Of a stretch of 64,000 nt of DNA, positions 1-64,000 are shown piece after piece; the first letter of the stretch is position 1, and the number at the start of each line of letters is the position of its first letter. The translations under genes were made by a program, and so were the position numbers. This DNA comes from an uncultured Poribacteria bacterium. GTDB lineage: Bacteria > Poribacteria > WGA-4E > WGA-3G. The stretch is taken from NCBI GenBank assembly GCA_951813565.1, contig OX638351.1, forward strand, positions 1,056,001 through 1,120,000. Reading direction: 5' to 3'. Below the pieces are notes generated by a model that had not been told where the DNA came from, ran no database searches, and worked only from the letters and a program-made list of their open reading frames with translations.

Positions 1-2
1 GT

Positions 3-2090
3 CATACCCGTCTTGAGGGGGTAAGCGTCCGTATCATCGGACTGGATAAGACAACCCAGACAGACACAAACGGACAGTTTCAGTTTGATGATGTGCCAAA
101 AGGGCGGTATACACTTCGGTTTACCAAAACTAGCTATCAGCAGTTTGAACAGTTTGTAGAAGTTAATGCGTCTACACCTTATCTCAAGGTTGAACTGGAG
201 ACGTTGGCGTTTCAACTGCAAACCATCAGGGTATACGGTTTAAATCGCTATCTTTCACAGTTTGAGGAAACAACCGATTTAGCATTGGGTGAGGCAGAAC
301 TCCAAAGACGGTTAGGTATGACCTTGGCGAACACGTTGGCAAATGAGATCGGCGTTTCACAACGAACGATGGGACGAGCAATCGCTCGTCCTGTTATTCG
401 TGGATTGGGCGGTGACAGGCTGCTCATTCTTGAAAACGGCGAACGGACAGGCGATAAATCCGCCTCCAGTGCTGACCACGCCGTATCCATTGATCCGACG
501 ACCGCTGAAGGCGTTGAAATTATACGTGGTCCCGCATCGCTCATTTACGGATCAAGTGCCCTGGGTGGGGTTATCAACGTCAAAAGCAATCACATCCCCC
601 AAATTCTACCGAGACGGCTCGATATGCATCTAACGTTCCAAGCTGAATCTGTCAACTCAGGTTTGACCGGAACGACAGGTTTTACGTTCCCTATTGGTGA
701 TTTTGCGGGCAATGTGGAGTGGAATCGGCGGCGCGCATCCGACATACAAACGCCGGTGGGGGACCTCGCAAACACTGCCCTTTCAAACGTCAATTTTTCA
801 GGCGGTGCCTCGCTGATTAAGCCGTGGGGCTTCATCGGTGCCTCTGGAAGCAGTTATCGTTCAGATTACGGTGTTCCTGGTTCTCCAGAAGGACATATCA
901 GCGGAGTTAACATCGCACTTGACAAGCAACGCTATGAAGGACAGATGGAATACCGCTTCAATACAAGGATGCTTGAAAAAGTAAAACTCCAAACTGCCTA
1001 TACGCGTTATCAGCATCAAGAGTTGGAGTCGAACGGGACACTTGGTGTGGAATTCGGTGTGCTAACCTACAATTTCTCAGCAATGGCTCACGTGTTAGAC
1101 AACGCCGTTGCGGGTATTTGGGGTGAGTACCGAGACCATGCCACAGGCGGGTTTTACTGGACACCGCACACCCGTGAATTCGCGTTGGCAGGATTCTATC
1201 TAAACCAGCGTAACTTTGACAAACTCACCTTACAAGGGGCTATCCGCTACGACGTTAGGCGGGCGGAACCGTTTAGACCCGGAGCAGTTGTCCGAGCTGG
1301 AACCGTCCAACGCCGTGATTTCAACGGTGTTTCCGGGGCCACCTCTGGAATTTACCATTGGACGGATAGGTTGAGCACTGGAGCGACCCTGATGAAAACG
1401 TTTCGCGCACCCGGTATTGAGGAACTTTTCAGCGATGGACCCCACTTGGCTGTCTTTTCCTACGAAATCGGCAATGCAGAGCTGGAATCTGAGAATGGAT
1501 ATGGCACTGAACTCTTCGTCAAATACGCTAATGATAGGTTCAGATTCAATCTTGCACTTTTCAGGAATCAGATACGGAACTACCTCATTCCGACGAACAG
1601 CGGTCAAAAAGAGTGGGGCAGCGGGGCAGCCGGATGGTTGTGGATTTATCAATACATGGGACACGATGTTGTGATGGATGGGACTGAAATCCAAATAGGG
1701 GGTGAGGTCCTCTCACAGATCCATCTTCAGTTGAATATGAGTTACATCCACGGAACTATTCAAACCAGTGGGCGACCACTGGAGCGTATCCCACCCCTCA
1801 ACGGTAAATTCGTCATCAGCTACACGCCGACACCGTTGCATTTGCATGTTGCAGCCCGTTTTTCAGGCAGCCAGACCCGGCTCAGCGAATTTGAGGAACC
1901 GACAGACGGCTATCTCGTCTATGATATTGGAGGTTATTTCAATTTTTCGTGGTGGCAGCTTGAGAACATGGTGGTTTTCGAGGTTGAAAACCTCCTGGAT
2001 ACAGTATACCGCGAACATCTATCCCGCATCAAAGCGGTAATGCCAGAACCGGGTAGAAATATAAAGTTTTTGTACAAACTTAATTTTTAA
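3..2090 (+). CDS. TonB-dependent receptor, probably for zinc/metal uptake; 5' end lies outside the window
   Basis: Frame is open from position 3 (HTRLEGVSVRII...TDTNGQFQFDDVPKGRYTL, carboxypeptidase-regulatory-like N-domain). Plug motifs RPVIRGLGGDR and VEIIRGPASLIYGSSALGGVINV; C-terminal ENLLDTVYREHLS...PGRNIK...LNF. Confidence 0.93.
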   Translation, partial: HTRLEGVSVRIIGLDKTTQTDTNGQFQFDDVPKGRYTLRFTKTSYQQFEQFVEVNASTPYLKVELETLAFQLQTIRVYGLNRYLSQFEETTDLALGEAELQRRLGMTLANTLANEIGVSQRTMGRAIARPVIRGLGGDRLLILENGERTGDKSASSADHAVSIDPTTAEGVEIIRGPASLIYGSSALGGVINVKSNHIPQILPRRLDMHLTFQAESVNSGLTGTTGFTFPIGDFAGNVEWNRRRASDIQTPVGDLANTALSNVNFSGGASLIKPWGFIGASGSSYRSDYGVPGSPEGHISGVNIALDKQRYEGQMEYRFNTRMLEKVKLQTAYTRYQHQELESNGTLGVEFGVLTYNFSAMAHVLDNAVAGIWGEYRDHATGGFYWTPHTREFALAGFYLNQRNFDKLTLQGAIRYDVRRAEPFRPGAVVRAGTVQRRDFNGVSGATSGIYHWTDRLSTGATLMKTFRAPGIEELFSDGPHLAVFSYEIGNAELESENGYGTELFVKYANDRFRFNLALFRNQIRNYLIPTNSGQKEWGSGAAGWLWIYQYMGHDVVMDGTEIQIGGEVLSQIHLQLNMSYIHGTIQTSGRPLERIPPLNGKFVISYTPTPLHLHVAARFSGSQTRLSEFEEPTDGYLVYDIGGYFNFSWWQLENMVVFEVENLLDTVYREHLSRIKAVMPEPGRNIKFLYKLNF

Positions 2091-2144
2091 CTTATGCTGT
2101 ATGGACAGGTCATTTTTACTATCCATACGATTTTAGGAGAAAAA

Positions 2145-2543
2145 TTGAAAAAATATTTTAGTCAAGAATTAGTAGACAATACTGGCGCATGTCTATCTTT
2201 TGCGTGTGCGGTCCATTGCATGGCGATACCGCTTCTGGTGACCATGTTACCTTTGATCGGTCTCGGTTTCTTTGCGACTGAGCGTGCTGAATTGGTCCTT
2301 ATCACTGGCGCAATTGGACTGGCAATCGCGAGTTTAGCGTGGGGTGTTCGACTCCACCGAAGCTGGCGAGCCTTGTTGATACTAATAGTGGCGTTGGCAT
2401 TCATCGCCACCTCTCGGACAGCCGTTGAAGACACTTTTGAAGTGGTCTTTTACAGTATCGGTGGGATTTTACTCGCCTCCGCACACCTTGTAAATCGGCA
2501 CCTATGTAGGACCTGTCCAGCATGTGAGCTGGGAGATGTATAA
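2145..2543 (+). CDS. MerC-domain membrane protein, copy 1
   Basis: DNTGACLSFACAVHC..P motif, 4 hydrophobic segments, AHLVNRHLC end. TTG start after AGGAGA (ORF track starts at 2094). Confidence 0.8.
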   Translation: MKKYFSQELVDNTGACLSFACAVHCMAIPLLVTMLPLIGLGFFATERAELVLITGAIGLAIASLAWGVRLHRSWRALLILIVALAFIATSRTAVEDTFEVVFYSIGGILLASAHLVNRHLCRTCPACELGDV

Positions 2544-2547
2544 AATT

Positions 2548-3504
2548 ATGCAGAGAAAAATTATGCAGAGAATATACATTTCAGTGTGTTTAATAGGTAT
2601 GCTGGTATGGTCTGGCTGTGATCCGAAGGAACAACCGGGTGCTGTCACAGACGATAAACTTCGCGTTGTTACCACAATCGGTATGATTACTGATGTTGTT
2701 AAAAATGTTGGCGGTACGCGCGTTGAGGTAACCGGGATAGTGGAACCTGGAGTAGACCCACACTTTTACAACCCGACTCCTAAAGATGCCCAAAGGCTCG
2801 GTTCAGCACACATCATCTTCTATAACGGGCTGCACCTTGAAGCAAAAATGGGAGCCATCCTTGCAAAGATGTCGGAGGATACACTGACGGTCGCCGTAAC
2901 AGACGCTGTAGATCGGAGTCTATTGCTAACACCCCAAGAATACGAGGGACTCCACGATCCGCACTTATGGTTTGACGTGAAGCTTTGGATGCAAGCGGTG
3001 GGAAAGGTTCGCGATGTCCTGAGTGAATTCGATGCCGGTAATACTGTCTTGTACCGAAGCAACGCCGAACGTTACCTCACGAAACTCGTGAAACTCGATG
3101 AATACGTAAAATCGCAAGTGGAACGCGTGCCATCTCAGCAACGCGTCCTTGTGACGGCGCACGACTGTTTTAACTACTTCGGAAAGGCGTACGGGTTTGA
3201 GGTGCGCGGATTACAAGGTATTAGCACCACGACAGAAGTCGGTATCGCTGATGTACAGGAATTGGCGACGTTTATTGTGGAGCGGGGTATCTCTGCTATT
3301 TTTGTAGAGTCATCCGTCTCTTCACGCAGTCTCGAAGCGGTGAAAGCCGCTGTGAAGTCAAAAGGATTTGATGTAGAGATTGGTGGTGAGCTCTTCACAG
3401 ACGCTATCGGAAACGAGGGAACACCTGAAGGTACCTACATCGGGATGATCCGACATAATATTGATACGATTGTACATGCTTTGATTAGGGAATCGGAGTT
3501 ATAA
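2548..3504 (+). CDS. Zn/Mn ABC transporter substrate-binding lipoprotein (TroA/ZnuA family)
   Basis: Lipobox VWSGC; VVTTIGMITD, GVDPHFY, DPHLWFD, LVTAHDCFNYFG motifs. Start 2548 or 2563. Confidence 0.92.
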   Translation: MQRKIMQRIYISVCLIGMLVWSGCDPKEQPGAVTDDKLRVVTTIGMITDVVKNVGGTRVEVTGIVEPGVDPHFYNPTPKDAQRLGSAHIIFYNGLHLEAKMGAILAKMSEDTLTVAVTDAVDRSLLLTPQEYEGLHDPHLWFDVKLWMQAVGKVRDVLSEFDAGNTVLYRSNAERYLTKLVKLDEYVKSQVERVPSQQRVLVTAHDCFNYFGKAYGFEVRGLQGISTTTEVGIADVQELATFIVERGISAIFVESSVSSRSLEAVKAAVKSKGFDVEIGGELFTDAIGNEGTPEGTYIGMIRHNIDTIVHALIRESEL

Positions 3505-3566
3505 ACCGTTTCTACAAAAGAATCGAGGATCCTAACCTCTTATACAACGGAGTCTTAAAGATGTAG

Positions 3567-3824
3567 ATGAAATTTTTCAATTCGCAAAAAGAGAGTGACC
3601 CACGTCAACTCGCCCAAGTCAAATCGTGGGTCTCCCAAGCCTTTGGCCTATCAGAAGATGTCTCCGTGATGATTACTCAGTTGCAATGCACCGAAGAAGG
3701 CTGCCCGCCTATTGAAACGGTCATTGCAATCATGGAGACACCGGGAAAGCCCCGGCAATACAAGATTCACAAACCGCTGGCGGAGGTGAAGCAGACGGAC
3801 ATCGTTAGCTTGACCGCTGGCTAA
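3567..3824 (+). CDS. Small conserved protein with a CxxxxCPP motif, associated with COG0523
   Basis: QLQCTEEGCPPIETVI...KIHKPLAEV; in operon directly before the COG0523 gene. Confidence 0.7.
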   Translation: MKFFNSQKESDPRQLAQVKSWVSQAFGLSEDVSVMITQLQCTEEGCPPIETVIAIMETPGKPRQYKIHKPLAEVKQTDIVSLTAG

Positions 3825-3843
3825 ATTCAACAAGGAGAGAAAG

Positions 3844-5196
3844 ATGAACACATCCATGCTAAACAATCAAGTCCCTGTCACCGTGTTGACGGGCTTTTTA
3901 GGGTCTGGTAAAACCACGCTTCTCAACCGTATTCTCACCGAAAACCATGGCAAACGTATCGCCGTCATCGAAAACGAGTTTGGCGAGGTTGGTGTCGATA
4001 ATGATTTGGTCATCGGTGCCGAAGAAGAGATTTTCGAGATGAACAATGGTTGCATCTGCTGCACGGTGCGCGGGGATCTCATCCGTATTTTGGGGAATCT
4101 GATGAAGCGTCGCGATAAGTTCGACTACATCATGGTCGAAACCACTGGGCTTGCGGACCCCGGGCCAGTTGCTCAGACATTCTTCATGGACACCGAAATG
4201 CAGGAGAAACTGCAACTGGATTCCGTCACGACGGTGGTTGATGCCAAACACATCTGGCAGCACATCGATGACAGCGATGAAGCGCGTGAACAGATCGCCT
4301 TTGCCGATGTCATTTTGTTGAACAAGATTGACCTTGTGACCGAGGGAGAGTTAGATCAACTGGAAGCCAGAATTCGCAGCATGAACAGTGCAGCGAAGAT
4401 TTATCGAACGAAAAACGCCGTAGTTGAAATGGACAAGATTCTCAATGTCGGCGGATTCGATCTCGACCGGGCGATGGAGGTTGACCCCCAGTTTATGGAA
4501 CCGGAGTACCCCTTTGAATGGGCTGGTGTTTATAGCCTTTCGGCAGGTACGCATGAATTGGTTCTTCAAGAAGGTCCTGACCCGACAATGAAACTCGCGT
4601 TGGTGCCCGTAAATGAGTCAACCGATGAAGCTTTGGAGGCCGTTGTTGAGCCAGTCGTTATGGTTTTCTCCGATGACGAGCATGAACTTTCGGCGGGTGG
4701 CACCCTTCAACCGAGTGGACAACTCATTGCGTTGAATCTCACAGCCGATGAATTACGCTTTGATGTGCAGATCGACCGCCCCGGTGCTTACGCGCTGTTT
4801 ACCGAGCATCACCCCGACGAATTTCAAGCACAACTCTTTGGCAGCGGTGCCCTTGTCAAGCCAGTTGTTGAACGCGAATTTAAGCCAGACCACGAACATG
4901 ATGACGAAGTCACATCGGTCGGCATCACAACCCTCGGAGACCTCGATGCCGACCAACTGAACGATTGGATTGGCGATCTGCTTCGAACAAAAGGTGTTGA
5001 CATCTTCCGCATGAAAGGTATTCTGAGCATCAAGGGTGAGCCAAACCGTTTCGTCTTCCAAGGTGTTCATATGCTCTTTGACGGTCGCCCGGACCGCCCA
5101 TGGGGTGGTGAACCGCGCTACAATAGCCTCATCTTCATCGGGCGCAACCTCGACCGGGCCGAATTGACTGAAGGGTTTGAAGCATGTCTCGCTTGA
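3844..5196 (+). CDS. COG0523 (CobW/YciC/ZigA-like) G3E metallochaperone GTPase
   Basis: TGFLGSGKTT, ENEFGE, GCICC, ETTGLADP, LNKID, C-terminal FRMKG...FQGVH...IFIGRNL; RBS AAGGAG. Confidence 0.95.
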   Translation: MNTSMLNNQVPVTVLTGFLGSGKTTLLNRILTENHGKRIAVIENEFGEVGVDNDLVIGAEEEIFEMNNGCICCTVRGDLIRILGNLMKRRDKFDYIMVETTGLADPGPVAQTFFMDTEMQEKLQLDSVTTVVDAKHIWQHIDDSDEAREQIAFADVILLNKIDLVTEGELDQLEARIRSMNSAAKIYRTKNAVVEMDKILNVGGFDLDRAMEVDPQFMEPEYPFEWAGVYSLSAGTHELVLQEGPDPTMKLALVPVNESTDEALEAVVEPVVMVFSDDEHELSAGGTLQPSGQLIALNLTADELRFDVQIDRPGAYALFTEHHPDEFQAQLFGSGALVKPVVEREFKPDHEHDDEVTSVGITTLGDLDADQLNDWIGDLLRTKGVDIFRMKGILSIKGEPNRFVFQGVHMLFDGRPDRPWGGEPRYNSLIFIGRNLDRAELTEGFEACLA

Positions 5197-6239
5197 ACAA
5201 CCTGAGCAACCGCATTCTCCAGCCCTCTCAACTGCGCGAAAATTGGACGGCAACCATCAGCGACCACGTCATTGATCTGGCGTGGTCCCCTGATGGGAAA
5301 TACATCGCTGCCGCGTCGGTTCTCGGTCCGGTGACAATTTTTGAAGGGCATCGTCGAGCGGTTATCCATGCCTTTGAAGGGCATGAATTCGGTACAATGT
5401 CGATCGCATGGCGTCCAGACAGCAAGGTGCTTGCAAGCGCAGGACAAGATGGGAAAATTCGGTTGTGGGATATGACAAGTGGCGAAGCGACCCATTCGCT
5501 TGACGGGGGCGCAGCATGGGTTGAGCACCTATCTTGGAGTGGCGGCGAAAAACCGATACTCGCCTCTGCCGCGGGTCGTAAGTTGAAACTCTGGAACGCT
5601 GGCGGTGAGCTTGTTCGCGAATATCCCGACCATCAGAGCACGATTTCTGGTCTCCAGTGGAAACCGCGTGTAAAGCAACTTGCCTCAATTGCCTACGGCG
5701 GTGCCACGCTGTGGGACCCGCAACAGTCGGAAGCCGTCCGCCGATTGGAATGGCAAGGTTCATCACTCGTGATTGCGTGGAGCCCTGACGGCAAACACAT
5801 CGCCACCGGAGATCAAGATTCGACTGTACACTTCTGGATTATGTCTACCGGTGAGGACTTGCAAATGACTGGCTATCCGACGAAAGTGCGAGAACTCTCG
5901 TGGGATGCCACGAGTCGATACTTGGCTACCGGAGGCGGTCAGGAAGTTACGGTGTGGGATTGTTCCGGTCGCGGCCCGGCAGGGACTAAACCCATTACGC
6001 TTTCCGGGCATCAGGATTTTCTCAGCGTTGTGCGTTTTCAACATCGCGGAAAACTGCTGGCATCAGGCGGCACCGACGGTCTGGTCTACGTCTGGCAATT
6101 GCGAGGCAGAATCAGTTCTCTGGCGGTTCATAAAGCCGCTCTGGCAGCGGGGGTCACAAGCCTCGTTTGGTCACCGAATGACCAGCATATTGCTGTTGGT
6201 GACGAGGCGGGTGGGGTGAGCGTCTTTTCTATAACTTAA
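5184..6239 (+). CDS. WD40-repeat protein
   Basis: Repeated GH...W[SR]PD...LASAGQDGKIRLWD units; overlaps the COG0523 stop. Confidence 0.92.
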   Translation: MSRLNNLSNRILQPSQLRENWTATISDHVIDLAWSPDGKYIAAASVLGPVTIFEGHRRAVIHAFEGHEFGTMSIAWRPDSKVLASAGQDGKIRLWDMTSGEATHSLDGGAAWVEHLSWSGGEKPILASAAGRKLKLWNAGGELVREYPDHQSTISGLQWKPRVKQLASIAYGGATLWDPQQSEAVRRLEWQGSSLVIAWSPDGKHIATGDQDSTVHFWIMSTGEDLQMTGYPTKVRELSWDATSRYLATGGGQEVTVWDCSGRGPAGTKPITLSGHQDFLSVVRFQHRGKLLASGGTDGLVYVWQLRGRISSLAVHKAALAAGVTSLVWSPNDQHIAVGDEAGGVSVFSIT

Positions 6240-6320
6240 AGTTCAACATTCAAACGGAGTCAGTTGTCACAGTTCTTACTTTGGTTATTTAACCAAGCTA
6301 AGATCTTAGGCAATAGTGTA

Positions 6321-6431
6321 TAGTAAAGTCAAAATTAAAGAGACATTTCAGTGATTGCGGAGACTGCCTTCTCGTAAGAGCGAGGTTCCCTCGCCCGCTG
6401 TGAAGCGTTTCATTAATTCTGAAATCCACTA
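6321..6431. mobile_element. TA-flanked MITE-like element (TAGTR...YACTA ends)
   Basis: TA|TAGTAAAGTCAAAATTAA ... TTAATTCTGAAATCCACTA|TA; internal REP-like hairpin GCGAGGTTCCCTCGC. Confidence 0.6.
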
Positions 6432-6453
6432 TAGTTTGCGCATCTTGGAACAC

Positions 6454-6512
6454 GGGGAATCATGGCGAATATCATACGCGTATTCGCCCAATAGCATTCA
6501 TACCGTTGATTT
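6454..6512 (+). repeat. 35-nt hairpin cassette carrying an inserted 25-nt cassette
   Basis: GGGGAAT[CATGGCGAATATCATACGCGTATTC]GCCCAATAGCATTCATACCGTTGATTT; related to copies at 27073, 48997, 49333 and 58232-58384. Confidence 0.7.
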
Positions 6513-6613
6513 ACTAACAGTGTGCGTTACGAAAATTGCTTGGACCGAACTCACATTAACATACCTTGTATGGACAAATCTATTATTGCTGTCAATACAA
6601 TTTAGGAGAAAAA

Positions 6614-7024
6614 TTGAAAAAATATTTTAGTCAAGAATTCGTAGACAATACTGGCGCATGTCTATCTTTTGCGTGTGCGATCCACTGCATGGCGATGCCG
6701 CTTTTGATAACTATTTTACCTTTGATCGGTCTCAGTTTTCTCGCCAGTGAACCCGCGGAATTAGCCATCATCGGTGGGGCAGTCGTGCTTGCACTTGGAA
6801 GTATAGTTTGGGGTGTTCGCCATCACCGAAGTTGGCATGCATTCCTCGTACTCGTTGTGGCATTCGCATTTATCGCTACTGCTCACATGGCAGCTGAAGG
6901 CATTTATGAGGTGCTCTTACACAGCGGAGGAGGCATCCTACTTGCATCAGCACATCTCTTAAACCGCCATTTGTGTAAAACTTGCCCTGCATGTGAACAC
7001 GAACATGTTGGTGATTCTCATTAA
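6614..7024 (+). CDS. MerC-domain membrane protein, copy 2
   Basis: Paralog of 2145-2543 with a near-identical 5' end and RBS (TTTAGGAGAAAAATTGAAAAAATATTTTAGTCAAGAATT); His-rich tail CEHEHVGDSH. Confidence 0.8.
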   Translation: MKKYFSQEFVDNTGACLSFACAIHCMAMPLLITILPLIGLSFLASEPAELAIIGGAVVLALGSIVWGVRHHRSWHAFLVLVVAFAFIATAHMAAEGIYEVLLHSGGGILLASAHLLNRHLCKTCPACEHEHVGDSH

Positions 7025-7040
7025 TTCACTAAACGTTTTC

Positions 7041-7082
7041 CATCCAAGTAGGTGCGGTTAGGAAGCCACACCTACTTGGATG
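7041..7082. terminator. REP-like hairpin between convergent genes, probable bidirectional terminator
   Basis: Perfect 14-bp inverted repeat CATCCAAGTAGGTG / CACCTACTTGGATG. Confidence 0.55.
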
Positions 7083-7108
7083 AATCGCGTTAATTTGGTA
7101 TTAGAAAC

Positions 7109-9928
7109 TTATGACTCAGAACGTTCAAGACGGAGCACGCCGCGATGTTCTGTGCCAACGAAGAAGGCATCTCCATCAACAACGAGAGTATTAATCGTAT
7201 CCGGAATTTCAGGTACAATTTGTTCCCAAGTCCCTGTTTCCTTTTTGAACTGATAGATGCCGTCATCATTCGCTCCATAAACAGCATCCTCTGCTGTTGC
7301 TAACGACTTGATGATTACGGTTTCCCCCGTTTTATCAGTAATTGCATTCCAAACAACACCATCTATTGAATTGAAAACGCCTTTGTCGGTTGCGACGTGA
7401 ACCGTTGAGTCGGTAATGACAATCTGATTGTAGTGTTCAACCGACTGCGGCAAGTTTGATGTCCTGTCGTTCCAATTATCACCACCATCAAGCGATTGAA
7501 AGAGTTGTCCATCTCGCTTACCGACGTATACTGTTTCATCCGATGTAGCAAGTTTAAAACCTCGCGCCATATTTTCATGTGTGAGTTCGCAAGTTTCCTC
7601 TACACCTGTATCGGACCATCTTGTGTCACCAGGTTTCCATCGGAAGAGTTTATAGTTGTACTCCATGTAGTACGTTTCTCCACTCACCGCGAAGTTGCCG
7701 TATAATCCTTCCAACATCAATTCGTAAGCCAGCTGATGATCACCTTGTACTTGACCCAATAGTTTTAAAAAGCGTTCTGCACCAAATTTTGGATCATCCC
7801 GTATTATCTGAGTGGATAAAGACTCAGAATCGTCAGGATCTGTAGAGGAGGTAGAGGAAAAGGAAATCAGTACCGCTTGTCCCATGAGTCGATCAGAATC
7901 GAAGGGAAATGTTGCTTCACCAAAGACAGTCCACATAAGTCTTGCTGAATCTCGCGAAGGTGGTGCCGTTCCCTCAACAGGTCTTAAACAATATTCTCCC
8001 TCAACAGCAACTAAGCAGTTTTTTTCGGGAACGAAACGATAGTAAGCCGTTTCATTATTACGTCGAATTCCTTTAGCATACAGAACACCGTTGTCTTCGG
8101 AAATCTGCACAATTCTCGGTGTATATTCTGTATCTTTAAATTTTGTATTGAATTTTGGTATTTCAGTAGTAACCCTTGGCAAGTCAATCTCCACAGTAGA
8201 CCATGAACTCCCTGCGTTTGTTGATCTGACCACACTCCCAGCAACTGTCGCGTAGAGTGCATTTGGTATATTTGAATCTGGATCCGCATTCAAGCTAATT
8301 AGGTTTTCCACACGACACGCAAACCTTGTATTGAATCGGTGCCAAGTTTCACCGCCATCCGTTGTACGATGAATACCAGAAATTCCACCAGTATAAGAGG
8401 TGGTTTCGTTTAATGCTACAGCACAGTTTACGCTAAACTGCAATGGTGCGATACCAGACTGTTCTATAGTTTTCCAAGTGTTTCCACAATCAGTTGAGCG
8501 TGCTACAATTCCATCCTCGCCACCTACCAGTAAGAGTGTTTTCCCTGATGAAAGAAGTATTATCGGAGGTAAGGATCTCAATATTTTTTCCCGGGCATCC
8601 GTAGGCGTTATATCAGTCCAAGAATTTCCACCATCGGTTGATCTGAATACCCACCATGAATCCTTGCTGATATCACACAAATTATGGTAATTTTCTGTAG
8701 GTGTTCCGTCACCCTCCATTATATTTACCGATACTGCGGCATATATTTGGTCTTCGGTCACCTCCAGAGAATTTACAATCACAATATTGTCTACTGGTAA
8801 GGGCAGGTGTTCCCAAGTTTCAGAGTTATGACGGTATACTCCCAGAGATGTTCCAGCAAATAAGGTGTCTTGGCTGACTCGTAATGTCCTAATACCTGAA
8901 TTCTTTGTCACACGTTTGTCAAAACCCTCGTTCATGTCTATCCACGACTTTCCAGCGTCTTCGGAACGGAAAATACCATGATTTAGAGCGATGTAAAATG
9001 CATCTTCTGTGATCAACAATTCCCTCACATGCCCTTCTGGACAGGGCCCGACAGAATTCCAAGTTTCACCGCCATCAGTTGAGGCAAACATTTCATGAGA
9101 TGGGATAATATAAACCGTTCCATTGTGTTCAGCAATCGGAATACTACCCTTGGTCTTTTCAGGGAAAAAATCCGAGTTAACGGGTTGCCATTCATTTTCA
9201 TTCGCAGGTAATTTGTAGATGCTCTCATAACCCATCACCGCATAGAGTGTCCCATCCGATGTTTTAGCTAATGTGCCTACTGAAGCGGCAACACCGGGTT
9301 CATTCATCTGAATCCACTGCATAATATTCTCTGTAAGATTTTCTGGCAATTCAAAGCCACCTAATGTTTCGCGAACCATTAATTCCTCCTCCTTTAATCG
9401 TTTTCTTGCCCGATGAAGTCTGCTCTTAATCGTATTCACCGGAACATCCAAAAACTCGCTAATATCTTCACAACGCATTTCACCGAGATAGTGAAGCGTA
9501 ATCACAGTATATTCATTCTCAGGCAGTTTATTGAGAAGATGTTTCACTACCTCATGCCGTTTTTCATCTGCGGTAACTTCGCGTTGTTTATCAAGATATT
9601 GGGTATAGAAAATTTTTTCTAACTCTGCTTCAGGCATAGTATCAAGAGATAGAATCGGTAGCTGCGTTTTTCTATAAGAAGCTAAACAACAATTCTTCGC
9701 AATAGCATGTAACCATGCAGCAAAACGGTTCGGATCTCTAAGTGTCCAAAGCTTTTGATAAACCTGAAGAAAGGTGTCCTGCGTAATCTCTTCAGCGAGA
9801 TGGAAGTCACCTAACTTCCGCCATGCAAACGCATGCACCTGCTTCTGATATTTTTCTACCAAAACAGTAAACGCGTTTTGTTCACCACTGAGGGTCTCTT
9901 GAATTAATGTAACATCGTTATTTTGCAT
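7109..9928 (-). CDS. ECF sigma-70 factor fused to a C-terminal BNR/Asp-box beta-propeller region; no transmembrane segment
   Basis: Region 2 AEEITQDTFLQVY...FAAWL, region 4 LHYLGEM...VNTIKSRLHRAR; many S-x-D-[GA]-G-x-[TS]-W Asp boxes; RBS AGGAGG. Confidence 0.9.
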   Translation of the reverse strand: MQNNDVTLIQETLSGEQNAFTVLVEKYQKQVHAFAWRKLGDFHLAEEITQDTFLQVYQKLWTLRDPNRFAAWLHAIAKNCCLASYRKTQLPILSLDTMPEAELEKIFYTQYLDKQREVTADEKRHEVVKHLLNKLPENEYTVITLHYLGEMRCEDISEFLDVPVNTIKSRLHRARKRLKEEELMVRETLGGFELPENLTENIMQWIQMNEPGVAASVGTLAKTSDGTLYAVMGYESIYKLPANENEWQPVNSDFFPEKTKGSIPIAEHNGTVYIIPSHEMFASTDGGETWNSVGPCPEGHVRELLITEDAFYIALNHGIFRSEDAGKSWIDMNEGFDKRVTKNSGIRTLRVSQDTLFAGTSLGVYRHNSETWEHLPLPVDNIVIVNSLEVTEDQIYAAVSVNIMEGDGTPTENYHNLCDISKDSWWVFRSTDGGNSWTDITPTDAREKILRSLPPIILLSSGKTLLLVGGEDGIVARSTDCGNTWKTIEQSGIAPLQFSVNCAVALNETTSYTGGISGIHRTTDGGETWHRFNTRFACRVENLISLNADPDSNIPNALYATVAGSVVRSTNAGSSWSTVEIDLPRVTTEIPKFNTKFKDTEYTPRIVQISEDNGVLYAKGIRRNNETAYYRFVPEKNCLVAVEGEYCLRPVEGTAPPSRDSARLMWTVFGEATFPFDSDRLMGQAVLISFSSTSSTDPDDSESLSTQIIRDDPKFGAERFLKLLGQVQGDHQLAYELMLEGLYGNFAVSGETYYMEYNYKLFRWKPGDTRWSDTGVEETCELTHENMARGFKLATSDETVYVGKRDGQLFQSLDGGDNWNDRTSNLPQSVEHYNQIVITDSTVHVATDKGVFNSIDGVVWNAITDKTGETVIIKSLATAEDAVYGANDDGIYQFKKETGTWEQIVPEIPDTINTLVVDGDAFFVGTEHRGVLRLERSES

Positions 9929-9957
9929 AAGTGCCTCCTAATGGATTTCCCTTATGA

Positions 9958-9992
9958 TATAATGATACATGCAAGAAGGAAAAGGTTGCATA
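9958..9992 (-). promoter_or_regulatory. Possible ECF-type autoregulatory promoter
   Basis: Minus strand ATGCAACCTTTT...GTATCATTA, similar to ATGCACCTTTTT...CGTCACTA upstream of the paralog (34722-34755). Confidence 0.35.
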
Positions 9993-10093
9993 AAATGCAA
10001 ATTTTTTTCAAATTCTTCCGAAAAAGGCGTGTAAATATATTCTCAATAGGTAGGATTGAGGTGTATTATACGAGGATTCATTGGTTTTCTGTC

Positions 10094-10385
10094 TGAATCG
10101 CGGATTATGCGGATTTCACAGATTGCGCGGATTTTGGGCAAACCTGCTGTTATAGTAGATTTTACAATTGCTTATACGATGCAACAGACGAGGTTATATC
10201 AAATTAACTTGATTAGTATTTTTAGATAACGTTGGCATTGCGAGGCACGGGGACCTCTCGCTACAGATCACGTTAATTTGGTATTAGTACCTCACCTACC
10301 AGCCAATGTAAGAGGCGCAATGAATTGCGCGACTACAAACATTGATACTCTTAAAATCCGCGAAATCCGCATAATCCGTGATTCA
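10094..10385. repeat. Inverted pair of ~9-bp periodic CGGAT arrays
   Basis: TGAATCGCGGATTATGCGGATTTCACAGATTGCGCGGATTTT (10094-10135) faces AAAATCCGCGAAATCCGCATAATCCGTGATTCA (10353-10385). Confidence 0.8.
10197..10283. mobile_element. 87-bp MITE sharing termini with the IS630 at 14599-15751
   Basis: TTA|TATCAAATTAAC ... GTTAATTTGGTA|TTA; removing it restores the palindrome GAGGTTAGTACCTC. Confidence 0.75.
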
Positions 10386-10422
10386 AACAACAAGTGCGAA
10401 TTGAATTATTTATGTATACCCT

Positions 10423-11052
10423 TCATATTTGTACAAAGGTATCGTAAATAACTTGTGCTTTTTCAAAATCTTCTGGTGTGTTGACGTTGAAAAACGAGTA
10501 TCCTTCAGAATCATACGTTTTCCAAATTTCTGGGGCAAGTGTGAGGACATTTGCTCGTTCCTGTAGGGCATGGACGCGCAAGTCAGGTTCACTTAGCATC
10601 TGTTCAATAATCGGCAGACAACGTTTAGAATATACCGCGCACAGTGTTTGGAGGGTAATTTGCACATCCTTGTTGTGTGAGGAGGGTTCTTTGTCCGTAT
10701 AGGGCATTACAGCATCATGTTCACCTAATACAGAGACCAGATAGGAAAGCAGGTTAGGCATAAGGAAGGGATTATCACAGCCAACACAGATCACTGTTTG
10801 ATGCGAAGCATAGGACAAACCTGCATGAATACCACCTAACGCCCCGGCATTTTGAATAATATCACCGTGCATGTCGATATCAAGATGTGAAAATTCATCA
10901 GGACTGTTTGTGATTAACAGGAGTTCATGTGTGATGGATTGCATGCTGCGGATAACATGACCGATGAGCGTCTCATTACTGAGTCGTAGCAGTGCCTTAT
11001 TCTGCCCCATTCGCCGACTCTTTCCACCTGCCAAGATAACGCCTGTTACCAT
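10423..11052 (-). CDS. mobA: Molybdenum cofactor guanylyltransferase
   Basis: GVILAGGKSRRMGQNKALL, GALGGIHAGL, GCDNPF, FFNVNTPEDF. Confidence 0.92.
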   Translation of the reverse strand: MVTGVILAGGKSRRMGQNKALLRLSNETLIGHVIRSMQSITHELLLITNSPDEFSHLDIDMHGDIIQNAGALGGIHAGLSYASHQTVICVGCDNPFLMPNLLSYLVSVLGEHDAVMPYTDKEPSSHNKDVQITLQTLCAVYSKRCLPIIEQMLSEPDLRVHALQERANVLTLAPEIWKTYDSEGYSFFNVNTPEDFEKAQVIYDTFVQI

Positions 11053-11069
11053 CTACTTTTTTCTCAATT

Positions 11070-12449
11070 CTAATCAACAAGACTCGGTCCATACCGACTA
11101 TTCATCAGAGAACGCAATTCTTCAACAAGCTTCTTTTCGGAGTCAGCGATATTGTGCAATTCGTCTGGATCCTCAACGAGATTATACAGTTCCACGAATC
11201 CATCACTGCTTTCTATTAACTTATGTGTTTGTGTCCGAATACAAGTGAAGTTTCCGAGTCTGCTAACCGTTTCTGAACGATGTGTTTCAGTTTCTCCACG
11301 CACCACTGGTCCGATTGATTGTCCGTCAATATTCTCTAAAACTGGTACTCCCACCAAATCGCAAATTGTAGGATTAATATCAATGAGTTCTACCAACTCA
11401 TTTGAGACACGATTGCCTTCTATTCCCGGTCCGACTACAATAAGCGGAACCCGCAGCGATGCCTCATAAGCCGTGCTTTTTGTGTAAAGTCCATGGTCAC
11501 CGAGCATTTCTCCGTGGTCGCTTGAATAGATAATATAGGTATTGTCAAGCATACCACGTTCTTCCAACGCACGCAACATATTCCCAATCTGATAGTCAAT
11601 CAGTTCAGTTGCCGCGCAATACTGTTGGCGCGTAACCTTAACTTCTTCGGGACTGATATTAACGGTACGTTTTTTTACCCAATCGGGTTTTCCTTCCATG
11701 TCATCCACAATAGCACTTGGCATATCTGCATTTCGGTATTTATCACCGTATTCAGTGGGCGGATCAAACGGGTCGTGTGGTCCAACGAAACTGACGAACA
11801 GGTGCCACGGAAAATCATTAGGGATATTTTCAATAAACTCGGTTGAACGTCTGCCGATATATGAATCCTCAAAATCCTCAGTCGGAAGCACGGAGTCATA
11901 CGACCCGTTTTTTATCCATCCACCAGAAGAACGCCGGTTGCGGTAATCTTGATGAAATTTCTCTAACAATCCTTTTTCTTGTAAATAGTGTGTATAGGGT
12001 CCAATAGGTGTTGCGGAGCCGCCAGCATGCATCTTTCCTTCGCATTCTTCAGGATGCGTAAATCCCCAGTTGTAAGTGCGCGGGCGATCACCGTAGCGAC
12101 CATTATATCCATCCGGTTTTGCAAGGTCAAGTTTGCCGACACATCCTACGCGATATCCATGGTCTCGGAGCTGCTGATAATATGTCGGGATAGAAGTTGG
12201 GTAAAAACTACCATTGCTTAGAGAACCTAAACGCGAGGGTTGTATTCCAGACGCTAAACCTATCCGGGATGGTGCACAAACCGGGGCATTTACTGTGCAG
12301 TTTGGGAAATTTACACCCATTTCTGCTAATCTGCGCATGTTTGGTGTGTTAAGTGCTTCAGGGGCATTCTCATGCGTTTCCAGATAGTCATATCTATGCT
12401 GATCTGACATGATAAAGAGAACGTTTGGTTTATCGGTTTTTCTGTTCAT
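11070..12449 (-). CDS. Cys-type sulfatase (S1 family)
   Basis: PNVLFIMSDQHR, CAPSR formylglycine motif, GKL, PHDP, SDHGEMLGDHG. Confidence 0.93.
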   Translation of the reverse strand: MNRKTDKPNVLFIMSDQHRYDYLETHENAPEALNTPNMRRLAEMGVNFPNCTVNAPVCAPSRIGLASGIQPSRLGSLSNGSFYPTSIPTYYQQLRDHGYRVGCVGKLDLAKPDGYNGRYGDRPRTYNWGFTHPEECEGKMHAGGSATPIGPYTHYLQEKGLLEKFHQDYRNRRSSGGWIKNGSYDSVLPTEDFEDSYIGRRSTEFIENIPNDFPWHLFVSFVGPHDPFDPPTEYGDKYRNADMPSAIVDDMEGKPDWVKKRTVNISPEEVKVTRQQYCAATELIDYQIGNMLRALEERGMLDNTYIIYSSDHGEMLGDHGLYTKSTAYEASLRVPLIVVGPGIEGNRVSNELVELIDINPTICDLVGVPVLENIDGQSIGPVVRGETETHRSETVSRLGNFTCIRTQTHKLIESSDGFVELYNLVEDPDELHNIADSEKKLVEELRSLMNSRYGPSLVD

Positions 12450-12457
12450 ATTTCCTC

Positions 12458-14443
12458 TTAGTTTTCACGATCTTGTGGTGTTGAATTGTTGAGTTCTTGA
12501 AGCTGCTCCTCAATGAAGGCTTTGAGATCATCTTGTTTCTGCTGTTCGGCAAGTTCTAAAGCAGTTTTGAGATTATTTCTAGCTTCTTCAACGTTACCTA
12601 AATCCGCCATTATAGCAGCACGATGAGCATAGGCTTCTGTAAAATCAGGTTTTATGCGAATAGCCTCAGTATAATCCGCAAGAGCATCTTCATACTGCTT
12701 AAGTATAGTTTTCAACATTCCTCGACTATCGTATGCTTTTGCATAGTCCGGACTGAGACAGATTGTTTCATCAAAATCCGCAAGAGCATCTTCATACTGC
12801 TCAAGCATAACTTTCACCAATCCTCGGAAATTGTATGCTTCAGCATGATTTGAGTTGAGGCGGATTGCTTCATCAAAATCCGCAAGAGCATCTTCGTATT
12901 TTTCAAGCTGGGCATATACATATCCTCTATCATAATATGCGTCCGCATTATTTAGATCAAGATTAATTGCTTTATCATAGTCCGCAAGAGCATCAATATA
13001 TTTGCTAAGTTCTTTATTTGCTTTTCCTCGAAAAAAATGACCTTTTGCATTTTCAGGATCCAAACGAATCACCTGGTTAAAATTCGATAATGCATCAGTT
13101 GGTTGCCCAAGAACACCGTATGAATATCCACGCAGATTATAGGCTTTCACAAAAGCTGGATTTATCTGAATTGCCTCGTTGCAGTCGACTATAACAACAT
13201 CATGTTTATCTAGTGAATTATTTGCAAGAGCACGGTTGAAGTAAACATTAGCAGAGTTAAGTCCTAACTTGATTGCTCTATCAAAATCGGCAATAGCCGC
13301 TTGGTGTTTGCCAAGCCGATTTTTAGTAATTCCTCTTGTGTAATAGCCTTGAATAAAATTTGGGTTTAGCTCAATGGCTTTATCAAAATCAAGAATTGCA
13401 GACTCGTGCTTATTTAACAAAGTCTTTACAAGTCCTCTTAGATGATAAGTATGGACATAATCTGGATTCAATTCAACGGCTTTATCAAAATCAAGAATTG
13501 CAGATTGATATTTCTCTAATTGACATTTCGCCAATCCTTTACCGACATACGCTTCTGAATTATTCGATTTCAACTTAATTGCATGATCGAAGTCAGCAAT
13601 TGCAGATTGGTAATCATTAAGTTGAAGTTTCGCCATTCCTCTGCAGCAATAGGCTTTTGCATAACTCGGATTTAACTTAATCGCATGATCAAAATCGTTT
13701 TTAGCTGATTTAATTTGACTAGATTTGCCTTTTGCACAACCTCTGTTAACGTAAAGTTCGGCAAAATCAGGAGCAAAACTGATTGCTTTTCCCAAGTCAG
13801 AAATCGCTTCATCGTATTGGCAAAGTTCCTGCAGTAAGTCACCTCTATTGTTATAAGCTTCCCAAAAATCAGGTTTCAGAGTAATCGCTTTACCATAAGC
13901 AGAAAGAGCTTGCTCTGTCCTTTTCCCTTGATAGAGTAGAAAACCAATGCCAAAAAAGGCATAAGCAGCGAGTTTATCTTCAGTTCCAGTTTTGGTTATT
14001 CCTTCTTCTGCTAACTTTGTATTCTGTTCTGTCAGCTTTGGAACATAAGTATCCTCGTAATCGTTAATGAGGCGAATAATGAATTCCATCAATGGAGCCA
14101 AGAGGTGATTTTCATTCTCACCAACAGAATAGATTAATTCTTCAAGCACATTATCAAGCCACTCATACTCGTTTTCTGTCAAATTGATGACACCATAGTG
14201 TCCATGGCGGTTTCCGAAATCGGTTAATTCATCAAGTACTTCTACTAACCATTGATAGGCACTTTCAGGGTAGGTTGTGAGGACGGCAGGAACGGATCGG
14301 CGAATATGTACCTGAATCTGGGTCGGTTCAGAACTCTCGAACAATTGAGAGTTACTTGTTAGCCCATCAGGAAGTATGGTATCTGAACCCAAATCCGATA
14401 GCATTGAAGACGTATTAAATGTAGGTTGTGTTTCTATCAACAT
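12458..14443 (-). CDS. TPR-array protein with a HigA-antitoxin-like N-terminal segment
   Basis: ENEYEWLDNVLEELIYSVGENENHLLAPLMEFIIRLINDYED resembles the HigA N-terminal helices; about 14 34-aa TPRs follow; starts 3 nt after the stop of the HigB-like gene. Confidence 0.8.
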   Translation of the reverse strand: MLIETQPTFNTSSMLSDLGSDTILPDGLTSNSQLFESSEPTQIQVHIRRSVPAVLTTYPESAYQWLVEVLDELTDFGNRHGHYGVINLTENEYEWLDNVLEELIYSVGENENHLLAPLMEFIIRLINDYEDTYVPKLTEQNTKLAEEGITKTGTEDKLAAYAFFGIGFLLYQGKRTEQALSAYGKAITLKPDFWEAYNNRGDLLQELCQYDEAISDLGKAISFAPDFAELYVNRGCAKGKSSQIKSAKNDFDHAIKLNPSYAKAYCCRGMAKLQLNDYQSAIADFDHAIKLKSNNSEAYVGKGLAKCQLEKYQSAILDFDKAVELNPDYVHTYHLRGLVKTLLNKHESAILDFDKAIELNPNFIQGYYTRGITKNRLGKHQAAIADFDRAIKLGLNSANVYFNRALANNSLDKHDVVIVDCNEAIQINPAFVKAYNLRGYSYGVLGQPTDALSNFNQVIRLDPENAKGHFFRGKANKELSKYIDALADYDKAINLDLNNADAYYDRGYVYAQLEKYEDALADFDEAIRLNSNHAEAYNFRGLVKVMLEQYEDALADFDETICLSPDYAKAYDSRGMLKTILKQYEDALADYTEAIRIKPDFTEAYAHRAAIMADLGNVEEARNNLKTALELAEQQKQDDLKAFIEEQLQELNNSTPQDREN

Positions 14444-14598
14444 AGTTTACCTCTTCCAGCTGTCTCTATCATATTCTTCGTGCGTGAGTAAGTGCCTAAT
14501 AGAGACTTCCTGTTTTCTATAATTGATAAATGCGATAAGACGTACATTCCTACCGATGTTGAAAACTGTCAATGTTGTTCTTTCCCCTGGATGACTAA

Positions 14599-15751
14599 TA
14601 CCAAATTAACGTAAGTCATATTGTGTTTTCCATTTTGCAAATCCACTGAAAACCGACATGTTCTTGCACCTTCTTTCTGTTTTTGGAGAACCACTGACAC
14701 CTTTTCACAAGCACTTCTTCAAGGTCTGATAGCGTTCTAAAAACTTTATTGGCAACCACCTCTCGCAACAGAGGCCATAGCCGTTCGGCAGGTTGAAGTT
14801 CCGGTGTATACGGCGGTAAAAAAAATAACTCAATACCTTGTGGGACATCTAAATCCTTACCCGTGTGAAAACCGGCACGATCTAATAAGAGGATTATCTG
14901 TTTCTTGCCTTCCGGGTTTACATCCCGAGCAAACTCTGCCAACGCAAGGTTCATCACTTCAACACTCACACTCGGCATCAGAAGCCAATAAGTCTCACCC
15001 GTCTGTGGACGGACAAAACCGAAACCATAAAGCCATTTATATGACGGACACACCGAGGCTGTCGGTCTTTCACCTTGCTTCGCCCAGACACGCCGATGAA
15101 CCGGCAATAATCCCACGCGTGCCTCGTCTTCTGCCCAGACTTCTACCGATTTCTCCGGGTGCTGACCTTCAAGCTCAGCTACCCGCTCCCTAAGTTTTTT
15201 TTTAATGCTTGCTGCTCATCTGGTGTTGCAGCTGACTGATGTTGAGGACGAGGTGTTTGTAAAGTATAACCGAGACGCTTGAGATATTTCCAACCTGACA
15301 CATTACTGACAGGACGCTTGAGTGTCTCGGATATCCACGCAGCCACCTTCGGACCTGTCCACAGACCGCCATCAGCAGGAGGCGAAGAAAGTGCAGCTTC
15401 AAGGGCTGCTTGCTGTGTTTCATCCAAAATACGCTTGCGTCCATTGTTTTTGCGTTTGTCTCGCATAGCTGCTTCGCCTTCAGCGTTGTAGCGTTTGAGC
15501 AACTTCCGAACCCAGTCCGGCGTGCATCCTACAATCTCAGCAACTTCGCGAGGTGTTCGCGGATGTGTGGTATCAGCAAGAAGCCAAATAATATGCCAGT
15601 GCGTCCGTTCAATAGGACATTCACATTCAAGATACCTTTGTTTCAGAACTTCTACTGAAAAGTGAGGGGAAACCCCATGTTTTTTATTTTTCATCTGATC
15701 ACAATAACACATCCAAAAAATAAATGCAAGAACAATCATATTAATATGGTA
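14599..15751 (-). mobile_element. IS630-family insertion sequence, 1153 bp
   Basis: TIRs TACCAAATTAA / TTAATATGGTA (10/11 match); TAA on both flanks (14596-14598, 15752-15754); HTH ORF plus DDE ORF. Confidence 0.92.
14616..15694 (-). CDS. IS630 transposase, two ORFs joined by a predicted -1 frameshift
   Basis: ORF A (15694-15179) is a winged HTH ending ALKKN at an A9 run (15195-15203). The -1 frame reads KLRERV...WAEDEARVG...LLLDRAGFH...LPPYTPELQPAERLW (DDE). Confidence 0.88.
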
Positions 15752-15984
15752 TAAACTTTCCTGGACTTACTGGGACCGAATCTGCTTGAGGGAACGTTGC
15801 ACGTAGATCAACAATAGATTCGAAAGTGCCTTCCTCCATCAACCCATACCACCGCTGAAGTCTTTGTCTTGCAGTTGAATGTTTCTTTGTAAATTGATCA
15901 AGTTTTCTTTGTCCGGTGATACGCATTCGTAATCTGGAGTTGATCCTCTCTATGTGTATTTACTGCAGACCTCTATTTAAAACT

Positions 15985-16013
15985 ATTATACCATACAAAA
16001 ACCACATTGTCAA
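15985..16013 (-). promoter_or_regulatory. Consensus sigma-70 promoter of the higB-TPR operon
   Basis: TTGACA-17 bp-TATAAT with an extended TG on the minus strand. Confidence 0.75.
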
Positions 16014-16828
16014 AAGTTGTCATAATGGGATCAGAGGCATTCAATTTTCGTCTAATTATCCGTTTTAGTTGAAAAGTTGGGACCTAAAAATCGTTCCCAG
16101 ATGCACGAATTGATTGTATTTTTCTTCTCATTTTATTGGAATCATCTCCTTAAAAAGTTACCATACGGTAACTTTTTTCATACCGTGGCAACTTTTTGAA
16201 ATTCGCTATAAGCTCAGTATCTGTAGGGGTTTATAGACATTTTATTTAGATTTTATATTTTTCATCTGCGTTGAGGAACACGGGTTTCCTTTTGCTGGAG
16301 ATATTTTATTTTGATAAGTTTTGCGTTGTCGTCTTTGCATTAGAGAGTTACTTTCGATTTTCGGTGTGTTTGGGGATCGGTTTTCTCTTTTCATACTGAT
16401 ATTATACCAAGCTCTGTGTAGTGATCAGAGGTTTTTGTGGCGTTAGGAACAATAGATATCCAATATATTGACAATAAGTTTGCAGGAAAAATTGGGTTGA
16501 TACGTTTTTTGCATCTTGGATGCGCGTGCATTTTGTTGTCAGCATGGTGGTTGACGCGATTTTTTGGAGTCTTGGGAAAGAAAGAAATCATTGGAGAATT
16601 GAATGGCTCTGATAATGGGATTGCGTAAGAATTCATTTAAAAGATGCGTACACTTTAGAAGACCTCTATACGAAATTTCAGTTGAATTGAAACTATCTCA
16701 AATTCCTTGTAAAGTTTAGACAAAAGTGTGATATAATATCTTTGATCAACATAATATTAAGTGTTTACGCAATGCAGTTTCTGAATAGCTATATGTGTAC
16801 AATTTGGCAATTCTTGGAAGGTAAAATA

Positions 16829-17224
16829 ATGAGTGATAACTCAAGCTACGATGATTTACAAACCCATATCCGTGAACTTAAAACACCATCAATTGAGACA
16901 TGGGAAAATCAGTATAGCCACCGAAATTATAGAATTGAGATTACCAACTTAGAATTTACGGCTATCTGTCCCAAAACAGGATTGCCAGATTACGCTACAA
17001 TCTGTATCACTTACGTTCCAGACCAGCATTGTGTTGAATTGAAGTCGTTGAAGGAGTACTTTGTGTTTTTTAGGGATGTGGGTATTTTCCATGAGCACGT
17101 TGTGAATAAAGTGCTTGAGGATTTTGTTGCGGCGTGTCGACCACGGGAGGCGAAGGTCATAGGTGATTTTAACATCCGCGGTGGGATTAAAACGATCGTG
17201 CGTGCGAGTTATGAGAAGGAATAA
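16829..17224 (+). CDS. queF: NADPH-dependent 7-cyano-7-deazaguanine reductase
   Basis: EFTAICPKTGLPDYA, VELKSLKEY, FHEH, FNIRGGI. Confidence 0.93.
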   Translation: MSDNSSYDDLQTHIRELKTPSIETWENQYSHRNYRIEITNLEFTAICPKTGLPDYATICITYVPDQHCVELKSLKEYFVFFRDVGIFHEHVVNKVLEDFVAACRPREAKVIGDFNIRGGIKTIVRASYEKE

Positions 17225-17262
17225 ATTTTGGGACGAATACGAATATCCGCCCCAACAAAGTA

Positions 17263-18291
17263 TTATAAAATCGGTACTGATCGACCTATTCTTGCGGACT
17301 CGTAAAGTGCGTCAAATATTTTTGCCACGTTCAACACCTCTTCTGCTGGTACAGGGGAAGGTAAATCCTTTCGGATAGCCGTGTGGAAAGACTCAAATTC
17401 GCCCGGTAATCCGGTGAGAAGTTTGGGTTCATAATTAACCATCTCATCCTTTTTATCAAGATATATTTGGAGCGGTTCAAAGGTAGCACCTGCTAAATCA
17501 CCCATAAAGAAAGTGCCGCCGATATTCTGAATATGCGATGCCCAAGCGGTTTCTAAAGTCACCGTCAATTCGCCCTCAAACTTGATAGTTCCCATAGCGA
17601 AATCTTCTACCTCAAAGTCTTTAGGATTCCATTTTCCCCACGGATTGATAACGTCGACTCTATCTCCAAATTTCTTTGCTGTCATGCCGAACGCTTCAAT
17701 AGGTTTGGGACAGCCGATCATCCATAGTAGTACATCAAGGATATGTACACCAATGTCAATAAGCGGTCCACCGCCTGCGATAGCTTTGCTTAAAAACGAA
17801 GGGGATGCGGGGACACCGCGCCGTCGCATCGCCATAGCGCGGGCATAGTAGACATCACCAAAAAATCCTTCTTCGTGTAGTTTATGGAGCGTCCGCGCAC
17901 CAGCACCGAATCGAGATTGTAATCCGATTTGTAAAATTTTGCCACTTGCTTTTTGTGCGTCAACCATTGCTTGCCCATCTACCGCATTCGCGGCGATCGG
18001 TTTTTCACAGATAACGTGTTTCCCCGCATTCAAAGCGGCGATAGTCGGTCCAGCATGAAAGTTGTTTGGGGTACAGACACTCACCGCATCTAATTCATCC
18101 ATCTCGACTAACTTTTCGTAATCGGTGAAGACGTTCGGGATGTCATGTTTTTTGGCAAATGCTTTCGCGCGTGCTTTATCAATATCACATGCTGAAATAA
18201 TTGAAACGTCTTTAACGCTGTTATGTCCGGGAAGATGTTTTCCGCCCGCTATGCCCCCGCAGCCAACAATACCCACTTTAATTTTTTTCAT
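17263..18291 (-). CDS. Gfo/Idh/MocA oxidoreductase
   Basis: GIVGCGGIA, CTPNNFH, HVICEKP, GGPLIDIGVH. Confidence 0.92.
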   Translation of the reverse strand: MKKIKVGIVGCGGIAGGKHLPGHNSVKDVSIISACDIDKARAKAFAKKHDIPNVFTDYEKLVEMDELDAVSVCTPNNFHAGPTIAALNAGKHVICEKPIAANAVDGQAMVDAQKASGKILQIGLQSRFGAGARTLHKLHEEGFFGDVYYARAMAMRRRGVPASPSFLSKAIAGGGPLIDIGVHILDVLLWMIGCPKPIEAFGMTAKKFGDRVDVINPWGKWNPKDFEVEDFAMGTIKFEGELTVTLETAWASHIQNIGGTFFMGDLAGATFEPLQIYLDKKDEMVNYEPKLLTGLPGEFESFHTAIRKDLPSPVPAEEVLNVAKIFDALYESARIGRSVPIL

Positions 18292-18333
18292 ATTTGTTCC
18301 TTTTATTGAGTGCGAATTCTATTTCGACTATAC

Positions 18334-18489
18334 TAACCTAAGTTGCTACGGACAAGATTTCAAGCTTGCAGACATTGCTTTTTACTGAAAAACAAGGATT
18401 TCCAGCTAATTCTTATGCTTTCTTTTCTAAATCGGGGTTAGAAACCCCTCCTACAAGAGCATTCGCGATATAGGTAGCAACTTGGGTTA
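18334..18489. mobile_element. 156-bp MITE, copy 1
   Basis: TIR TAACCTAAGTTGCTAC / GTAGCAACTTGGGTTA, 3-bp TSD TAC; identical to 24875-25030. Confidence 0.9.
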
Positions 18490-18492
18490 TAC

Positions 18493-18627
18493 TATACTAT
18501 AGTTTGGACAATTTACATATTGTTCGAGGACTTGCTGAGAAACTGTTAGGTGTCCAATATGAAAACTATATGTTTTTCTCTAACCCAACCTCACGAAAAC
18601 AGCTAAAATTGTCCAAAGTATAGTATA
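18493..18627. mobile_element. MITE-like element with a 22-bp terminal inverted repeat
   Basis: TATACTATAGTTTGGACAATTT / AAATTGTCCAAAGTATAGTATA (21/22 match). Confidence 0.7.
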
Positions 18628-18630
18628 CTA

Positions 18631-18902
18631 TAGTAAAACCTATAATTAATGGGACACTTCTGTAGCGCAAACTTTATGAAGATTAAGAAAATATTTCGGT
18701 AATTCTAATTTTTTCCAAACCCGGTAGGTGCGGTTTCCCAACCGCATCGGAGTTTCTCTAAAATTACTGAATTAATAAATTAATCTTCATTTAGTTTGCG
18801 TCTCATAAGGCACAAACTAAAAGTTTGTGCTACAACTTCTATTGTCCATTATCTTTCCAAGACAAGTTTATCAAAGTGTCCCAATAATTTCAAAGTTCAC
18901 TA
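18631..18902. mobile_element. TA-flanked MITE containing a nested element (18676-18790)
   Basis: Reverse complement of 26880-27035 apart from a 115-bp insert bounded by ATGAAGATTAA / TTAATCTTCAT. Confidence 0.82.
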
Positions 18903-19726
18903 TAAATTGTGACGACTTGTGGTGCTTGTTCCAGCTTCAAATTATGTTCAGCTGCCCACTGTGCTGCTGCGCCACCGCCACCACCAAGAAATTGTTTTCC
19001 AAGGTCATCAACGTTTTTCAGCACATTCTCTTCAGGTTGCTGTTTGTCATTGTAATGCAAAAGATAGCCTTCAGGCTTGAGCCAAGAGTAGTGGTATCCG
19101 TAAATCACAATCTTTGCGGTTTTATCGGTAAAGTTCAGACCTGTAGTGTGATAGATGCGGCTTTCAAAGAAATATGCGTCTCCTGCACGGAGGAGTGGTT
19201 CATCGTAAGGTTCAATCGGGTCAATTTCACCTTCAGGAATGCCCAAAGGTTCACCCGAGGTATGGCTTTTACGGATAAACAGCGTAGCACCAGAATTGGG
19301 CACGTTAAAATCCGTTAAACAATACGCGACCTTCAATCCAACGCGCGGGCAGTTCTTGTGTCCGAGATCTAAATGTACGCCGACATCACGGTGCCACCCG
19401 CGATTCTCAGGCATTTCGTGTGGTTGAGGGAGTTTGTAAAGGAGGGCGGTGTTGGTAATATGTATATTTGTTCCAAGCAGTTGGATCACTAAAGGTATTG
19501 CTTGCGTCTGTGATGTAAGTTCTGCGAAGGCGGGTTCTTGCACCAATCCGTCCCGCTTATGAAGGTAGTGTGCGTCACTTTCAAACGATTCCATGATGCG
19601 GTCACCTGCTTCGGTTAACCGAGCTATGATTTCGTCATCAAGCACCGACCTTACAATAAAATATCCGTTTTCTTCAAATTCATCACGTTGTGCTTCTGTT
19701 AACTGGACGAATTCCATGTGTTTCAC
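18890..19726 (-). CDS. Phytanoyl-CoA dioxygenase (PhyH) family Fe(II)/2-oxoglutarate oxygenase
   Basis: FEENGYFIV, WHRD, GATLFIRKSH, AGDAYFF...YH. Confidence 0.88.
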   Translation of the reverse strand: MKHMEFVQLTEAQRDEFEENGYFIVRSVLDDEIIARLTEAGDRIMESFESDAHYLHKRDGLVQEPAFAELTSQTQAIPLVIQLLGTNIHITNTALLYKLPQPHEMPENRGWHRDVGVHLDLGHKNCPRVGLKVAYCLTDFNVPNSGATLFIRKSHTSGEPLGIPEGEIDPIEPYDEPLLRAGDAYFFESRIYHTTGLNFTDKTAKIVIYGYHYSWLKPEGYLLHYNDKQQPEENVLKNVDDLGKQFLGGGGGAAAQWAAEHNLKLEQAPQVVTIYSEL

Positions 19727-19801
19727 TCCTTAGTTGCCTTAAACGATTGAGGATATGGTATCATAAATAAAAGTTGGTGTCTATTAAATATATGAAGTAA
19801 A

Positions 19802-19953
19802 CAGAGCTATTTAGTTTTCGGTTTTTCTGCTATATTTTTTCACATTTCTATATAAAGTTATCTGTAGGTCGAGTTTCACTACTGCTCTACCCGACGGACA
19901 ATATAAACTTTCAGTAACACACATCAACTGAAATTCTTAAAACTAAATGAACT
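19802..19953. mobile_element. Degenerate short copy of the CAGGG(C/T)TATTTAGTTTT MITE family
   Basis: Starts CAGAGCTATTTAGTTTT; 19893-19948 nearly matches 49141-49196. Confidence 0.6.
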
Positions 19954-20019
19954 AATACCTTACAGTCTATCTCATAAATCGTTGAATACGGTTCCCTACA
20001 CAGGATCTACGCATTTCCC

Positions 20020-20048
20020 TTGACACTCCATCAAAAATTCCGTATAAT
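20020..20048 (+). promoter_or_regulatory. Consensus sigma-70 promoter of nusB
   Basis: TTGACA-17 bp-TATAAT. Confidence 0.75.
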
Positions 20049-20088
20049 ATAACACAGCATAAACACAATTAAAAAATATGGAACCCTG

Positions 20089-20502
20089 ATGCCCTCTCGT
20101 AGACAGTCGCGCATCGTCGCGATGCAAATGCTATATCAGATTCACCTCACTGGTGAACCGATCCAACTCGTTATTGAACAGTTTTGGCAGAGCCAAGAAA
20201 TATCAGCAGAACTCAGACTGTTTGCTCAACAACTTCTTGAAGGCACCACTTCAAATCTTGAAACGATAGATGTTGAACTTCAAGCCACCTCCAAAAATTG
20301 GAAACTCCACCGCATGCCTCTCGTAGACTTGTGTATCCTTCGGATCGCAACGTATGAAATCCTCTATATCAACGAAATTGATGCCGCAACTTCAATCAAC
20401 GAAGCGGTTGAAATTGCCAAATCGTATAGCACCCCGAATTCCCCAAAATTTGTCAACGGAGTCCTTGACAACATACGAAAAAGACATCAGGAGTTACAAT
20501 AA
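20089..20502 (+). CDS. nusB: Transcription antitermination factor NusB
   Basis: RRQSRIVAMQMLYQ, WKLHRMPLVDLCILRIA, INEAVEIAKSY, FVNGVLD. Confidence 0.95.
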   Translation: MPSRRQSRIVAMQMLYQIHLTGEPIQLVIEQFWQSQEISAELRLFAQQLLEGTTSNLETIDVELQATSKNWKLHRMPLVDLCILRIATYEILYINEIDAATSINEAVEIAKSYSTPNSPKFVNGVLDNIRKRHQELQ

Positions 20503-20572
20503 CCCAGTTTCTCCAGAGGCAAAACCTCTACTTTCAAAGATCGGACGTAAAAACCCCTTCTATAAAATTTAA

Positions 20573-22360
20573 ATGTTAAAACTAAAAATCCTAACACTAT
20601 CCATTCTATTGTTAATTCCGTTGAACCTGAGTGCTGCACAAGAGTTCAAATTCGTAGGAGTATTCGGTGGAAAAGGGGAAGGAGAAGCACAATTCGCGAA
20701 AACCTTGTTTATGGCATTCGGACCTGATAAGGCTATCTATATAACGGATACAGACAACTTCAAAATTCATAAGTTCACAGAGACTGGAGTTTTCGTCTTT
20801 GACATTGAGGTGGCAGATTCCTCGGGGTTTAGATTCATCAACCCTACTGCTATTACTATTGGAATGGATAGTTCTGTTTATGTGATGGATTGGGTGTTAA
20901 AACACATTTCAGGCACAGACGATCCTAAAATCTACAACTACGGCCCCTGTGTCCATAAATTTGATGCACAAGGTCAATTTGTCGCCACTTATCCGATACA
21001 GGATTTCAGTAAAAGACTCACTAACCTTGAAGCGGGCGCGCCCGGTCTGGATAGCGAAGGCAAATATGCACTCATTATCCCACATGGCGACACAAAGCGC
21101 GAATTTTTACTTGCCGTAGATGTTCAGAATAACCTCTATGTTTATGATGATGGCTTAATCTACAAACTTGATGCGAATGGCAAGCCAATTGCTCGCTATG
21201 TTATTGCGCAACCGGGTGCTGGACAGGCAATTCATCCAGCTGATATGACTGTGGACAAAGCAGGAAACCTATACGTTGTGGATAAAAGGGGGCATCGGGT
21301 AGTGAAATATAGTCCGGAAGGAGAGTTTTTGCTCGCGTTTGGTAAATATGGAGATGCAGCCGGACAATTTATTGCACCATTCCGCATTGCGGCATTAAAG
21401 GACGGGACTCTCCTTGTTGCTGACAAGGCGAAGTATCTAAAGGATTTCGTCTCCACACTCCCAAAACGGCTTGATGACCCTACCCCACGCTATGATGGTT
21501 ATGTAAGGTCGTTTCGTTATCGGCTACGCAGAATCCAACGGTTTACAAATGATGGTAAGTATACCCAAAAGTTGCTCGTGCCTTTTCAACGAGAGGCTGA
21601 AACAGATGTCGCACTACAACTCAAAGGTATTGACCAAAGCGGTAATTTATATTATCTCAATCCAACAGCGTTAAGGTTCAGGAAATATGCTCCAACCACA
21701 TCCCTTTTCTCTTCAATGTTCCAAACCGAACTGAAACTTCGCTATACGCGCGAGTTACACGACATAGAAATTGACAATCAGGATGATCTTGACGCGGATT
21801 TATATACTAAATCCGATTTTGATGAGCAAATTATTCAAGACTCAGCAGGGGCAAATTTAACCTTTTCTTATGATTTTAATGAAAATTATCGGCTTGCGCT
21901 GTCCAACCAACTTAGGTTTATTCGAATGACTGATACGAGTTATTACCGAGCACAGGATTTTGAGGATTTCCGTGGCACTTTCAATCAAGACGATAGAACA
22001 ACGGAATCGTCTTGGGATAACCGAGTGCAGTTAGATTTTACTTGGATACGTGACCACAGCGTATACAATTATCGTGAGGCGCGGATTTATGCATACCTTA
22101 GTACAATCCGTCTTGATTTTATCAACGACGCACTTGATAGAAGTAATTTCAGATTTTTTGATTTCTACGCGAGGCTTTCAGACTGGGGCGGAGGTATCTA
22201 TTACGACTTAAGCCGAAAGTTCCGTTTGAACTTAGAAATAACCCACTTCTTTGGGAAAAATAGATATACATATATTGATGAAACAAACGACCTCTATGCC
22301 ACAGGATTTCAGCAAGCGGACACGATACGCGCTGTTTTGTTCATCAATGGATTTTTTTAA
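20573..22360 (+). CDS. Exported NHL-repeat protein with a putative C-terminal outer-membrane beta-barrel
   Basis: Signal peptide; NHL units (PADMTVDKAGNLYVVDKRGHRVVKY); C-terminal alternating aromatic strands ending in Phe. Confidence 0.75.
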   Translation: MLKLKILTLSILLLIPLNLSAAQEFKFVGVFGGKGEGEAQFAKTLFMAFGPDKAIYITDTDNFKIHKFTETGVFVFDIEVADSSGFRFINPTAITIGMDSSVYVMDWVLKHISGTDDPKIYNYGPCVHKFDAQGQFVATYPIQDFSKRLTNLEAGAPGLDSEGKYALIIPHGDTKREFLLAVDVQNNLYVYDDGLIYKLDANGKPIARYVIAQPGAGQAIHPADMTVDKAGNLYVVDKRGHRVVKYSPEGEFLLAFGKYGDAAGQFIAPFRIAALKDGTLLVADKAKYLKDFVSTLPKRLDDPTPRYDGYVRSFRYRLRRIQRFTNDGKYTQKLLVPFQREAETDVALQLKGIDQSGNLYYLNPTALRFRKYAPTTSLFSSMFQTELKLRYTRELHDIEIDNQDDLDADLYTKSDFDEQIIQDSAGANLTFSYDFNENYRLALSNQLRFIRMTDTSYYRAQDFEDFRGTFNQDDRTTESSWDNRVQLDFTWIRDHSVYNYREARIYAYLSTIRLDFINDALDRSNFRFFDFYARLSDWGGGIYYDLSRKFRLNLEITHFFGKNRYTYIDETNDLYATGFQQADTIRAVLFINGFF

Positions 22361-22904
22361 TATAGTTTCGACTAACCACAATTCAGTGCTGAGAGTATAT
22401 CTATTCGTTAGCATTGACTTCCCCAGACAAAATACGCTTCTGCCCTGACTGCGCGTATCATTCACACCATTTCCCACCTAATCCGCTTGGAACTATAGTA
22501 AATCTAAACATCTCTACACATTTCCTTTTGATTTACAGCGGTTGTAGTTGTGCAATTCATGCAACTCATGCTTACAGTAAAATCTAAAAATATATGAACA
22601 CCTACCATAATGTGAAAATAATTTTGGATTCTACTATAATTTAACACAAAATTCGCTTATAAGTGATGAAAATTTTCCAATTAGGCATAATAAAACTATA
22701 TGTACATTGAATCTAAAAAGAAAAAGTTTGCAATTTTACGAAAAATAACGTATGATTATACGTTACAAGTGAACAATGAGTAGGTATAATCAGAACAACA
22801 GTGATGTAATTCCTATTCAAAAAACGAAATATTGGAAAAGAAACACATCTTCAGATTCTGAAACTATTATTGCAAAGAAATATGCAATTAACAGGAGACA
22901 TACT

Positions 22905-23753
22905 ATGGCAACTTTTGGAACGGGCGACTACCAATATGAGGTAGTGGAAGGTTGGGGTATGATTCCACAACTCGGTCTCGTTTCTGGCGTAGCATGTGAC
23001 TCAAATGACCGTGTTTATGTCTACAACCGCAGTCCACAACCTGCTATGCTGGTTTTTGAAGCAGATGGAACTTTCGTAGCAGAATGGGGCAAGGATATTT
23101 TCCAAAAGCCACACGGTATCTGGATTAGCCCCGAAGATGAAATCTGGACGACAGACACGATTGATCATACTGTGCGAAAGTTCTCGCTTGATGGTGAATT
23201 ATTACAAACGTTCGGCACCGTCAATCAACCGGGTGCACCGGGAACGCCTTTTAATCAACCGACACGTGCTGTTCTCTCAACTTCTGGAGAGATGTATGTC
23301 TCTGATGGCTACGGACAATCGCGAGTTCACAGAATGACTGCCGATGGCGAAGTTATCGTTTCGTGGGGCGCACCCGGAACAGGTCCGGGAGAATTCAACC
23401 TGCCGCACGATGTTACAGTGGACCATAATGATCGGGTCTACATCCTTGATCGAGGCAACCTACGATGCCAGATTTTTAACAATGATGGTGAATTTCTGAC
23501 GGAGTGGACTGACCTTGGTTCACCTAACGACCTATTTATTGATCCCGATAATATCATTCACATCGCTGAAGCACGGCAAAACATCTGTATCATGACTCTT
23601 GATGGTGAAATAATCGGGAGGTGGGGCGAAAAAGGCACAGCACCGGGTCAATTTAGTGATTCGCCACACGGTATTTGGATTGATTCAAAAGGAGACATCT
23701 ATGTCAGCGAAGTTATCGCTGAAAGACGTTTCCAAAAGTTCGCGAGGGTTTAA
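22905..23753 (+). CDS. NHL-repeat protein (peptidylamidoglycolate lyase-like)
   Basis: GVACDSNDRVYV, PHGIWI, YVSDGYGQSRV, GPGEFNLPH; RBS AGGAGA before 22905. Confidence 0.88.
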   Translation: MATFGTGDYQYEVVEGWGMIPQLGLVSGVACDSNDRVYVYNRSPQPAMLVFEADGTFVAEWGKDIFQKPHGIWISPEDEIWTTDTIDHTVRKFSLDGELLQTFGTVNQPGAPGTPFNQPTRAVLSTSGEMYVSDGYGQSRVHRMTADGEVIVSWGAPGTGPGEFNLPHDVTVDHNDRVYILDRGNLRCQIFNNDGEFLTEWTDLGSPNDLFIDPDNIIHIAEARQNICIMTLDGEIIGRWGEKGTAPGQFSDSPHGIWIDSKGDIYVSEVIAERRFQKFARV

Positions 23754-23758
23754 TAATT

Positions 23759-24643
23759 TTGAAAAAGCACTACCTTTATATACTCAGTCTTATTTTTCTT
23801 GCTATTGTAGCATGCACCTTAGCTTTTGCTGATGGGAATCATGAACATTCAGGTGAACAGATAAAAAAGTTGATAACCCAACCGCTAACACTACAATTAG
23901 CGATTATCGCCTTAGTTGTGTCATTTATATTGGGTGGATTACATGCCTTGACACCGGGACACGGCAAAGCGGTTGTGGCGGCGTATCTCGTTGGCACGAA
24001 GGGCAGGATAATTGACGCAGTTTTCCTTGGTCTAATTGTCACCTTTACGCATACCTTCAGCGTTATCACACTTGGTTTTGTACTACTCTTTGCAAAAGAT
24101 CGTTTTGCACAAGAAGATATTGTGCTTTGGTTAAGCCTAATCTCTGGTCTATTGATTGTCTGTATCGGGGGATGGCTGCTCGCAAAAAATATGAAGCAGT
24201 ATTACGGTGGTAAGGCACACAGCCACGGACACGATCACCATACGCATGACCATGCTCACTCACATGGACATTCACACAGTCATGGAGATGGACATACACA
24301 TAGCCATGTTCCTTCAGAACGCACCGGTTTCTGGGCATTGCTATCGCTCGGTATTTCTGGTGGTATTGTGCCGTGTGTAGATGCACTTATCGGGCTCCTA
24401 TTCGCCATTACCCTTGATAAACTTACATGGGGTGTTATTATTCTGTGTGCTTTCTCTCTTGGACTTGCCGCTGTGTTGGTTGCCATCGGCATCCTAATGG
24501 TAATGGCGAAACCGGTTATTGAACGTTTTACGGGAGAAGGCATCTGGCTAAAACGTTTACCAATTATTAGTGCCACCGTTGTTATCGTGCTTGGTGCTGT
24601 ATTAGTATTCAAGGCACTTAACGATGTAGGGATACAGATTTAA
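23759..24643 (+). CDS. Nickel/cobalt transporter, RcnA/NicO-like
   Basis: LHALTPGHGKAV, THTFSV, His-rich loop, GIVPC..A, FSLGLA. Confidence 0.85.
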   Translation: MKKHYLYILSLIFLAIVACTLAFADGNHEHSGEQIKKLITQPLTLQLAIIALVVSFILGGLHALTPGHGKAVVAAYLVGTKGRIIDAVFLGLIVTFTHTFSVITLGFVLLFAKDRFAQEDIVLWLSLISGLLIVCIGGWLLAKNMKQYYGGKAHSHGHDHHTHDHAHSHGHSHSHGDGHTHSHVPSERTGFWALLSLGISGGIVPCVDALIGLLFAITLDKLTWGVIILCAFSLGLAAVLVAIGILMVMAKPVIERFTGEGIWLKRLPIISATVVIVLGAVLVFKALNDVGIQI

Positions 24644-24662
24644 GCTATACGGTGGAATATTA

Positions 24663-24793
24663 TAGTGGATTCTACAATTAACTGGACATCTGAGCTGTCC
24701 GAGGGAACTCCGATTCCCTACTATTAGTGGTTTCGTCGCGATTCGGAGATCGCTCCTACAGAATATATGTGAACTTATTTACATAATTTACTA
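24663..24793. mobile_element. 131-bp TA-flanked MITE, copy 1
   Basis: TA|TAGTGGATTCTACAATTAA...TAATTTACTA|TA; near-identical inverted copy at 34791-34921. Confidence 0.85.
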
Positions 24794-24874
24794 TAAAAAT
24801 CGAAAGACATCTACTGGTAGGCGCGCTTATAAAGCGCGCCGATTCACGGTGTATAACAAATTGTGCATCTATCA

Positions 24875-25030
24875 TAACCTAAGTTGCTACGGACAAGATT
24901 TCAAGCTTGCAGACATTGCTTTTTACTGAAAAACAAGGATTTCCAGCTAATTCTTATGCTTTCTTTTCTAAATCGGGGTTAGAAACCCCTCCTACAAGAG
25001 CATTCGCGATATAGGTAGCAACTTGGGTTA
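24875..25030. mobile_element. 156-bp MITE, copy 2
   Basis: Identical to 18334-18489; 3-bp TSD TCA. Confidence 0.9.
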
Positions 25031-25069
25031 TCATAGTCAGAATAGTGAACACTTATTTTAAAGAAAATT

Positions 25070-25951
25070 ATGTCTAAAACCATCGGAATTTTAAGCCCTG
25101 GCGATATGGGACACACCGTCGGAGATGTCCTTCGTCAAAATGGTTTACGCGTTATCAGCTGTCTTGAAGGGAGAAGCCAACGCACTCGTGACCTTGCACA
25201 AAAAGTAGGGATTGTGGATGTGCAGACGTATCCTGAATTTGTCAACGAAGCGGACCTAATTCTATCAATTATGGTGCCGGCACAAGCGATGAACGCCGCT
25301 GAGTTAGTCGCCGAAATACTACAACAGACTGAGACAAACTTAACGTATGTAGATTGTAATGCTATCGCACCACAGACAGTTCGCAAATTAGGAGAGGTTA
25401 TTACATCAGCAGGAGGAATTTTTGTTGATGCATCCATCATCGGACCGCCACCGCGAAGACCGGGGGCAACCCGCTTCTACGCTTCGGGACCGAACCTTGA
25501 TGCTTTCTCTGAGTTGAGTCATTACGGATTAGATGTACGGACGCTCGGAGACGAGATCGGACTCGCTTCGGCGATTAAAATGTGCTACGCTTCTTTGACA
25601 AAAGGATTAACTGCACTTTGCACCGAATTGCTCACAGCAGCAGAGGCGTTAGGCGTATCAGATGCACTTACAGAAGAATTTAAATTGAGTCAGGCAGCAC
25701 TTTATGAACGGATGGAAAGAGGATTACCCAGCATGCCGCCGAAAGCGAGACGCTGGATTGGCGAAATGGAAGAAATATCAGATACTTTTGCACATGTCGG
25801 GTTAACACCAAATATTTTGGCAGGTGCAGCAGATATGTACCGGCTTGTTAGTGAGACACACCTTGCAGACCTATCACCAGAGGCACGGGACCAGTTTCCT
25901 ACGCTGGCAGAATTGATTGCAGTCTTGGCAGAACAAATAGAGAAAAAATAG
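25070..25951 (+). CDS. NAD(P)-dependent oxidoreductase (6PGD NAD-binding + DUF1932-like)
   Basis: GILSPGDMG, VDASIIGPPP, ASAIKMCYA, RWIGEMEEI. Confidence 0.85.
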   Translation: MSKTIGILSPGDMGHTVGDVLRQNGLRVISCLEGRSQRTRDLAQKVGIVDVQTYPEFVNEADLILSIMVPAQAMNAAELVAEILQQTETNLTYVDCNAIAPQTVRKLGEVITSAGGIFVDASIIGPPPRRPGATRFYASGPNLDAFSELSHYGLDVRTLGDEIGLASAIKMCYASLTKGLTALCTELLTAAEALGVSDALTEEFKLSQAALYERMERGLPSMPPKARRWIGEMEEISDTFAHVGLTPNILAGAADMYRLVSETHLADLSPEARDQFPTLAELIAVLAEQIEKK

Positions 25952-25975
25952 TTTCGTGAATAGAAGGACATAGCG

Positions 25976-26794
25976 CTATTTATTTTCTTCTCCTTCAGTA
26001 TCTTCCTCTACTCTAAACGGTTCTGTCATCCACGATTCAAACGCGGCAGCATCCTCAAAAAATGAACGCATCAAGGCAAATTCAGTTGGCGTTGCTATTG
26101 CACATCGCAAATAACCTTCTTGTGTTCCGTAATTCAGCAAACGCCTACGCCATGCGTGGTGAAACACTTCGTTTTCCTCAATTATAAAAGTAGAAATAAT
26201 TCCCATCTTTACAATTTTAGTGGGTAATTCAGCAGTTCCAGAACCTTGATTCATTAAAGGGTCCACCAAATGCTTTTGTAGAATTTCTTTAAACTCCTTT
26301 CCATTATTTGCGGCATCTTTCCCTGTTTTGCTCCAATCACGTATTATGTAATAATAATCTATCCAGATTTCCTGTTCTGCTGGTTCTACTTCTGTTCCCA
26401 AAAAATTCTTAAGTCTATCCAGCACAACGTTTTTATGCGCGAATGTAGGCATTGCGGCGACATAAGCCAGAAAATCCGTATAGTCTTCCGCTTCTTGCCT
26501 TTTCATGTAAGTTAGGTAAGGTTCAGTGGACAATATAACTTCTAAATCCGCTGCACTTTGAGGTTCGGAAGTTTCTCCGCCATCTTCAAGCAGTTGGGAC
26601 AGAAGTTTTTCTTGTTCCGCACTTAGCGGTTCGTTTGCAAATTGTCTTAACGCGCGCTTATACTCAGCATGTTGTGCACCGATCTGTTGCATCTCTTGAA
26701 ACATATCAACAAAAATAGGGACCACAAAAACTAAAACACCTACCAGAAGCAGCACTCCTATACCGACAAGAATTAGACAAGTTGGTTTTTTCAT
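25976..26794 (-). CDS. Hypothetical N-terminally membrane-anchored protein
   Basis: 272-aa ORF with one N-terminal hydrophobic helix; promoter-like TTGCAA-17-TACGAT upstream. Confidence 0.7.
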   Translation of the reverse strand: MKKPTCLILVGIGVLLLVGVLVFVVPIFVDMFQEMQQIGAQHAEYKRALRQFANEPLSAEQEKLLSQLLEDGGETSEPQSAADLEVILSTEPYLTYMKRQEAEDYTDFLAYVAAMPTFAHKNVVLDRLKNFLGTEVEPAEQEIWIDYYYIIRDWSKTGKDAANNGKEFKEILQKHLVDPLMNQGSGTAELPTKIVKMGIISTFIIEENEVFHHAWRRRLLNYGTQEGYLRCAIATPTEFALMRSFFEDAAAFESWMTEPFRVEEDTEGEENK

Positions 26795-26879
26795 TTGATA
26801 CCCCTTACGAGTTTTATCCTATCGTAGCATTTTTCAAAACAGATTGCAATCTTTATTGTAACGTGAGCAGGGTTATTTA

Positions 26880-27035
26880 TAGTGAACTTTGAAATTATTG
26901 GGACACTTTGATAAACTTGTCTTGGAAAGATAATTGACAATAGAAGTTGTAGCACAAACTTTTAGTTTGTGCCTTATGAGACGCAAACTAAAAGTTTTCG
27001 CTACAGAAGTGTCCCATTAATTATAGGTTTTACTA
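26880..27035. mobile_element. TA-type MITE, uninterrupted copy of 18631-18902
   Basis: TAGTGAACTTTGAAATTATTGGGACAC ... GTGTCCCATTAATTATAGGTTTTACTA. Confidence 0.82.
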
Positions 27036-27371
27036 GAGCGTATCTCATAAATCATTTGTAGGGCGAGGTCCCGGGGAATGCCATAAGGCATTCGGACCGT
27101 TGATTTGGTGCCTCGCCATCTCTCTCATAAGTGGAAACAATGGGCGGGCACAGGGACCCGCCCCATAGGTGTCAATTTAAGGATATATCCTCTTGTGGGA
27201 GTGAATCAACGCAGCATGCGCGTATGGCATGCTGCGTTGATTTGGATGAATGCCTACACGCGCATTCAGCGTTGATTTGGCAGCATGCCGGACGGGGAAT
27301 GCCATTTAGGCGTTCCCCGGATATGAATGCCATTTAGGCATTCCCCGTCTACCACTTGTGCGTAAGTCCTG
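27034..27371. repeat. Composite of REP-like palindromes and ~35-nt hairpin cassettes
   Basis: 35-mer at 27073-27107 inside a GTAG palindrome; tandem CGTTGATTTG-ended units at 27206-27346; 27034-27075 shared with 38494-38535. Confidence 0.8.
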
Positions 27372-27414
27372 TTACATAATAGACATTCTAATGATTTAAT
27401 CTGCGTTGTGTTGT

Positions 27415-27593
27415 CAGAATCGCGGATTATCGCGGATTTATCGGATGACGCGGATTTTAAGAACTTTGTATCCGCACGTTCAACGGACGCATGGACGCCT
27501 TCTGTTATTGACCGGACATTATGAAAATGACTTGTTGTTATCAGTATCCAATAATCCGTGAAATCTGCGTCATCCGATAAATCCGCGATTCAG
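27415..27593. repeat. Second inverted pair of ~9-bp periodic CGGAT arrays
   Basis: GAATCGCGGATTATCGCGGATTTATCGGATGACGCGGATTT faces AATCCGTGAAATCTGCGTCATCCGATAAATCCGCGATTCAGA. Confidence 0.8.
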
Positions 27594-27689
27594 AAAGTTG
27601 CGCGCGATGCCTCATCTACCCAACGGACAGACATAAGATTTTTCCGTAGATCGATAACTCACAATTAAAACGTTATAATGTCTAATATA

Positions 27690-29522
27690 TTACATCTGCC
27701 CTAATTCCAAAAATACTCCGAACATTTGGATAAGCTGCTTGAAGTCCCCAAGGGCAAGAAATATGTTCGCATCAATCCCATCATCCTGCACTTTTGCAGA
27801 AAAACCGAAGCTATAATTATCTGGAAAATTTGCAAACGTGACCGCAAACATCTGTATTGATGATGCACTATTCGGCTCCACCTTTGCTAACAAAGGTACG
27901 AAATTTTTTACTGCGATAATTGGGGAAACCGCCAAGAAAATGTTGTTGTCTGTTCCCAAACTTTCAACAAGATTTTGAAAACTTGGATTGGCAGAAAACT
28001 TCTCCACCATTCCTGCTTGCCTATCCAGTGCCATTTTAATAGATTCTGCACTGGTGCCTGTTGTCCAAAAAAGTTTGCCCTCTGAAAACGCGTAATACCA
28101 GTGCCATTCTGAGGGAATCAGCTCAGAGGCTTCAGGATACTTTTCTTGACCAGCTATTTTGAAATTGGGAAAAATGTAACTTTTAATCTCAACACCGTTG
28201 TACATTAATGGTTTACCAGCATAAGTATCATGATAGTGATGGAGTTTTTCCAGAAACAGACCATTCATTAAGTCTTTTGTGCTTTGTTCATCTCTCAATT
28301 CATAGATAAACAGAAAATCAGGTATAATGAAGTTCTCAAAATTCACAGAGACACTCCATTGGTCCGCCAGTGATTCATAAAAGCCTTCTACCTCTTGGAA
28401 AAGAGGATGCAAATGTTTCTGTTGTTCTGGTGGATCTTTAGGCAAAACATCAAACCAAAAAGTGCTGATCTCAACTAATAGGTCTGGGGTGCCTTGAAAA
28501 CTGCAGTTCAGTATGTAACTATTTGGCAGTTTGTCAAGGTTAGTTAAATCAGTAGAAGCCATTTTGAACCTATCCAAGAATTTGCTGTCGTTTCTGAACT
28601 TGAAAAACGGTTTGAGGTGGATATCCATATCCTGTACCTGTAGGGAGGCACTGACAAACTGCAACTGTTCAATTAATTTTGCCCACCCGCTAAGTGCATT
28701 TCCAAGGAGTGATGATGTTCCCATAGATAACGGATCATTTTCACCTTCAAGATTCTCTGTCATTGATTCCAGTTCCTCTTCCAGTGAACCATCAAGCTTG
28801 GTAGTGATAGTTTCAACGTCAAAGAGAACTCCCAACTGATCGATGCCTTTCAAAATATCGGTTATGAATATGTTGTAATCAGGGTTATGTGTGATCGCTT
28901 GTATCGTTCCGTTCTGAGTGTCAATGACGTTTTTACAGCCCTCCGAGTGTACTGAAAAGACGAGGATATTCTCCAATATAGCAAAATTTCCGCTACCTTC
29001 GTCAGAACTCCAGTAAGTCACACCTTTATATTCCATGGGAGCACTTCCTTCAGCTTCAGCAGCGATTACCTGTTTTATTGGATCAGGGTCTGTTAGATGC
29101 ACAACCGCTGAAACCTGCATCGGCGTCAAACTGGTGAAAAATACTGCAAAATCTTTGTTTAAATCAAGTCCAATCTCTTTCAAGTCCGCCAAACTTTGAA
29201 AGCCTACTCCAAAAGCATTTGCCAGAATTTTCGCGAGCAACTCTGCTTGCCCCAATTGCGGCAGCATTTCTGATGCCATTACATTAATCCTATGATTTAA
29301 TTCGTTTAAGCTGGGACAGTAAATAAGTCCTAAGGAATTTTTTGGAATTAAATGGAGAACACTATCTTTAGGAACATTGAGCGGCATTGCATCAGATTTT
29401 TGTACAGATACGTCTTTGGGAGCACGTTCAGATTCTGCTACAGCATCTACCAAAAAAACGGTGAATAATATTGTGCCTAAGAATGCTAACGTGATGACTA
29501 AGGGAAAACATCTTTTTTTCAT
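27690..29522 (-). CDS. Hypothetical exported protein (possibly DUF3352-like)
   Basis: 610-aa ORF with a signal peptide and RBS AAGGAG; EYKGVTY and YNGVEIK internal repeat-like motifs. Confidence 0.7.
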   Translation of the reverse strand: MKKRCFPLVITLAFLGTILFTVFLVDAVAESERAPKDVSVQKSDAMPLNVPKDSVLHLIPKNSLGLIYCPSLNELNHRINVMASEMLPQLGQAELLAKILANAFGVGFQSLADLKEIGLDLNKDFAVFFTSLTPMQVSAVVHLTDPDPIKQVIAAEAEGSAPMEYKGVTYWSSDEGSGNFAILENILVFSVHSEGCKNVIDTQNGTIQAITHNPDYNIFITDILKGIDQLGVLFDVETITTKLDGSLEEELESMTENLEGENDPLSMGTSSLLGNALSGWAKLIEQLQFVSASLQVQDMDIHLKPFFKFRNDSKFLDRFKMASTDLTNLDKLPNSYILNCSFQGTPDLLVEISTFWFDVLPKDPPEQQKHLHPLFQEVEGFYESLADQWSVSVNFENFIIPDFLFIYELRDEQSTKDLMNGLFLEKLHHYHDTYAGKPLMYNGVEIKSYIFPNFKIAGQEKYPEASELIPSEWHWYYAFSEGKLFWTTGTSAESIKMALDRQAGMVEKFSANPSFQNLVESLGTDNNIFLAVSPIIAVKNFVPLLAKVEPNSASSIQMFAVTFANFPDNYSFGFSAKVQDDGIDANIFLALGDFKQLIQMFGVFLELGQM

Positions 29523-29679
29523 TTTAATTTCTCCTTATGAATGAATAGCATGGCGTATTCACTCTGGATTTTGGATTGATTTCTATTACATAACCTATAA
29601 AGCAACGAAGGCATCAACAATTGCGAGACACAACGCTATATAGGAATAGTGTCTACCATAGAGACGACTCTCCATTTTC

Positions 29680-30423
29680 TCAAAACTTCGGTTCAAATCC
29701 ATGGGCACGAAGCTTCTCTAAATGCCTTTTCGCTCCTGCTTCTGAAGCAAATTTCTGTATCTCTTGTTTAAAAAGTTCAAGGACTTTGTCTATTACTTCC
29801 TCTTTGTCTATTGCTTCCTCTGAATATTCATATTCTTTTGATAGCAGATGTGCCTTTGCTGATTCAAAAAAATTAGGTGGCATTTCTTCAAGTACTTTAC
29901 CACTTCGGATGTTTTCAAAGTAAGCTTGCTGCTCTTCAGCAGAAAGAGAGTTTAAATGATTTGCAATTTCTTTATTTCGTATTTCTGAATGCTTCTTGAG
30001 TTCATTTATCCTAGCTTTAATTTCATTTAACTCGTTTCTGGCAGTCTCCAGATACTCTCTTTCCTTATCCATTTCCTCGGCACTTAAGTCTTTGTGATTA
30101 GAGTCATTAGACTTATCCGGATGATGTGTGTGTTGTTTTAGTTTTTCTGACACCAAAGGTAATGCTGTGTTTTTTGTGTCCTCACTGTCCGCATGTGTAT
30201 CAGTAGTGTCATCTCGAGAGATTTTCTGCCCTTGAGATGTCTCTACTGACGCAGCGTCTGGTGTTTCGTCCACTATTTTTTCGGATTCAGTTTTGTACAG
30301 CACGATAGAATCACCTGTGAGTTTAGGACGGACAGTGGTGAAATACCATGTTGACCACCCTATTATGACAATAAGAAACAGAAATCCTAAACTGAGAAAA
30401 AAGCGTTTCCATGTAAACATCAT
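29680..30423 (-). CDS. Hypothetical membrane-anchored protein
   Basis: N-terminal TM helix, low-complexity linker, coiled coil; start inferred from the GAGGG RBS. Confidence 0.65.
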   Translation of the reverse strand: MMFTWKRFFLSLGFLFLIVIIGWSTWYFTTVRPKLTGDSIVLYKTESEKIVDETPDAASVETSQGQKISRDDTTDTHADSEDTKNTALPLVSEKLKQHTHHPDKSNDSNHKDLSAEEMDKEREYLETARNELNEIKARINELKKHSEIRNKEIANHLNSLSAEEQQAYFENIRSGKVLEEMPPNFFESAKAHLLSKEYEYSEEAIDKEEVIDKVLELFKQEIQKFASEAGAKRHLEKLRAHGFEPKF

Positions 30424-30572
30424 GTCCCTCTTTGGTTTTGAGACAACACTGTATGGTGAAAAATCAATGCTTGCCTCATGTTCAATTATAGTAGATTTAC
30501 AATTACGGTACACTTTGACTGCGTGCCTATAAGTTCATGTCTACTTATTTTACATATTACTATAAGTGCTTC

Positions 30573-31730
30573 TTAGGGTTTTGTTTCAGGCGGCACTGGT
30601 GGCGTAGGAGCTTTCGTTCCCGGTTCAGATAACCATGCCTCTATTTTGGCAGGCGTTCCAAACTGTTTCAGTAACCAATTGGCTGCATCTTTGTCGTTTT
30701 CAAGCAGATGCAGCATACCCGCATTAGTGCCGTGAAGCGATAGAGTCTCCCTAATAGCAGCTATTCGTGCAGGAGGTAGCGATGGAGATGCCCCTTCAGC
30801 GGGCAACGCCTTCGCCTCTCTATTTTTGTTCAAGAGCGTAGATAGAACATCAACAAGCTCACGCTGTGATTTCGCGTCTTGGGGAGTTTCTGTAGGTATT
30901 TTAGATTCTTGTGTGCCTACTTTGGTAAGAGAGTTTGTAAAATTGGACATGTCTTCAGGGACAGTATACTCAACACCTTCCATCTGTCCTGCAGCAATGA
31001 TTTCCCCTTTCATCCACTCTATTTGCTGACCAATTTTGCCTTGAAATTGTCCCATCGTCCACGCAGTATATTCCTGGTCTGTCGCGAGTTCCATCACGGT
31101 AGCCATCATTACTGTTTCAAAGTCACCGGGTGTTGAAGCAACTAATTCGTGAATTCGTTGTGCCATTTGCTGTTCATAATCCGCAGGTTCACCTTCAGGA
31201 AATTGCCTTCGGAAAACATCCATTGATATTTTAGAGAAATCCACCGTTCCTCCGAATGCAGGACCGAGAATATCATAAAGTTCCTGCATATCCATATCTG
31301 GCATTTTGTCGCCAGGTCCTAAGCCCTCAGAGTTTTCTGAAAACCAATTTTTTGCTGCTTGTTGAGCTTCCTCAAATTTGGCTAATTCTTCTGGACTCAT
31401 GGATGATTTTAGTTTGTCCAAGAGCTTCTGCGCGTTTTCAGCATTTTCAAAACCTTTAAAGTTTTCAAAGTCCTCCGAATTGAGGATTTCTTTGGCTTTC
31501 TCTATATCCATACCGAATATGGACTTTTCTGATCCGGACGTTTGAGATGTTGTTTCAGCAGCAATCGCTACATCTTCGGTTTCAGACACTTCAGTCGGTT
31601 CGGTAATTTCCTGAACCGATTCCGTTTTGATTACCGATTCGGTTTGCGGTTCTGATGATAGTAAAAACGCTACTCCAACGATCAAGATAAAGCATATACC
31701 CATTACAATGGGAAACAAACGATTTTTCAT
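30573..31730 (-). CDS. Hypothetical membrane-anchored protein
   Basis: 385-aa ORF with an N-terminal TM helix and RBS AAGGAG, directly downstream of the ECF gene. Confidence 0.72.
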   Translation of the reverse strand: MKNRLFPIVMGICFILIVGVAFLLSSEPQTESVIKTESVQEITEPTEVSETEDVAIAAETTSQTSGSEKSIFGMDIEKAKEILNSEDFENFKGFENAENAQKLLDKLKSSMSPEELAKFEEAQQAAKNWFSENSEGLGPGDKMPDMDMQELYDILGPAFGGTVDFSKISMDVFRRQFPEGEPADYEQQMAQRIHELVASTPGDFETVMMATVMELATDQEYTAWTMGQFQGKIGQQIEWMKGEIIAAGQMEGVEYTVPEDMSNFTNSLTKVGTQESKIPTETPQDAKSQRELVDVLSTLLNKNREAKALPAEGASPSLPPARIAAIRETLSLHGTNAGMLHLLENDKDAANWLLKQFGTPAKIEAWLSEPGTKAPTPPVPPETKP

Positions 31731-31763
31731 GAGAAATCTCCTTTTTCAGTAAATAGTGTGAAA

Positions 31764-34688
31764 TTACCTATTTTGCTTTTCAATGGGGATATGGAACAAA
31801 CCGCGATTTTCGGTAGCAATATAAAACCGCCTGTTATGGATAACAAGCTTGAGAACCTGATCCGGAATTGCTTGCGAGATGAGTTCCCATTCTCCAAGAT
31901 CATCTAATTGGTATATTCCCGTATCGCAAGCACCATAAAGCTTTGTTCCATCAACAGCAAGACTGTCCATGACAACATTTGCTCCTGCACTATCAATTAT
32001 CACCTGCCACTGTCTTCCGGTTTGTGACGTTAGGACACCTTTGTCAGTTGCGACATAGACTGTTGCATCTGCAAAGACTATCTCTTCAAAATCCTCAAAT
32101 ACAAGGGGAAGGTCGGATGTAATGTCTTTCCAATTTTTTCCACCATCAAATGACTGGAATAGATGACCATCATTTTTTCCAACATAGACAGTTTGACCAG
32201 AAACAGCCAAACCGATTCCTTTGTAGGAAGCAAGTTCGCCTGTATCTAATCCTGTGTCTACCCATTTTAAGTCTTTAGGATTCCATTTGACAAGATGCTC
32301 ATTAAATTCCACGTAAAATGTTTCGCCGCTAACAGCCAATCCACCGATTCTTAGAACACCAAACATATCCAACATATCCAAAATCTTGAGTGCATTATCT
32401 ATTGACGTTTCAGCTTTTTCAATAAGACTATCAGAGGTGTTAGTAGTTTCAACGTCTCCATTTTTTTGACCTAACTCGCTGGATAAGAGATTTGACTCAA
32501 TGGCGGGTATTCCATGAATTGGAACGAAGGCGTCGCCGCTGTCAGATAAACGATAAAGACGGGTGTTACTCACTAAAACACCGAAAACCCCGTAAAGTGA
32601 GTTTTCCGAAACCGTTAACATCGGTTGGAAGAATAAAGTTTCTTTCTCAGAACCGACGCGTACGTTTGACCATGTATCACCACCGTCAGTAGATTGGACA
32701 ATCTCTCTATAAGTGTGCGCGTAGAGTCGGTTTTTGAACGCTACGAAGTTATCAAATTTGCTGCCTACTATTCCTTTCATAAAAGGATGCCATGATTCAC
32801 CAGCATCAATAGAACGTTCAAGTCTGTAAAAACTTTCCTTATAAAACGTATCCTCATTCACTGCCACAGCAAGGGAATCAAGGATTGCATCCGAACCCAA
32901 AGTTCTATCCAACTCTGTCCATGTTTCTCCTCTATCTCTGGAACGGTAGGTATTCCGTCCCATCGCTAAAACCGTCTTGCCAGCAGCCAAAATTTTGACT
33001 CCGGATGGGAAGATCTCAATAAAAGTCTTATTTCTGGGTGTTATTTTTATCCATGAATCTCCTAAATCTTCTGAGCGGAATATCTCCCAACTATTAGAAT
33101 TCTCTTTACGCATCAATTCTCTTACCAACTTTGTTTTTAATTCGGATGTAGTCAGTTCTGAATCGCCAGGTTTCATTCCGACATAGAGCGTGTTTTCAGA
33201 TACAGCCAACGATTTGATTGTTCTGAATTTCCCCACCGATAACTGTTCCCAGGTATCTGTCTTGAGACGGTAGATACCTCGGTTTGTTCCGACGAATACT
33301 GTGTTTCCGATGACAGCCGCTGCAGTGACTTCCCTATCTTTCAATTCATCGTTAAATAATGCCCAATGTTTGCCAGCATCGGTGGATCTGAAAATTTCAT
33401 CGTCCATTACAAGATAAAATGCTTCGTCAGTTGTCAAAAATTCAATAACAGATCCTGTTGGACGAGGTCCAACAGAATCCCAAGTTACGCCACCATCGTT
33501 TGAAGCAAAGGTTTGATCAGTAGAGACGATATAAAGGGTGCCCTCATGTTCTGCCATTGGCATTTCAAAGTAAGTTTCTGTTGGTACAGTGTTGTTGATT
33601 AGTACCCAACCGCTCTCATCTTCTGTCATTTTGTAGATACCTGTAGGCGACACAGCGTAGAGTGATTCTTCGGATGTTAGAAAAATTTCATGTACATTTC
33701 CACCTTGCGGACCTCTTGCCTGAGTCCACTGATGTGTTGTGGCAGAAATCTTGGATGAATCTTCTTGGTTATTTGCTGCTAAAACATCGTCAGATACTTG
33801 TTGACCCGCTCCATTGTTCTTATTTGCCAGAACAGCATTCCCTATCCGGCGCCGTGTATCAGGTTCTGGCTGGATATTGAGGATAATAGAAGTATCAACG
33901 ATTTCAATAGCAGTTTCTGATTGTGCCTCTAAACTGTAAGGTTTCTGAAAATGGTTGAGGAGTTGATTGCTGGCACCCAATAGTAAGATAAAGATAACAG
34001 CGGCTGATCCCAAAGCTGCCCACGGCACCAGAGGTCGTCCACTTGAAGCTGGTGTCGGTGTAATGTGCGTAATCTGTTCCATGATGTTTTCGGTTAAGTT
34101 GGCAGGTAATTGGATGCTGCCAAGCGTTTCCCGAATCATCGATTCTTCTTTCTGCAAACGTTTGCGTGCGCGTCGCAACCGACTCCTAATCGTATTCACG
34201 GATACACCCATAAATTTACTTATCGCTTCAGATGTCATTTCACCGAGATAGTGTAGCGTTACGACTGTGCGTTCGCTCTCCGGTAATTTTTCAAGAAGAT
34301 TTTTAACAAGTTCACGACGGTGTTCCGCTGCAGCCTTCTCACGTTCTTCGGCTACAAAACGTTCATAAGCAGTTTTCTCTAAGGTCTTTGTTTTGGTGGC
34401 TTCTAATGATTGCATAGTTGGTTTCTTCCTTCTGTGCCAGTCTGTACACAGGTTCCTGGCGATTACATAAAGCCATCCGGCAAATTGATTCGGGTTCTTT
34501 AAAGTGGCAAGTTTCTTATATGCCTGCAGGAAGGTATCTTGGGTGATTTCTTCGGCTACCTGAAAATCACCTATTTGTCGCCAAGCAAGCGCATGAACAC
34601 TCTTTTGGTATTTTTGGACTAAATCACTGAAAGCTGAATCGTCACCCGACAAGATGTTGCGAATCAGTTCAACATCGTCTTTTTCCAT
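31764..34688 (-). CDS. ECF sigma-70 factor fused through a transmembrane helix to a BNR/Asp-box beta-propeller
   Basis: AEEITQDTFLQAY...FAGWLY; LHYLGEM...VNTIRSRLRRAR; TM PWAALGSAAVIFILLLG; Asp boxes; RBS GGAGG before 34688. Confidence 0.9.
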   Translation of the reverse strand: MEKDDVELIRNILSGDDSAFSDLVQKYQKSVHALAWRQIGDFQVAEEITQDTFLQAYKKLATLKNPNQFAGWLYVIARNLCTDWHRRKKPTMQSLEATKTKTLEKTAYERFVAEEREKAAAEHRRELVKNLLEKLPESERTVVTLHYLGEMTSEAISKFMGVSVNTIRSRLRRARKRLQKEESMIRETLGSIQLPANLTENIMEQITHITPTPASSGRPLVPWAALGSAAVIFILLLGASNQLLNHFQKPYSLEAQSETAIEIVDTSIILNIQPEPDTRRRIGNAVLANKNNGAGQQVSDDVLAANNQEDSSKISATTHQWTQARGPQGGNVHEIFLTSEESLYAVSPTGIYKMTEDESGWVLINNTVPTETYFEMPMAEHEGTLYIVSTDQTFASNDGGVTWDSVGPRPTGSVIEFLTTDEAFYLVMDDEIFRSTDAGKHWALFNDELKDREVTAAAVIGNTVFVGTNRGIYRLKTDTWEQLSVGKFRTIKSLAVSENTLYVGMKPGDSELTTSELKTKLVRELMRKENSNSWEIFRSEDLGDSWIKITPRNKTFIEIFPSGVKILAAGKTVLAMGRNTYRSRDRGETWTELDRTLGSDAILDSLAVAVNEDTFYKESFYRLERSIDAGESWHPFMKGIVGSKFDNFVAFKNRLYAHTYREIVQSTDGGDTWSNVRVGSEKETLFFQPMLTVSENSLYGVFGVLVSNTRLYRLSDSGDAFVPIHGIPAIESNLLSSELGQKNGDVETTNTSDSLIEKAETSIDNALKILDMLDMFGVLRIGGLAVSGETFYVEFNEHLVKWNPKDLKWVDTGLDTGELASYKGIGLAVSGQTVYVGKNDGHLFQSFDGGKNWKDITSDLPLVFEDFEEIVFADATVYVATDKGVLTSQTGRQWQVIIDSAGANVVMDSLAVDGTKLYGACDTGIYQLDDLGEWELISQAIPDQVLKLVIHNRRFYIATENRGLFHIPIEKQNR

Positions 34689-34790
34689 CGGAGTCCTCCA
34701 CAAAAGATTGGTTTGTGATTATTAGTGACGTAATTCTTTAGTAAAAAAGGTGCATAATTTGAAAAAAAAAATGTAAAATTCTGGATTTTA

Positions 34791-34921
34791 TAGTAAATTA
34801 TGTAAATAAGTTCACATATATTCTGTAGGAGCGATCTCCGAATCGCGACGAAACCACTGTTAGTCGGGAATCGGAGTTCCCTCGGACAGCTCAGATGTCC
34901 AGTTAATTGTAGAATCCACTA
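34791..34921. mobile_element. 131-bp TA-flanked MITE, copy 2 (inverted)
   Basis: Reverse complement of 24663-24793, with TA on both flanks. Confidence 0.85.
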
Positions 34922-35064
34922 TAATTCAAATTTATTCTGCAGTATGCCACAAAATACGAGATTATAGCGTTTCCATTCCGTTCAATCGAACTTTCTAACC
35001 AATGCTCTTAATCAACAAAAATTTACCCTTGACACAGGTTAAAGAAACATATATATTAAACCAC

Positions 35065-35721
35065 ATGATGAAACTCTTATCCATAAATGTTTCAAAGCCG
35101 AAACCTATTGAATATGGTGGTAAAACTATTCAAACGGGGATTTTTAAAGAGCCGGTATCGGGTACGGTGATGCTAAGAAAAAAAAACATTGACGGTGATG
35201 GTCAAGGCGACCTAAAGGTGCATGGCGGCACCTATAAAGCGATCTACGGCTATCCGATTGAACATTATTCTCACTGGCAGCAGGAATTAAACAGAGATGA
35301 TTTGTCGCATGGGCAATTCGGTGAAAATCTGACTGTTGAAGGCATGCTGGAGGAAGAGGTCCATATCGGGGATGTCTTTCAAATAGGCACAACAGTCCAA
35401 CTACAAATTACACAACCGCGTGTCCCTTGTTTCAAATTAGCATATAAAATGGGATTACCAGAATTCCCAAAGCAATTTTTGGAGAGTCGACGCGTTGGTT
35501 TTTATTTTAGAGTGCTTGCAGAAGGTGAGATTACCGCTGGTGATGCAATTTCACGTATTGAGATCGCATCGGAACAGATGAGTGTCACAGAGATTCTTAA
35601 CCTACGTTATTTTGAGACAAATAACCACGAAAAGATGGCAAAAGCGAGGAAACTATCTGCCCTCTCACCGAGTTGGAAAAAGGACTTTATCCGTATCTTA
35701 CAAACGAAAAACCTGATTTAG
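35065..35721 (+). CDS. MOSC-domain protein (YiiM-like)
   Basis: [48 protein letters not shown]-17-TATATT upstream. Confidence 0.9.
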
Positions 35722-35725
35722 AAAA

Positions 35726-36457
35726 ATGAATATATTCAAAGCAAATACTAAAAAGGAAACAAGTGAAGCAGCGGCAAACGCTGCAAGTACAAAACTGCGA
35801 GAAGCGATTACTATCAATGGACATGCTCGTTTTATCGTTGCAACGGGGGCATCACAATTCGATTTTCTCAATACATTGACTGCTGACACTGCAATTGATT
35901 GGACGAAGACGACGATGTTTCATCTGGATGAGTACATCGGAATTTCAGATTCGCATCCCGCCAGTTTCCGCAAATATCTACAGGAGCGGTTAGTGGATAT
36001 AGTGCAACCAGCAACAGTGCATTTTCTAAACGGTGAAACAGACAATCCGCAATCTGAATGTGACAGGCTCAATGAGATTATTTCACAACACCAAATTGAT
36101 GTGGCATTTGTCGGTATCGGTGAAAATGGACATCTTGCGTTTAACGATCCACCCGCTGACTTTGAGACAGAATATCCTTATATTGTCGTTGAATTAGATG
36201 AGGCGTGTCGTCTTCAGCAGGTCGGCGAAGGATGGTTCAATGGGTTAGATGATGTGCCGACTCATGCGATCTCAATGTCTATTTGCGAAATAATGAAGGC
36301 GAAAACGATTATTTGCACAGTGCCAGATGAACGAAAAGCGGAGGCGGTGCAGAATTGCTTACAAGGTGAAATAACACCGATGCACCCCGCCTCTATTTTG
36401 CAAAAACATCCGGATTGCACAGTATATCTGGATTCAGGTTCAGCATCTCTGATTTGA
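35726..36457 (+). CDS. Glucosamine-6-phosphate deaminase-like protein (NagB family)
   Basis: [34 protein letters not shown]. Confidence 0.88.
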
Positions 36458-36496
36458 TGATGGATATTTGTTGATTTGTGGAAATGGAGAGTGTTA

Positions 36497-37555
36497 ATGA
36501 AAGATAAAGTCAAGGTTGGAATCATTGGTGTTGGCGGAACGATCAGCAGTACAACAGTGATTCTCAACGGGGAACCAAATGTCCAACTCGTCGCCTTAGC
36601 AGATATGGACGTTAATCGTAGAAAAAGAGTCTTGGGTGATATCAAAGGTGTTCGCGTTTTCGACGATTATCGGCAGATGTTTGATGCATGCGATTTAGAT
36701 GCTGTCTGCATTGGACTTCCGACATGGATGCACGCTTCTGTTTCACAGGAAGCGATAGAGCGTGGGATGCATGTGCTCTGCGAAAAACCACCGTCAAATG
36801 ATGCAGCAGAACTGATACCGGTCACACACCTTGCTGCAAGCAAGGGCTTAACCTATATGTTTGTTCGTCAATCGCGTTTTACGTCCCGGTTAATGGAAGG
36901 TCGTAGGCTTGTGCAAGCGGGGGAACTTGGTGATGTATATTATGCTGAAACTCGGTGGATACGGACACGATGGTGTTCCGCACGCGGGTGGCGGCATGAT
37001 AAAGCAAAGGGCGGAGGCGTCCTACTTGATCTCGGTATCCACGCGATTGACAATGTCTGGTTTATGATGGGTTGTCCGCGTCCGACAGAAGTTATGGCGG
37101 GGTTATACTGTACATTCTCTCACCTCGCTCCTCCTGAGCAGACCTACACTGCAGACGATGCCGCGTGTGGGTTTGTCCGATTTGGGAACGGATGTACCTT
37201 ACATTTTGCTGTTGCATTTTCACTGAATACGACGAACCGACACACGCCAGCAGCCGATAACGACCTCGTCAAAAGTGAGATTCAGGAGTTTCACCTTTAC
37301 GGTACAAAGGCAGGACTTGAAAATGGGAAATTACTAGTAGGGACTCCTGATGGTGTTAAGGTCAAACCGATGAAACCAGCACCACAAAAAGCTGATGAGA
37401 TAACACTTCAGGCGAGAGAGTTCATACGAGCAATCAGAGAAGAGGATGAGTCGCTCAATTCAGGTTCGCAAGCAGTGATGCTCATGCAGATGCTTGATGC
37501 TGCGATGAAATCCAGTGAGATTGGCAGTGCCGTTGCGATTCAGCCAATTGCATAA
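36497..37555 (+). CDS. Gfo/Idh/MocA oxidoreductase
   Basis: GIIGVG, HVLCEKP, GGGVLLDLGIH. Confidence 0.9.
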   Translation: MKDKVKVGIIGVGGTISSTTVILNGEPNVQLVALADMDVNRRKRVLGDIKGVRVFDDYRQMFDACDLDAVCIGLPTWMHASVSQEAIERGMHVLCEKPPSNDAAELIPVTHLAASKGLTYMFVRQSRFTSRLMEGRRLVQAGELGDVYYAETRWIRTRWCSARGWRHDKAKGGGVLLDLGIHAIDNVWFMMGCPRPTEVMAGLYCTFSHLAPPEQTYTADDAACGFVRFGNGCTLHFAVAFSLNTTNRHTPAADNDLVKSEIQEFHLYGTKAGLENGKLLVGTPDGVKVKPMKPAPQKADEITLQAREFIRAIREEDESLNSGSQAVMLMQMLDAAMKSSEIGSAVAIQPIA

Positions 37556-37569
37556 GTTCAAAAAGGAGA

Positions 37570-38457
37570 ATGGCAATGACTATACAGCACGATCAAAATG
37601 GACTCACAGCACAACAAAAACAACAATTTTATGACGATGGATTTTTGCATGTCCGAAATTTACTGCCTAATGAGGCACTTCAACCTTTGAGAGATGAATT
37701 AGATAAAAAGGTTGATGAGGGCACGCAGGCAGCAGTAAAAGCGGGTATCCTTGATCCATCAAATACGTATGATGATGAACCATTTGAGACGCGATTAGGT
37801 TTGGTATCCAGTGCCTGTTCCGATCCGAATTGGATTTGGCGGAACAATTTCAGCAATCAGAAAATACGTACCGCTGGCATGTTTACGCTTAGAACAGCAC
37901 CAGAATTGCTTGATGTTGTTGGTTCACTTATTAGTCAGGAAATTTTTGCCCATCCCCAGTTTAACTATCGTGCGAAACTGCCAAATCAGGATATAACTGT
38001 TATTCCGTGGCACCAAGATTTAGCGTATCTTATCCCTGAAGAAGCAGGAGAAACGTTGGTTGCGAACGTCTGGCTTCCGTTGGTTAGAGCATACAAAGAG
38101 AACGGATGTATGCAAGTTATCCGAGGTTCACATCGCTTCAATCTAATTAACCATAACTATCAAGATCCGACACCGGGTCATACAGGCGGTAAAGGTATTA
38201 GTGAAGCGGAATTACCACCCGGCGACATCGTTACTGCTGAACTTGATGTCGGTGACATTTTACTAACAAGTGAGCGGGTGGTCCACCGCGGGCTACCGAA
38301 CCGTGGGAAGACGGTCAGATGGAGTGTTGATACGCGCTATAGCCAAATTGGTTTGCCCACTGGGCGTGCAAATGTGCCAGGGTTTGTTGCTCGGAGTCAG
38401 AAAAATCCTGAGAGCGTTGCCAAATCTCATCATGACTGGAATCGGCAATTTGTATAG
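37570..38457 (+). CDS. Phytanoyl-CoA dioxygenase (PhyH) family protein
   Basis: PWHQD, NGCMQVIRGSH, HRGLPN, RWSVDTRY. Confidence 0.9.
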   Translation: MAMTIQHDQNGLTAQQKQQFYDDGFLHVRNLLPNEALQPLRDELDKKVDEGTQAAVKAGILDPSNTYDDEPFETRLGLVSSACSDPNWIWRNNFSNQKIRTAGMFTLRTAPELLDVVGSLISQEIFAHPQFNYRAKLPNQDITVIPWHQDLAYLIPEEAGETLVANVWLPLVRAYKENGCMQVIRGSHRFNLINHNYQDPTPGHTGGKGISEAELPPGDIVTAELDVGDILLTSERVVHRGLPNRGKTVRWSVDTRYSQIGLPTGRANVPGFVARSQKNPESVAKSHHDWNRQFV

Positions 38458-38493
38458 GTCTGCTCGCAACAGAATAGCTGCACAAAATAATAT

Positions 38494-38630
38494 TAGAGCG
38501 TATCTCATAAATCATTTGTAGAGCGAGGTCCCGGGAATGCCTTATGGCATTCCCCGGGACCCCGCCCTACAGTAGGAAACGCCGCATAATCATTGCAAAT
38601 TGAACCTATGTAACCAAATATTTACACACC
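38494..38630. repeat. Composite intergenic repeat
   Basis: 38494-38535 matches 27034-27075; 38561-38630 is the reverse complement of about 49213-49281; GGGAATGCCTTATGGCATTCCC hairpin in the middle. Confidence 0.75.
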
Positions 38631-38717
38631 TTTTCTCAAAAAAAAACACTTGACACATTTTTACTTCTATGATATGTTTAAAATTGCTAACATACTATAT
38701 TATAGGAGGCATTTTGA

Positions 38718-39467
38718 ATGTATCGTATTATATTTTTACTTCTCATTACCGGATTGCTGGTGATACCTTTCCACGCTGAAGCATTTAACTTAAAGGATAA
38801 GGAACTGCTACTTTACTTTTCCTTTGATGACAAAGGAGATGTAGTAGAGGATTTATCGCCACATGGAAACGATGGCGAAATCGTCGGAGGCGCCGAATTT
38901 GTTGATGGTAAAGTGGGACAGGCTTTAAAGTTCAGCCAAAATGCAGAGGTTAAGGCACCCCATATTCCACTGAACGACAAGAGTTTTACGGTGACATTAT
39001 GGGCAAAGCCTGCATTGTCTGGTGGTGACCAACAGTGTGTCTTTTCACAGACACAAGTCAATGCTGGCAACACAAGTCTACACTACCGTATTTACAACAA
39101 TGGCACTGTCCGCATGGGATTTTATGGCAATGACCTTGACGCTGCCGCTGCAGTTAAAGCAGACGAGTGGGCACATATCTGTTTCTGGTTAGATGCAGAT
39201 GAGAAAACCCGAAGGATCTATATTAACGGCGAGCAGAAGGCAGAAGATAAGGACAAATCTCTCTACAAGGGGACGGCTGGAGATACTATGGTAGGATCAT
39301 GGGGGGCAACCGGTCAAAAGTTCAACGGTCTCATTGACGAAGTTATGGTATGGGAACGTGCTTTGACAGAAGCCGAAATTGAGCAGAGCATGGAACCTGG
39401 TGCAGCTGCTGTTGATCCCAACGATAAACTCGCAACCACATGGGGAAATGTGAAAGCCTCTCAGTAG
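38718..39467 (+). CDS. Exported LamG/concanavalin-like domain protein
   Basis: Signal peptide; LYFSFD..G..VEDLS..GNDG, GKVGQALKF, FNGLIDEV..W.RALT..EI; tail AVDPNDKLATTWGNVK. Confidence 0.88.
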   Translation: MYRIIFLLLITGLLVIPFHAEAFNLKDKELLLYFSFDDKGDVVEDLSPHGNDGEIVGGAEFVDGKVGQALKFSQNAEVKAPHIPLNDKSFTVTLWAKPALSGGDQQCVFSQTQVNAGNTSLHYRIYNNGTVRMGFYGNDLDAAAAVKADEWAHICFWLDADEKTRRIYINGEQKAEDKDKSLYKGTAGDTMVGSWGATGQKFNGLIDEVMVWERALTEAEIEQSMEPGAAAVDPNDKLATTWGNVKASQ

Positions 39468-39560
39468 ATTTTACTTTTTTTTGATGAAATTATATAGGCG
39501 CGGTTACACACCGCGCCTATATTGCTTTTGGTTAGAGATTCGGGAAAACTTGCTGATTTC

Positions 39561-40613
39561 CTATATCGAACCGTCTCCAAACTTCTTCTGAAACAGCGAC
39601 ACAGTATCGTGATCAGGATGATTCGGTAGTTCTGCGGGCGACTCCCAGTCTTCGGCAACATCAGTAAGTTTCACAGGTTTCCCATCGTTTTCTAAAATTG
39701 ACTTCCAACCTGCAAGGAAGACGTTGGTCTTATGCATTATCTGCCCATAAGTCTGTGACATTTCGTTGTGCAGTGCCATGTTTTGGAATGCCCAAATTGT
39801 CGGCATCCAAATTTCCGTTTTATCAAACGGATAACCGGTACCGGTATGGATTCTAAAATTCTCGCCTCCGTAAGCTTCACGCGTGTGAATCTGCACTGTC
39901 CCCCATGAACCGCTCACCTGATGGAGCGTCCCATAGAATTGATGTCCCTCACCATTAACGTGCTCAAGTGTAATGACGCCGGGAGGACTATGCCAACTAT
40001 CCGCCTGATATGCAACTGACACAACAGGATTTCCTGCCTCTACGATTGCCTTGCACACCATATAAACACCGTGAATTCCGTGTGTAGGATAGTCATCAAA
40101 CGAGTTGGTAGCCGTGTAACAGACGATTTGCTTGTCACTTGCCCATGCCTTCGCCCGTGAGATCGGATCGTTATGTTCGTGGCTTGATGGGACGAGGATT
40201 GTGGCACCGTGTTTTTCTGCCAACTCTACCATTTTCCGTGCTTTCGCCAGGGAATTGGCAAACGGACGATTGATTAGGTTCGGCAAACCCGCTTCAAGAT
40301 AGGGTTCATGCAGGATATGATTCCATGGGTGGTTATAGTATCCGCCAGAAATTATGCCATCCACTTTTCCTAACATGTCATCAAAATTCTTGACGACTTC
40401 GCAACCGTAAGATTCTGCGATTGCTTTTGCTTTCTCATATTCTATATCCCAACAGTGTGTGATGTGCATTCCAGTAAAAGGCGTATCTTTCTGACCGACG
40501 CGCGGGTTAATGTGCGGTGCCCACAACGGCATGTGCGAATAAGAATCGACATTCAAAAATCCGACGCGGAAAGGTTCATAATCGTGGCGGCGAGTGTCAC
40601 TTGATGCTTTCAT
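39561..40613 (-). CDS. Divergent Gfo/Idh/MocA-like oxidoreductase
   Basis: FRVGFLNVDSYSH, LINRPFANSL (in place of EKP), YPTHGIH; RBS AAGGAG. Confidence 0.65.
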   Translation of the reverse strand: MKASSDTRRHDYEPFRVGFLNVDSYSHMPLWAPHINPRVGQKDTPFTGMHITHCWDIEYEKAKAIAESYGCEVVKNFDDMLGKVDGIISGGYYNHPWNHILHEPYLEAGLPNLINRPFANSLAKARKMVELAEKHGATILVPSSHEHNDPISRAKAWASDKQIVCYTATNSFDDYPTHGIHGVYMVCKAIVEAGNPVVSVAYQADSWHSPPGVITLEHVNGEGHQFYGTLHQVSGSWGTVQIHTREAYGGENFRIHTGTGYPFDKTEIWMPTIWAFQNMALHNEMSQTYGQIMHKTNVFLAGWKSILENDGKPVKLTDVAEDWESPAELPNHPDHDTVSLFQKKFGDGSI

Positions 40614-40718
40614 GTCAGTCTCCTTTTCAGGTCTTCCCAAAGTTATTCTCTGCAAAATAGGTTACCAAATGCCCACAAAAATTGGGTATAATATATAGGA
40701 CTTTACCCGAAATGTCAA

Positions 40719-41606
40719 ATGTTTTACAAATCATTCCGTTTTATGAAAGGAAAACTGGTGGAAGCACCAATATATGGATTAACCGTCCGCGGTGTCACAA
40801 AACATTTTCACAAAACTAAAAAATCAGACGAAAAACTGCGTTTTTATCAAAATATTCGCCAATTATTCAAGCGCGAAAAAGAGACGATTCGTGCTGTTGA
40901 TGGAATTTCACTGGATGTTAGTATCGGTGAAATATACGGCATTTTAGGCGCGAACGGCTCAGGAAAATCAACCCTTATCCGTCTTATCTCAACGCTTCTC
41001 TTACCAGATGCGGGGAGTATTCACGTTTTTGGGGATGATGTCGTTACAAATAGTATGAAGGTAAGACGTGTGATGAACCGTGTTTCTGTTGAAGCTTCAT
41101 TTTTTAAACGGCTTTCTTCAGCAGAAAATCTTATTTACGCGGCTCGACTTTACGGTATCTCAGCGGCAGAAGCATCTAAAAGAGCACGCAATATTTTGGA
41201 AAGACTCGGTTTTGAAGCGAAGCGGATGGACGAAGAGATGGAACAACTCTCGCGCGGAATGCAACAGAAAGTCGCGATTGCGCGTGCGCTTTTAACTACG
41301 CCTATGCTTCTGCTACTTGATGAGCCGACAACAGGACTTGATCCGAAATCGAAACGGGATGTGCAAGCCTTCATTGAGGAGATTCGTGATGATCGGAATG
41401 CTGTTATTGTACTAACAACACATGATATGGCAGAAGCAGAAAGGTTGTGTGATAGGATCGCTATCATTGACAACGGTAAGTTTATCGCCGAAGGTACTGT
41501 AAAAGAGCTCATCGCTAAGGTCCCACCGAAAGACAATACACCACTGACTTTAGAAGATGTCTTCATTGCATTGACAGGAAAAAATTTAGAAGAGGGAGAA
41601 GAATAA
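40719..41606 (+). CDS. ABC transporter ATP-binding protein
   Basis: GANGSGKST, LSRGMQQK, LLLDEPTTGLD, TTH; start may be 40743. Confidence 0.93.
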   Translation: MFYKSFRFMKGKLVEAPIYGLTVRGVTKHFHKTKKSDEKLRFYQNIRQLFKREKETIRAVDGISLDVSIGEIYGILGANGSGKSTLIRLISTLLLPDAGSIHVFGDDVVTNSMKVRRVMNRVSVEASFFKRLSSAENLIYAARLYGISAAEASKRARNILERLGFEAKRMDEEMEQLSRGMQQKVAIARALLTTPMLLLLDEPTTGLDPKSKRDVQAFIEEIRDDRNAVIVLTTHDMAEAERLCDRIAIIDNGKFIAEGTVKELIAKVPPKDNTPLTLEDVFIALTGKNLEEGEE

Positions 41607-41610
41607 ACCG

Positions 41611-42417
41611 ATGCTGAACCTCAGGCGAGAAACTATTATTTCCTACGCGTTCATTGAGCGAAATTTTAATCTGTTGAAGCGGTATCTGAATTGGGAAATC
41701 CTGTTTTTTAGCTACTCTATTGTCAACGCATTGACGATTGGGTTAATTATGGTTGGACGAGGGAGTAGTCAAGATGTGCTTTACCTCGTTATTGGCGCAT
41801 TGATATGGGGGTTTCTCTCAATTATGATGCGTGAAGTCAGCGATGCAATTACATGGGAGCGATGGGAAGGCACAATTGAATATACCTTCATGGCGCCGAT
41901 TTACCGCATCACACATCTCGTAGGTTCTTGCCTCTTTGCAATTCTGTATGGACTATTACGAACAGGCTTAGTTTTGGCGATAATGCCGCTCTTTTTTGGA
42001 GATCACATTGATTTAGGGAGCGCGAATTGGTTGACAATGGCAGTGACCGTTGCGGTCTCAAGCCTATCGTTTATCGGTATCGGTTTGATGGCTGCTATTT
42101 TTCCATTGCTTTCACCAGAAAAGGGACAAGCGGCGACAGGGATTCTTCAATCTGTGCTGCTGTTAATTTCCGGTATCTATTATGATATTAGTGTTTTACC
42201 AGAGTGGCTACAGCCGTTCTCAAAAATTTCACCAGCGACTTATACGCTCCGATCCATCCGTGCAGCAATGTTAGAAAATGCATCGGTACAAAGTCAAGCA
42301 GGGAATCTGTTGCTACTGCTCGTCATCGGAATTGTGCTTATTCCGCTTGGATTTTGGGTTTTTCATCTTGCAGAAAAATATGCAAAACGCGTGGGTAGGC
42401 TAAAACGGAGTGGATAA
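41611..42417 (+). CDS. ABC-2 type permease
   Basis: ERWEGTIEYTFMAP, SGIYY..SVLP.WLQ; six hydrophobic segments. Confidence 0.88.
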   Translation: MLNLRRETIISYAFIERNFNLLKRYLNWEILFFSYSIVNALTIGLIMVGRGSSQDVLYLVIGALIWGFLSIMMREVSDAITWERWEGTIEYTFMAPIYRITHLVGSCLFAILYGLLRTGLVLAIMPLFFGDHIDLGSANWLTMAVTVAVSSLSFIGIGLMAAIFPLLSPEKGQAATGILQSVLLLISGIYYDISVLPEWLQPFSKISPATYTLRSIRAAMLENASVQSQAGNLLLLLVIGIVLIPLGFWVFHLAEKYAKRVGRLKRSG

Positions 42418-42446
42418 CGATTTGTATTACCGTGAATTATCAACAT

Positions 42447-43226
42447 TTACCATGTATCCCGCACGCTCACACCTTCATCTTCAAGGTAAGTTTTGATGCT
42501 TTCAATCGTGAACTCACCATAGTGTGTGATAGAGGCAACAATTGCCGCATCAGCATTGCTTTCGACAAAAACATCGCGTAGATGTTGTGGATTTCCCGCA
42601 CCACCAGAAGCAATAACAGGTACTGGCACAAGATCAGCGATAGCACCTGTTAACTCCAATTCATACCCCGCCTTTGTGCCATCAGCATCAATGCTATTGA
42701 CGACAATTTCACCTGCACCCAAATCCACACCGCGAATCGACCATTCCAATGCATCCCATCCAACAGGTTTCCGTCCGCCATCAATATAGATTTCATAGCC
42801 GCTGGGAATCTGTTCGCTTTTTGGAACTTTTTTTACTTGCATGCTCAACACAACACACTGACTACCGAATGCACGCGCCCCTTCAGAAATAATATCGGGG
42901 TTTCGCACTGCACCAGAATCTATACTGACCTTTTCTGCACCAGCGAGTAGGACACGCCGCATATCCTCAAGTGTGCGCAACCCGCCGCCAACAGAAAACG
43001 GGATAAAGATTTCTGCAGCAACGGCAGAGACAACATCTATCATAATATCGCGCCGTTCATTGCTTGCCGTAATGTCGTAAAAGACGAGTTCGTCGGCACC
43101 ACCTTCATAATAAAACCGCGCCATTTCAACTGGGTCGCCAACATCAACATTGCCTTTAAAAGCAATACCTTTGGTAACTTTTCCTGCGCGCACGTCTAAA
43201 CAAGGTATTATCCGTTTTGTTAACAT
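42447..43226 (-). CDS. hisF: Imidazole glycerol phosphate synthase cyclase subunit
   Basis: [52 protein letters not shown]. Confidence 0.96.
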
Positions 43227-43313
43227 ATTTCCCTCTTTTTCAAATTCTACTATGTGAGTAAGTCTCATGGAAAGTGTAAAGGTCTGGGAGTTAGGTATTA
43301 CCCTTAAAATAAA

Positions 43314-44408
43314 TCATGGAGACGTATACTTTTCATTTTCGGCAGATGTCTCAATACCATATATTGCTTTCATTTCTCCCCATTGCGTAGGCAATTTTCC
43401 CTGCGGAGATACAGCCAACGCACCCTCTACCCAATGCGGTCGAATGTCGTGATACCGATGACGTGTCAAGCGTCTGAGTTTACCCGTTGTAATCTCATAC
43501 CGATAGATGTCATGATACTGCTTCTCACGAGGCACTTCAAGTAACCCAGCCGAAAAGAGAAATGCCTGCCCATGATCCATCCAACACAGTCCAGAGCCAA
43601 CCCACTCTCCGCCCATCTTCTCATTCACATCAATTTCCTTTTTCGCACCGTTGGGACGCATCACCACAAACCGTTTTATCGGAAAATCTCCTTGTAGTCC
43701 GCCTATTGATTTAAGGAACAGTATTCGCTGTCCATCTGATGACCACTTAGGGTAAACTCTGAACGACAGCTGCGGCCCAGGGTCTTGATCTGGCAGAAGA
43801 GGCCGCTGGTTTGTTCCATCTGCTAACATAACCCAAATATTTTTACCAGCTATGCCGACCCCTCTCAATATGCTTTTTTCATAAAGAATTTCTTTGCCAT
43901 CCGGTGACCAATCAGGAGAGAAAGCACGGTGCGGTTCCTCCCTGCCCGTCAACTGTTTCACTGTACGATCCACTAAGTCTATAACATGGATCTCAGTATT
44001 TCCACTCCGGTTGCTTTTAAACGCCAGGTACCTTCCATCCGGTGACCAGGTCGGCGATCCATTTCTATTCCCTTGTCCATCCTGTGTGAGTTGTTGTTGG
44101 TTCGTGCCATCAGCGTTCATAATAAACAGTTGATACTTTTGTATATCTTTTTCAAGGTTTCTATCAAAAGCGATTTGGGTGCCATCTGGCGACCAACGCG
44201 GGAGATCCTCCCAAAACTGATTGTCTGTCAATCTACGAATACCGGTGCCTCCATCGTTCATCACATAAATACTGCCATTATAAATAAACACGATTTTGGC
44301 ATTCACGCCGCTTGAGGAAAACAGCACAAACAGACAGAAGCATACTATATAGACAAACATTTGCGAAAGTATATATGTTATTTTATTTTTGTTTAAAAAT
44401 CGTCCCAT
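43314..44408 (-). CDS. TolB-like PD40 beta-propeller protein
   Basis: P.WSPDG repeats, signal peptide; tail LAVSPQGKLPTQWGEMK. Confidence 0.88.
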   Translation of the reverse strand: MGRFLNKNKITYILSQMFVYIVCFCLFVLFSSSGVNAKIVFIYNGSIYVMNDGGTGIRRLTDNQFWEDLPRWSPDGTQIAFDRNLEKDIQKYQLFIMNADGTNQQQLTQDGQGNRNGSPTWSPDGRYLAFKSNRSGNTEIHVIDLVDRTVKQLTGREEPHRAFSPDWSPDGKEILYEKSILRGVGIAGKNIWVMLADGTNQRPLLPDQDPGPQLSFRVYPKWSSDGQRILFLKSIGGLQGDFPIKRFVVMRPNGAKKEIDVNEKMGGEWVGSGLCWMDHGQAFLFSAGLLEVPREKQYHDIYRYEITTGKLRRLTRHRYHDIRPHWVEGALAVSPQGKLPTQWGEMKAIYGIETSAENEKYTSP

Positions 44409-44526
44409 GTTGTAACTCCTTCATATCCTAAAGCATATTTGACGGTAAAGGCTCGCACGCATCAGCGCGCGAGCTGGTAAGAAAAACTATAATCCGCTAA
44501 ATACGTACTTTGGGCGAGAAGATCAC

Positions 44527-45066
44527 CTATTCTATACCGAGAGGTTCATCCCTGTGATAAAATCTCTCATCAATTGATGCCCTCCAACCATCACTTGCAT
44601 CCCAAATGCCATCATCATTGTGATCAACTTTCACAGTAAATCTCGATTCTGCTTGGATAGTAATTTCTTGCCAGACTATTTCTGAGAGGTCGAAATCGAA
44701 ACCACGACCTACCCCATAAGTGTCCGATCCAGCCACCCAACCTTCTTCGCCCCAAATCTGGTGCGTATTAAACGAATGTGGAAAGGTCCCGACCAGCTGG
44801 CTTTCAAAGTCGATGTAATAGCGTACAGGCACCACTCCCGGCCAATCTGGGTGGATGCCAGAATCGTTAGCAATATATACACCATGAGAACTACTAACCA
44901 CTGGAAATGCGTAAGAATATTCTACATAGACGTATCCGTATACAAACGTCAGCCAGGGATCTGTGCTCATTCCTGCATCCCTATCCCAGTAAGAATAGGC
45001 ATCTGTTGTAACAAAACATGCCAGTCCTATGAGCCCGATAAAGGCTATCATTGCTAAATTTTTCAT
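44527..45066 (-). CDS. Hypothetical exported protein
   Basis: Signal peptide ending in AYS; RBS AGGAGA; aromatic-rich beta sequence. Confidence 0.7.
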   Translation of the reverse strand: MKNLAMIAFIGLIGLACFVTTDAYSYWDRDAGMSTDPWLTFVYGYVYVEYSYAFPVVSSSHGVYIANDSGIHPDWPGVVPVRYYIDFESQLVGTFPHSFNTHQIWGEEGWVAGSDTYGVGRGFDFDLSEIVWQEITIQAESRFTVKVDHNDDGIWDASDGWRASIDERFYHRDEPLGIE

Positions 45067-45510
45067 AATTTCTCCTAATTTGGTTATTTATACCAAGGAG
45101 ACGTATCTATTTTAGCACGTCTCCGTATTTGTGTAAAAGATAATAAATCAACAACATTTTACGGGTTTCACCTATTCCATCTTTTTGCGCGTTACGTGCG
45201 GATGGAATAGGGATAACAAGCATTGCGGGTGTCCGCAATCCAACAACAAAAGCCCGCGACGCGACACTTCATAGAAACGAAGTGGACGTGCGGGCGCGAA
45301 AATATCGCAGCTGCTAACGTCTGCGATACGACCTTGTAAACTGAAAAAATTAACGAATGTGAAGGGGGGAGGTAAGTAAACTAACAGTTAGAACAAAACC
45401 ACCGAAAATTGTGCAAAAACAACCCTGCTCAGATTGCAAATATCTGATGTGTCCATTTTTGTATAGTGATTTCGCTTTTAGATTTTTTATTGTTAGGCTC
45501 TCATGTGTGC

Positions 45511-45562
45511 AAAGTTAAATTCGCTTATAGTTAATTATACACGCGAATTTAACTTTTGTCAA
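45511..45562 (-). promoter_or_regulatory. Consensus sigma-70 promoter overlapped by a 14-bp inverted repeat
   Basis: TTGACA (45562-45557), 17 bp, TATAAT (45539-45534); AAAGTTAAATTCGC (45511-45524) / GCGAATTTAACTTT (45543-45556). Confidence 0.75.
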
Positions 45563-45615
45563 ATTTTTTTTATCAAAAACGAAATATTTCTTTTATCCAT
45601 CTTGACTTGATACAA

Positions 45616-47262
45616 TTAATTGCGGAATCTCCGTTTGAATATGTTCAAAATATCGTCAAACTCCGCTACCTTCAACATTTTATACATGCCCGCGAGTGCC
45701 AAAACACTTAATATGATAGGTGCAAATACATTGGCAACGCGCGGTCCAATGCCCTCAGTTCCGAGCCAATCTTGTTCAATAAAGCCGTTTGTTACCCAAC
45801 ACACAACACCCATCACCGCTGAAGCAATCAAGATTTTGAATGCTAACGGAACAACTGACCGAAGTCCTAATCGTCCTACTTTGCGGCGGAGCAGCAGTAA
45901 TAAAACAGCACTATTCAATGTCACAGTTAGCACGGTTGACAACACCACTGCACGTGGGTCTAAAAATAGTTCGCGGAAAATGAACAGATAATTGAGGCAA
46001 ATGTTAAGCACAACCGCACAGATGCTGACGATGACAGGGGCGCGAATGTCTTTATATGCGTAAAAGCCATCGGTAATAATCTTTAGAGCAGAGAATCCAC
46101 ACAACCCGAATGCGTAGACGAACAGAAGCCCTCCTGTTTGGACAGTGTCCTGGTCAATAGTGACTCCCCATTCGAAAAGCAGCCGACATATAGGTTCGGC
46201 TAACATCATGAGCCCAATTGCAGCAGGAATTGTCACGGTAAGTAGAAGACGGAGTGCGTAAGAGAGCGCGTTGCGGAAATTCTGGGTATCGCCTGCAGTT
46301 GCAAATTTTGCGAGTTGTGGGAGTGCCACCGTTGAAATGGCAACGCCGAATATCCCAATAGGAAGATGCACAACGCGGTATGCTCTACTAATCCATGTCA
46401 ACCATCCGGAATCCGAAGTAATAAAGAACGTATTGGTAAATTGATTTACCTGTACTACAGCCACACCTAACACGGCAGGCCCAATCAGATGAAGAACTTG
46501 AAGCACCCTCGGATTTCGCAGACTCAAGAGCGGACGATACCGAAAGCCTATGCGATACATCGACGGCACCTGAATTAGAAATTGGGCAACCCCTCCGACA
46601 ATTACGCCGACAGCCATCCCTGTTACCGGATGAATTCCTGCTAATGGAAATAAATAGTAGCCACCTATCCCAATGATCAGTGAACTGAGATTAAAGAAAG
46701 AGGAAGCGCATGCAGGGATACCGAACTTTCCCTTGCTGTTCAATAACCCCATGGCGATTGCAGCAAGTGAAACAAATAGCAGATAAGGAAACATCAACTG
46801 GGTGAGATAAATTGCCAGTTCTATTTTGCTGGCAAATCCGTGATGGTCACCAATATCTAAATCTTTGTCAAAATTGTGTTGAGCCAACACATCAACAATG
46901 GCAGGCGCAAAAATAATACCCAATCCTGTAATCCCAATTAAGACGAGAAACGTCAAATTAAAAATGCGGTTTGCCAAATTCCATGCGGCTTCTTCTCCAT
47001 CTTCCGCTTCTGTCGCAACAAAGGTGGTGATAAACGCTTTGCTTAAAATGCCTTCGCCAAACATATCGCGTAAAAAGTTCGGAATACGGAAAGCAAGATA
47101 GAAGGCATCCGCGCTTGTCGTGGAGCGAAAATAGTAGCCAATTGCTGTTTCACGGGCAAGTCCCAGTATGCGCGATCCCATCACAGCTAAGCTGACAATT
47201 CCTGCAGCACGGGTGACGTTTTGATTCTGTTTCTCAGTAGATTGTGTTACATTTTCTTCCAT
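45616..47262 (-). CDS. murJ: Lipid II flippase MurJ
   Basis: SRILGLARE, ADAFYLAFRIPNFLR..FGEG, LPIGIFGVAISTV.LP. Confidence 0.95.
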   Translation of the reverse strand: MEENVTQSTEKQNQNVTRAAGIVSLAVMGSRILGLARETAIGYYFRSTTSADAFYLAFRIPNFLRDMFGEGILSKAFITTFVATEAEDGEEAAWNLANRIFNLTFLVLIGITGLGIIFAPAIVDVLAQHNFDKDLDIGDHHGFASKIELAIYLTQLMFPYLLFVSLAAIAMGLLNSKGKFGIPACASSFFNLSSLIIGIGGYYLFPLAGIHPVTGMAVGVIVGGVAQFLIQVPSMYRIGFRYRPLLSLRNPRVLQVLHLIGPAVLGVAVVQVNQFTNTFFITSDSGWLTWISRAYRVVHLPIGIFGVAISTVALPQLAKFATAGDTQNFRNALSYALRLLLTVTIPAAIGLMMLAEPICRLLFEWGVTIDQDTVQTGGLLFVYAFGLCGFSALKIITDGFYAYKDIRAPVIVSICAVVLNICLNYLFIFRELFLDPRAVVLSTVLTVTLNSAVLLLLLRRKVGRLGLRSVVPLAFKILIASAVMGVVCWVTNGFIEQDWLGTEGIGPRVANVFAPIILSVLALAGMYKMLKVAEFDDILNIFKRRFRN

Positions 47263-47453
47263 AGTTAGTTTTCAGTTATCAGTTGTCGGTCATCGGTAAC
47301 AAATCAAGATTAAAAGGTAAATAACTATTTTCAGGAGGTAAAAAACTATTTTCAGTAAGTGTTGACAGGTATCAAATTTCTCTTAATTGATTTGATGCTT
47401 GACATCTTCTCTGAATTCGTATAATTTAAAGCAAATAACAAGGAGAACTCCTA

Positions 47454-47834
47454 ATGCAGGAAAAGAGATATTTTACAGTTGAAGAAGCAAACGAATGCAT
47501 TCCAGAATTGATTACAGACATCTCGGCACTACTTGAACTGAAAGAGGAATTGGAAAAACTACACGTTGAACTTACACCGTTCTTAGAGGTCATTCCATCT
47601 AACGGAGGCAGCAAAAACGCACTTTTGCTTATGCAAACCGGTGATCAATTCAGAGAGATTGTCGAACGTATCCAACGTCGTGGCTGCCATCTCAAAGGAC
47701 TTGATCCAGCCTTAATAGATTTTCCACACATGCGCGATGGAAAGGAGGTTTATCTCTGCTGGCGGTTTGGTGAAAGGGAGATCCGCTATTGGCATGAAAT
47801 TGAGAGCGGTTTTGCGGGACGAAAGCCTTTGTAA
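47454..47834 (+). CDS. DUF2203-family protein
   Basis: YFTVEEAN, LIDFP, VYLCWRFGE, WHEIESGFAGRKPL. Confidence 0.85.
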   Translation: MQEKRYFTVEEANECIPELITDISALLELKEELEKLHVELTPFLEVIPSNGGSKNALLLMQTGDQFREIVERIQRRGCHLKGLDPALIDFPHMRDGKEVYLCWRFGEREIRYWHEIESGFAGRKPL

Positions 47835-48620
47835 TTAGGTCAAAAAATAGAAATGATTCGTTGGTCCGTGTCCTTTGCCGATATCCAACGCGTGTTGAAT
47901 GGCATTCGTAATATATGTTTTCGCATCACGGATTGCTTCAATTAATTCCTTTCCAAGTGCCAGATGTGTAGCGATTGCGGCGGAGTAGGTACATCCTGTA
48001 CCGTGCGTGTTTTTTGTCTCAATCCGATTAGCCTCAAAAAATGACCAATCGTTATTGTAATAAAGCACATCTGTCGCTTTTTCATCGTCAAGATGCCCCC
48101 CTTTGACAAGTACTGCCTGACAACCGAGGTTAGCAATAGTTTTCGCCGCTGCTTTTGCATCATCGGCAGTTCGGATTTCCTGTTCTGAAAGCAGTTCTGC
48201 CTCATAGATGTTCGGTGTTATTACCGTTGCAATCGGAATTAAAACATGTCTTAGACTGTTGATAGCTTCTGCTTTCAACAGTGAAAACTTACTTTTAGAA
48301 ATCATTACAGGGTCTACGACAATTGCCTGTGGCATGTATTCGCTTAACTTTTGTGCTACGGTTTCTACAATCGTTGACGATGAGAGCATACCTGTTTTGA
48401 CACTTGCCACTTCAAAATCTGTAAAAACAGCATCCAGCTGCGCTTCAATCAACGGAATTGGCAGGTCAAACGCGTTTGTGACAGCAACGGTATTCTGTGC
48501 GGTTACGGAGGTTATCGCGGACATTGCGAAGCCTCCATTTGCCGAGATCGCCTTAATATCCGCTTGTATCCCTGCACCCCCACCTGAATCTGAACCTGCA
48601 ATTGTTAAAATCTGTTTCAT
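47835..48620 (-). CDS. thiD: Hydroxymethylpyrimidine/phosphomethylpyrimidine kinase
   Basis: [38 protein letters not shown]. Confidence 0.96.
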
Positions 48621-48747
48621 GTTCTCCCCTTTTTCTGTTTTGTGGACTCTAAACAGAATTCCCGTAATCTACTGTTCATTGATTCTCCAATAATTACAAA
48701 TTATATCATTGTTTATTGACTTTGTGCAAGTCCTCAAGTTAATTGGG

Positions 48748-49203
48748 CAGGGTTATTTAGTTTTCTATATTTCTGATGCATTTTGTTACATGCGTTAATG
48801 CTTTATAATAGTATCGTCCGTTGGGTAGAACGTAGCGAAACCCATAACTGTCAATTTAAGCTTATAATTACCAGATTGTTTCTTGTGGGAGGGCTTTCTA
48901 AGCCCGATTTTGTAAATCTCAACCTGTTAAATCCAAATCAACGCTGAATACGCCAAATCAAGAAATCAACGGTATGAATCATGGCGAATGCCGGACGGGG
49001 AATGCCAAAGGGCATTCGGACCGTTGATTTGGCGCATGCTGCGTTGATTTGGCTGAATGCCCGCCAAATGCCACAGGCGCATTTGGCGTTGATTCAGGCA
49101 TTCATAGCGTTGATTTATGAGTAGAGCGTAGCGAAACCCAACGGACAATATAAACTTTCAGTAACACGCATCAACTGACAATTCTTAAAACTAAATAGCC
49201 CTG
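48748..49203. mobile_element. 456-bp non-autonomous element with a 10-bp TSD, loaded with nested repeats
   Basis: TIR CAGGGTTATTTAGTTTT / AAAACTAAATAGCCCTG; GTTAATTGGG on both flanks (48738-48747, 49204-49213). Confidence 0.85.
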
Positions 49204-49271
49204 GTTAATTGGGGTGTGTAAATATTTGGTTACATAGGTTCAATTTGCAATGATTACGCGGCGTTTTCCAC

Positions 49272-49384
49272 TGTAGGGGTGGGTCTCTGTGCCCCGCCAC
49301 TGCGCAGGACGTGCCATGCAACGGGCAGGCACCAAATCAACGGTCCGAATGCCTTTTGGCATTCCCCGGAGACCCGCCCCTACA
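49272..49384. repeat. GTAG-type REP doublet with a 35-nt cassette in one arm
   Basis: TGTAGGGGTGGGTCTCTGTGCC pairs with GGCAC[49333-49367]GGAGACCCGCCCCTACA. Confidence 0.8.
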
Positions 49385-49541
49385 ATGATGGTAGTAGGAC
49401 CTCTGAAAAGAAATCGGGCGGACAAAGCCCTCCTATAAGAGAGTTTCACGATAATTAAATGGTTCTGTCAAATTCCACTTGATATATGGCAATGTATCTG
49501 TTAAAATGACTCACAATTCTTTTGAAAACAGGGAGACCCTA

Positions 49542-50402
49542 ATGATTTTTGGACAAGGAACGCATCAGTATACGGTAAAGGAAAATTGGTGGACACTACC
49601 GGATGGCTGGGAATTTGGATGGATTCCTGCTGTCGCTGTTGATTCTCAGGACCGTGTCTATGTTTATAGTCGAAGCGAGCATCCGATGGTGGTTTTTGAT
49701 CGTGATGGTAATTTCCTAACTTCTTGGGGTGATGACATTCTCAAGGATGCACACGGAATTTTTATTGATGCTGAAGATAACATCTACTGCGTTGAACGTG
49801 AAACGCATGTTATGCACAAATTCACTACTGCTGGAGAATTACTCATGACTCTTGGCACAATGGACGAGCCGGGTGCAGAGGGCGAACCCTTCAATCTACC
49901 AACAGACTTCGCACTCGGTCCTGACGGTGAGATGTATATTAGTGATGGTTATGGTAATGCTCGTATTCACAAATATTCACCTGATGGAGAATTGATCAAA
50001 TCTTGGGGAAAACCGGGAACGGGTCCAGGCGAGTTTGATCTGCCCCACTGTGTCAGAGTTGACCCTCGCAATCGGGTGATGGTGGCAGATAGAAGCAACA
50101 ATCGGGTACAGTTTTTCACCTTGGATGGAGAATACATTGAAGAATGGGGCGATCTTCTGCAACCAGACACTATTTTTATAGACGAAGACGACTTGGTGTA
50201 TATTGCAGAACTGGATCAACGGGTAACAATCATGACATTGGATGGAGAGGTCGTATCTCAGTGGGGAAGTGAGCGCGGTAGTACCGTCCCCGGAGAATTT
50301 TTTGCTTGTCCACACGGTATTTGGGTAGATTCACAAGGCGACATTTACGTTGGAGAAGTTCAAGCGGACGCAAGGTTACAAAAATACATTAGGCAGCGGT
50401 AA
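49542..50402 (+). CDS. NHL-repeat protein (peptidylamidoglycolate lyase-like), paralog of 22905-23753
   Basis: AVAVDSQDRVYV, AHGIFID, YISDGYGNARIHKY, GPGEFDLPH; RBS GGGAG. Confidence 0.88.
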   Translation: MIFGQGTHQYTVKENWWTLPDGWEFGWIPAVAVDSQDRVYVYSRSEHPMVVFDRDGNFLTSWGDDILKDAHGIFIDAEDNIYCVERETHVMHKFTTAGELLMTLGTMDEPGAEGEPFNLPTDFALGPDGEMYISDGYGNARIHKYSPDGELIKSWGKPGTGPGEFDLPHCVRVDPRNRVMVADRSNNRVQFFTLDGEYIEEWGDLLQPDTIFIDEDDLVYIAELDQRVTIMTLDGEVVSQWGSERGSTVPGEFFACPHGIWVDSQGDIYVGEVQADARLQKYIRQR

Positions 50403-50597
50403 GTTATTTTACTGCTATTGATACATTTTGGTTCTGTGGCGACTTAAAATAACTACTGTGAATGTAAGAGGCGCAATGAATTGCGCGACTACAAACGCGT
50501 TATTTGTTGATGAAAAGGATAATTCAGAAATAGTAAAAGAAACGCGATGAATTGCGCGACTACAAACGCCGTAAAGTTTTCTGAAAGGTTGATAGAA

Positions 50598-52013
50598 ATG
50601 GCGGAAAACCTCTCGTTTTTTCAAAAAGTGAACGATAATTTTGATAAAGCTGCACAGTTCACAGAATATCCGCAGGGGCTTTTGGATCAGATAAAGATTT
50701 GCAACAACTCCTGTCATTTCACCTTTCCGATTAAACGTGACGATGGTACAATTCAAACGATTCACGGATGGCGTGCTGAACATAGCCACCACAAACTTCC
50801 AACTAAGGGAGGCATCCGCTACAGTACACTCGTTAATGAAGATGAGATAATGGCACTTGCTGCGTTGATGACTTATAAATGCGCGCTGGTAGACCTGCCC
50901 TTTGGCGGCGCAAAAGGAGGTATCCAGCTTGATAGAAATAAGTATTCTGAGAGTGAATTGGAGCGGATTACCCGACGTTATACTTATGAACTGATCCAGA
51001 AGAATTATATCGGTCCTGGGGTAGATGTGCCTGCCCCGGACTTCGGGACAAGTGAAAACGAGATGGCGTGGATTCTTGATACATATCTCACAATGTCCCC
51101 AGACAAGCTTGATGCCATAGCGTGTGTGACGGGAAAACCGATTGATCAAAACGGGATACATGGACGAAAAGAGGCTACTGGGCGCGGTGTTGTGTTCGGG
51201 TTGGAAGAGGTCTGTAGCCACGAAGATGATATGAAACAAGTCGGACTTGACACCGGTCTTCGGGGAAAAACCGTTGTTCTTCAAGGCTTTGGCAAGGTCG
51301 GGTATCCTGCTGCAAAATGCTTAACTGACGCTGAGGCGATAGTTATTGGCATTGCTGAGGCAGATGGTGCTATCTATAACCCGAAAGGACTTGATATTGA
51401 AAAGGTATCCACGTTTCGTGCTGAAACCGGTTCAATTTGTCATTTTCCGGGTGCAACATTTTTTGAAAACCCGAACAAGAGTTTGGAGTTGGAATGTGAT
51501 ATTCTTATCCCAGCCGCACTTGAAAACCAGCTAACCGCAGAGAACGCGCCGCGTATCAAAGCACACATAATTGCCGAAGCAGCAAATGGTCCTACGACAA
51601 CCAAAGCCGATGAGATACTCCAAAAACGTGGCGCACTGATTATTCCTGATACTTATCTAAATGCTGGAGGTGTTACAGTCTCCTATTTTGAGTGGCTCCG
51701 CAATCTGTCACACGTTGGATTCGGTAGGCTTGCCAGACGATTTGAAGAAAGCACATACAATGCGATGTTCCGTGCTGTTGAAAAAGCAACTGGCTACCAA
51801 TTTTCGGACGATGAACGGCAAGCGGTGCACGGTGCTGACGAAACAGATTTGGTCAACTCAGGACTCCAAGATACAATGATAAAAGCGTATCAGGAGATTC
51901 GCGAAATTCGACTGAAACACGGAAAAGATATTGTAGATAGCAGGACAGCGGCGTTTATCAATGCTATCCATAAAATTGCGCAGTCCTATATGCAACTTGG
52001 CATTTTTCCATAG
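50598..52013 (+). CDS. gdhA: Glutamate dehydrogenase (Glu/Leu/Phe/Val family)
   Basis: PTKGGIRY, LMTYKCA, PFGGAKGG, DVPAPD, VTGKP, QGFGKVG, EAANGP, NAGGVTVSYFEW. Confidence 0.95.
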   Translation: MAENLSFFQKVNDNFDKAAQFTEYPQGLLDQIKICNNSCHFTFPIKRDDGTIQTIHGWRAEHSHHKLPTKGGIRYSTLVNEDEIMALAALMTYKCALVDLPFGGAKGGIQLDRNKYSESELERITRRYTYELIQKNYIGPGVDVPAPDFGTSENEMAWILDTYLTMSPDKLDAIACVTGKPIDQNGIHGRKEATGRGVVFGLEEVCSHEDDMKQVGLDTGLRGKTVVLQGFGKVGYPAAKCLTDAEAIVIGIAEADGAIYNPKGLDIEKVSTFRAETGSICHFPGATFFENPNKSLELECDILIPAALENQLTAENAPRIKAHIIAEAANGPTTTKADEILQKRGALIIPDTYLNAGGVTVSYFEWLRNLSHVGFGRLARRFEESTYNAMFRAVEKATGYQFSDDERQAVHGADETDLVNSGLQDTMIKAYQEIREIRLKHGKDIVDSRTAAFINAIHKIAQSYMQLGIFP

Positions 52014-52090
52014 TTCAATTTGTAGTTGCGGTTTCAAACCGTAACTACCATGTGTGTTCACATTTACAGATTTACTATGAAGGAGAAAAG

Positions 52091-52843
52091 ATGATCTGTC
52101 TGAGCGTCAATGTAAACAAAGTCGCAACATTACGAAATTCGAGAGGAGGTGACATTCCAGATGTCCTTACTGCTGTTGACACCTGTATTGATGCGGGTGC
52201 GCAAGGCATTACGGTGCATCCACGCGAAGACCAACGTCACATCAGACCGACGGATGTATATGAAATTGCTCAACGGTTAAAAGAAATAAACTCGAAAAAA
52301 AATGATAAAATAGAATACAACATTGAAGGTGATCCACGTCCAGAACTTCTTGAAATGGTGCTGGATGTGCGACCGACACAATGCACGCTTGTTCCTGTTG
52401 TCAGTGGCGAGATCACCAGCCACACCGTTTGGGATATTCAAAAAGATGGCGATATGTTAAAACCTGTGATAACCTCTCTGAAGGACGCTGGTATCCGTGT
52501 GAGCCTTTTTAGCGGCACTGATCTTGAACAGATAGAGAGAACCGTTGACATTGGTGCAGATAGAATTGAACTCTATACTGAACCTTATGCGATGGCACAG
52601 ACAGAGTCGGAAATTGCGCGCGAATTTTCGCGCATGAAAAACGCTGCTGAGAAGGCGCTTGATGTAGGTCTTGGGACTAACGCTGGGCATGATCTTAATC
52701 TTGATAATCTTACTCTCATGCAACAATTGCCTGGGTTACTTGAAGTTTCTATTGGACACCATTTGATGGCTGATGCTCTCTATATCGGACTGGAAGCTGC
52801 AGTCAAAGCATACCGGACTGCGTTAGGACAGAAAATACAATGA
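52091..52843 (+). CDS. pdxJ: Pyridoxine 5'-phosphate synthase
   Basis: LSVNVNKVATLRNSRG, GITVHPREDQRHI, NAGHDL, EVSIGH. Confidence 0.95.
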   Translation: MICLSVNVNKVATLRNSRGGDIPDVLTAVDTCIDAGAQGITVHPREDQRHIRPTDVYEIAQRLKEINSKKNDKIEYNIEGDPRPELLEMVLDVRPTQCTLVPVVSGEITSHTVWDIQKDGDMLKPVITSLKDAGIRVSLFSGTDLEQIERTVDIGADRIELYTEPYAMAQTESEIAREFSRMKNAAEKALDVGLGTNAGHDLNLDNLTLMQQLPGLLEVSIGHHLMADALYIGLEAAVKAYRTALGQKIQ

Positions 52844-53475
52844 AAAAAACATGTGCAATCTTCGATCTTGATGGGACACTTATCCGTCAATCTTCAGAGA
52901 AAGTTTTTCTCAAACACTTGCTGAAACATGGCGAAATTCCGATGTCAAATCTGTTTGCATGGACATCCCATTTTTTGAAGGTCAGATCATATACTCAAGC
53001 AAAATCTAACAAGATTCATCTTTGTGGTTTAGAGCAGCGTCACCTTTGTGAACTTGCACGTAATTGTTTTGTTGATTCACTCCGTGATAGTATAGCGCCT
53101 CACATTTCAACACTAATCCAGACCCATCGAAATGAGGGGCGAACGGTAATTTTGATGTCTGGTTCGTTATCATTTTTAGTTGAACTCTTCCATCAACATT
53201 TTCAGACTGACATTATGGTCGCAGACGAATTAGAGGTGACAAACGGCAAATTTACTGGTGAGCGCGTTGGGTTACGTCCTTATGCACAGAACAAAGCTGC
53301 CCTTGCACAAGAACTCGCAACGACGCATGGGTTTGACCTAAGGGCTTCTTATGCGTACGGTAACCATCATTCAGATGTTTATAAACTGGAATTATTTGGG
53401 TATCCAGTTGCGGTAAATCCTAATCGAGAACTCCGCCGAATAGCAACAGAGCGGAATTGGCAAATAGAATTGTAG
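52840..53475 (+). CDS. HAD-IB family hydrolase
   Basis: FDLDGTL, MSGS, AYGN..SD, AVNP. Confidence 0.88.
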   Translation: MKKTCAIFDLDGTLIRQSSEKVFLKHLLKHGEIPMSNLFAWTSHFLKVRSYTQAKSNKIHLCGLEQRHLCELARNCFVDSLRDSIAPHISTLIQTHRNEGRTVILMSGSLSFLVELFHQHFQTDIMVADELEVTNGKFTGERVGLRPYAQNKAALAQELATTHGFDLRASYAYGNHHSDVYKLELFGYPVAVNPNRELRRIATERNWQIEL

Positions 53476-53492
53476 TCATGGTAGGATAAACA

Positions 53493-54239
53493 GTGCGGCT
53501 TGAAAAATATATTTCTTCTTCAGGTATTGCCTCTCGGCGCGCAGTAAAGCGAGCCATTCGTGAGGGGCACGTCACTGTGAATGGAGCAAAAATTCTCATC
53601 CCCGGACATCCGATTGATGTGGAAAAAGACATTATTGAGTTTGAAGGGAAACAGGTTCAACCACTAACAGAACATATCTATCTGATATTGAATAAGCCTG
53701 CAGGTTATTTAACGACTCGTCGTGATGAACGTGGTCGTCCTACCGTGATGGATCTTTTAACAGACCTACCGAAATCTATTTATCCAGTGGGACGTTTGGA
53801 TTTAGAGACTGAAGGTCTTTTGTTGTTCACGAATGATGGAAAATTCGCTAATCGGTTGATGCATCCAAGTCATGAGATTGAAAAGACCTATCTTGCATGG
53901 GTAAATGGCATTCCAAGTAAACGTGCACTTGAACGCTTACGTAACGGTATTGCCATCCCCGGTGGGAAAACTGCCCCAGCGAAGATCAAACAACTAAATG
54001 TGAAAACTGTCCCTCCGTCATCTGCTAATAGCAAAACACATAAAAATGAGGTAGTTGCAAAATTTAGGGTGATAATCCACGAAGGGAAAAAACGGCAGGT
54101 ACGTCTGATGTTTAAAGCGGTGGGACATCGCGTTATCCGCTTGAAGCGGACACGTATAGGGGCGTTAGGGTTAGGCAATCTCCCGCAGGGGCAATATCGA
54201 TTTCTGACCCCTACGGAAGTTGCTAAATTGCAAGCTTAG
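53493..54239 (+). CDS. rRNA pseudouridine synthase (RsuA/RluB family)
   Basis: S4 domain MRLEKYI..SG.ASRR, LNKPAGY, VGRLD..TEGLLL, EGKKRQVR. Confidence 0.93.
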   Translation: MRLEKYISSSGIASRRAVKRAIREGHVTVNGAKILIPGHPIDVEKDIIEFEGKQVQPLTEHIYLILNKPAGYLTTRRDERGRPTVMDLLTDLPKSIYPVGRLDLETEGLLLFTNDGKFANRLMHPSHEIEKTYLAWVNGIPSKRALERLRNGIAIPGGKTAPAKIKQLNVKTVPPSSANSKTHKNEVVAKFRVIIHEGKKRQVRLMFKAVGHRVIRLKRTRIGALGLGNLPQGQYRFLTPTEVAKLQA

Positions 54240-55264
54240 GTGTCACTTTTATTTTCTGCTTCCGCAGCCAATTCCTTGACGCTTTTCAACCGCGTTTCAG
54301 CAGTCTGTTTCACCCGATCATCTGATGTATGACTTATCAATTTCTCAAGTACTTCAATTGATTTGTCGTACTGTTTTGCAATTGAATAGGTTACACCGAG
54401 ATAAAGTTGAGCAAGTTCATAAACCCCACTTTTTGGATAGGTGTCAATGACTGTTTTGAAATGCATCAGCGCCATTTTGGTATTTTCTGCTGCGACATCT
54501 TCAGCTTTATCTTGAATTTGATTGCCATAAGCGACTCCGAGTTGTATGTGTAAAGCAGGAAGAAGTCCCGAAGTGTTTTTAGTATCATTTTCAATGACCT
54601 TTTTGCTGAACGGGAGCGCTTTTTCTAATTGTCTCTGTCCCAAATAGGCTAAAGCGATTCCATTGTTCAACTTGACATCATCAGGTATTTTTTTGCTAAT
54701 CAAAAGCGCCTTTTCCAATTGTTCCCGTTTTATATAAAGAATAGCGATTTCACTGTTTAGGGTGGCATCATCAGGCGTTTCCTTAAGTTTTGCCAATTTT
54801 ACCTGGAATTCCATCTCTTGTTTTAGAGCTTCTTCCATCACAGGTGCAAATTTTTCAGGTGGAGCGTATCCGACTTTTTTAGTGATGACACCACCATCCG
54901 GGCCGATGAACAAAACTGTCGGATAGCCTGTAATTTCATACTTCTTGCGCGTTTCCTCGTTTATAGGCAATTCCGTGTCTTGTGGGTTTACCTTGACGGT
55001 AATGAACTTCTCAGAAAGGGCAATGACGTTTGCGTCAGTGAATGTTTCGGCATCCAGCCGATCACACCAACCTCACGAGTCTGTATAGAAGTCCATCATA
55101 ATCGGTTTGCCGGTATCAACGGCTTGTTTCGTAGCTTCCTCAATAGACATTCCCCATTGGACTTTTTCGCCTTCAGCAAAAACAGGAATCAATACTGTCA
55201 TTAGCAGAAGGACGGTGAGTCCTGCTACATAGGGAGAGTAGCGGTAAAAAACAGAATTATACAT
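54236..55264 (-). CDS. Exported thioredoxin-fold + TPR selenoprotein (UxxC), 342 aa by UGA read-through
   Basis: ORFs 55073-55264 and 54236-54970 share a frame and are separated only by the TGA at 55075-55073: GKPIMMDFYTDS-U-GWC-DRLDAETF...FITVKVN...GYPTVLF. Confidence 0.85.
55040..55072 (-). promoter_or_regulatory. Putative bacterial SECIS element
   Basis: Directly after UGA: GGUUGGUGUGA-UCGGC-UGGAU-GCCGA-AACAUUC; the apical loop begins 16 nt after UGA and has G at its second position. Confidence 0.7.
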
Positions 55265-55444
55265 TAATTCTCTCCTTTAGGTAAACGATAAATTAGGTGT
55301 TTCCTATATTGTCATGTTGAGCAGATAACCCGCACAACCGTTTATCCTTTTAGTGATTGTAAAATAATACCACATTCCACGAAGTATGTCCAGTTAAAAC
55401 AGATTCTTGAAGGTGTGTAACCAATTCTGCATAGTTTAGTTCAT

Positions 55445-55920
55445 GTCGGGCTTCGCTCTACCCATAGGCGTCAATTTAGCGATGAGTTTCTTGTGGGAGG
55501 GAAACCTTGAAAGCCCGATTGAACGAGATTTAAGCAGAAAATCCAAATCAACGCTGAATGCGCCAAATCAAGAAATCAACGGTATGAATCATGGCGAATG
55601 CCAAAAGCGCATTCGTCTTTAGTCATTCACCGGGTATGAATGCCTGTTGGCATTCCCCGTATGGCATGCTGCCAAATCAACGCTGAATGCGCGTGTAGGC
55701 ATTCATCCAAATCAACGCAGCATGCGCGTATGGCATGCTGCGGGGTTGAAAACCCCTCCCACAAGAGGATATATCCTTAAGTTTACACCCGTCAAATGCC
55801 AAAAGCGCATTTGACGTTGATTTGGCTGAATGCCCGCTAAATGCCACAGGCGCATTTGGCGTTGATTCAGGCGTTCATAGCGTTGATTTATGGGTTTCGC
55901 TGCGCTCTACCCGACCTACA
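55445..55920. repeat. Composite intergenic repeat packed with hairpin cassettes
   Basis: Blocks shared with 48931-48992, 49042-49119 and (inverted) 27211-27289; multiple CGTTGATTTG / CAAATCAACG units. Confidence 0.8.
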
Positions 55921-55968
55921 ATACTACCGCGCTATTGGCATGACAAACGTGACACTAAGAAGTTTTGT

Positions 55969-57360
55969 TTACTTGCCTACGCAGAACTGTGAAAAAATCA
56001 GATCCAGAATATCTTCAGTCGTTGTTTTACCAACGATATCGCCGAGTGCATCAAGACTAATACGTAGATCAACAGAAACGAGATCAGGTGGCATCTCATT
56101 TTCTAAACTCGTTATCACATCATCAAGTGCTTCTTGGGCACGACGTAAAGCATCTTGATGGCGAGCATTGGTAACAATCGGAGATTCACCTATAACGAAT
56201 TCAGCGCCAAGCATTTCTTCTCGAATAGCAGTTTTTAGTACATCAATACCTTTGCCTTCGGTAATTGCTGTCTGAACAACGCGCGCCTTTGGGCAACGGT
56301 CTGTTAACGCTTGTGGCTGGACGATAGTAGGGAGATCAATTTTATTTAGGATCAGAATGGCACGGTGCGAATTCGCTATCTGTAAAAGCTCAATATCTGC
56401 TTCATTTAAGGGTTCGGATGCGTCAAACATTAGGAGTAGAAATTCCGCTTTGTTGAGGACATCTCTACTCCGTTGAACACCTTGCAGTTCAACAATGTCC
56501 TCCGTTTGCCTGAGTCCAGCAGTATCAACGAGATTTACAGGGATGCCGTCAAAATTGATAGTTTCATCAATTGTGTCGCGCGTAGTGCCAGGGATATCTG
56601 TGACAATGGCACGCGCCGTGCGGACAAGGGTGTTGAATAGACTTGATTTTCCGACATTCGGTTTGCCTAAAATGGCAACATTGATACCTTCCTTGATAAG
56701 ACGTCCTTCCGAAGCAGTTTGGAGCAGACACATCAAGTCTGCTTGAACGGCACGCGCAGTTTGGAGCTGCATCTCCACCTTCATAAAATCAAGGTCTTCA
56801 TCGGGAAAATCGATAGAGGCTTCAATTTCTGCCAGCAATGCTGCAAGTCTATCGCTAAGTTGATTCACACTTTCAGACAATTTACCTTCAAGTGCCTGAA
56901 TTGCGATTTTCCGACTAAGTTCTGTTTTTGAACTGATGAGTTCTGCTACTGCTTCAGCTTGTGCAAGGTCGAGCCTGCCGTTGAGAAATGCGCGTTTCGT
57001 AAACTCTCCCGGTTCAGCGAGTCTTGCCCCTGCTTTTACGACTAAATCTAATACAGCTGTTACCGGAACAGTCCCACCGTGGCAGTTAAATTCCACGATG
57101 TCTTCGGTGGTATACGTTTTCGGGGAGCGCATAATGCCAAGCATTACTTCGTCAACGATTTCCGCATCGGAGTTTGATGTATCTATGACGTAGCCGTGTG
57201 TAAGTGTATGTGAAGGGAGTTCAGCAGGGGAGACAGCGCGTGAAGGACGAAACAATTGACTGGCGATCGGAATTGCAAGCGGTCCGCTGACACGCACTAT
57301 TCCGATACCTCCTTCGCCGCGCGGTGTTGCGATGGCGGCGATAGTATCGTCAAATTTCAT
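55969..57360 (-). CDS. mnmE: tRNA modification GTPase MnmE
   Basis: DTIAAIATP, A.PGEFTKRAFLNG, GKPNVGKSS, PGTTRD, DTAG, FCVGK. Confidence 0.97.
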   Translation of the reverse strand: MKFDDTIAAIATPRGEGGIGIVRVSGPLAIPIASQLFRPSRAVSPAELPSHTLTHGYVIDTSNSDAEIVDEVMLGIMRSPKTYTTEDIVEFNCHGGTVPVTAVLDLVVKAGARLAEPGEFTKRAFLNGRLDLAQAEAVAELISSKTELSRKIAIQALEGKLSESVNQLSDRLAALLAEIEASIDFPDEDLDFMKVEMQLQTARAVQADLMCLLQTASEGRLIKEGINVAILGKPNVGKSSLFNTLVRTARAIVTDIPGTTRDTIDETINFDGIPVNLVDTAGLRQTEDIVELQGVQRSRDVLNKAEFLLLMFDASEPLNEADIELLQIANSHRAILILNKIDLPTIVQPQALTDRCPKARVVQTAITEGKGIDVLKTAIREEMLGAEFVIGESPIVTNARHQDALRRAQEALDDVITSLENEMPPDLVSVDLRISLDALGDIVGKTTTEDILDLIFSQFCVGK

Positions 57361-57448
57361 ATCGTAACTCCCGTTCTACAAGCGCAGCACGAGATTACCG
57401 AGGGAATCGGTGATTTTGTGTTATCAAATTTGGTTGTATATTTCTGGC

Positions 57449-58075
57449 TCAATAGTTATCTTGCCGTGCAATAACAACGCGACGCATATCACCTTCTCCT
57501 TGGCTAAACGTTGAGACGGTATCGTCCGATTGTAAGGCGAGATGAATCATGCGCCGGTCCTTGGCAGACATTGGGGCAAGAACGACATCTTGACGCGTCC
57601 GTTTGACTTTTGCAGCAACTTGATGGGCAAGGTCAACGAGCGTCTGCTCTCTGCGTTCACGGTAACCTTCGGTATTAACAAATACCTTTTTTTTAGCGAG
57701 TGCATTTTTATTGACGATACAATTGAGGATCCGTTCAATAGCATCAAGAGTCTGTCCATGTTTTCCGATCAGAAGTGCTGGTGAATCAGAAACCATGTTG
57801 AGGTGCAGACTTCCTTCAATGAAGTTAGATTCAACTTCACCATCAATACCTATCCGCGTGAGCATTTCCTTCAAAACGGTTTCTGGAGCAGTAGAAATAT
57901 CTTCCTTAAGAGTGGCACGAATTTTTGCGGGTTTCGCGCCAAAACTCAAAATACCTTTAGTCGGTTCATTAATAATTATGAGGTTAATCTGTTCGCGCGT
58001 TGCTTCAAGCTGCGTGAGTGCAATTTCAATTGCCTCTTCAACAGTTTCAGCTTCAGTTTCAATATAGTTTTGCAA
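57449..58075 (-). CDS. jag: Jag/KhpB RNA-binding protein (Jag_N, KH, R3H)
   Basis: TVEEAI..AL, LIGKHGQTLDAI, PM...RRMIH.AL, S.GEG..RRVVI. Confidence 0.92.
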   Translation of the reverse strand: MQNYIETEAETVEEAIEIALTQLEATREQINLIIINEPTKGILSFGAKPAKIRATLKEDISTAPETVLKEMLTRIGIDGEVESNFIEGSLHLNMVSDSPALLIGKHGQTLDAIERILNCIVNKNALAKKKVFVNTEGYRERREQTLVDLAHQVAAKVKRTRQDVVLAPMSAKDRRMIHLALQSDDTVSTFSQGEGDMRRVVIARQDNY

Positions 58076-58160
58076 TTGGCAGTACTCCTTTTATGCTGTA
58101 GAAGATTCACGCATGTATGTAAAAAATTTGTATTATAATTTGATAGAGGCCTTCTTATTA

Positions 58161-58453
58161 TAGTGAAACCCATAATTATTTGGACATTTTGTTCTTATGC
58201 GGATTTCAAACACACCATAAATCTCCGAGGCGACAAGTCATGGCGAATACCACACGGGGAATGCCTAAAGACGCATGCGCCAAATCAACGGTCCGAATGC
58301 CTTTTGGCATTCCCCGTATGGCATTCGCCATGATTCATACCGTTGATTTGGCGTATTCGCCCAAGTGCGCTTGGCGTTGATTTGGCAATGAATTGCGCGA
58401 CTACAAACACCGCTAACCTTAAGAAAATGTCCAGGTATTTTTAGATTTTTCTA
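58161..58453. mobile_element. TA-flanked MITE carrying a five-level nest of hairpin cassettes (58232-58384)
   Basis: TA|TAGTGAAACCCATAATTATTTGGACATTT ... AAATGTCCAGGTATTTTAGATTTTTCTA|TA. Confidence 0.75.
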
Positions 58454-58479
58454 TAAGATTTATACGATGAGGTCAAACA

Positions 58480-60333
58480 TTAATTCGATTTGCGCTTCGG
58501 TGTGGTTTCCTGTTTTTCGGATTCGCCATCATGGAAAAATCTTGTTTGTATTTGTTGTTGTGCTACAGTAAAGACGTTATTACATAACCAGTATAACACA
58601 AACCCTGATGCCCAGTTATAAAAAAGGAAGACAAAGATAAGCGGCATAAACTGCATGATTTTCGCCTGCGTATTACTGGTAGTTGGTGTAGCAGACATTC
58701 CGCCGACAAATTTTTGTTGAAGCCAAGTCGTGAGTCCATTTAGAATCGGTAAAAACCGGATAGCATCTATCTGTGTAACAATAAGCGGAATAGAAAATGG
58801 AAGTTTATACAATGTATCTGGTGCTGATAGGTCATCAATCCAAAAGAAGAAAGGCGCACCCCGAAATTCGACAGCACTCCCAAGTAGTGCAAAGAGTGCC
58901 CAAAAAATGGGGAGTTGTGGTAGCCAAGGAATACAGCCACCTAAGGGATTCACTCCGTTTTCTTTGTAAATGCGCATTGTGGCTTTATTCAGTTTTTGCG
59001 GGTCATCCCGATGTTTTTCTCGTAATTCCGTCAATTGCGGTTGCAGTTCCTGCATCTTTTTCATAGAGATATGTGCTTTGCGGGTAAGCGGGAAGGAAAT
59101 TATCTTTACTAATGCTGTCATCAGGATAATCGCTACGCCATAGTTTTGAAAGATGTTGTACAATCCGTTGACTACCCACAGCATGCCCCATGCTAAAAGA
59201 CCGAAAATTCCGAAATCTATGATTTTTGGGAGATGAATCGGTACATCTGGTGCATTCGGTGCTGTAATAGGTTTCAGTAGCGCGTTATCCTTCGGTCCAA
59301 CGTAGAGTCGAAAAACATGAGTTTGCTTTTGCTGAGACGGAAGTTTAAAACGAGGAATTGTCAAAACAGCAGTCTCAGTTGGTGCAGTAACCAAGATATT
59401 TTCCCTCTTATTTGCCTTTGCATTATCCAACGTATAGGTAGCCTTAAGTTCCGGATCTGGAATCATTATGGCACTAAAATATTGACTATTAATACCCGCC
59501 CAGAGTACTGTTTCTAACGCAAGTTCTTGTTTGAGTTCGCGTGTAGGTTTTCCGGTGCCGATATAGGTTTTTGCACCTTCAGCACTACGGCGCCCGGGTT
59601 TACCGGTTTCTTTTTCGTGTACGAGCAAGTCAGCATTAATCCCCGGCCCCCAACGCATTTCGTAGCCATTCCATTGTTCATTTCCACCGATTACTAAAGG
59701 TTCAGCAGCATCGGAAACATTTTCGAACGTTAAGGCTAAATCAACGGTATACCTGTCATTGTAAAAGGTAAACTGTTTGGCAACCTTCAATTGCTCATCA
59801 ATCGTAGTTGTGAAGGTAAGTGTTCCCTCATTTTGTGTATCTGATAGTTGAATGCCCTGTGGCTTGTCTGCCTTCCAGGTAGCGCGACGTAAATTAAGTT
59901 CATTCTGCAGATATGAATTTCCGAATTGGAGTTCAAGACAGTCAAGTGCTGTTTCAGGAATAAGGTTCAACGGCACGTCTTTAGCGATATCCGACCTGTC
60001 GGGAAATCGCAAATTGCTGTTTTCTTTTTTTTCTACCAATTCCCATTGCTTGGCTATTGCCAATTTCTCGTTAAAAGTGATGTTGTAAATAGAAGTTCTG
60101 ATATGGACCTTAGGATCGTCAGGGCTGTCTTGAACCATCATCAGTGGGTCCGAATCAACAGAATCTTCTTCTTTTACTCCAAGTTCTGATTCTTTAGATG
60201 TCTCGTCTTGCGAGGTCTGTTCAGATGTTGCGGGGTTGTTCTGTTCTGGCACGAAACGATTGCCAAATATCAGACTCCATGCAATCATTACACCGACCAT
60301 TAGAACAAGTGCGAGAATATAGCGTGCGCCCAT
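58480..60333 (-). CDS. yidC: Membrane protein insertase YidC
   Basis: YVGPK, IDFG, NYGVAII, LQPQL, GVNPLGGC, W..DLSAPD, LYW..NN. Confidence 0.96.
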   Translation of the reverse strand: MGARYILALVLMVGVMIAWSLIFGNRFVPEQNNPATSEQTSQDETSKESELGVKEEDSVDSDPLMMVQDSPDDPKVHIRTSIYNITFNEKLAIAKQWELVEKKENSNLRFPDRSDIAKDVPLNLIPETALDCLELQFGNSYLQNELNLRRATWKADKPQGIQLSDTQNEGTLTFTTTIDEQLKVAKQFTFYNDRYTVDLALTFENVSDAAEPLVIGGNEQWNGYEMRWGPGINADLLVHEKETGKPGRRSAEGAKTYIGTGKPTRELKQELALETVLWAGINSQYFSAIMIPDPELKATYTLDNAKANKRENILVTAPTETAVLTIPRFKLPSQQKQTHVFRLYVGPKDNALLKPITAPNAPDVPIHLPKIIDFGIFGLLAWGMLWVVNGLYNIFQNYGVAIILMTALVKIISFPLTRKAHISMKKMQELQPQLTELREKHRDDPQKLNKATMRIYKENGVNPLGGCIPWLPQLPIFWALFALLGSAVEFRGAPFFFWIDDLSAPDTLYKLPFSIPLIVTQIDAIRFLPILNGLTTWLQQKFVGGMSATPTTSNTQAKIMQFMPLIFVFLFYNWASGFVLYWLCNNVFTVAQQQIQTRFFHDGESEKQETTPKRKSN

Positions 60334-60424
60334 TTAAATTTTAGATGCTCCTCTTTCTATTTATAGCGCGAGGTTTTGTGACTCGCCATCCACCGTATGT
60401 CAATGGAAATTCGACGTTTATTTG

Positions 60425-60634
60425 CTACTGAAGTGGGTCAAAGCCTCCTGGATGATAAGGATGGCATTTTACCAATCGTTTTAAAGTTAACCAGCTGCCT
60501 TTGAAAGTACCATATTGCTCAAAGGCTTGCTGTGCGTAGTGTGAACAAGTTGGATGGAAACGGCACGTTGGAGGAAAAAGTGGGGAGATGAAGCGACGAT
60601 ATCCACGGATAACGTAAAGAATTAATCGGCTCAT
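60425..60634 (-). CDS. yidD: Membrane protein insertion efficiency factor YidD
   Basis: [30 protein letters not shown]. Confidence 0.95.
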
Positions 60635-60748
60635 TTTCTTTCAAATAATCGCGCATTTGCTGAAGATGTTTTTTATATCCAACGATATATTTATCGGTAT
60701 TGATTGGACTATGTCTCAATTTTACAAAATTCACTTTCCCAAGTGCTT

Positions 60749-61111
60749 CTATAAACCTGTTTTATCGGTTATCGTAATTGATGCTCTACAGAACAATTGG
60801 TGTAAACTTTCTGTAGCTTGCTGTCCTGAAAGCCTACAAGCAGCTTTTCTACCTACAACCACAATGTCGTACTGGGGCAAAAGCTCAAGTTTAAGCATGC
60901 GAAACGCTTCACGAATGAGGCGTTTGACACGGTTCCGCTGAACACTTTTACCTACTTTTTTGCTAACTGTTATTCCTAACCGAGGTTGACTGAATTGTGT
61001 ACGGAAGACGTAGATAACGAAGTAGGTATCCCAGCACTTTTTCCCTTTTTTATATGCTCTCTGAAATTCCCAAGACTTCTTCAGCCTTTCTGGATGTGGT
61101 TGATACGGCAT
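60749..61111 (-). CDS. rnpA: Ribonuclease P protein component
   Basis: RLKK..EF, RLGITVSKKVGKSVQRNRVKRLIRE. Confidence 0.95.
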   Translation of the reverse strand: MPYQPHPERLKKSWEFQRAYKKGKKCWDTYFVIYVFRTQFSQPRLGITVSKKVGKSVQRNRVKRLIREAFRMLKLELLPQYDIVVVGRKAACRLSGQQATESLHQLFCRASITITDKTGL

Positions 61112-61221
61112 AACCTCAGGATTGATTCAGAATAGTAGCGACTTCTTCACGCAATTCTGTAAGATGCCCTTTTATTTCCGTACATAATCGGATACGCATG
61201 GGCAAACAACTGTCTTCAGTT

Positions 61222-61734
61222 TCAATTAATATAAAGATACTTTTTCCAAGACGGATGGTAACCCCGAAAATGACGGTTGAGTTGCAAATATGTCAAGATT
61301 GATGGCGTTTTTGGTATTCGTTTCAACTTGAAATGCGTATCATGAAGCATCTGGCTGCCTTTTTTGTTGTTGCAGCGTTTACATGCGGTCACAACATTTT
61401 CCCAAGTTGTCTTTCCACCTTTTGAAATTGGGATAACGTGGTCAAGCGTTAGCAAAGAAGCAGCAAACTCTCGATGGCAATACTGACATACATGTTGGTC
61501 GCGCGCAAGTACATTCTTACGGGAAAACTTGACAACACTGCGCGGAACATGCACGTATTTTACCAAACGAATAACGTGCGGCACTTTGACAATAGCCGAC
61601 GGTGACCGAATTTCCGATTCAGACACTTCCTCTGTTTGAGCAGTTCCTTTGAAAACCATCTTCAAGGCGCGTCTGAGATTGCAAACGTTGATCGCTTCAT
61701 AACTGGCATTTAGCACTAAAACAGGTACTTCCAC
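61222..61734 (-). CDS. HNH endonuclease
   Basis: VLVLNASYE, RDQHVCQYC, TLDHVIP.SKGG, WENVVTACKRCNNKKG. Confidence 0.92.
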   Translation of the reverse strand: MEVPVLVLNASYEAINVCNLRRALKMVFKGTAQTEEVSESEIRSPSAIVKVPHVIRLVKYVHVPRSVVKFSRKNVLARDQHVCQYCHREFAASLLTLDHVIPISKGGKTTWENVVTACKRCNNKKGSQMLHDTHFKLKRIPKTPSILTYLQLNRHFRGYHPSWKKYLYIN

Positions 61735-61826
61735 TCGCCTGTCCTCCTACAAGCAAGTATTCTGATTTTAGTCATACACTATTTTAACACATCTACGCGG
61801 CAATTGCAACTAAAATCTATTTCTTG

Positions 61827-62027
61827 GGTGTGTAAATACTTTGGCATTAACTATGTCATTTTCTTGTAGGAGGGCTTTGTCCGCCCGATAAATCCAGATC
61901 AACGCCAAATGTGCTTTTGGGCATTCAGCCAAATCAACGTCGAATACACCTATAGCATTCAGCGTTGATTCACAGTGAAGAGTCTTGAACCGAAGATCAA
62001 AATTGTAGGAAAAACTAAATAACCCTG
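61827..62027. repeat. Degenerate composite repeat
   Basis: GGGTGTGTAAATA end, GTAGGAGGGCTTTGTCCGCCCGAT REP, CAAATCAACG cassettes, AAAACTAAATAACCCTG end. Confidence 0.65.
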
Positions 62028-62092
62028 TGAGAAATACTCGTATTTGATCAAGGGAAGGGATTTTAAGGTATTTGTTCTATATTGGGATGTGT

Positions 62093-62998
62093 CTATTTGC
62101 GTCTGGAAAGATACGCCGACAACGCATGGTCAAACGGGGTAGTAGTATCCATTTGCACATAATCAATCTGGCTCGCGCCGCATCCGCGACGGTAATTCTG
62201 AATAAACTGATTCAGATTTTCAAGATATGCGGTTTTAAGTGAGTTGGCTTGTGTTGAAAGTGTCTGCCCAGTTTCCATATCTCGAAAAATTACAGAGCCG
62301 TTATATGGGAAGGTGAGTTCAGCATGATCAAGTAGGTGAAAAACGATCACCTCATGTTTCTGATGGCGGAGATGTTTCAGTGCTGATATGACGTTCGAGG
62401 GTTCATCAAGTAGGTCGGAGATAACAATAACCAATCCGCGCCTAACAATCCTTTTAGCGAGTTCGTGAAAGAGACCGCTCAACTCGGTTTCCTGCCCAGG
62501 CGTAGCATTTTCAAGCGCAGACATAATTGCACGCAGATGTGTTGCTGCGCCTCTCGGTGGAATATATTGCGTAATATCTGTATCAAAAAGAGCTAATCCA
62601 ACAGAGTCGCGTTGCTTCAGCATGAGGTAGGTAAGCGTGGCAGCAAGATAACACCCATATTCAAACTTCGTCAAAGTGTCATCTTTATGTTTGTAGTTCA
62701 TTGACGCGCTTGTATCAAGTAGAATATATGCGCGTAGGTTCGTCTCCTCTTCAAACTTCTTAACATAATACCGATCAGATTTCCCGTAGACCTTCCAGTC
62801 GATATATCGGATTTCATCGCCGGGCATATATTGCCGATGCTCAGCGAACTCTACGCTAAACCCCTGATACGGACTTTTGTGCAACCCGGTAACGAACCCT
62901 TCAACCACAAGTCGGGCGACAAGTTCCATACCTCCGATACGAGAGAGTGCTACTGGATCAAGATATTTGTGAGATGTTTGCATATTTGCTTTCACCAC
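62093..62998 (-). CDS. DUF58 (MoxR-associated, VWA-like) protein
   Basis: G.H.SP..GFSVEFAEHRQY.PGD..R.IDWK, LDTSASM, VISDL. Confidence 0.92.
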   Translation of the reverse strand: MVKANMQTSHKYLDPVALSRIGGMELVARLVVEGFVTGLHKSPYQGFSVEFAEHRQYMPGDEIRYIDWKVYGKSDRYYVKKFEEETNLRAYILLDTSASMNYKHKDDTLTKFEYGCYLAATLTYLMLKQRDSVGLALFDTDITQYIPPRGAATHLRAIMSALENATPGQETELSGLFHELAKRIVRRGLVIVISDLLDEPSNVISALKHLRHQKHEVIVFHLLDHAELTFPYNGSVIFRDMETGQTLSTQANSLKTAYLENLNQFIQNYRRGCGASQIDYVQMDTTTPFDHALSAYLSRRK

Positions 62999-63024
62999 TG
63001 TGTGAAGTGGTATAATGGTAGTAG

Positions 63025-63210
63025 TTAATTGATTTTACTTTTTTCACTAACTTGTTCAAAATGTTTTTCAATCTTGGACAAACTTTCGTCTATGTTTTTG
63101 AACGTTTGAGTTCTTTCGGTTGACTGACGTTCTACCTTACGGATTTCGGAAATGATCCCAGCACGTCCACAAAAAATAGCACCAAGCATCAAAAAAACCC
63201 AAAATTCCAT
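63025..63210 (-). CDS. Small hypothetical membrane protein
   Basis: 61 aa, hydrophobic N-terminus, RBS AGGTG, 10 nt after the upstream stop. Confidence 0.5.
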   Translation of the reverse strand: MEFWVFLMLGAIFCGRAGIISEIRKVERQSTERTQTFKNIDESLSKIEKHFEQVSEKSKIN

Positions 63211-63220
63211 CTAATCACCT

Positions 63221-63883
63221 TCAATCATCAGGATTCTGGTTAACCTTGTTAATATCAATATATTCCAATATTATGCCATACTGAGATTTCAATTCGTCTT
63301 TACAAGCGTCATGCACTTTATCTGTAAACTTTTGCCGTTTCTGAGTGATGTCAGTGGTGTCACACTCAGCAACAACCCTTCTCAGAATACTTTCGAATTT
63401 CGACTCAAAAAACATTTGCATGGTCTCAGAGGTAATTAGTTTATCGTCAAAAGATTGCGCTGCTTTGTATATATCATCTTCATCAGGAATAATTCTAAGA
63501 TAGAAGGCAACTTCAACATCACAACGTCTGAAATCATGGGTAAGAACATCTTCTCCAATAATGTCAATTCGGATCGTATTAAGAGGAATCTCGCTAATCA
63601 TATCAATAATGGTGTTGACCCAAAGACCACCGGCAAATGCAATGTTATTTTTTGTTTTATTCGCTATAAAGAGTGCTGTATTTGGTTTAGGTATTTGGTA
63701 CCGAACTGTTACGCCTATGAAGATCACAACATTTCCCGAAAGAAATAAACCTATCACCACAGTCCAGAAGAGGATTCTATTCTCGACAAGCAGCGTGATA
63801 TCAGATAAAACTGTGTATCCAAGGTAACCAGTAACAAATGAGTAGGCAATTATCAATAAGACAACAATAGCAAATCGCATCAA
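63221..63883 (-). CDS. SPFH/band-7 (flotillin-like) domain membrane protein
   Basis: Two TM helices, then RYQIPKPNTAL, VLT.D..R.DVEV.FYLRI, LRRVVA, R.KF...V. Confidence 0.72.
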   Translation of the reverse strand: MMRFAIVVLLIIAYSFVTGYLGYTVLSDITLLVENRILFWTVVIGLFLSGNVVIFIGVTVRYQIPKPNTALFIANKTKNNIAFAGGLWVNTIIDMISEIPLNTIRIDIIGEDVLTHDFRRCDVEVAFYLRIIPDEDDIYKAAQSFDDKLITSETMQMFFESKFESILRRVVAECDTTDITQKRQKFTDKVHDACKDELKSQYGIILEYIDINKVNQNPDD

Positions 63884-64000
63884 TTTTTCCTAAGCGTTCA
63901 AGGTACAGATGTTTGCCTGATATTCCTTCGTTATCTTTGAATTGTATTAACGATCCTCATGGACAATATCATTGATGAAATCTAAGCGTTCTTCTTCGTC

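Follow-up and report, generated by a model that had tools for sequence, protein, structure and literature searches.

The window analysed here is a stretch of 64,000 nucleotides from an uncultured Poribacteria bacterium. The gene of interest occupies positions 54236..55264 on the minus strand, which also carries the gene features given below, and runs from an ATG at 55264 to a TAA at 54236 with a single interruption, a TGA at 55075-55073. Translated with TGA as selenocysteine (Sec, U), the frame gives a protein of 342 residues in which the lone TGA is residue 64. The active-site context is GKPIMMDFYTDS-U-GWC...GYPT (FYTDS-U-GWC around the read-through position), so that Sec64 takes the first position of a UxxC motif, as judged from the sequence and from the comparison of homologues, and the resolving residue would be Cys67 (55066-55064), the sole Cys of the protein. 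A ribosome-binding site, AAGGAG (55272..55277), lies 5' of the ATG. A σ70-like promoter match further upstream (TGGACA-17-TG-TATTAT, 55364..55392) is a match to the consensus only, and such sites occur in the region in the number expected by chance. Calling open reading frames with translation table 11 recovers just the downstream piece of 244 residues, starting at a TTG at 54970, which has neither the signal peptide nor the active site. This 244-residue form is the one in the protein collection (P0002), and the claim of the initial annotation that the gene is split at an in-frame TGA and missed by standard annotation is thus borne out. The relatives named in databases are 'hypothetical' or TPR proteins of Candidatus Poribacteria, and a word search returned mostly truncated Poribacteria fragments. 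The truncated database gene very likely encodes a full-length redox enzyme, predicted to be exported, with selenocysteine in its active site.

The N-terminus has the features of a Sec/SPase I signal peptide (predicted residues 1-30, 55175..55264): a basic n-region, a hydrophobic core and a V-F-A end. By hydropathy, 69 of the 76 Sec sites found in Poribacteria have such a hydrophobic stretch at the N-terminus, closed by an A-x-A-like site; 68 is the better count, since one of them (L110) belongs by sequence and by its place in the tree to a clade without signal peptides. The relatives show variable acidic insertions or linkers directly after the Ala of the predicted cleavage site. The hydrophobic stretch could instead be a membrane anchor. 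The signal-less clade consists of eight paralogues from relatives in the genus (L109, L068, L069, L071 and L110-L113) that have lost the signal, have a longer C-terminus and keep both Sec and the SECIS element; in one genome (G078) a signal-less paralogue stands in tandem before the exported copy.

A thioredoxin-like domain of the DsbD-gamma/DsbH/SoxW type follows (residues ~34-145, 54830..55165), with the cis-Pro loop at G-Y-P115. PF13098 is the best Pfam match (50.2 bits; cut-off 27), and TPR_19 and TPR_6 also score over their cut-offs. Searched with Foldseek, the thioredoxin part matches DsbD-gamma (TMt 0.76) and DsbH (0.70), and it matches the Bacteroides PDB entry 2kuc with an E value of 1.7e-19. 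The AlphaFold2 model of the mature chain, made from 55 sequences (mean pLDDT 95.9, pTM 0.88), has a thioredoxin fold with a helical solenoid after it. Two helical TPR-like repeats of ~30 residues (residues ~162-221, 54602..54781) are seen in the repeat comparison and in the model, and relatives in the genus have two to four copies. The TPR pair at the C-terminus (54311..54493), matched by TPR_19, resembles CpoB/YbgF and BamD at scores far below the cut-offs of those families (TIGR02795: E 8e-5, 23.2 bits against a cut-off of 90.1; CpoB, PDB entry 6g5s: E 1.3e-7). Among the 55 aligned members, 54 have weak YbgF matches and 18 have BamD matches, again far below cut-off. No NCBIfam model names the protein; the scores against the respective cut-offs are 34/190 for DsbH, 43.6/330 for DsbD, 74.7/805 for TsoB, 25.6/300 for Trx7/PDZ and 17.6/275 for VPGUxxT. 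The proposed order of signal peptide, thioredoxin UxxC domain and TPRs is therefore supported by the predicted signal peptide, PF13098 and the TPR families.

The TGA is almost certainly decoded as Sec64 by SelB and tRNA-Sec acting on the hairpin that follows it, a reading made from sequence comparison. Profile searches of the source genome found selA (607 bits), selB (344) and selD (372), all over curated cut-offs, and selD itself carries a TGA; the tRNA-Sec (78 bits) adjoins selB and is the sole UCA tRNA of the genome, which completes the selA-selD set. Across the phylum, selB is present in 60 of 61 sampled genomes. Within the order, 55 genomes were sampled and 54 gave a TGA-containing match, only G002, an assembly in 170 contigs, having none; the six genomes sampled outside the order gave no such match. 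The fetched loci, with one edge hit left out, represent 80 distinct sites, of which 76 have TGA, two TGT and two AGC; the xxC after the Sec position is kept in all 76 TGA sites. We examined 151 database homologues and could assign the Sec site in 137 of them: 134 have CxxC, two WxxC and one SxxC, bearing in mind that gene-called database proteins cannot show Sec. The TGA is thus conserved among these sponge-associated bacteria and aligns with Cys. Those with Ser or Trp are P0039, P0012 and P0046, and the two Trp residues may be gene-caller readings of TGA. Two database proteins, P0036 and P0039, are nested in the Poribacteria Sec clade and carry CxxC or SxxC, an apparent loss of Sec.

It is extremely improbable that the TGA truly ends translation, in a split gene or a pseudogene, that it arose by sequencing error, or that another code makes it a Trp or Gly codon. 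The truncated 244-residue form carried by databases and the two proteins with Trp at the site speak for such a reading. Against it, TGA closes 440 of the 2265 long open reading frames of the source genome and is therefore a normal stop there, and the only UCA tRNA is tRNA-Sec; an alternative genetic code is rejected on these grounds. Moreover, the TGA, the open frame on either side and the hairpin are retained down to 25-35% protein identity. Contigs from two sequencing runs, both of which may be the source of this DNA, span the stretch with no differences and hence no TGC or TGT; an assembly error is ruled out by the recurrence of the TGA in 76 distinct sites from Poribacteria genomes. A DNA run from another study (X9) shows 65 differences over 744 nt and does not bear on the TGA position. 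None of the three observations named beforehand as fatal to the selenoprotein (missing Sec machinery, reads with TGC or TGT, a TGA and hairpin that are not conserved) was made. A contig from an RNA library (X11) covers 55079-55343 at a depth of 3.4 and ends 4 nt before the UGA; it may derive from DNA and is no evidence on expression either way.

The SECIS upper stem, UCGGC/GCCGA (55047..55061), closes the apical loop UGGAU (55056-55052). There are 16 nt between the UGA and the loop, which therefore begins at the 17th nucleotide. The hairpin UCGGC-UGGAU-GCCGA is the minimum free energy (MFE) fold at -13.9 kcal/mol. The bSECIS consensus, as given in the part of PMC13188914 consulted, has a loop of 3-9 nt, a stem of 4-16 bp, G in the first two loop positions, a spacing of 16-37 nt and an MFE of -7.5 or below; checked by hand, the element here has a 5-nt loop, 5 bp, G in second position, a spacing of 16 nt and -13.9 kcal/mol. 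Stability is weak as proof: the z-score against shuffled sequences is -2.48 for 40 nt (2/200 shuffles) and lies between -0.24 and -1.60 for 50-100 nt. Of the 14340 TGA junctions of the source genome, 7639 fit a loose bSECIS pattern when no energy filter is applied. It is conservation that carries the case. Behind 550 of 210072 TGAs (0.26%) stands this exact geometry of three pairs with a GG loop, and among the Poribacteria sites the 3-bp core is kept in 75 of 76 and the GG loop in all 76. Codon choice within the hairpin is nearly fixed, with CGG for the Arg at +5 after the UGA (71/71) and CTG for the Leu at +6 (76/76), while the commonest Asp and Ala codons reach 0.95 and 0.93; for the flanking Thr, Gly, Leu and Ser codons, the commonest codon accounts for just 0.34-0.55 of rows.

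Changes in the stem point the same way. Among 72 distinct rows, the G14-C24 pair is replaced by A-U in four and by G-U in one and is broken in one, and the four A-U rows fall in two separate clades of a quick tree (SH-aLRT support only, long Cys branches), which served to place this compensatory change and the signal-less clade and not the origin of Sec. In a distant clade the hairpin is remade as GGCUC-UGGAA-GAGUC, with three pairs and the encoded residues changed and the spacing and UGGA kept. All 39 distinct TGA contexts have the stem with a GG loop, as against 5 of the 27 Cys contexts; the patterns used to collect either group were biased towards one and the same peptide. The SelD gene of the source genome has a hairpin of the same geometry, with a spacing of 16 nt, 4 bp and the loop CGGGC. 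Scored over the whole structure, covariation (0.089) stays below the slid control at +1 (0.106), and we therefore rely on the changes at individual pairs and on the contrast between Sec and Cys contexts. By this comparison the SECIS core is well supported and under selection. The SECIS-like hairpin first described at this locus thus stands as to its core, which is real, conserved and 16 nt from the UGA, but not as to its extension: the lower stem GGUGU/ACAUU (extended hairpin 55041..55068) forms here, whereas its register is not conserved, with the outer pair holding in 39 of 72 distinct rows, and it is rejected as a conserved part of the SECIS. RNAalifold retains the 3-bp core alone downstream of the UGA, and the C13-G25 pair fails in 10 of 72 rows. 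RNAalifold also gives another, weak helix around the UGA (approximately 55089-55071 in the window; columns 17-35 of alignment A1), with pairs that are mostly invariant or changed on one side.

A metagenome scan with the alignment as query kept 80 loci, 54 with TGA and 26 with Cys. Of the TGA loci, 44 are just 25-46% identical, and a loose lipobox pattern fits 38 of the 54. Six TGA loci were scanned for domains: all had PF13098-type matches, five had thioredoxin plus TPR and one thioredoxin only; as the tail of L204 has no TPR match at E 0.001, the count of thioredoxin plus TPR is strictly four of six by Pfam. One distant locus aligns to the Poribacteria profile over 288 columns with a probability of 99.9. 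Given these distant TGA loci, the Sec form is not confined to Poribacteria. Within the set, 29 metagenome loci among L152-L211 (the ALEE group, for example L179) form a distant clade of lipoproteins with Sec, thioredoxin and TPR and a GGCUC/GAGUC stem, and L190, L195, L198 and L199 are short Sec lipoproteins with thioredoxin only.

The protein fits a catalogued family, the 'thiol:disulfide interchange protein' selenoproteins, with which it has PF13098, UxxC and a single Sec in common (representative WP_011366075.1; Table 1 in the parts consulted of PMC13188914 and PMC9312934); members of this family are predictions and functionally uncharacterised. Compared by eye in the portion of the deep-Sep supplement used (PMC12013277), the representative has the same thioredoxin motifs and a C-terminal TPR-like segment (I-x-x-Y-P-K-S...A...L-G/N); it differs in being about 190 residues long and in lacking a signal peptide, and the Poribacteria protein adds the 30-residue repeats. 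An entry of the same family name from candidate division LCP-89, in the same portion, has by eye a signal peptide and UxxC, and its long helical tail resembles that of the L183/L193/L204 group. Since published members combine thioredoxin with a TPR-like tail, one of them with a signal peptide, the architecture lies, on this by-eye comparison, already within the catalogued family; the novelty is modest, and that implied by the initial annotation was too high. Poribacteria members of the family were not found in the texts searched, and none of the papers found on Poribacteria and selenoproteins or selenocysteine concerned this protein, judged by titles and the beginnings of abstracts. The word 'Tetratricopeptide' has no occurrence in the main text of the two selenoprotein reviews (PMC13188914 and PMC9312934), and 'Poribacter' is absent from the searched part of the BSepDB supplement, a genome list (PMC13326102); BSepDB may already list these genes. 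The closest structures and sequences to the catalytic domain, DsbD gamma, Chlamydia DsbH and Bacteroides 2kuc, are envelope reductants that differ in being Cys-based and in having no TPR. Uncharacterised proteins, for example from Armatimonadota (HIE52550.1) and Cloacimonadota (MBL7108517.1), have the same architecture of signal peptide, thioredoxin and TPR but with CxxC, often WCGWC, in place of Sec, and it is in Cys contexts such as these that the stem with the GG loop is rare.

The gene follows what we take to be mnmE in 27 of 34 long loci (the other seven are three non-Sec homologues and four paralogues) and stands downstream of a presumed yidC-jag-mnmE cluster; in 21 loci and in the window it is faced by a gene that we take to encode a pseudouridine synthase. 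A cluster of REP-like repeats, short and palindromic, with CGTTGATTT / ATGC..GCAT units in direct and inverted orientation, lies between the mnmE gene and the Sec gene at 55534-55900. At the locus the neighbours are housekeeping genes, with no dsbD or other redox gene beside the Sec gene, and so no partner is indicated. The source genome has one full DsbD (C1:4988058-4989962). DsbB, VKOR and DsbA/DsbG-like PF13462 gave no match in this one genome (95% complete; three Pfam models), and the envelope is possibly without the usual disulfide-forming pathway.

A coding-potential scan of the source genome added ~17 Sec candidates, of which many have signal peptides and some are peroxiredoxin-like. 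Two neighbouring paralogues (G000:C1:2853089-2854666 and 2855966-2857999, L132) have an in-frame TGA in x-C-U-G-S-G and SECIS-like hairpins, and no Pfam, NCBIfam or PDB match; the motif is reminiscent of eukaryotic selenoprotein N, and no literature linking SELENON, bacteria and Poribacteria was found. One candidate (G000:C1:3348581-3349408, L126) combines a signal peptide, a weak F5/F8 type C domain, W-C-U-G and a GGA hairpin; it has a strong coding signal on either side of the TGA and is absent from the part used of the selenoprotein catalogue consulted for comparison. A small DUF5069 protein (G000:C1:1853758-1854060, L130) has Y-P-U-P and a UGGA-loop hairpin. The remaining candidates (G000:C1 positions 4296954+4297404, 5150303, 5151710, 4467097, 4948687, 1806488, 4462206, 4462776, 360117, 660557 and 4611836) comprise an exported double peroxiredoxin (C1:4296711-4297733) whose gene has two TGAs, three redoxin-like proteins (the two shown in full have lipoprotein-like signals), a thioredoxin fusion, a DUF3179 protein, three HMA domains with G-M-T-U-x-x-C, FdhA and SelD. 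One of the HMA domains is presumably fused to a cytochrome c-like/WD40-like protein.

Our main reading, to which we give a probability of roughly 0.6, is that the protein is a Sec-containing disulfide reductase of the cell envelope, exported, fed by DsbD and directed to its clients by its TPRs. Sec64 would be inserted by SelB and tRNA-Sec at the hairpin, a step about which there can be little doubt; signal peptidase I would then, with high probability, remove residues 1-30 and the chain would fold in the periplasm. There, the Sec64 selenolate would probably attack a client disulfide or sulfenic acid, Cys67 would resolve the adduct and the Se-S bond would be re-reduced by the alpha domain of the single DsbD, while the TPR solenoid would confer specificity by binding clients or an envelope complex. 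Possible clients in the same genome are its exported peroxiredoxin-like Sec proteins and other envelope proteins with Cys or Sec. We infer the reductive direction and the DsbD partner because the closest folds are DsbD-gamma and DsbH, a full DsbD is present and DsbB, VKOR and PF13462 were not found. Such a reductase would be analogous to the ScsB-TlpA-PprX envelope pathway of DsbD-family, thioredoxin-like and peroxiredoxin proteins (in the part used of PMC3322552) and to DsbH, termed a reducing oxidoreductase (in the part used of PMC5193440).

The protein is unlikely to be a periplasmic chaperedoxin. In that case the TPRs would act chiefly as a holdase towards envelope proteins that are unfolded or oxidised, and the Sec site would reduce or shield the cysteines of these proteins in the manner of cytoplasmic CnoX. 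The location of the gene downstream of the presumed yidC-jag-mnmE cluster would suit such a role, as would the domain order, an N-terminal thioredoxin fold with C-terminal TPRs as in CnoX/YbbN (PDB entries 3qou and 3qdn), and E. coli YbbN (3qou) is the top Foldseek match (E 4.6e-7). This match, at a TMq of 0.26 over the whole chain, an r.m.s.d. of 19 Å and 12% identity, therefore reflects shared domain types only. CnoX combines both functions (PMC6282202, parts consulted), but it is cytoplasmic, has WCGPC or SxxC and works with GroEL/DnaK, themselves cytoplasmic (PMC6282202 and PMC7464077, parts consulted), whereas the Poribacteria protein has a predicted signal peptide, S-U-G-W-C, a thioredoxin domain of the DsbD-gamma/DsbH type and a C-terminal TPR resembling the CpoB/BamD adaptors. 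CnoX membership fails on motif and predicted location, and the 'redox chaperone' role initially proposed is unsupported. Also unlikely, and somewhat less probable in our view, is a dedicated adaptor-reductase or isomerase that is bound through its TPRs to a single machine of the envelope, such as Tol-Pal, Bam, YidC or a complex for cytochrome maturation, and whose UxxC acts on the substrates of that machine and not on clients in general: the weak YbgF and BamD matches among the aligned members and the single conserved copy at a fixed position within the order are what it would lead one to expect, but those matches, far under cut-off, are generic for TPRs, and the freely varying repeat number is a poor fit to a rigid dedicated interface. 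It is also doubtful that the reductase extends to a DsbD-fed periplasmic selenium chaperedoxin whose TPR arm holds unfolded envelope proteins, stands at the centre of a network of selenoproteins, most of them exported (peroxiredoxin-like Sec proteins, metal-binding and DUF3179 proteins and others), in an envelope without DsbA/DsbB oxidation, aids a sponge symbiont against host oxidants and defines an unnamed, exported Sec-thioredoxin-TPR subfamily widespread well beyond Poribacteria.

The exported Sec reductase that we favour would not be a new kind of system. A gene truncated in databases throughout a bacterial order is now corrected, with its catalytic domain and export signal restored, and the sites provide a clean set of natural SECIS covariation in which the Cys forms serve as controls. 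Through this protein an uncharacterised, predicted selenoprotein family becomes accessible to study, as does the question of why bacteria would use Sec in an oxidising envelope.

Follow-up and report, generated by a model that had tools for sequence, protein, structure and literature searches.

The ways in which repeats shorter than 40 nt disperse through bacterial genomes are poorly understood, the movement of REP sequences having been inferred from in vitro nicking. The question is raised anew by an intergenic locus of an uncultured Poribacteria bacterium, a symbiont of sponges, where 153 bases (58232-58384 of the window, the whole 64,000-nt stretch of DNA that was analysed) split a REP-like palindrome lying between the housekeeping genes yidC and jag. 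An earlier note, made from the letters alone, had parsed these bases into five nested levels of hairpins, and both the coordinates and the nesting are as it wrote. The stack is genuine, and is built of 28-35-base mobile hairpins from two related families, here called types A and B. What are these units, how did they come to be stacked, and what moves them?

57449-58075, minus strand: jag gene (Jag_N, KH, R3H), the downstream neighbour of the nest
58158-58456, no strand assigned: MITE-like repeat forming the outermost level, its terminal inverted repeats imperfect; ~146 bp long where an empty REP is all it contains
58227-58408, minus strand: level 0, a GTAG-footed REP-like palindrome, split between 58231 and 58385
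58232-58384, plus strand: L1, a type-A element (hairpin and tail) with outer arms at ~58232-58238 and 58362-58384; with its contents, the 153-nt stack
58239-58361, plus strand: L2, a type-B element (CAT head and hairpin, 28 nt), in parts 58239-58255 and 58351-58361
58256-58350, plus strand: L3, a bulged type-A element in the loop of L2
58270-58332, minus strand: L4, an inverted type-B element in L3, in parts 58316-58332 and 58270-58280
58281-58315, minus strand: L5, a type-A 35-mer, intact and inverted, within the L4 loop
58480-60333, minus strand: yidC gene, the upstream neighbour of the nest

Type-A units are 34-35 nt long and start with CG; they have a small loop on a stem whose closing pair is C-G, and at the 3' side a TTGATT tail to which one or two variable bases are added. 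Type-B units (28 nt) start with a CAT head, followed by a stem related to that of type A, and have no tail. L2 lies inside the 5' arm of L1, and L3, L4 and L5 together form a 95-nt block that recurs across many hosts. The nest stretch folds at -47 kcal/mol (z = -5.5), and an Rfam search of it gave no match at the gathering score, the two miRNA-hairpin matches of 19 bits lying far under threshold. Each family sits in a target supplied by the other, as had been proposed, and the REP palindrome is indeed intact at 10312 and 50468. The proposal that removing each level restores a known unit fared less well: L5 has 16 exact copies genome-wide and peeled L2 has two, but peeled L1, L3 and L4 have none. 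Intact hosts of the L1 and L3 kind are present, with 5 and 24 pattern matches, but beside the type-B junction their sequence is not that of the peeled forms, which fits a type B of 28 nt that replaces up to ~4 host bases. The match of L2 to 6461-6485 stands at 23 of 25 bases, but the copy there is itself nested. The outer MITE at 58158-58456 is a further level that the earlier note had missed.

Both types recur elsewhere in the window, with approximate ends:

6453-6512, plus strand: type B inside type A, of the same families as in the nest
27073-27330, no strand assigned: type-A copies within REPs
48934-49367, no strand assigned: A/B nest, and a copy identical to L5
55544-55890, no strand assigned: large A/B nests and tandem A units
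61897-61975, minus strand: tandem type-A units

Against an expectation of 0.38, the window contains the 10-nt tail 15 times, and the commonest 10-nt type-A tail has 550 copies in the 5.43-Mb genome. Type A is a high-copy and mostly intergenic element, with 900 tails accompanied by a stem arm, 101 of them inside called ORFs. In a set of 123 different type-A cores, pairing at stem positions 3-7 and 9 exceeds that in all 500 column shuffles, in a test where positions 3 and 7 pass barely, kinship is ignored and the 3' arm forms part of the core selection; G-T pairs are tolerated. The orientation of copies relative to transcription is unbiased (250 versus 236), and no bias is seen between leading and lagging strands (259/550), the skew curve being irregular. 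Several further arrangements were observed. The repeat cluster of ~730 bp at 48741-49469 appears to be absent from the strains of sequencing runs X8 and X9, because contigs of these runs join 48740 straight to 49470. At L139:1774-1812 and in L038 the tail motif flanks both sides of the stem, giving one long palindrome. An HNH endonuclease gene (61222-61734, minus strand), upstream of rnpA, adjoins a type-A cluster, and MerC-family paralogues at 2094-2543 and 6566-7024 are 78% identical over 300 nt.

The type-A pattern is present in 83 of 99 genomes of the family to which the window belongs and in 0 of 51 other genomes, and the type-B pattern in 36 of the genus's 37 other genomes, falling to 0-3 matches per genome outside it; being specific, both patterns would overlook diverged analogues. 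The best 80 of 115 stretches in a scan of GTDB genomes comprise 78 from Ca. Poribacteria, one from a further bacterium with a true copy, and one chance match. The sequencing runs with the best matches include sponge metagenomes. Viral contigs were considered as carriers and set aside, since none of their 25 and 46 pattern matches has the element's sequence and stem.

Comparison of filled and empty alleles, as the earlier note had suggested, revealed empty sites both at orthologous and at paralogous positions. The GTAG-type REP is present in the genome in 156 empty and 89 filled copies. At the nest locus the split REP is enclosed by the ~146-bp inverted-repeat MITE, which often holds a REP; its ends number 89 on the left genome-wide, with 48 left/right pairs spaced 100-199 bp apart, and a search for its transposase found no match. 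Orthologous yidC-jag loci were taken from 14 relatives, 12 of them alignable across both genes, and neither the nest nor its MITE is in the gap in any of the 12. The gap is ~20 bases in four of these, contains other REP pairs in two, and in G003 contains an intact copy of the same REP as level 0 of the nest. The yidC-jag gap is an insertion hotspot within a conserved operon. Its inserts also differ by species in L012, L019, L022, L023 and probably L016 and L020, and include a small ORF-like stretch, a single REP, REP pairs and longer inserts. A joint that skips exactly the 153 nt, found in assembled contigs of all four sequencing runs, was discounted as evidence for an empty allele, being explained by empty paralogues because its short side is only 34 letters.

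Acquisition of the five levels by five separate insertions at this locus, as had been implied, is not supported, because the 95-nt inner block is met again in other hosts and species, as are whole 153-nt stacks. A copy of the whole nest at C1:1409524 is 97% identical and has other outer flanks, and the same five-level architecture, with covarying L2 stems, is found in G016, in G017 and at C1:4503008, all in other hosts. The 95-nt block has 16 copies in 12 flank contexts in the nest genome and is also present in other species and in different hosts with its type-A junctions kept (in 11 of 20 loci taken, two of them from the nest genome). Inserts in 81 of the 89 filled REPs reduce to 46 distinct sequences and form a ladder of sizes (34, 56-58, 69, 105, 129, 153, 161, 213 and 236 nt). 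We infer that what moves is delimited by the outer stem, with the contents of its loop carried along, and that the nest locus received ready-made blocks, the stack having been largely copied as such. Movement of the host REP or MITE, or its conversion, is probably responsible for the further spread of identical filled REP alleles.

Junctions of type A were audited in 243 distinct contexts of simple units, of which 79 have an empty paralogue. In 44 of the 79 the junction is compatible with a clean insertion, in 20 the target has lost one base, and in 15 it has lost 2-6 bases or the match is doubtful; the target-preserving junctions described earlier therefore do not hold for 35 of the 79 testable sites. 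The 5' end is fixed, usually after CC, and the preceding base is C in 129 of 158 distinct contexts. The leading C of the element is its own where the host has T at the same place: empty hosts have T at the leading-C position in 77 versus 0, 62 versus 1 and 53 versus 0 copies, all empty hosts being from the nest genome and the filled example of the last comparison from G014. The type-A element thus arrives with a 5' end that is constant and supplies a C of its own, and its 3' junction often costs the target one base or more. Entry between C and G, as first described, does occur, but it is only one case of this wider rule, in which the host base replaced was itself a C. At the 5' side the junction is reproducible and does not vary randomly, and the 3' junction varies. 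The type-B examples begin at a constant point after T, and their 3' ends vary, with a loss of up to ~4 bases. Neither type has terminal inverted repeats or a target duplication, in agreement with the earlier reading. The frequent double tail would, judging from the size ladder, be produced by an insertion replacing the G before the host's tail. At G000:C1:57860-58080 (G000 being the nest genome) six type-A units form an alternating 69-nt head-to-tail array, in which a C-G target is regenerated by each insertion. C or CC is all that is common before type-A junctions, with no fixed 4-5-nt target. Reconstructed empty sites are palindromic: of 225, 123 fold below -6 kcal/mol, compared with 57 of 500 CC sites picked at random. 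Several hosts were struck between CC and T within the end of an inverted REP.

Units have also entered coding genes. A beta-propeller gene of a neighbouring genus has 4 of its bases exchanged for a 34-nt copy, a net gain of 30 that stays in frame. Among the best 30 orthologous loci of 60 genomes matched, the site is filled in seven and empty in 23, and all filled copies lie at the same base of the gene. A tree of the flanks needs three changes and rejects a single clade (AU p = 7.6e-53), and the 45 bases on each side of the insert have no patch common to the two distant groups; the two groups do have one stem substitution in common. Two or more insertions at a single base are thereby indicated, and the pattern argues against spread by homology alone; short-patch conversion is a possible alternative source. 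Type-A copies also lie inside ORFs of the nest genome: a transposase-like gene present twice has the same insert in both copies (G000:C1:3913144 and 4876651-4877087), and another copy lies within a single-copy ORF (C1:4511609).

The proposal of non-autonomous, very small, self-nesting mobile units is supported, and any mechanism has to account for dispersed copies with empty sites, a fixed polarity, a preference for palindromic targets, covarying stems, and composites of 34-236 nt that recur. Our preferred reading, to which we give a probability of roughly 0.45, is single-strand transfer in trans by a Y1/HUH enzyme resembling RAYT (TnpA-REP). The two arms of one stem would act as the element's ends, so that anything in the loop, other copies included, would travel along. 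The enzyme would nick a single-stranded target after C, usually within a REP, and the target's 3'-OH would be joined to the element's 5' end; the 3' junction would then be closed less exactly, either by a second cut or by host trimming and ligation. In this scheme the identity of the enzyme, the nature of the intermediate and the reason for the base loss are conjectural. TnpA-REP in vitro cuts single-stranded DNA between C and T and joins strands, and one such enzyme also cuts between C and A or C and C (PMC3333891, PMC8266576). The hits between CC and T in inverted-REP ends are at sites like those that TnpA-REP cuts in vitro.

The nest genome encodes an IS200/605 TnpA, two intact RAYTs, at C1:242059-242472 and C1:5070821-5071234, and one interrupted, another Y1 family, 51 TnpB matches, two RTs and one tyrosine recombinase; none of these enzyme matches lies within the 64-kb window, where 14 of 64 ORFs were Pfam-scanned. 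G000 also carries a tnpB-only IS200/IS605-family element, in about 29 closely similar copies, together with a few tnpA-tnpB copies. Across 38 genomes of the genus, type-A counts have a median of 30 in 28 RAYT-positive and 7 in 10 RAYT-negative genomes (p = 8e-4; p = 0.004 at >=90% completeness), a correlation confounded by REP load and kinship that may only reflect more REP targets. Type-B counts do not track RAYT presence (p = 0.22), G014 has 45 A and 154 B matches and no RAYT hit, and no one RAYT clade is common to the element-rich genomes. A second Y1 family (L006 type) was rejected as the mover, being missing from G002, G046, G051 and G012 and not tracking copy number (p = 0.74). Of the enzyme classes that had been proposed, HUH/RAYT has weak correlational support and RT is disfavoured; as to recombinases, IS110 was not found and the only tyrosine recombinase is unlinked to the element. 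Base loss, the missing GT[AG]G foot and the lack of strand bias count against the Y1/HUH reading, and plain Y1 strand transfer is not expected to lose target bases.

A less probable explanation is that the units are moved by an enzyme that is not recognised, or by a host repair pathway, peculiar to this Poribacteria family, which would insert the hairpin as a single-stranded oligonucleotide by ligation at a nick or short gap. The frequent one-base target loss fits such a reaction, as does the occurrence of the pattern in one family (83/99 against 0/51) while RAYTs are present in both, being common also in Poribacteria families where the element pattern was not found. A gene flanked by the element's motifs, which the earlier note had thought worth seeking, was not found in 55 Y1 and 28 low-copy loci: no Y1 gene is bracketed by the element (0/55, a few having one copy in a flanking repeat), and the recurring neighbours at the low-copy loci are ordinary genes with no recurring transposase among them. 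Nor was a long autonomous version found; of 759 3' halves, 53 lack a matching arm within 150 nt, and these orphans were dismissed by eye as variant-arm composites, deletions or chance matches. This explanation is nevertheless without a candidate, since the listed multi-copy and HUH-motif proteins of the genome look by eye like familiar IS or housekeeping types, and junctions after C inside REPs fit RAYT chemistry. We likewise consider it rather doubtful that the elements form a separate class of mobile DNA, in which a hairpin of ~27 nt would serve as both ends, a lineage-specific enzyme would act on it, cargo of at least 200 nt would be tolerated in the loop, and site-specific insertion would replace one to a few target bases, reaching the same coding base more than once.

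It is improbable that no dedicated mobility exists, and that a few origins by template switching at hairpins were spread only by gene conversion, slippage and movement of the host REP or MITE. The many identical filled alleles and block copies, the alternating 69-nt tandem arrays, and the location of most copies within other repeats are what such processes would leave, and they probably still account for part of the copy number. As a sole cause they are largely refuted by the beta-propeller gene, a unique coding gene hit without flanking homology and with a single origin rejected, by the two further cases inside ORFs of the nest genome, and by the one polarity and one 5' junction common to unrelated hosts.

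Slightly less credible still is RNA-templated insertion, in which a hairpin transcript would be copied by an RT primed from the target 3'-OH to give one exact and one ragged junction. One junction is indeed fixed and the other variable, G-T pairs are allowed in the stem, and the nest genome has a cas1/CRISPR-adjoining RT and a second RT. Against this, no RVT_1 match was found in G006, G051, G046 or G012, which hold 103-287 copies (these genomes are 92-97% complete, and divergent RTs could escape the search), type-A counts have no link to RT presence (p = 0.75; 38 genomes), and the orientation of copies shows no bias relative to transcription. The first RT gene, cas1 beside it and a CRISPR array of ~54 repeats occupy G000:C1:3988991-3996100, with one nest directly downstream of cas1; the second is a stand-alone 511-aa RT at G000:C1:811749-813284, retron- or Abi-like by eye. 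Cas1/RT integration, suggested by the 35-nt size, was rejected on the grounds of no repeat duplication and patchy RT. Very unlikely is a mini-substrate of a recombinase or known IS (IS110, integron, IS607, IS91 or the ends of resident IS200/IS605 elements), for which the lack of terminal inverted repeats and target duplication, the 51 TnpB matches and a type-A tail that we take to be loosely like an integron core site could be cited, but no IS110 transposase was found in the nest genome (the only one searched, with a positive control), the lone tyrosine recombinase is unlinked to the element, and the TnpB-element ends, among those listed, are unrelated to it. A search of the nest genome for an IS91 Y2 transposase gave no signal, and neither did its control.

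With its hundreds of filled/empty pairs, its graded series of intermediates, its defined rule for junctions and its repeated hits on one coding site, the system would allow a short oligonucleotide assay to test RAYT-type enzymes as movers of such units. Should these enzymes prove to be the movers, types A and B would be parasites of a parasite; otherwise a hitherto undescribed single-strand insertion activity would have to exist, one whose recognition signal is minimal and tolerates cargo.

In a literature collection with few subscription journals, nothing published on these Poribacteria repeats was found. Closest in kind would seem to be the SDRs of Nostoc, compared by description only, and REPs. 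We know of no enzyme that moves SDRs. SDR1-8 of Nostoc and relatives, in work attributed to Elhai et al. 2008 (Genome Res 18:1484), are reportedly 21-27 nt long, self-nesting and conserved in structure. The resemblance lies in very small dispersed units with a precise insertion position and empty sites, and the Poribacteria elements have the SDR-like features of self-nesting and stem covariation. SDR5 inserts between bases 3 and 4 of HIP1 (PMC4390886), and Elhai et al. 2008 is cited in PMC2884548. The Nostoc repeats belong to another phylum, and the Poribacteria units differ in being 28-35 nt long, in having a fixed tail or head, in the loss of target bases, in their REP targets and in composites of up to 236 nt.

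REP, BIME and REPIN sequences with RAYT likewise occur as intergenic hairpins in hundreds, lack terminal inverted repeats and target duplications, and have a junction after C. They are defined, in PMC6006769, PMC3733652 and PMC3116915, by a GT[AG]G foot and by a RAYT gene flanked by the repeat, and occasional in-frame insertion into genes is described in the first two. Types A and B lack a GT[AG]G or CGTC foot, the GTAG foot being confined to the level-0 host, and they flank no gene, invade REPs and have a variable 3' junction. A REPIN is an inverted REP doublet, whereas here single units and head-to-tail arrays dominate. The foot and flanked-RAYT tests having failed, we do not file types A and B as REPs or REPINs, although they may work like a REP. 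The IS200/IS605 peel-and-paste elements and their non-autonomous derivatives are also strand-specific with hairpin-defined ends and no terminal inverted repeats or duplication (PMC3333891). Those elements have two ends and a fixed 4-5-nt target, whereas here there is one hairpin and target bases are lost, and the resident IS605-type element ends, among those listed, are unrelated. MITEs are similarly non-autonomous and nested, and the outermost level of the nest is one, but types A and B are far shorter and have neither terminal inverted repeats nor target duplication. Very small self-nesting mobile repeats are a kind already known, and the Poribacteria system is a real and unusual example, to which is added here block movement with cargo, a base-replacement junction and repeated insertion at one coding site.
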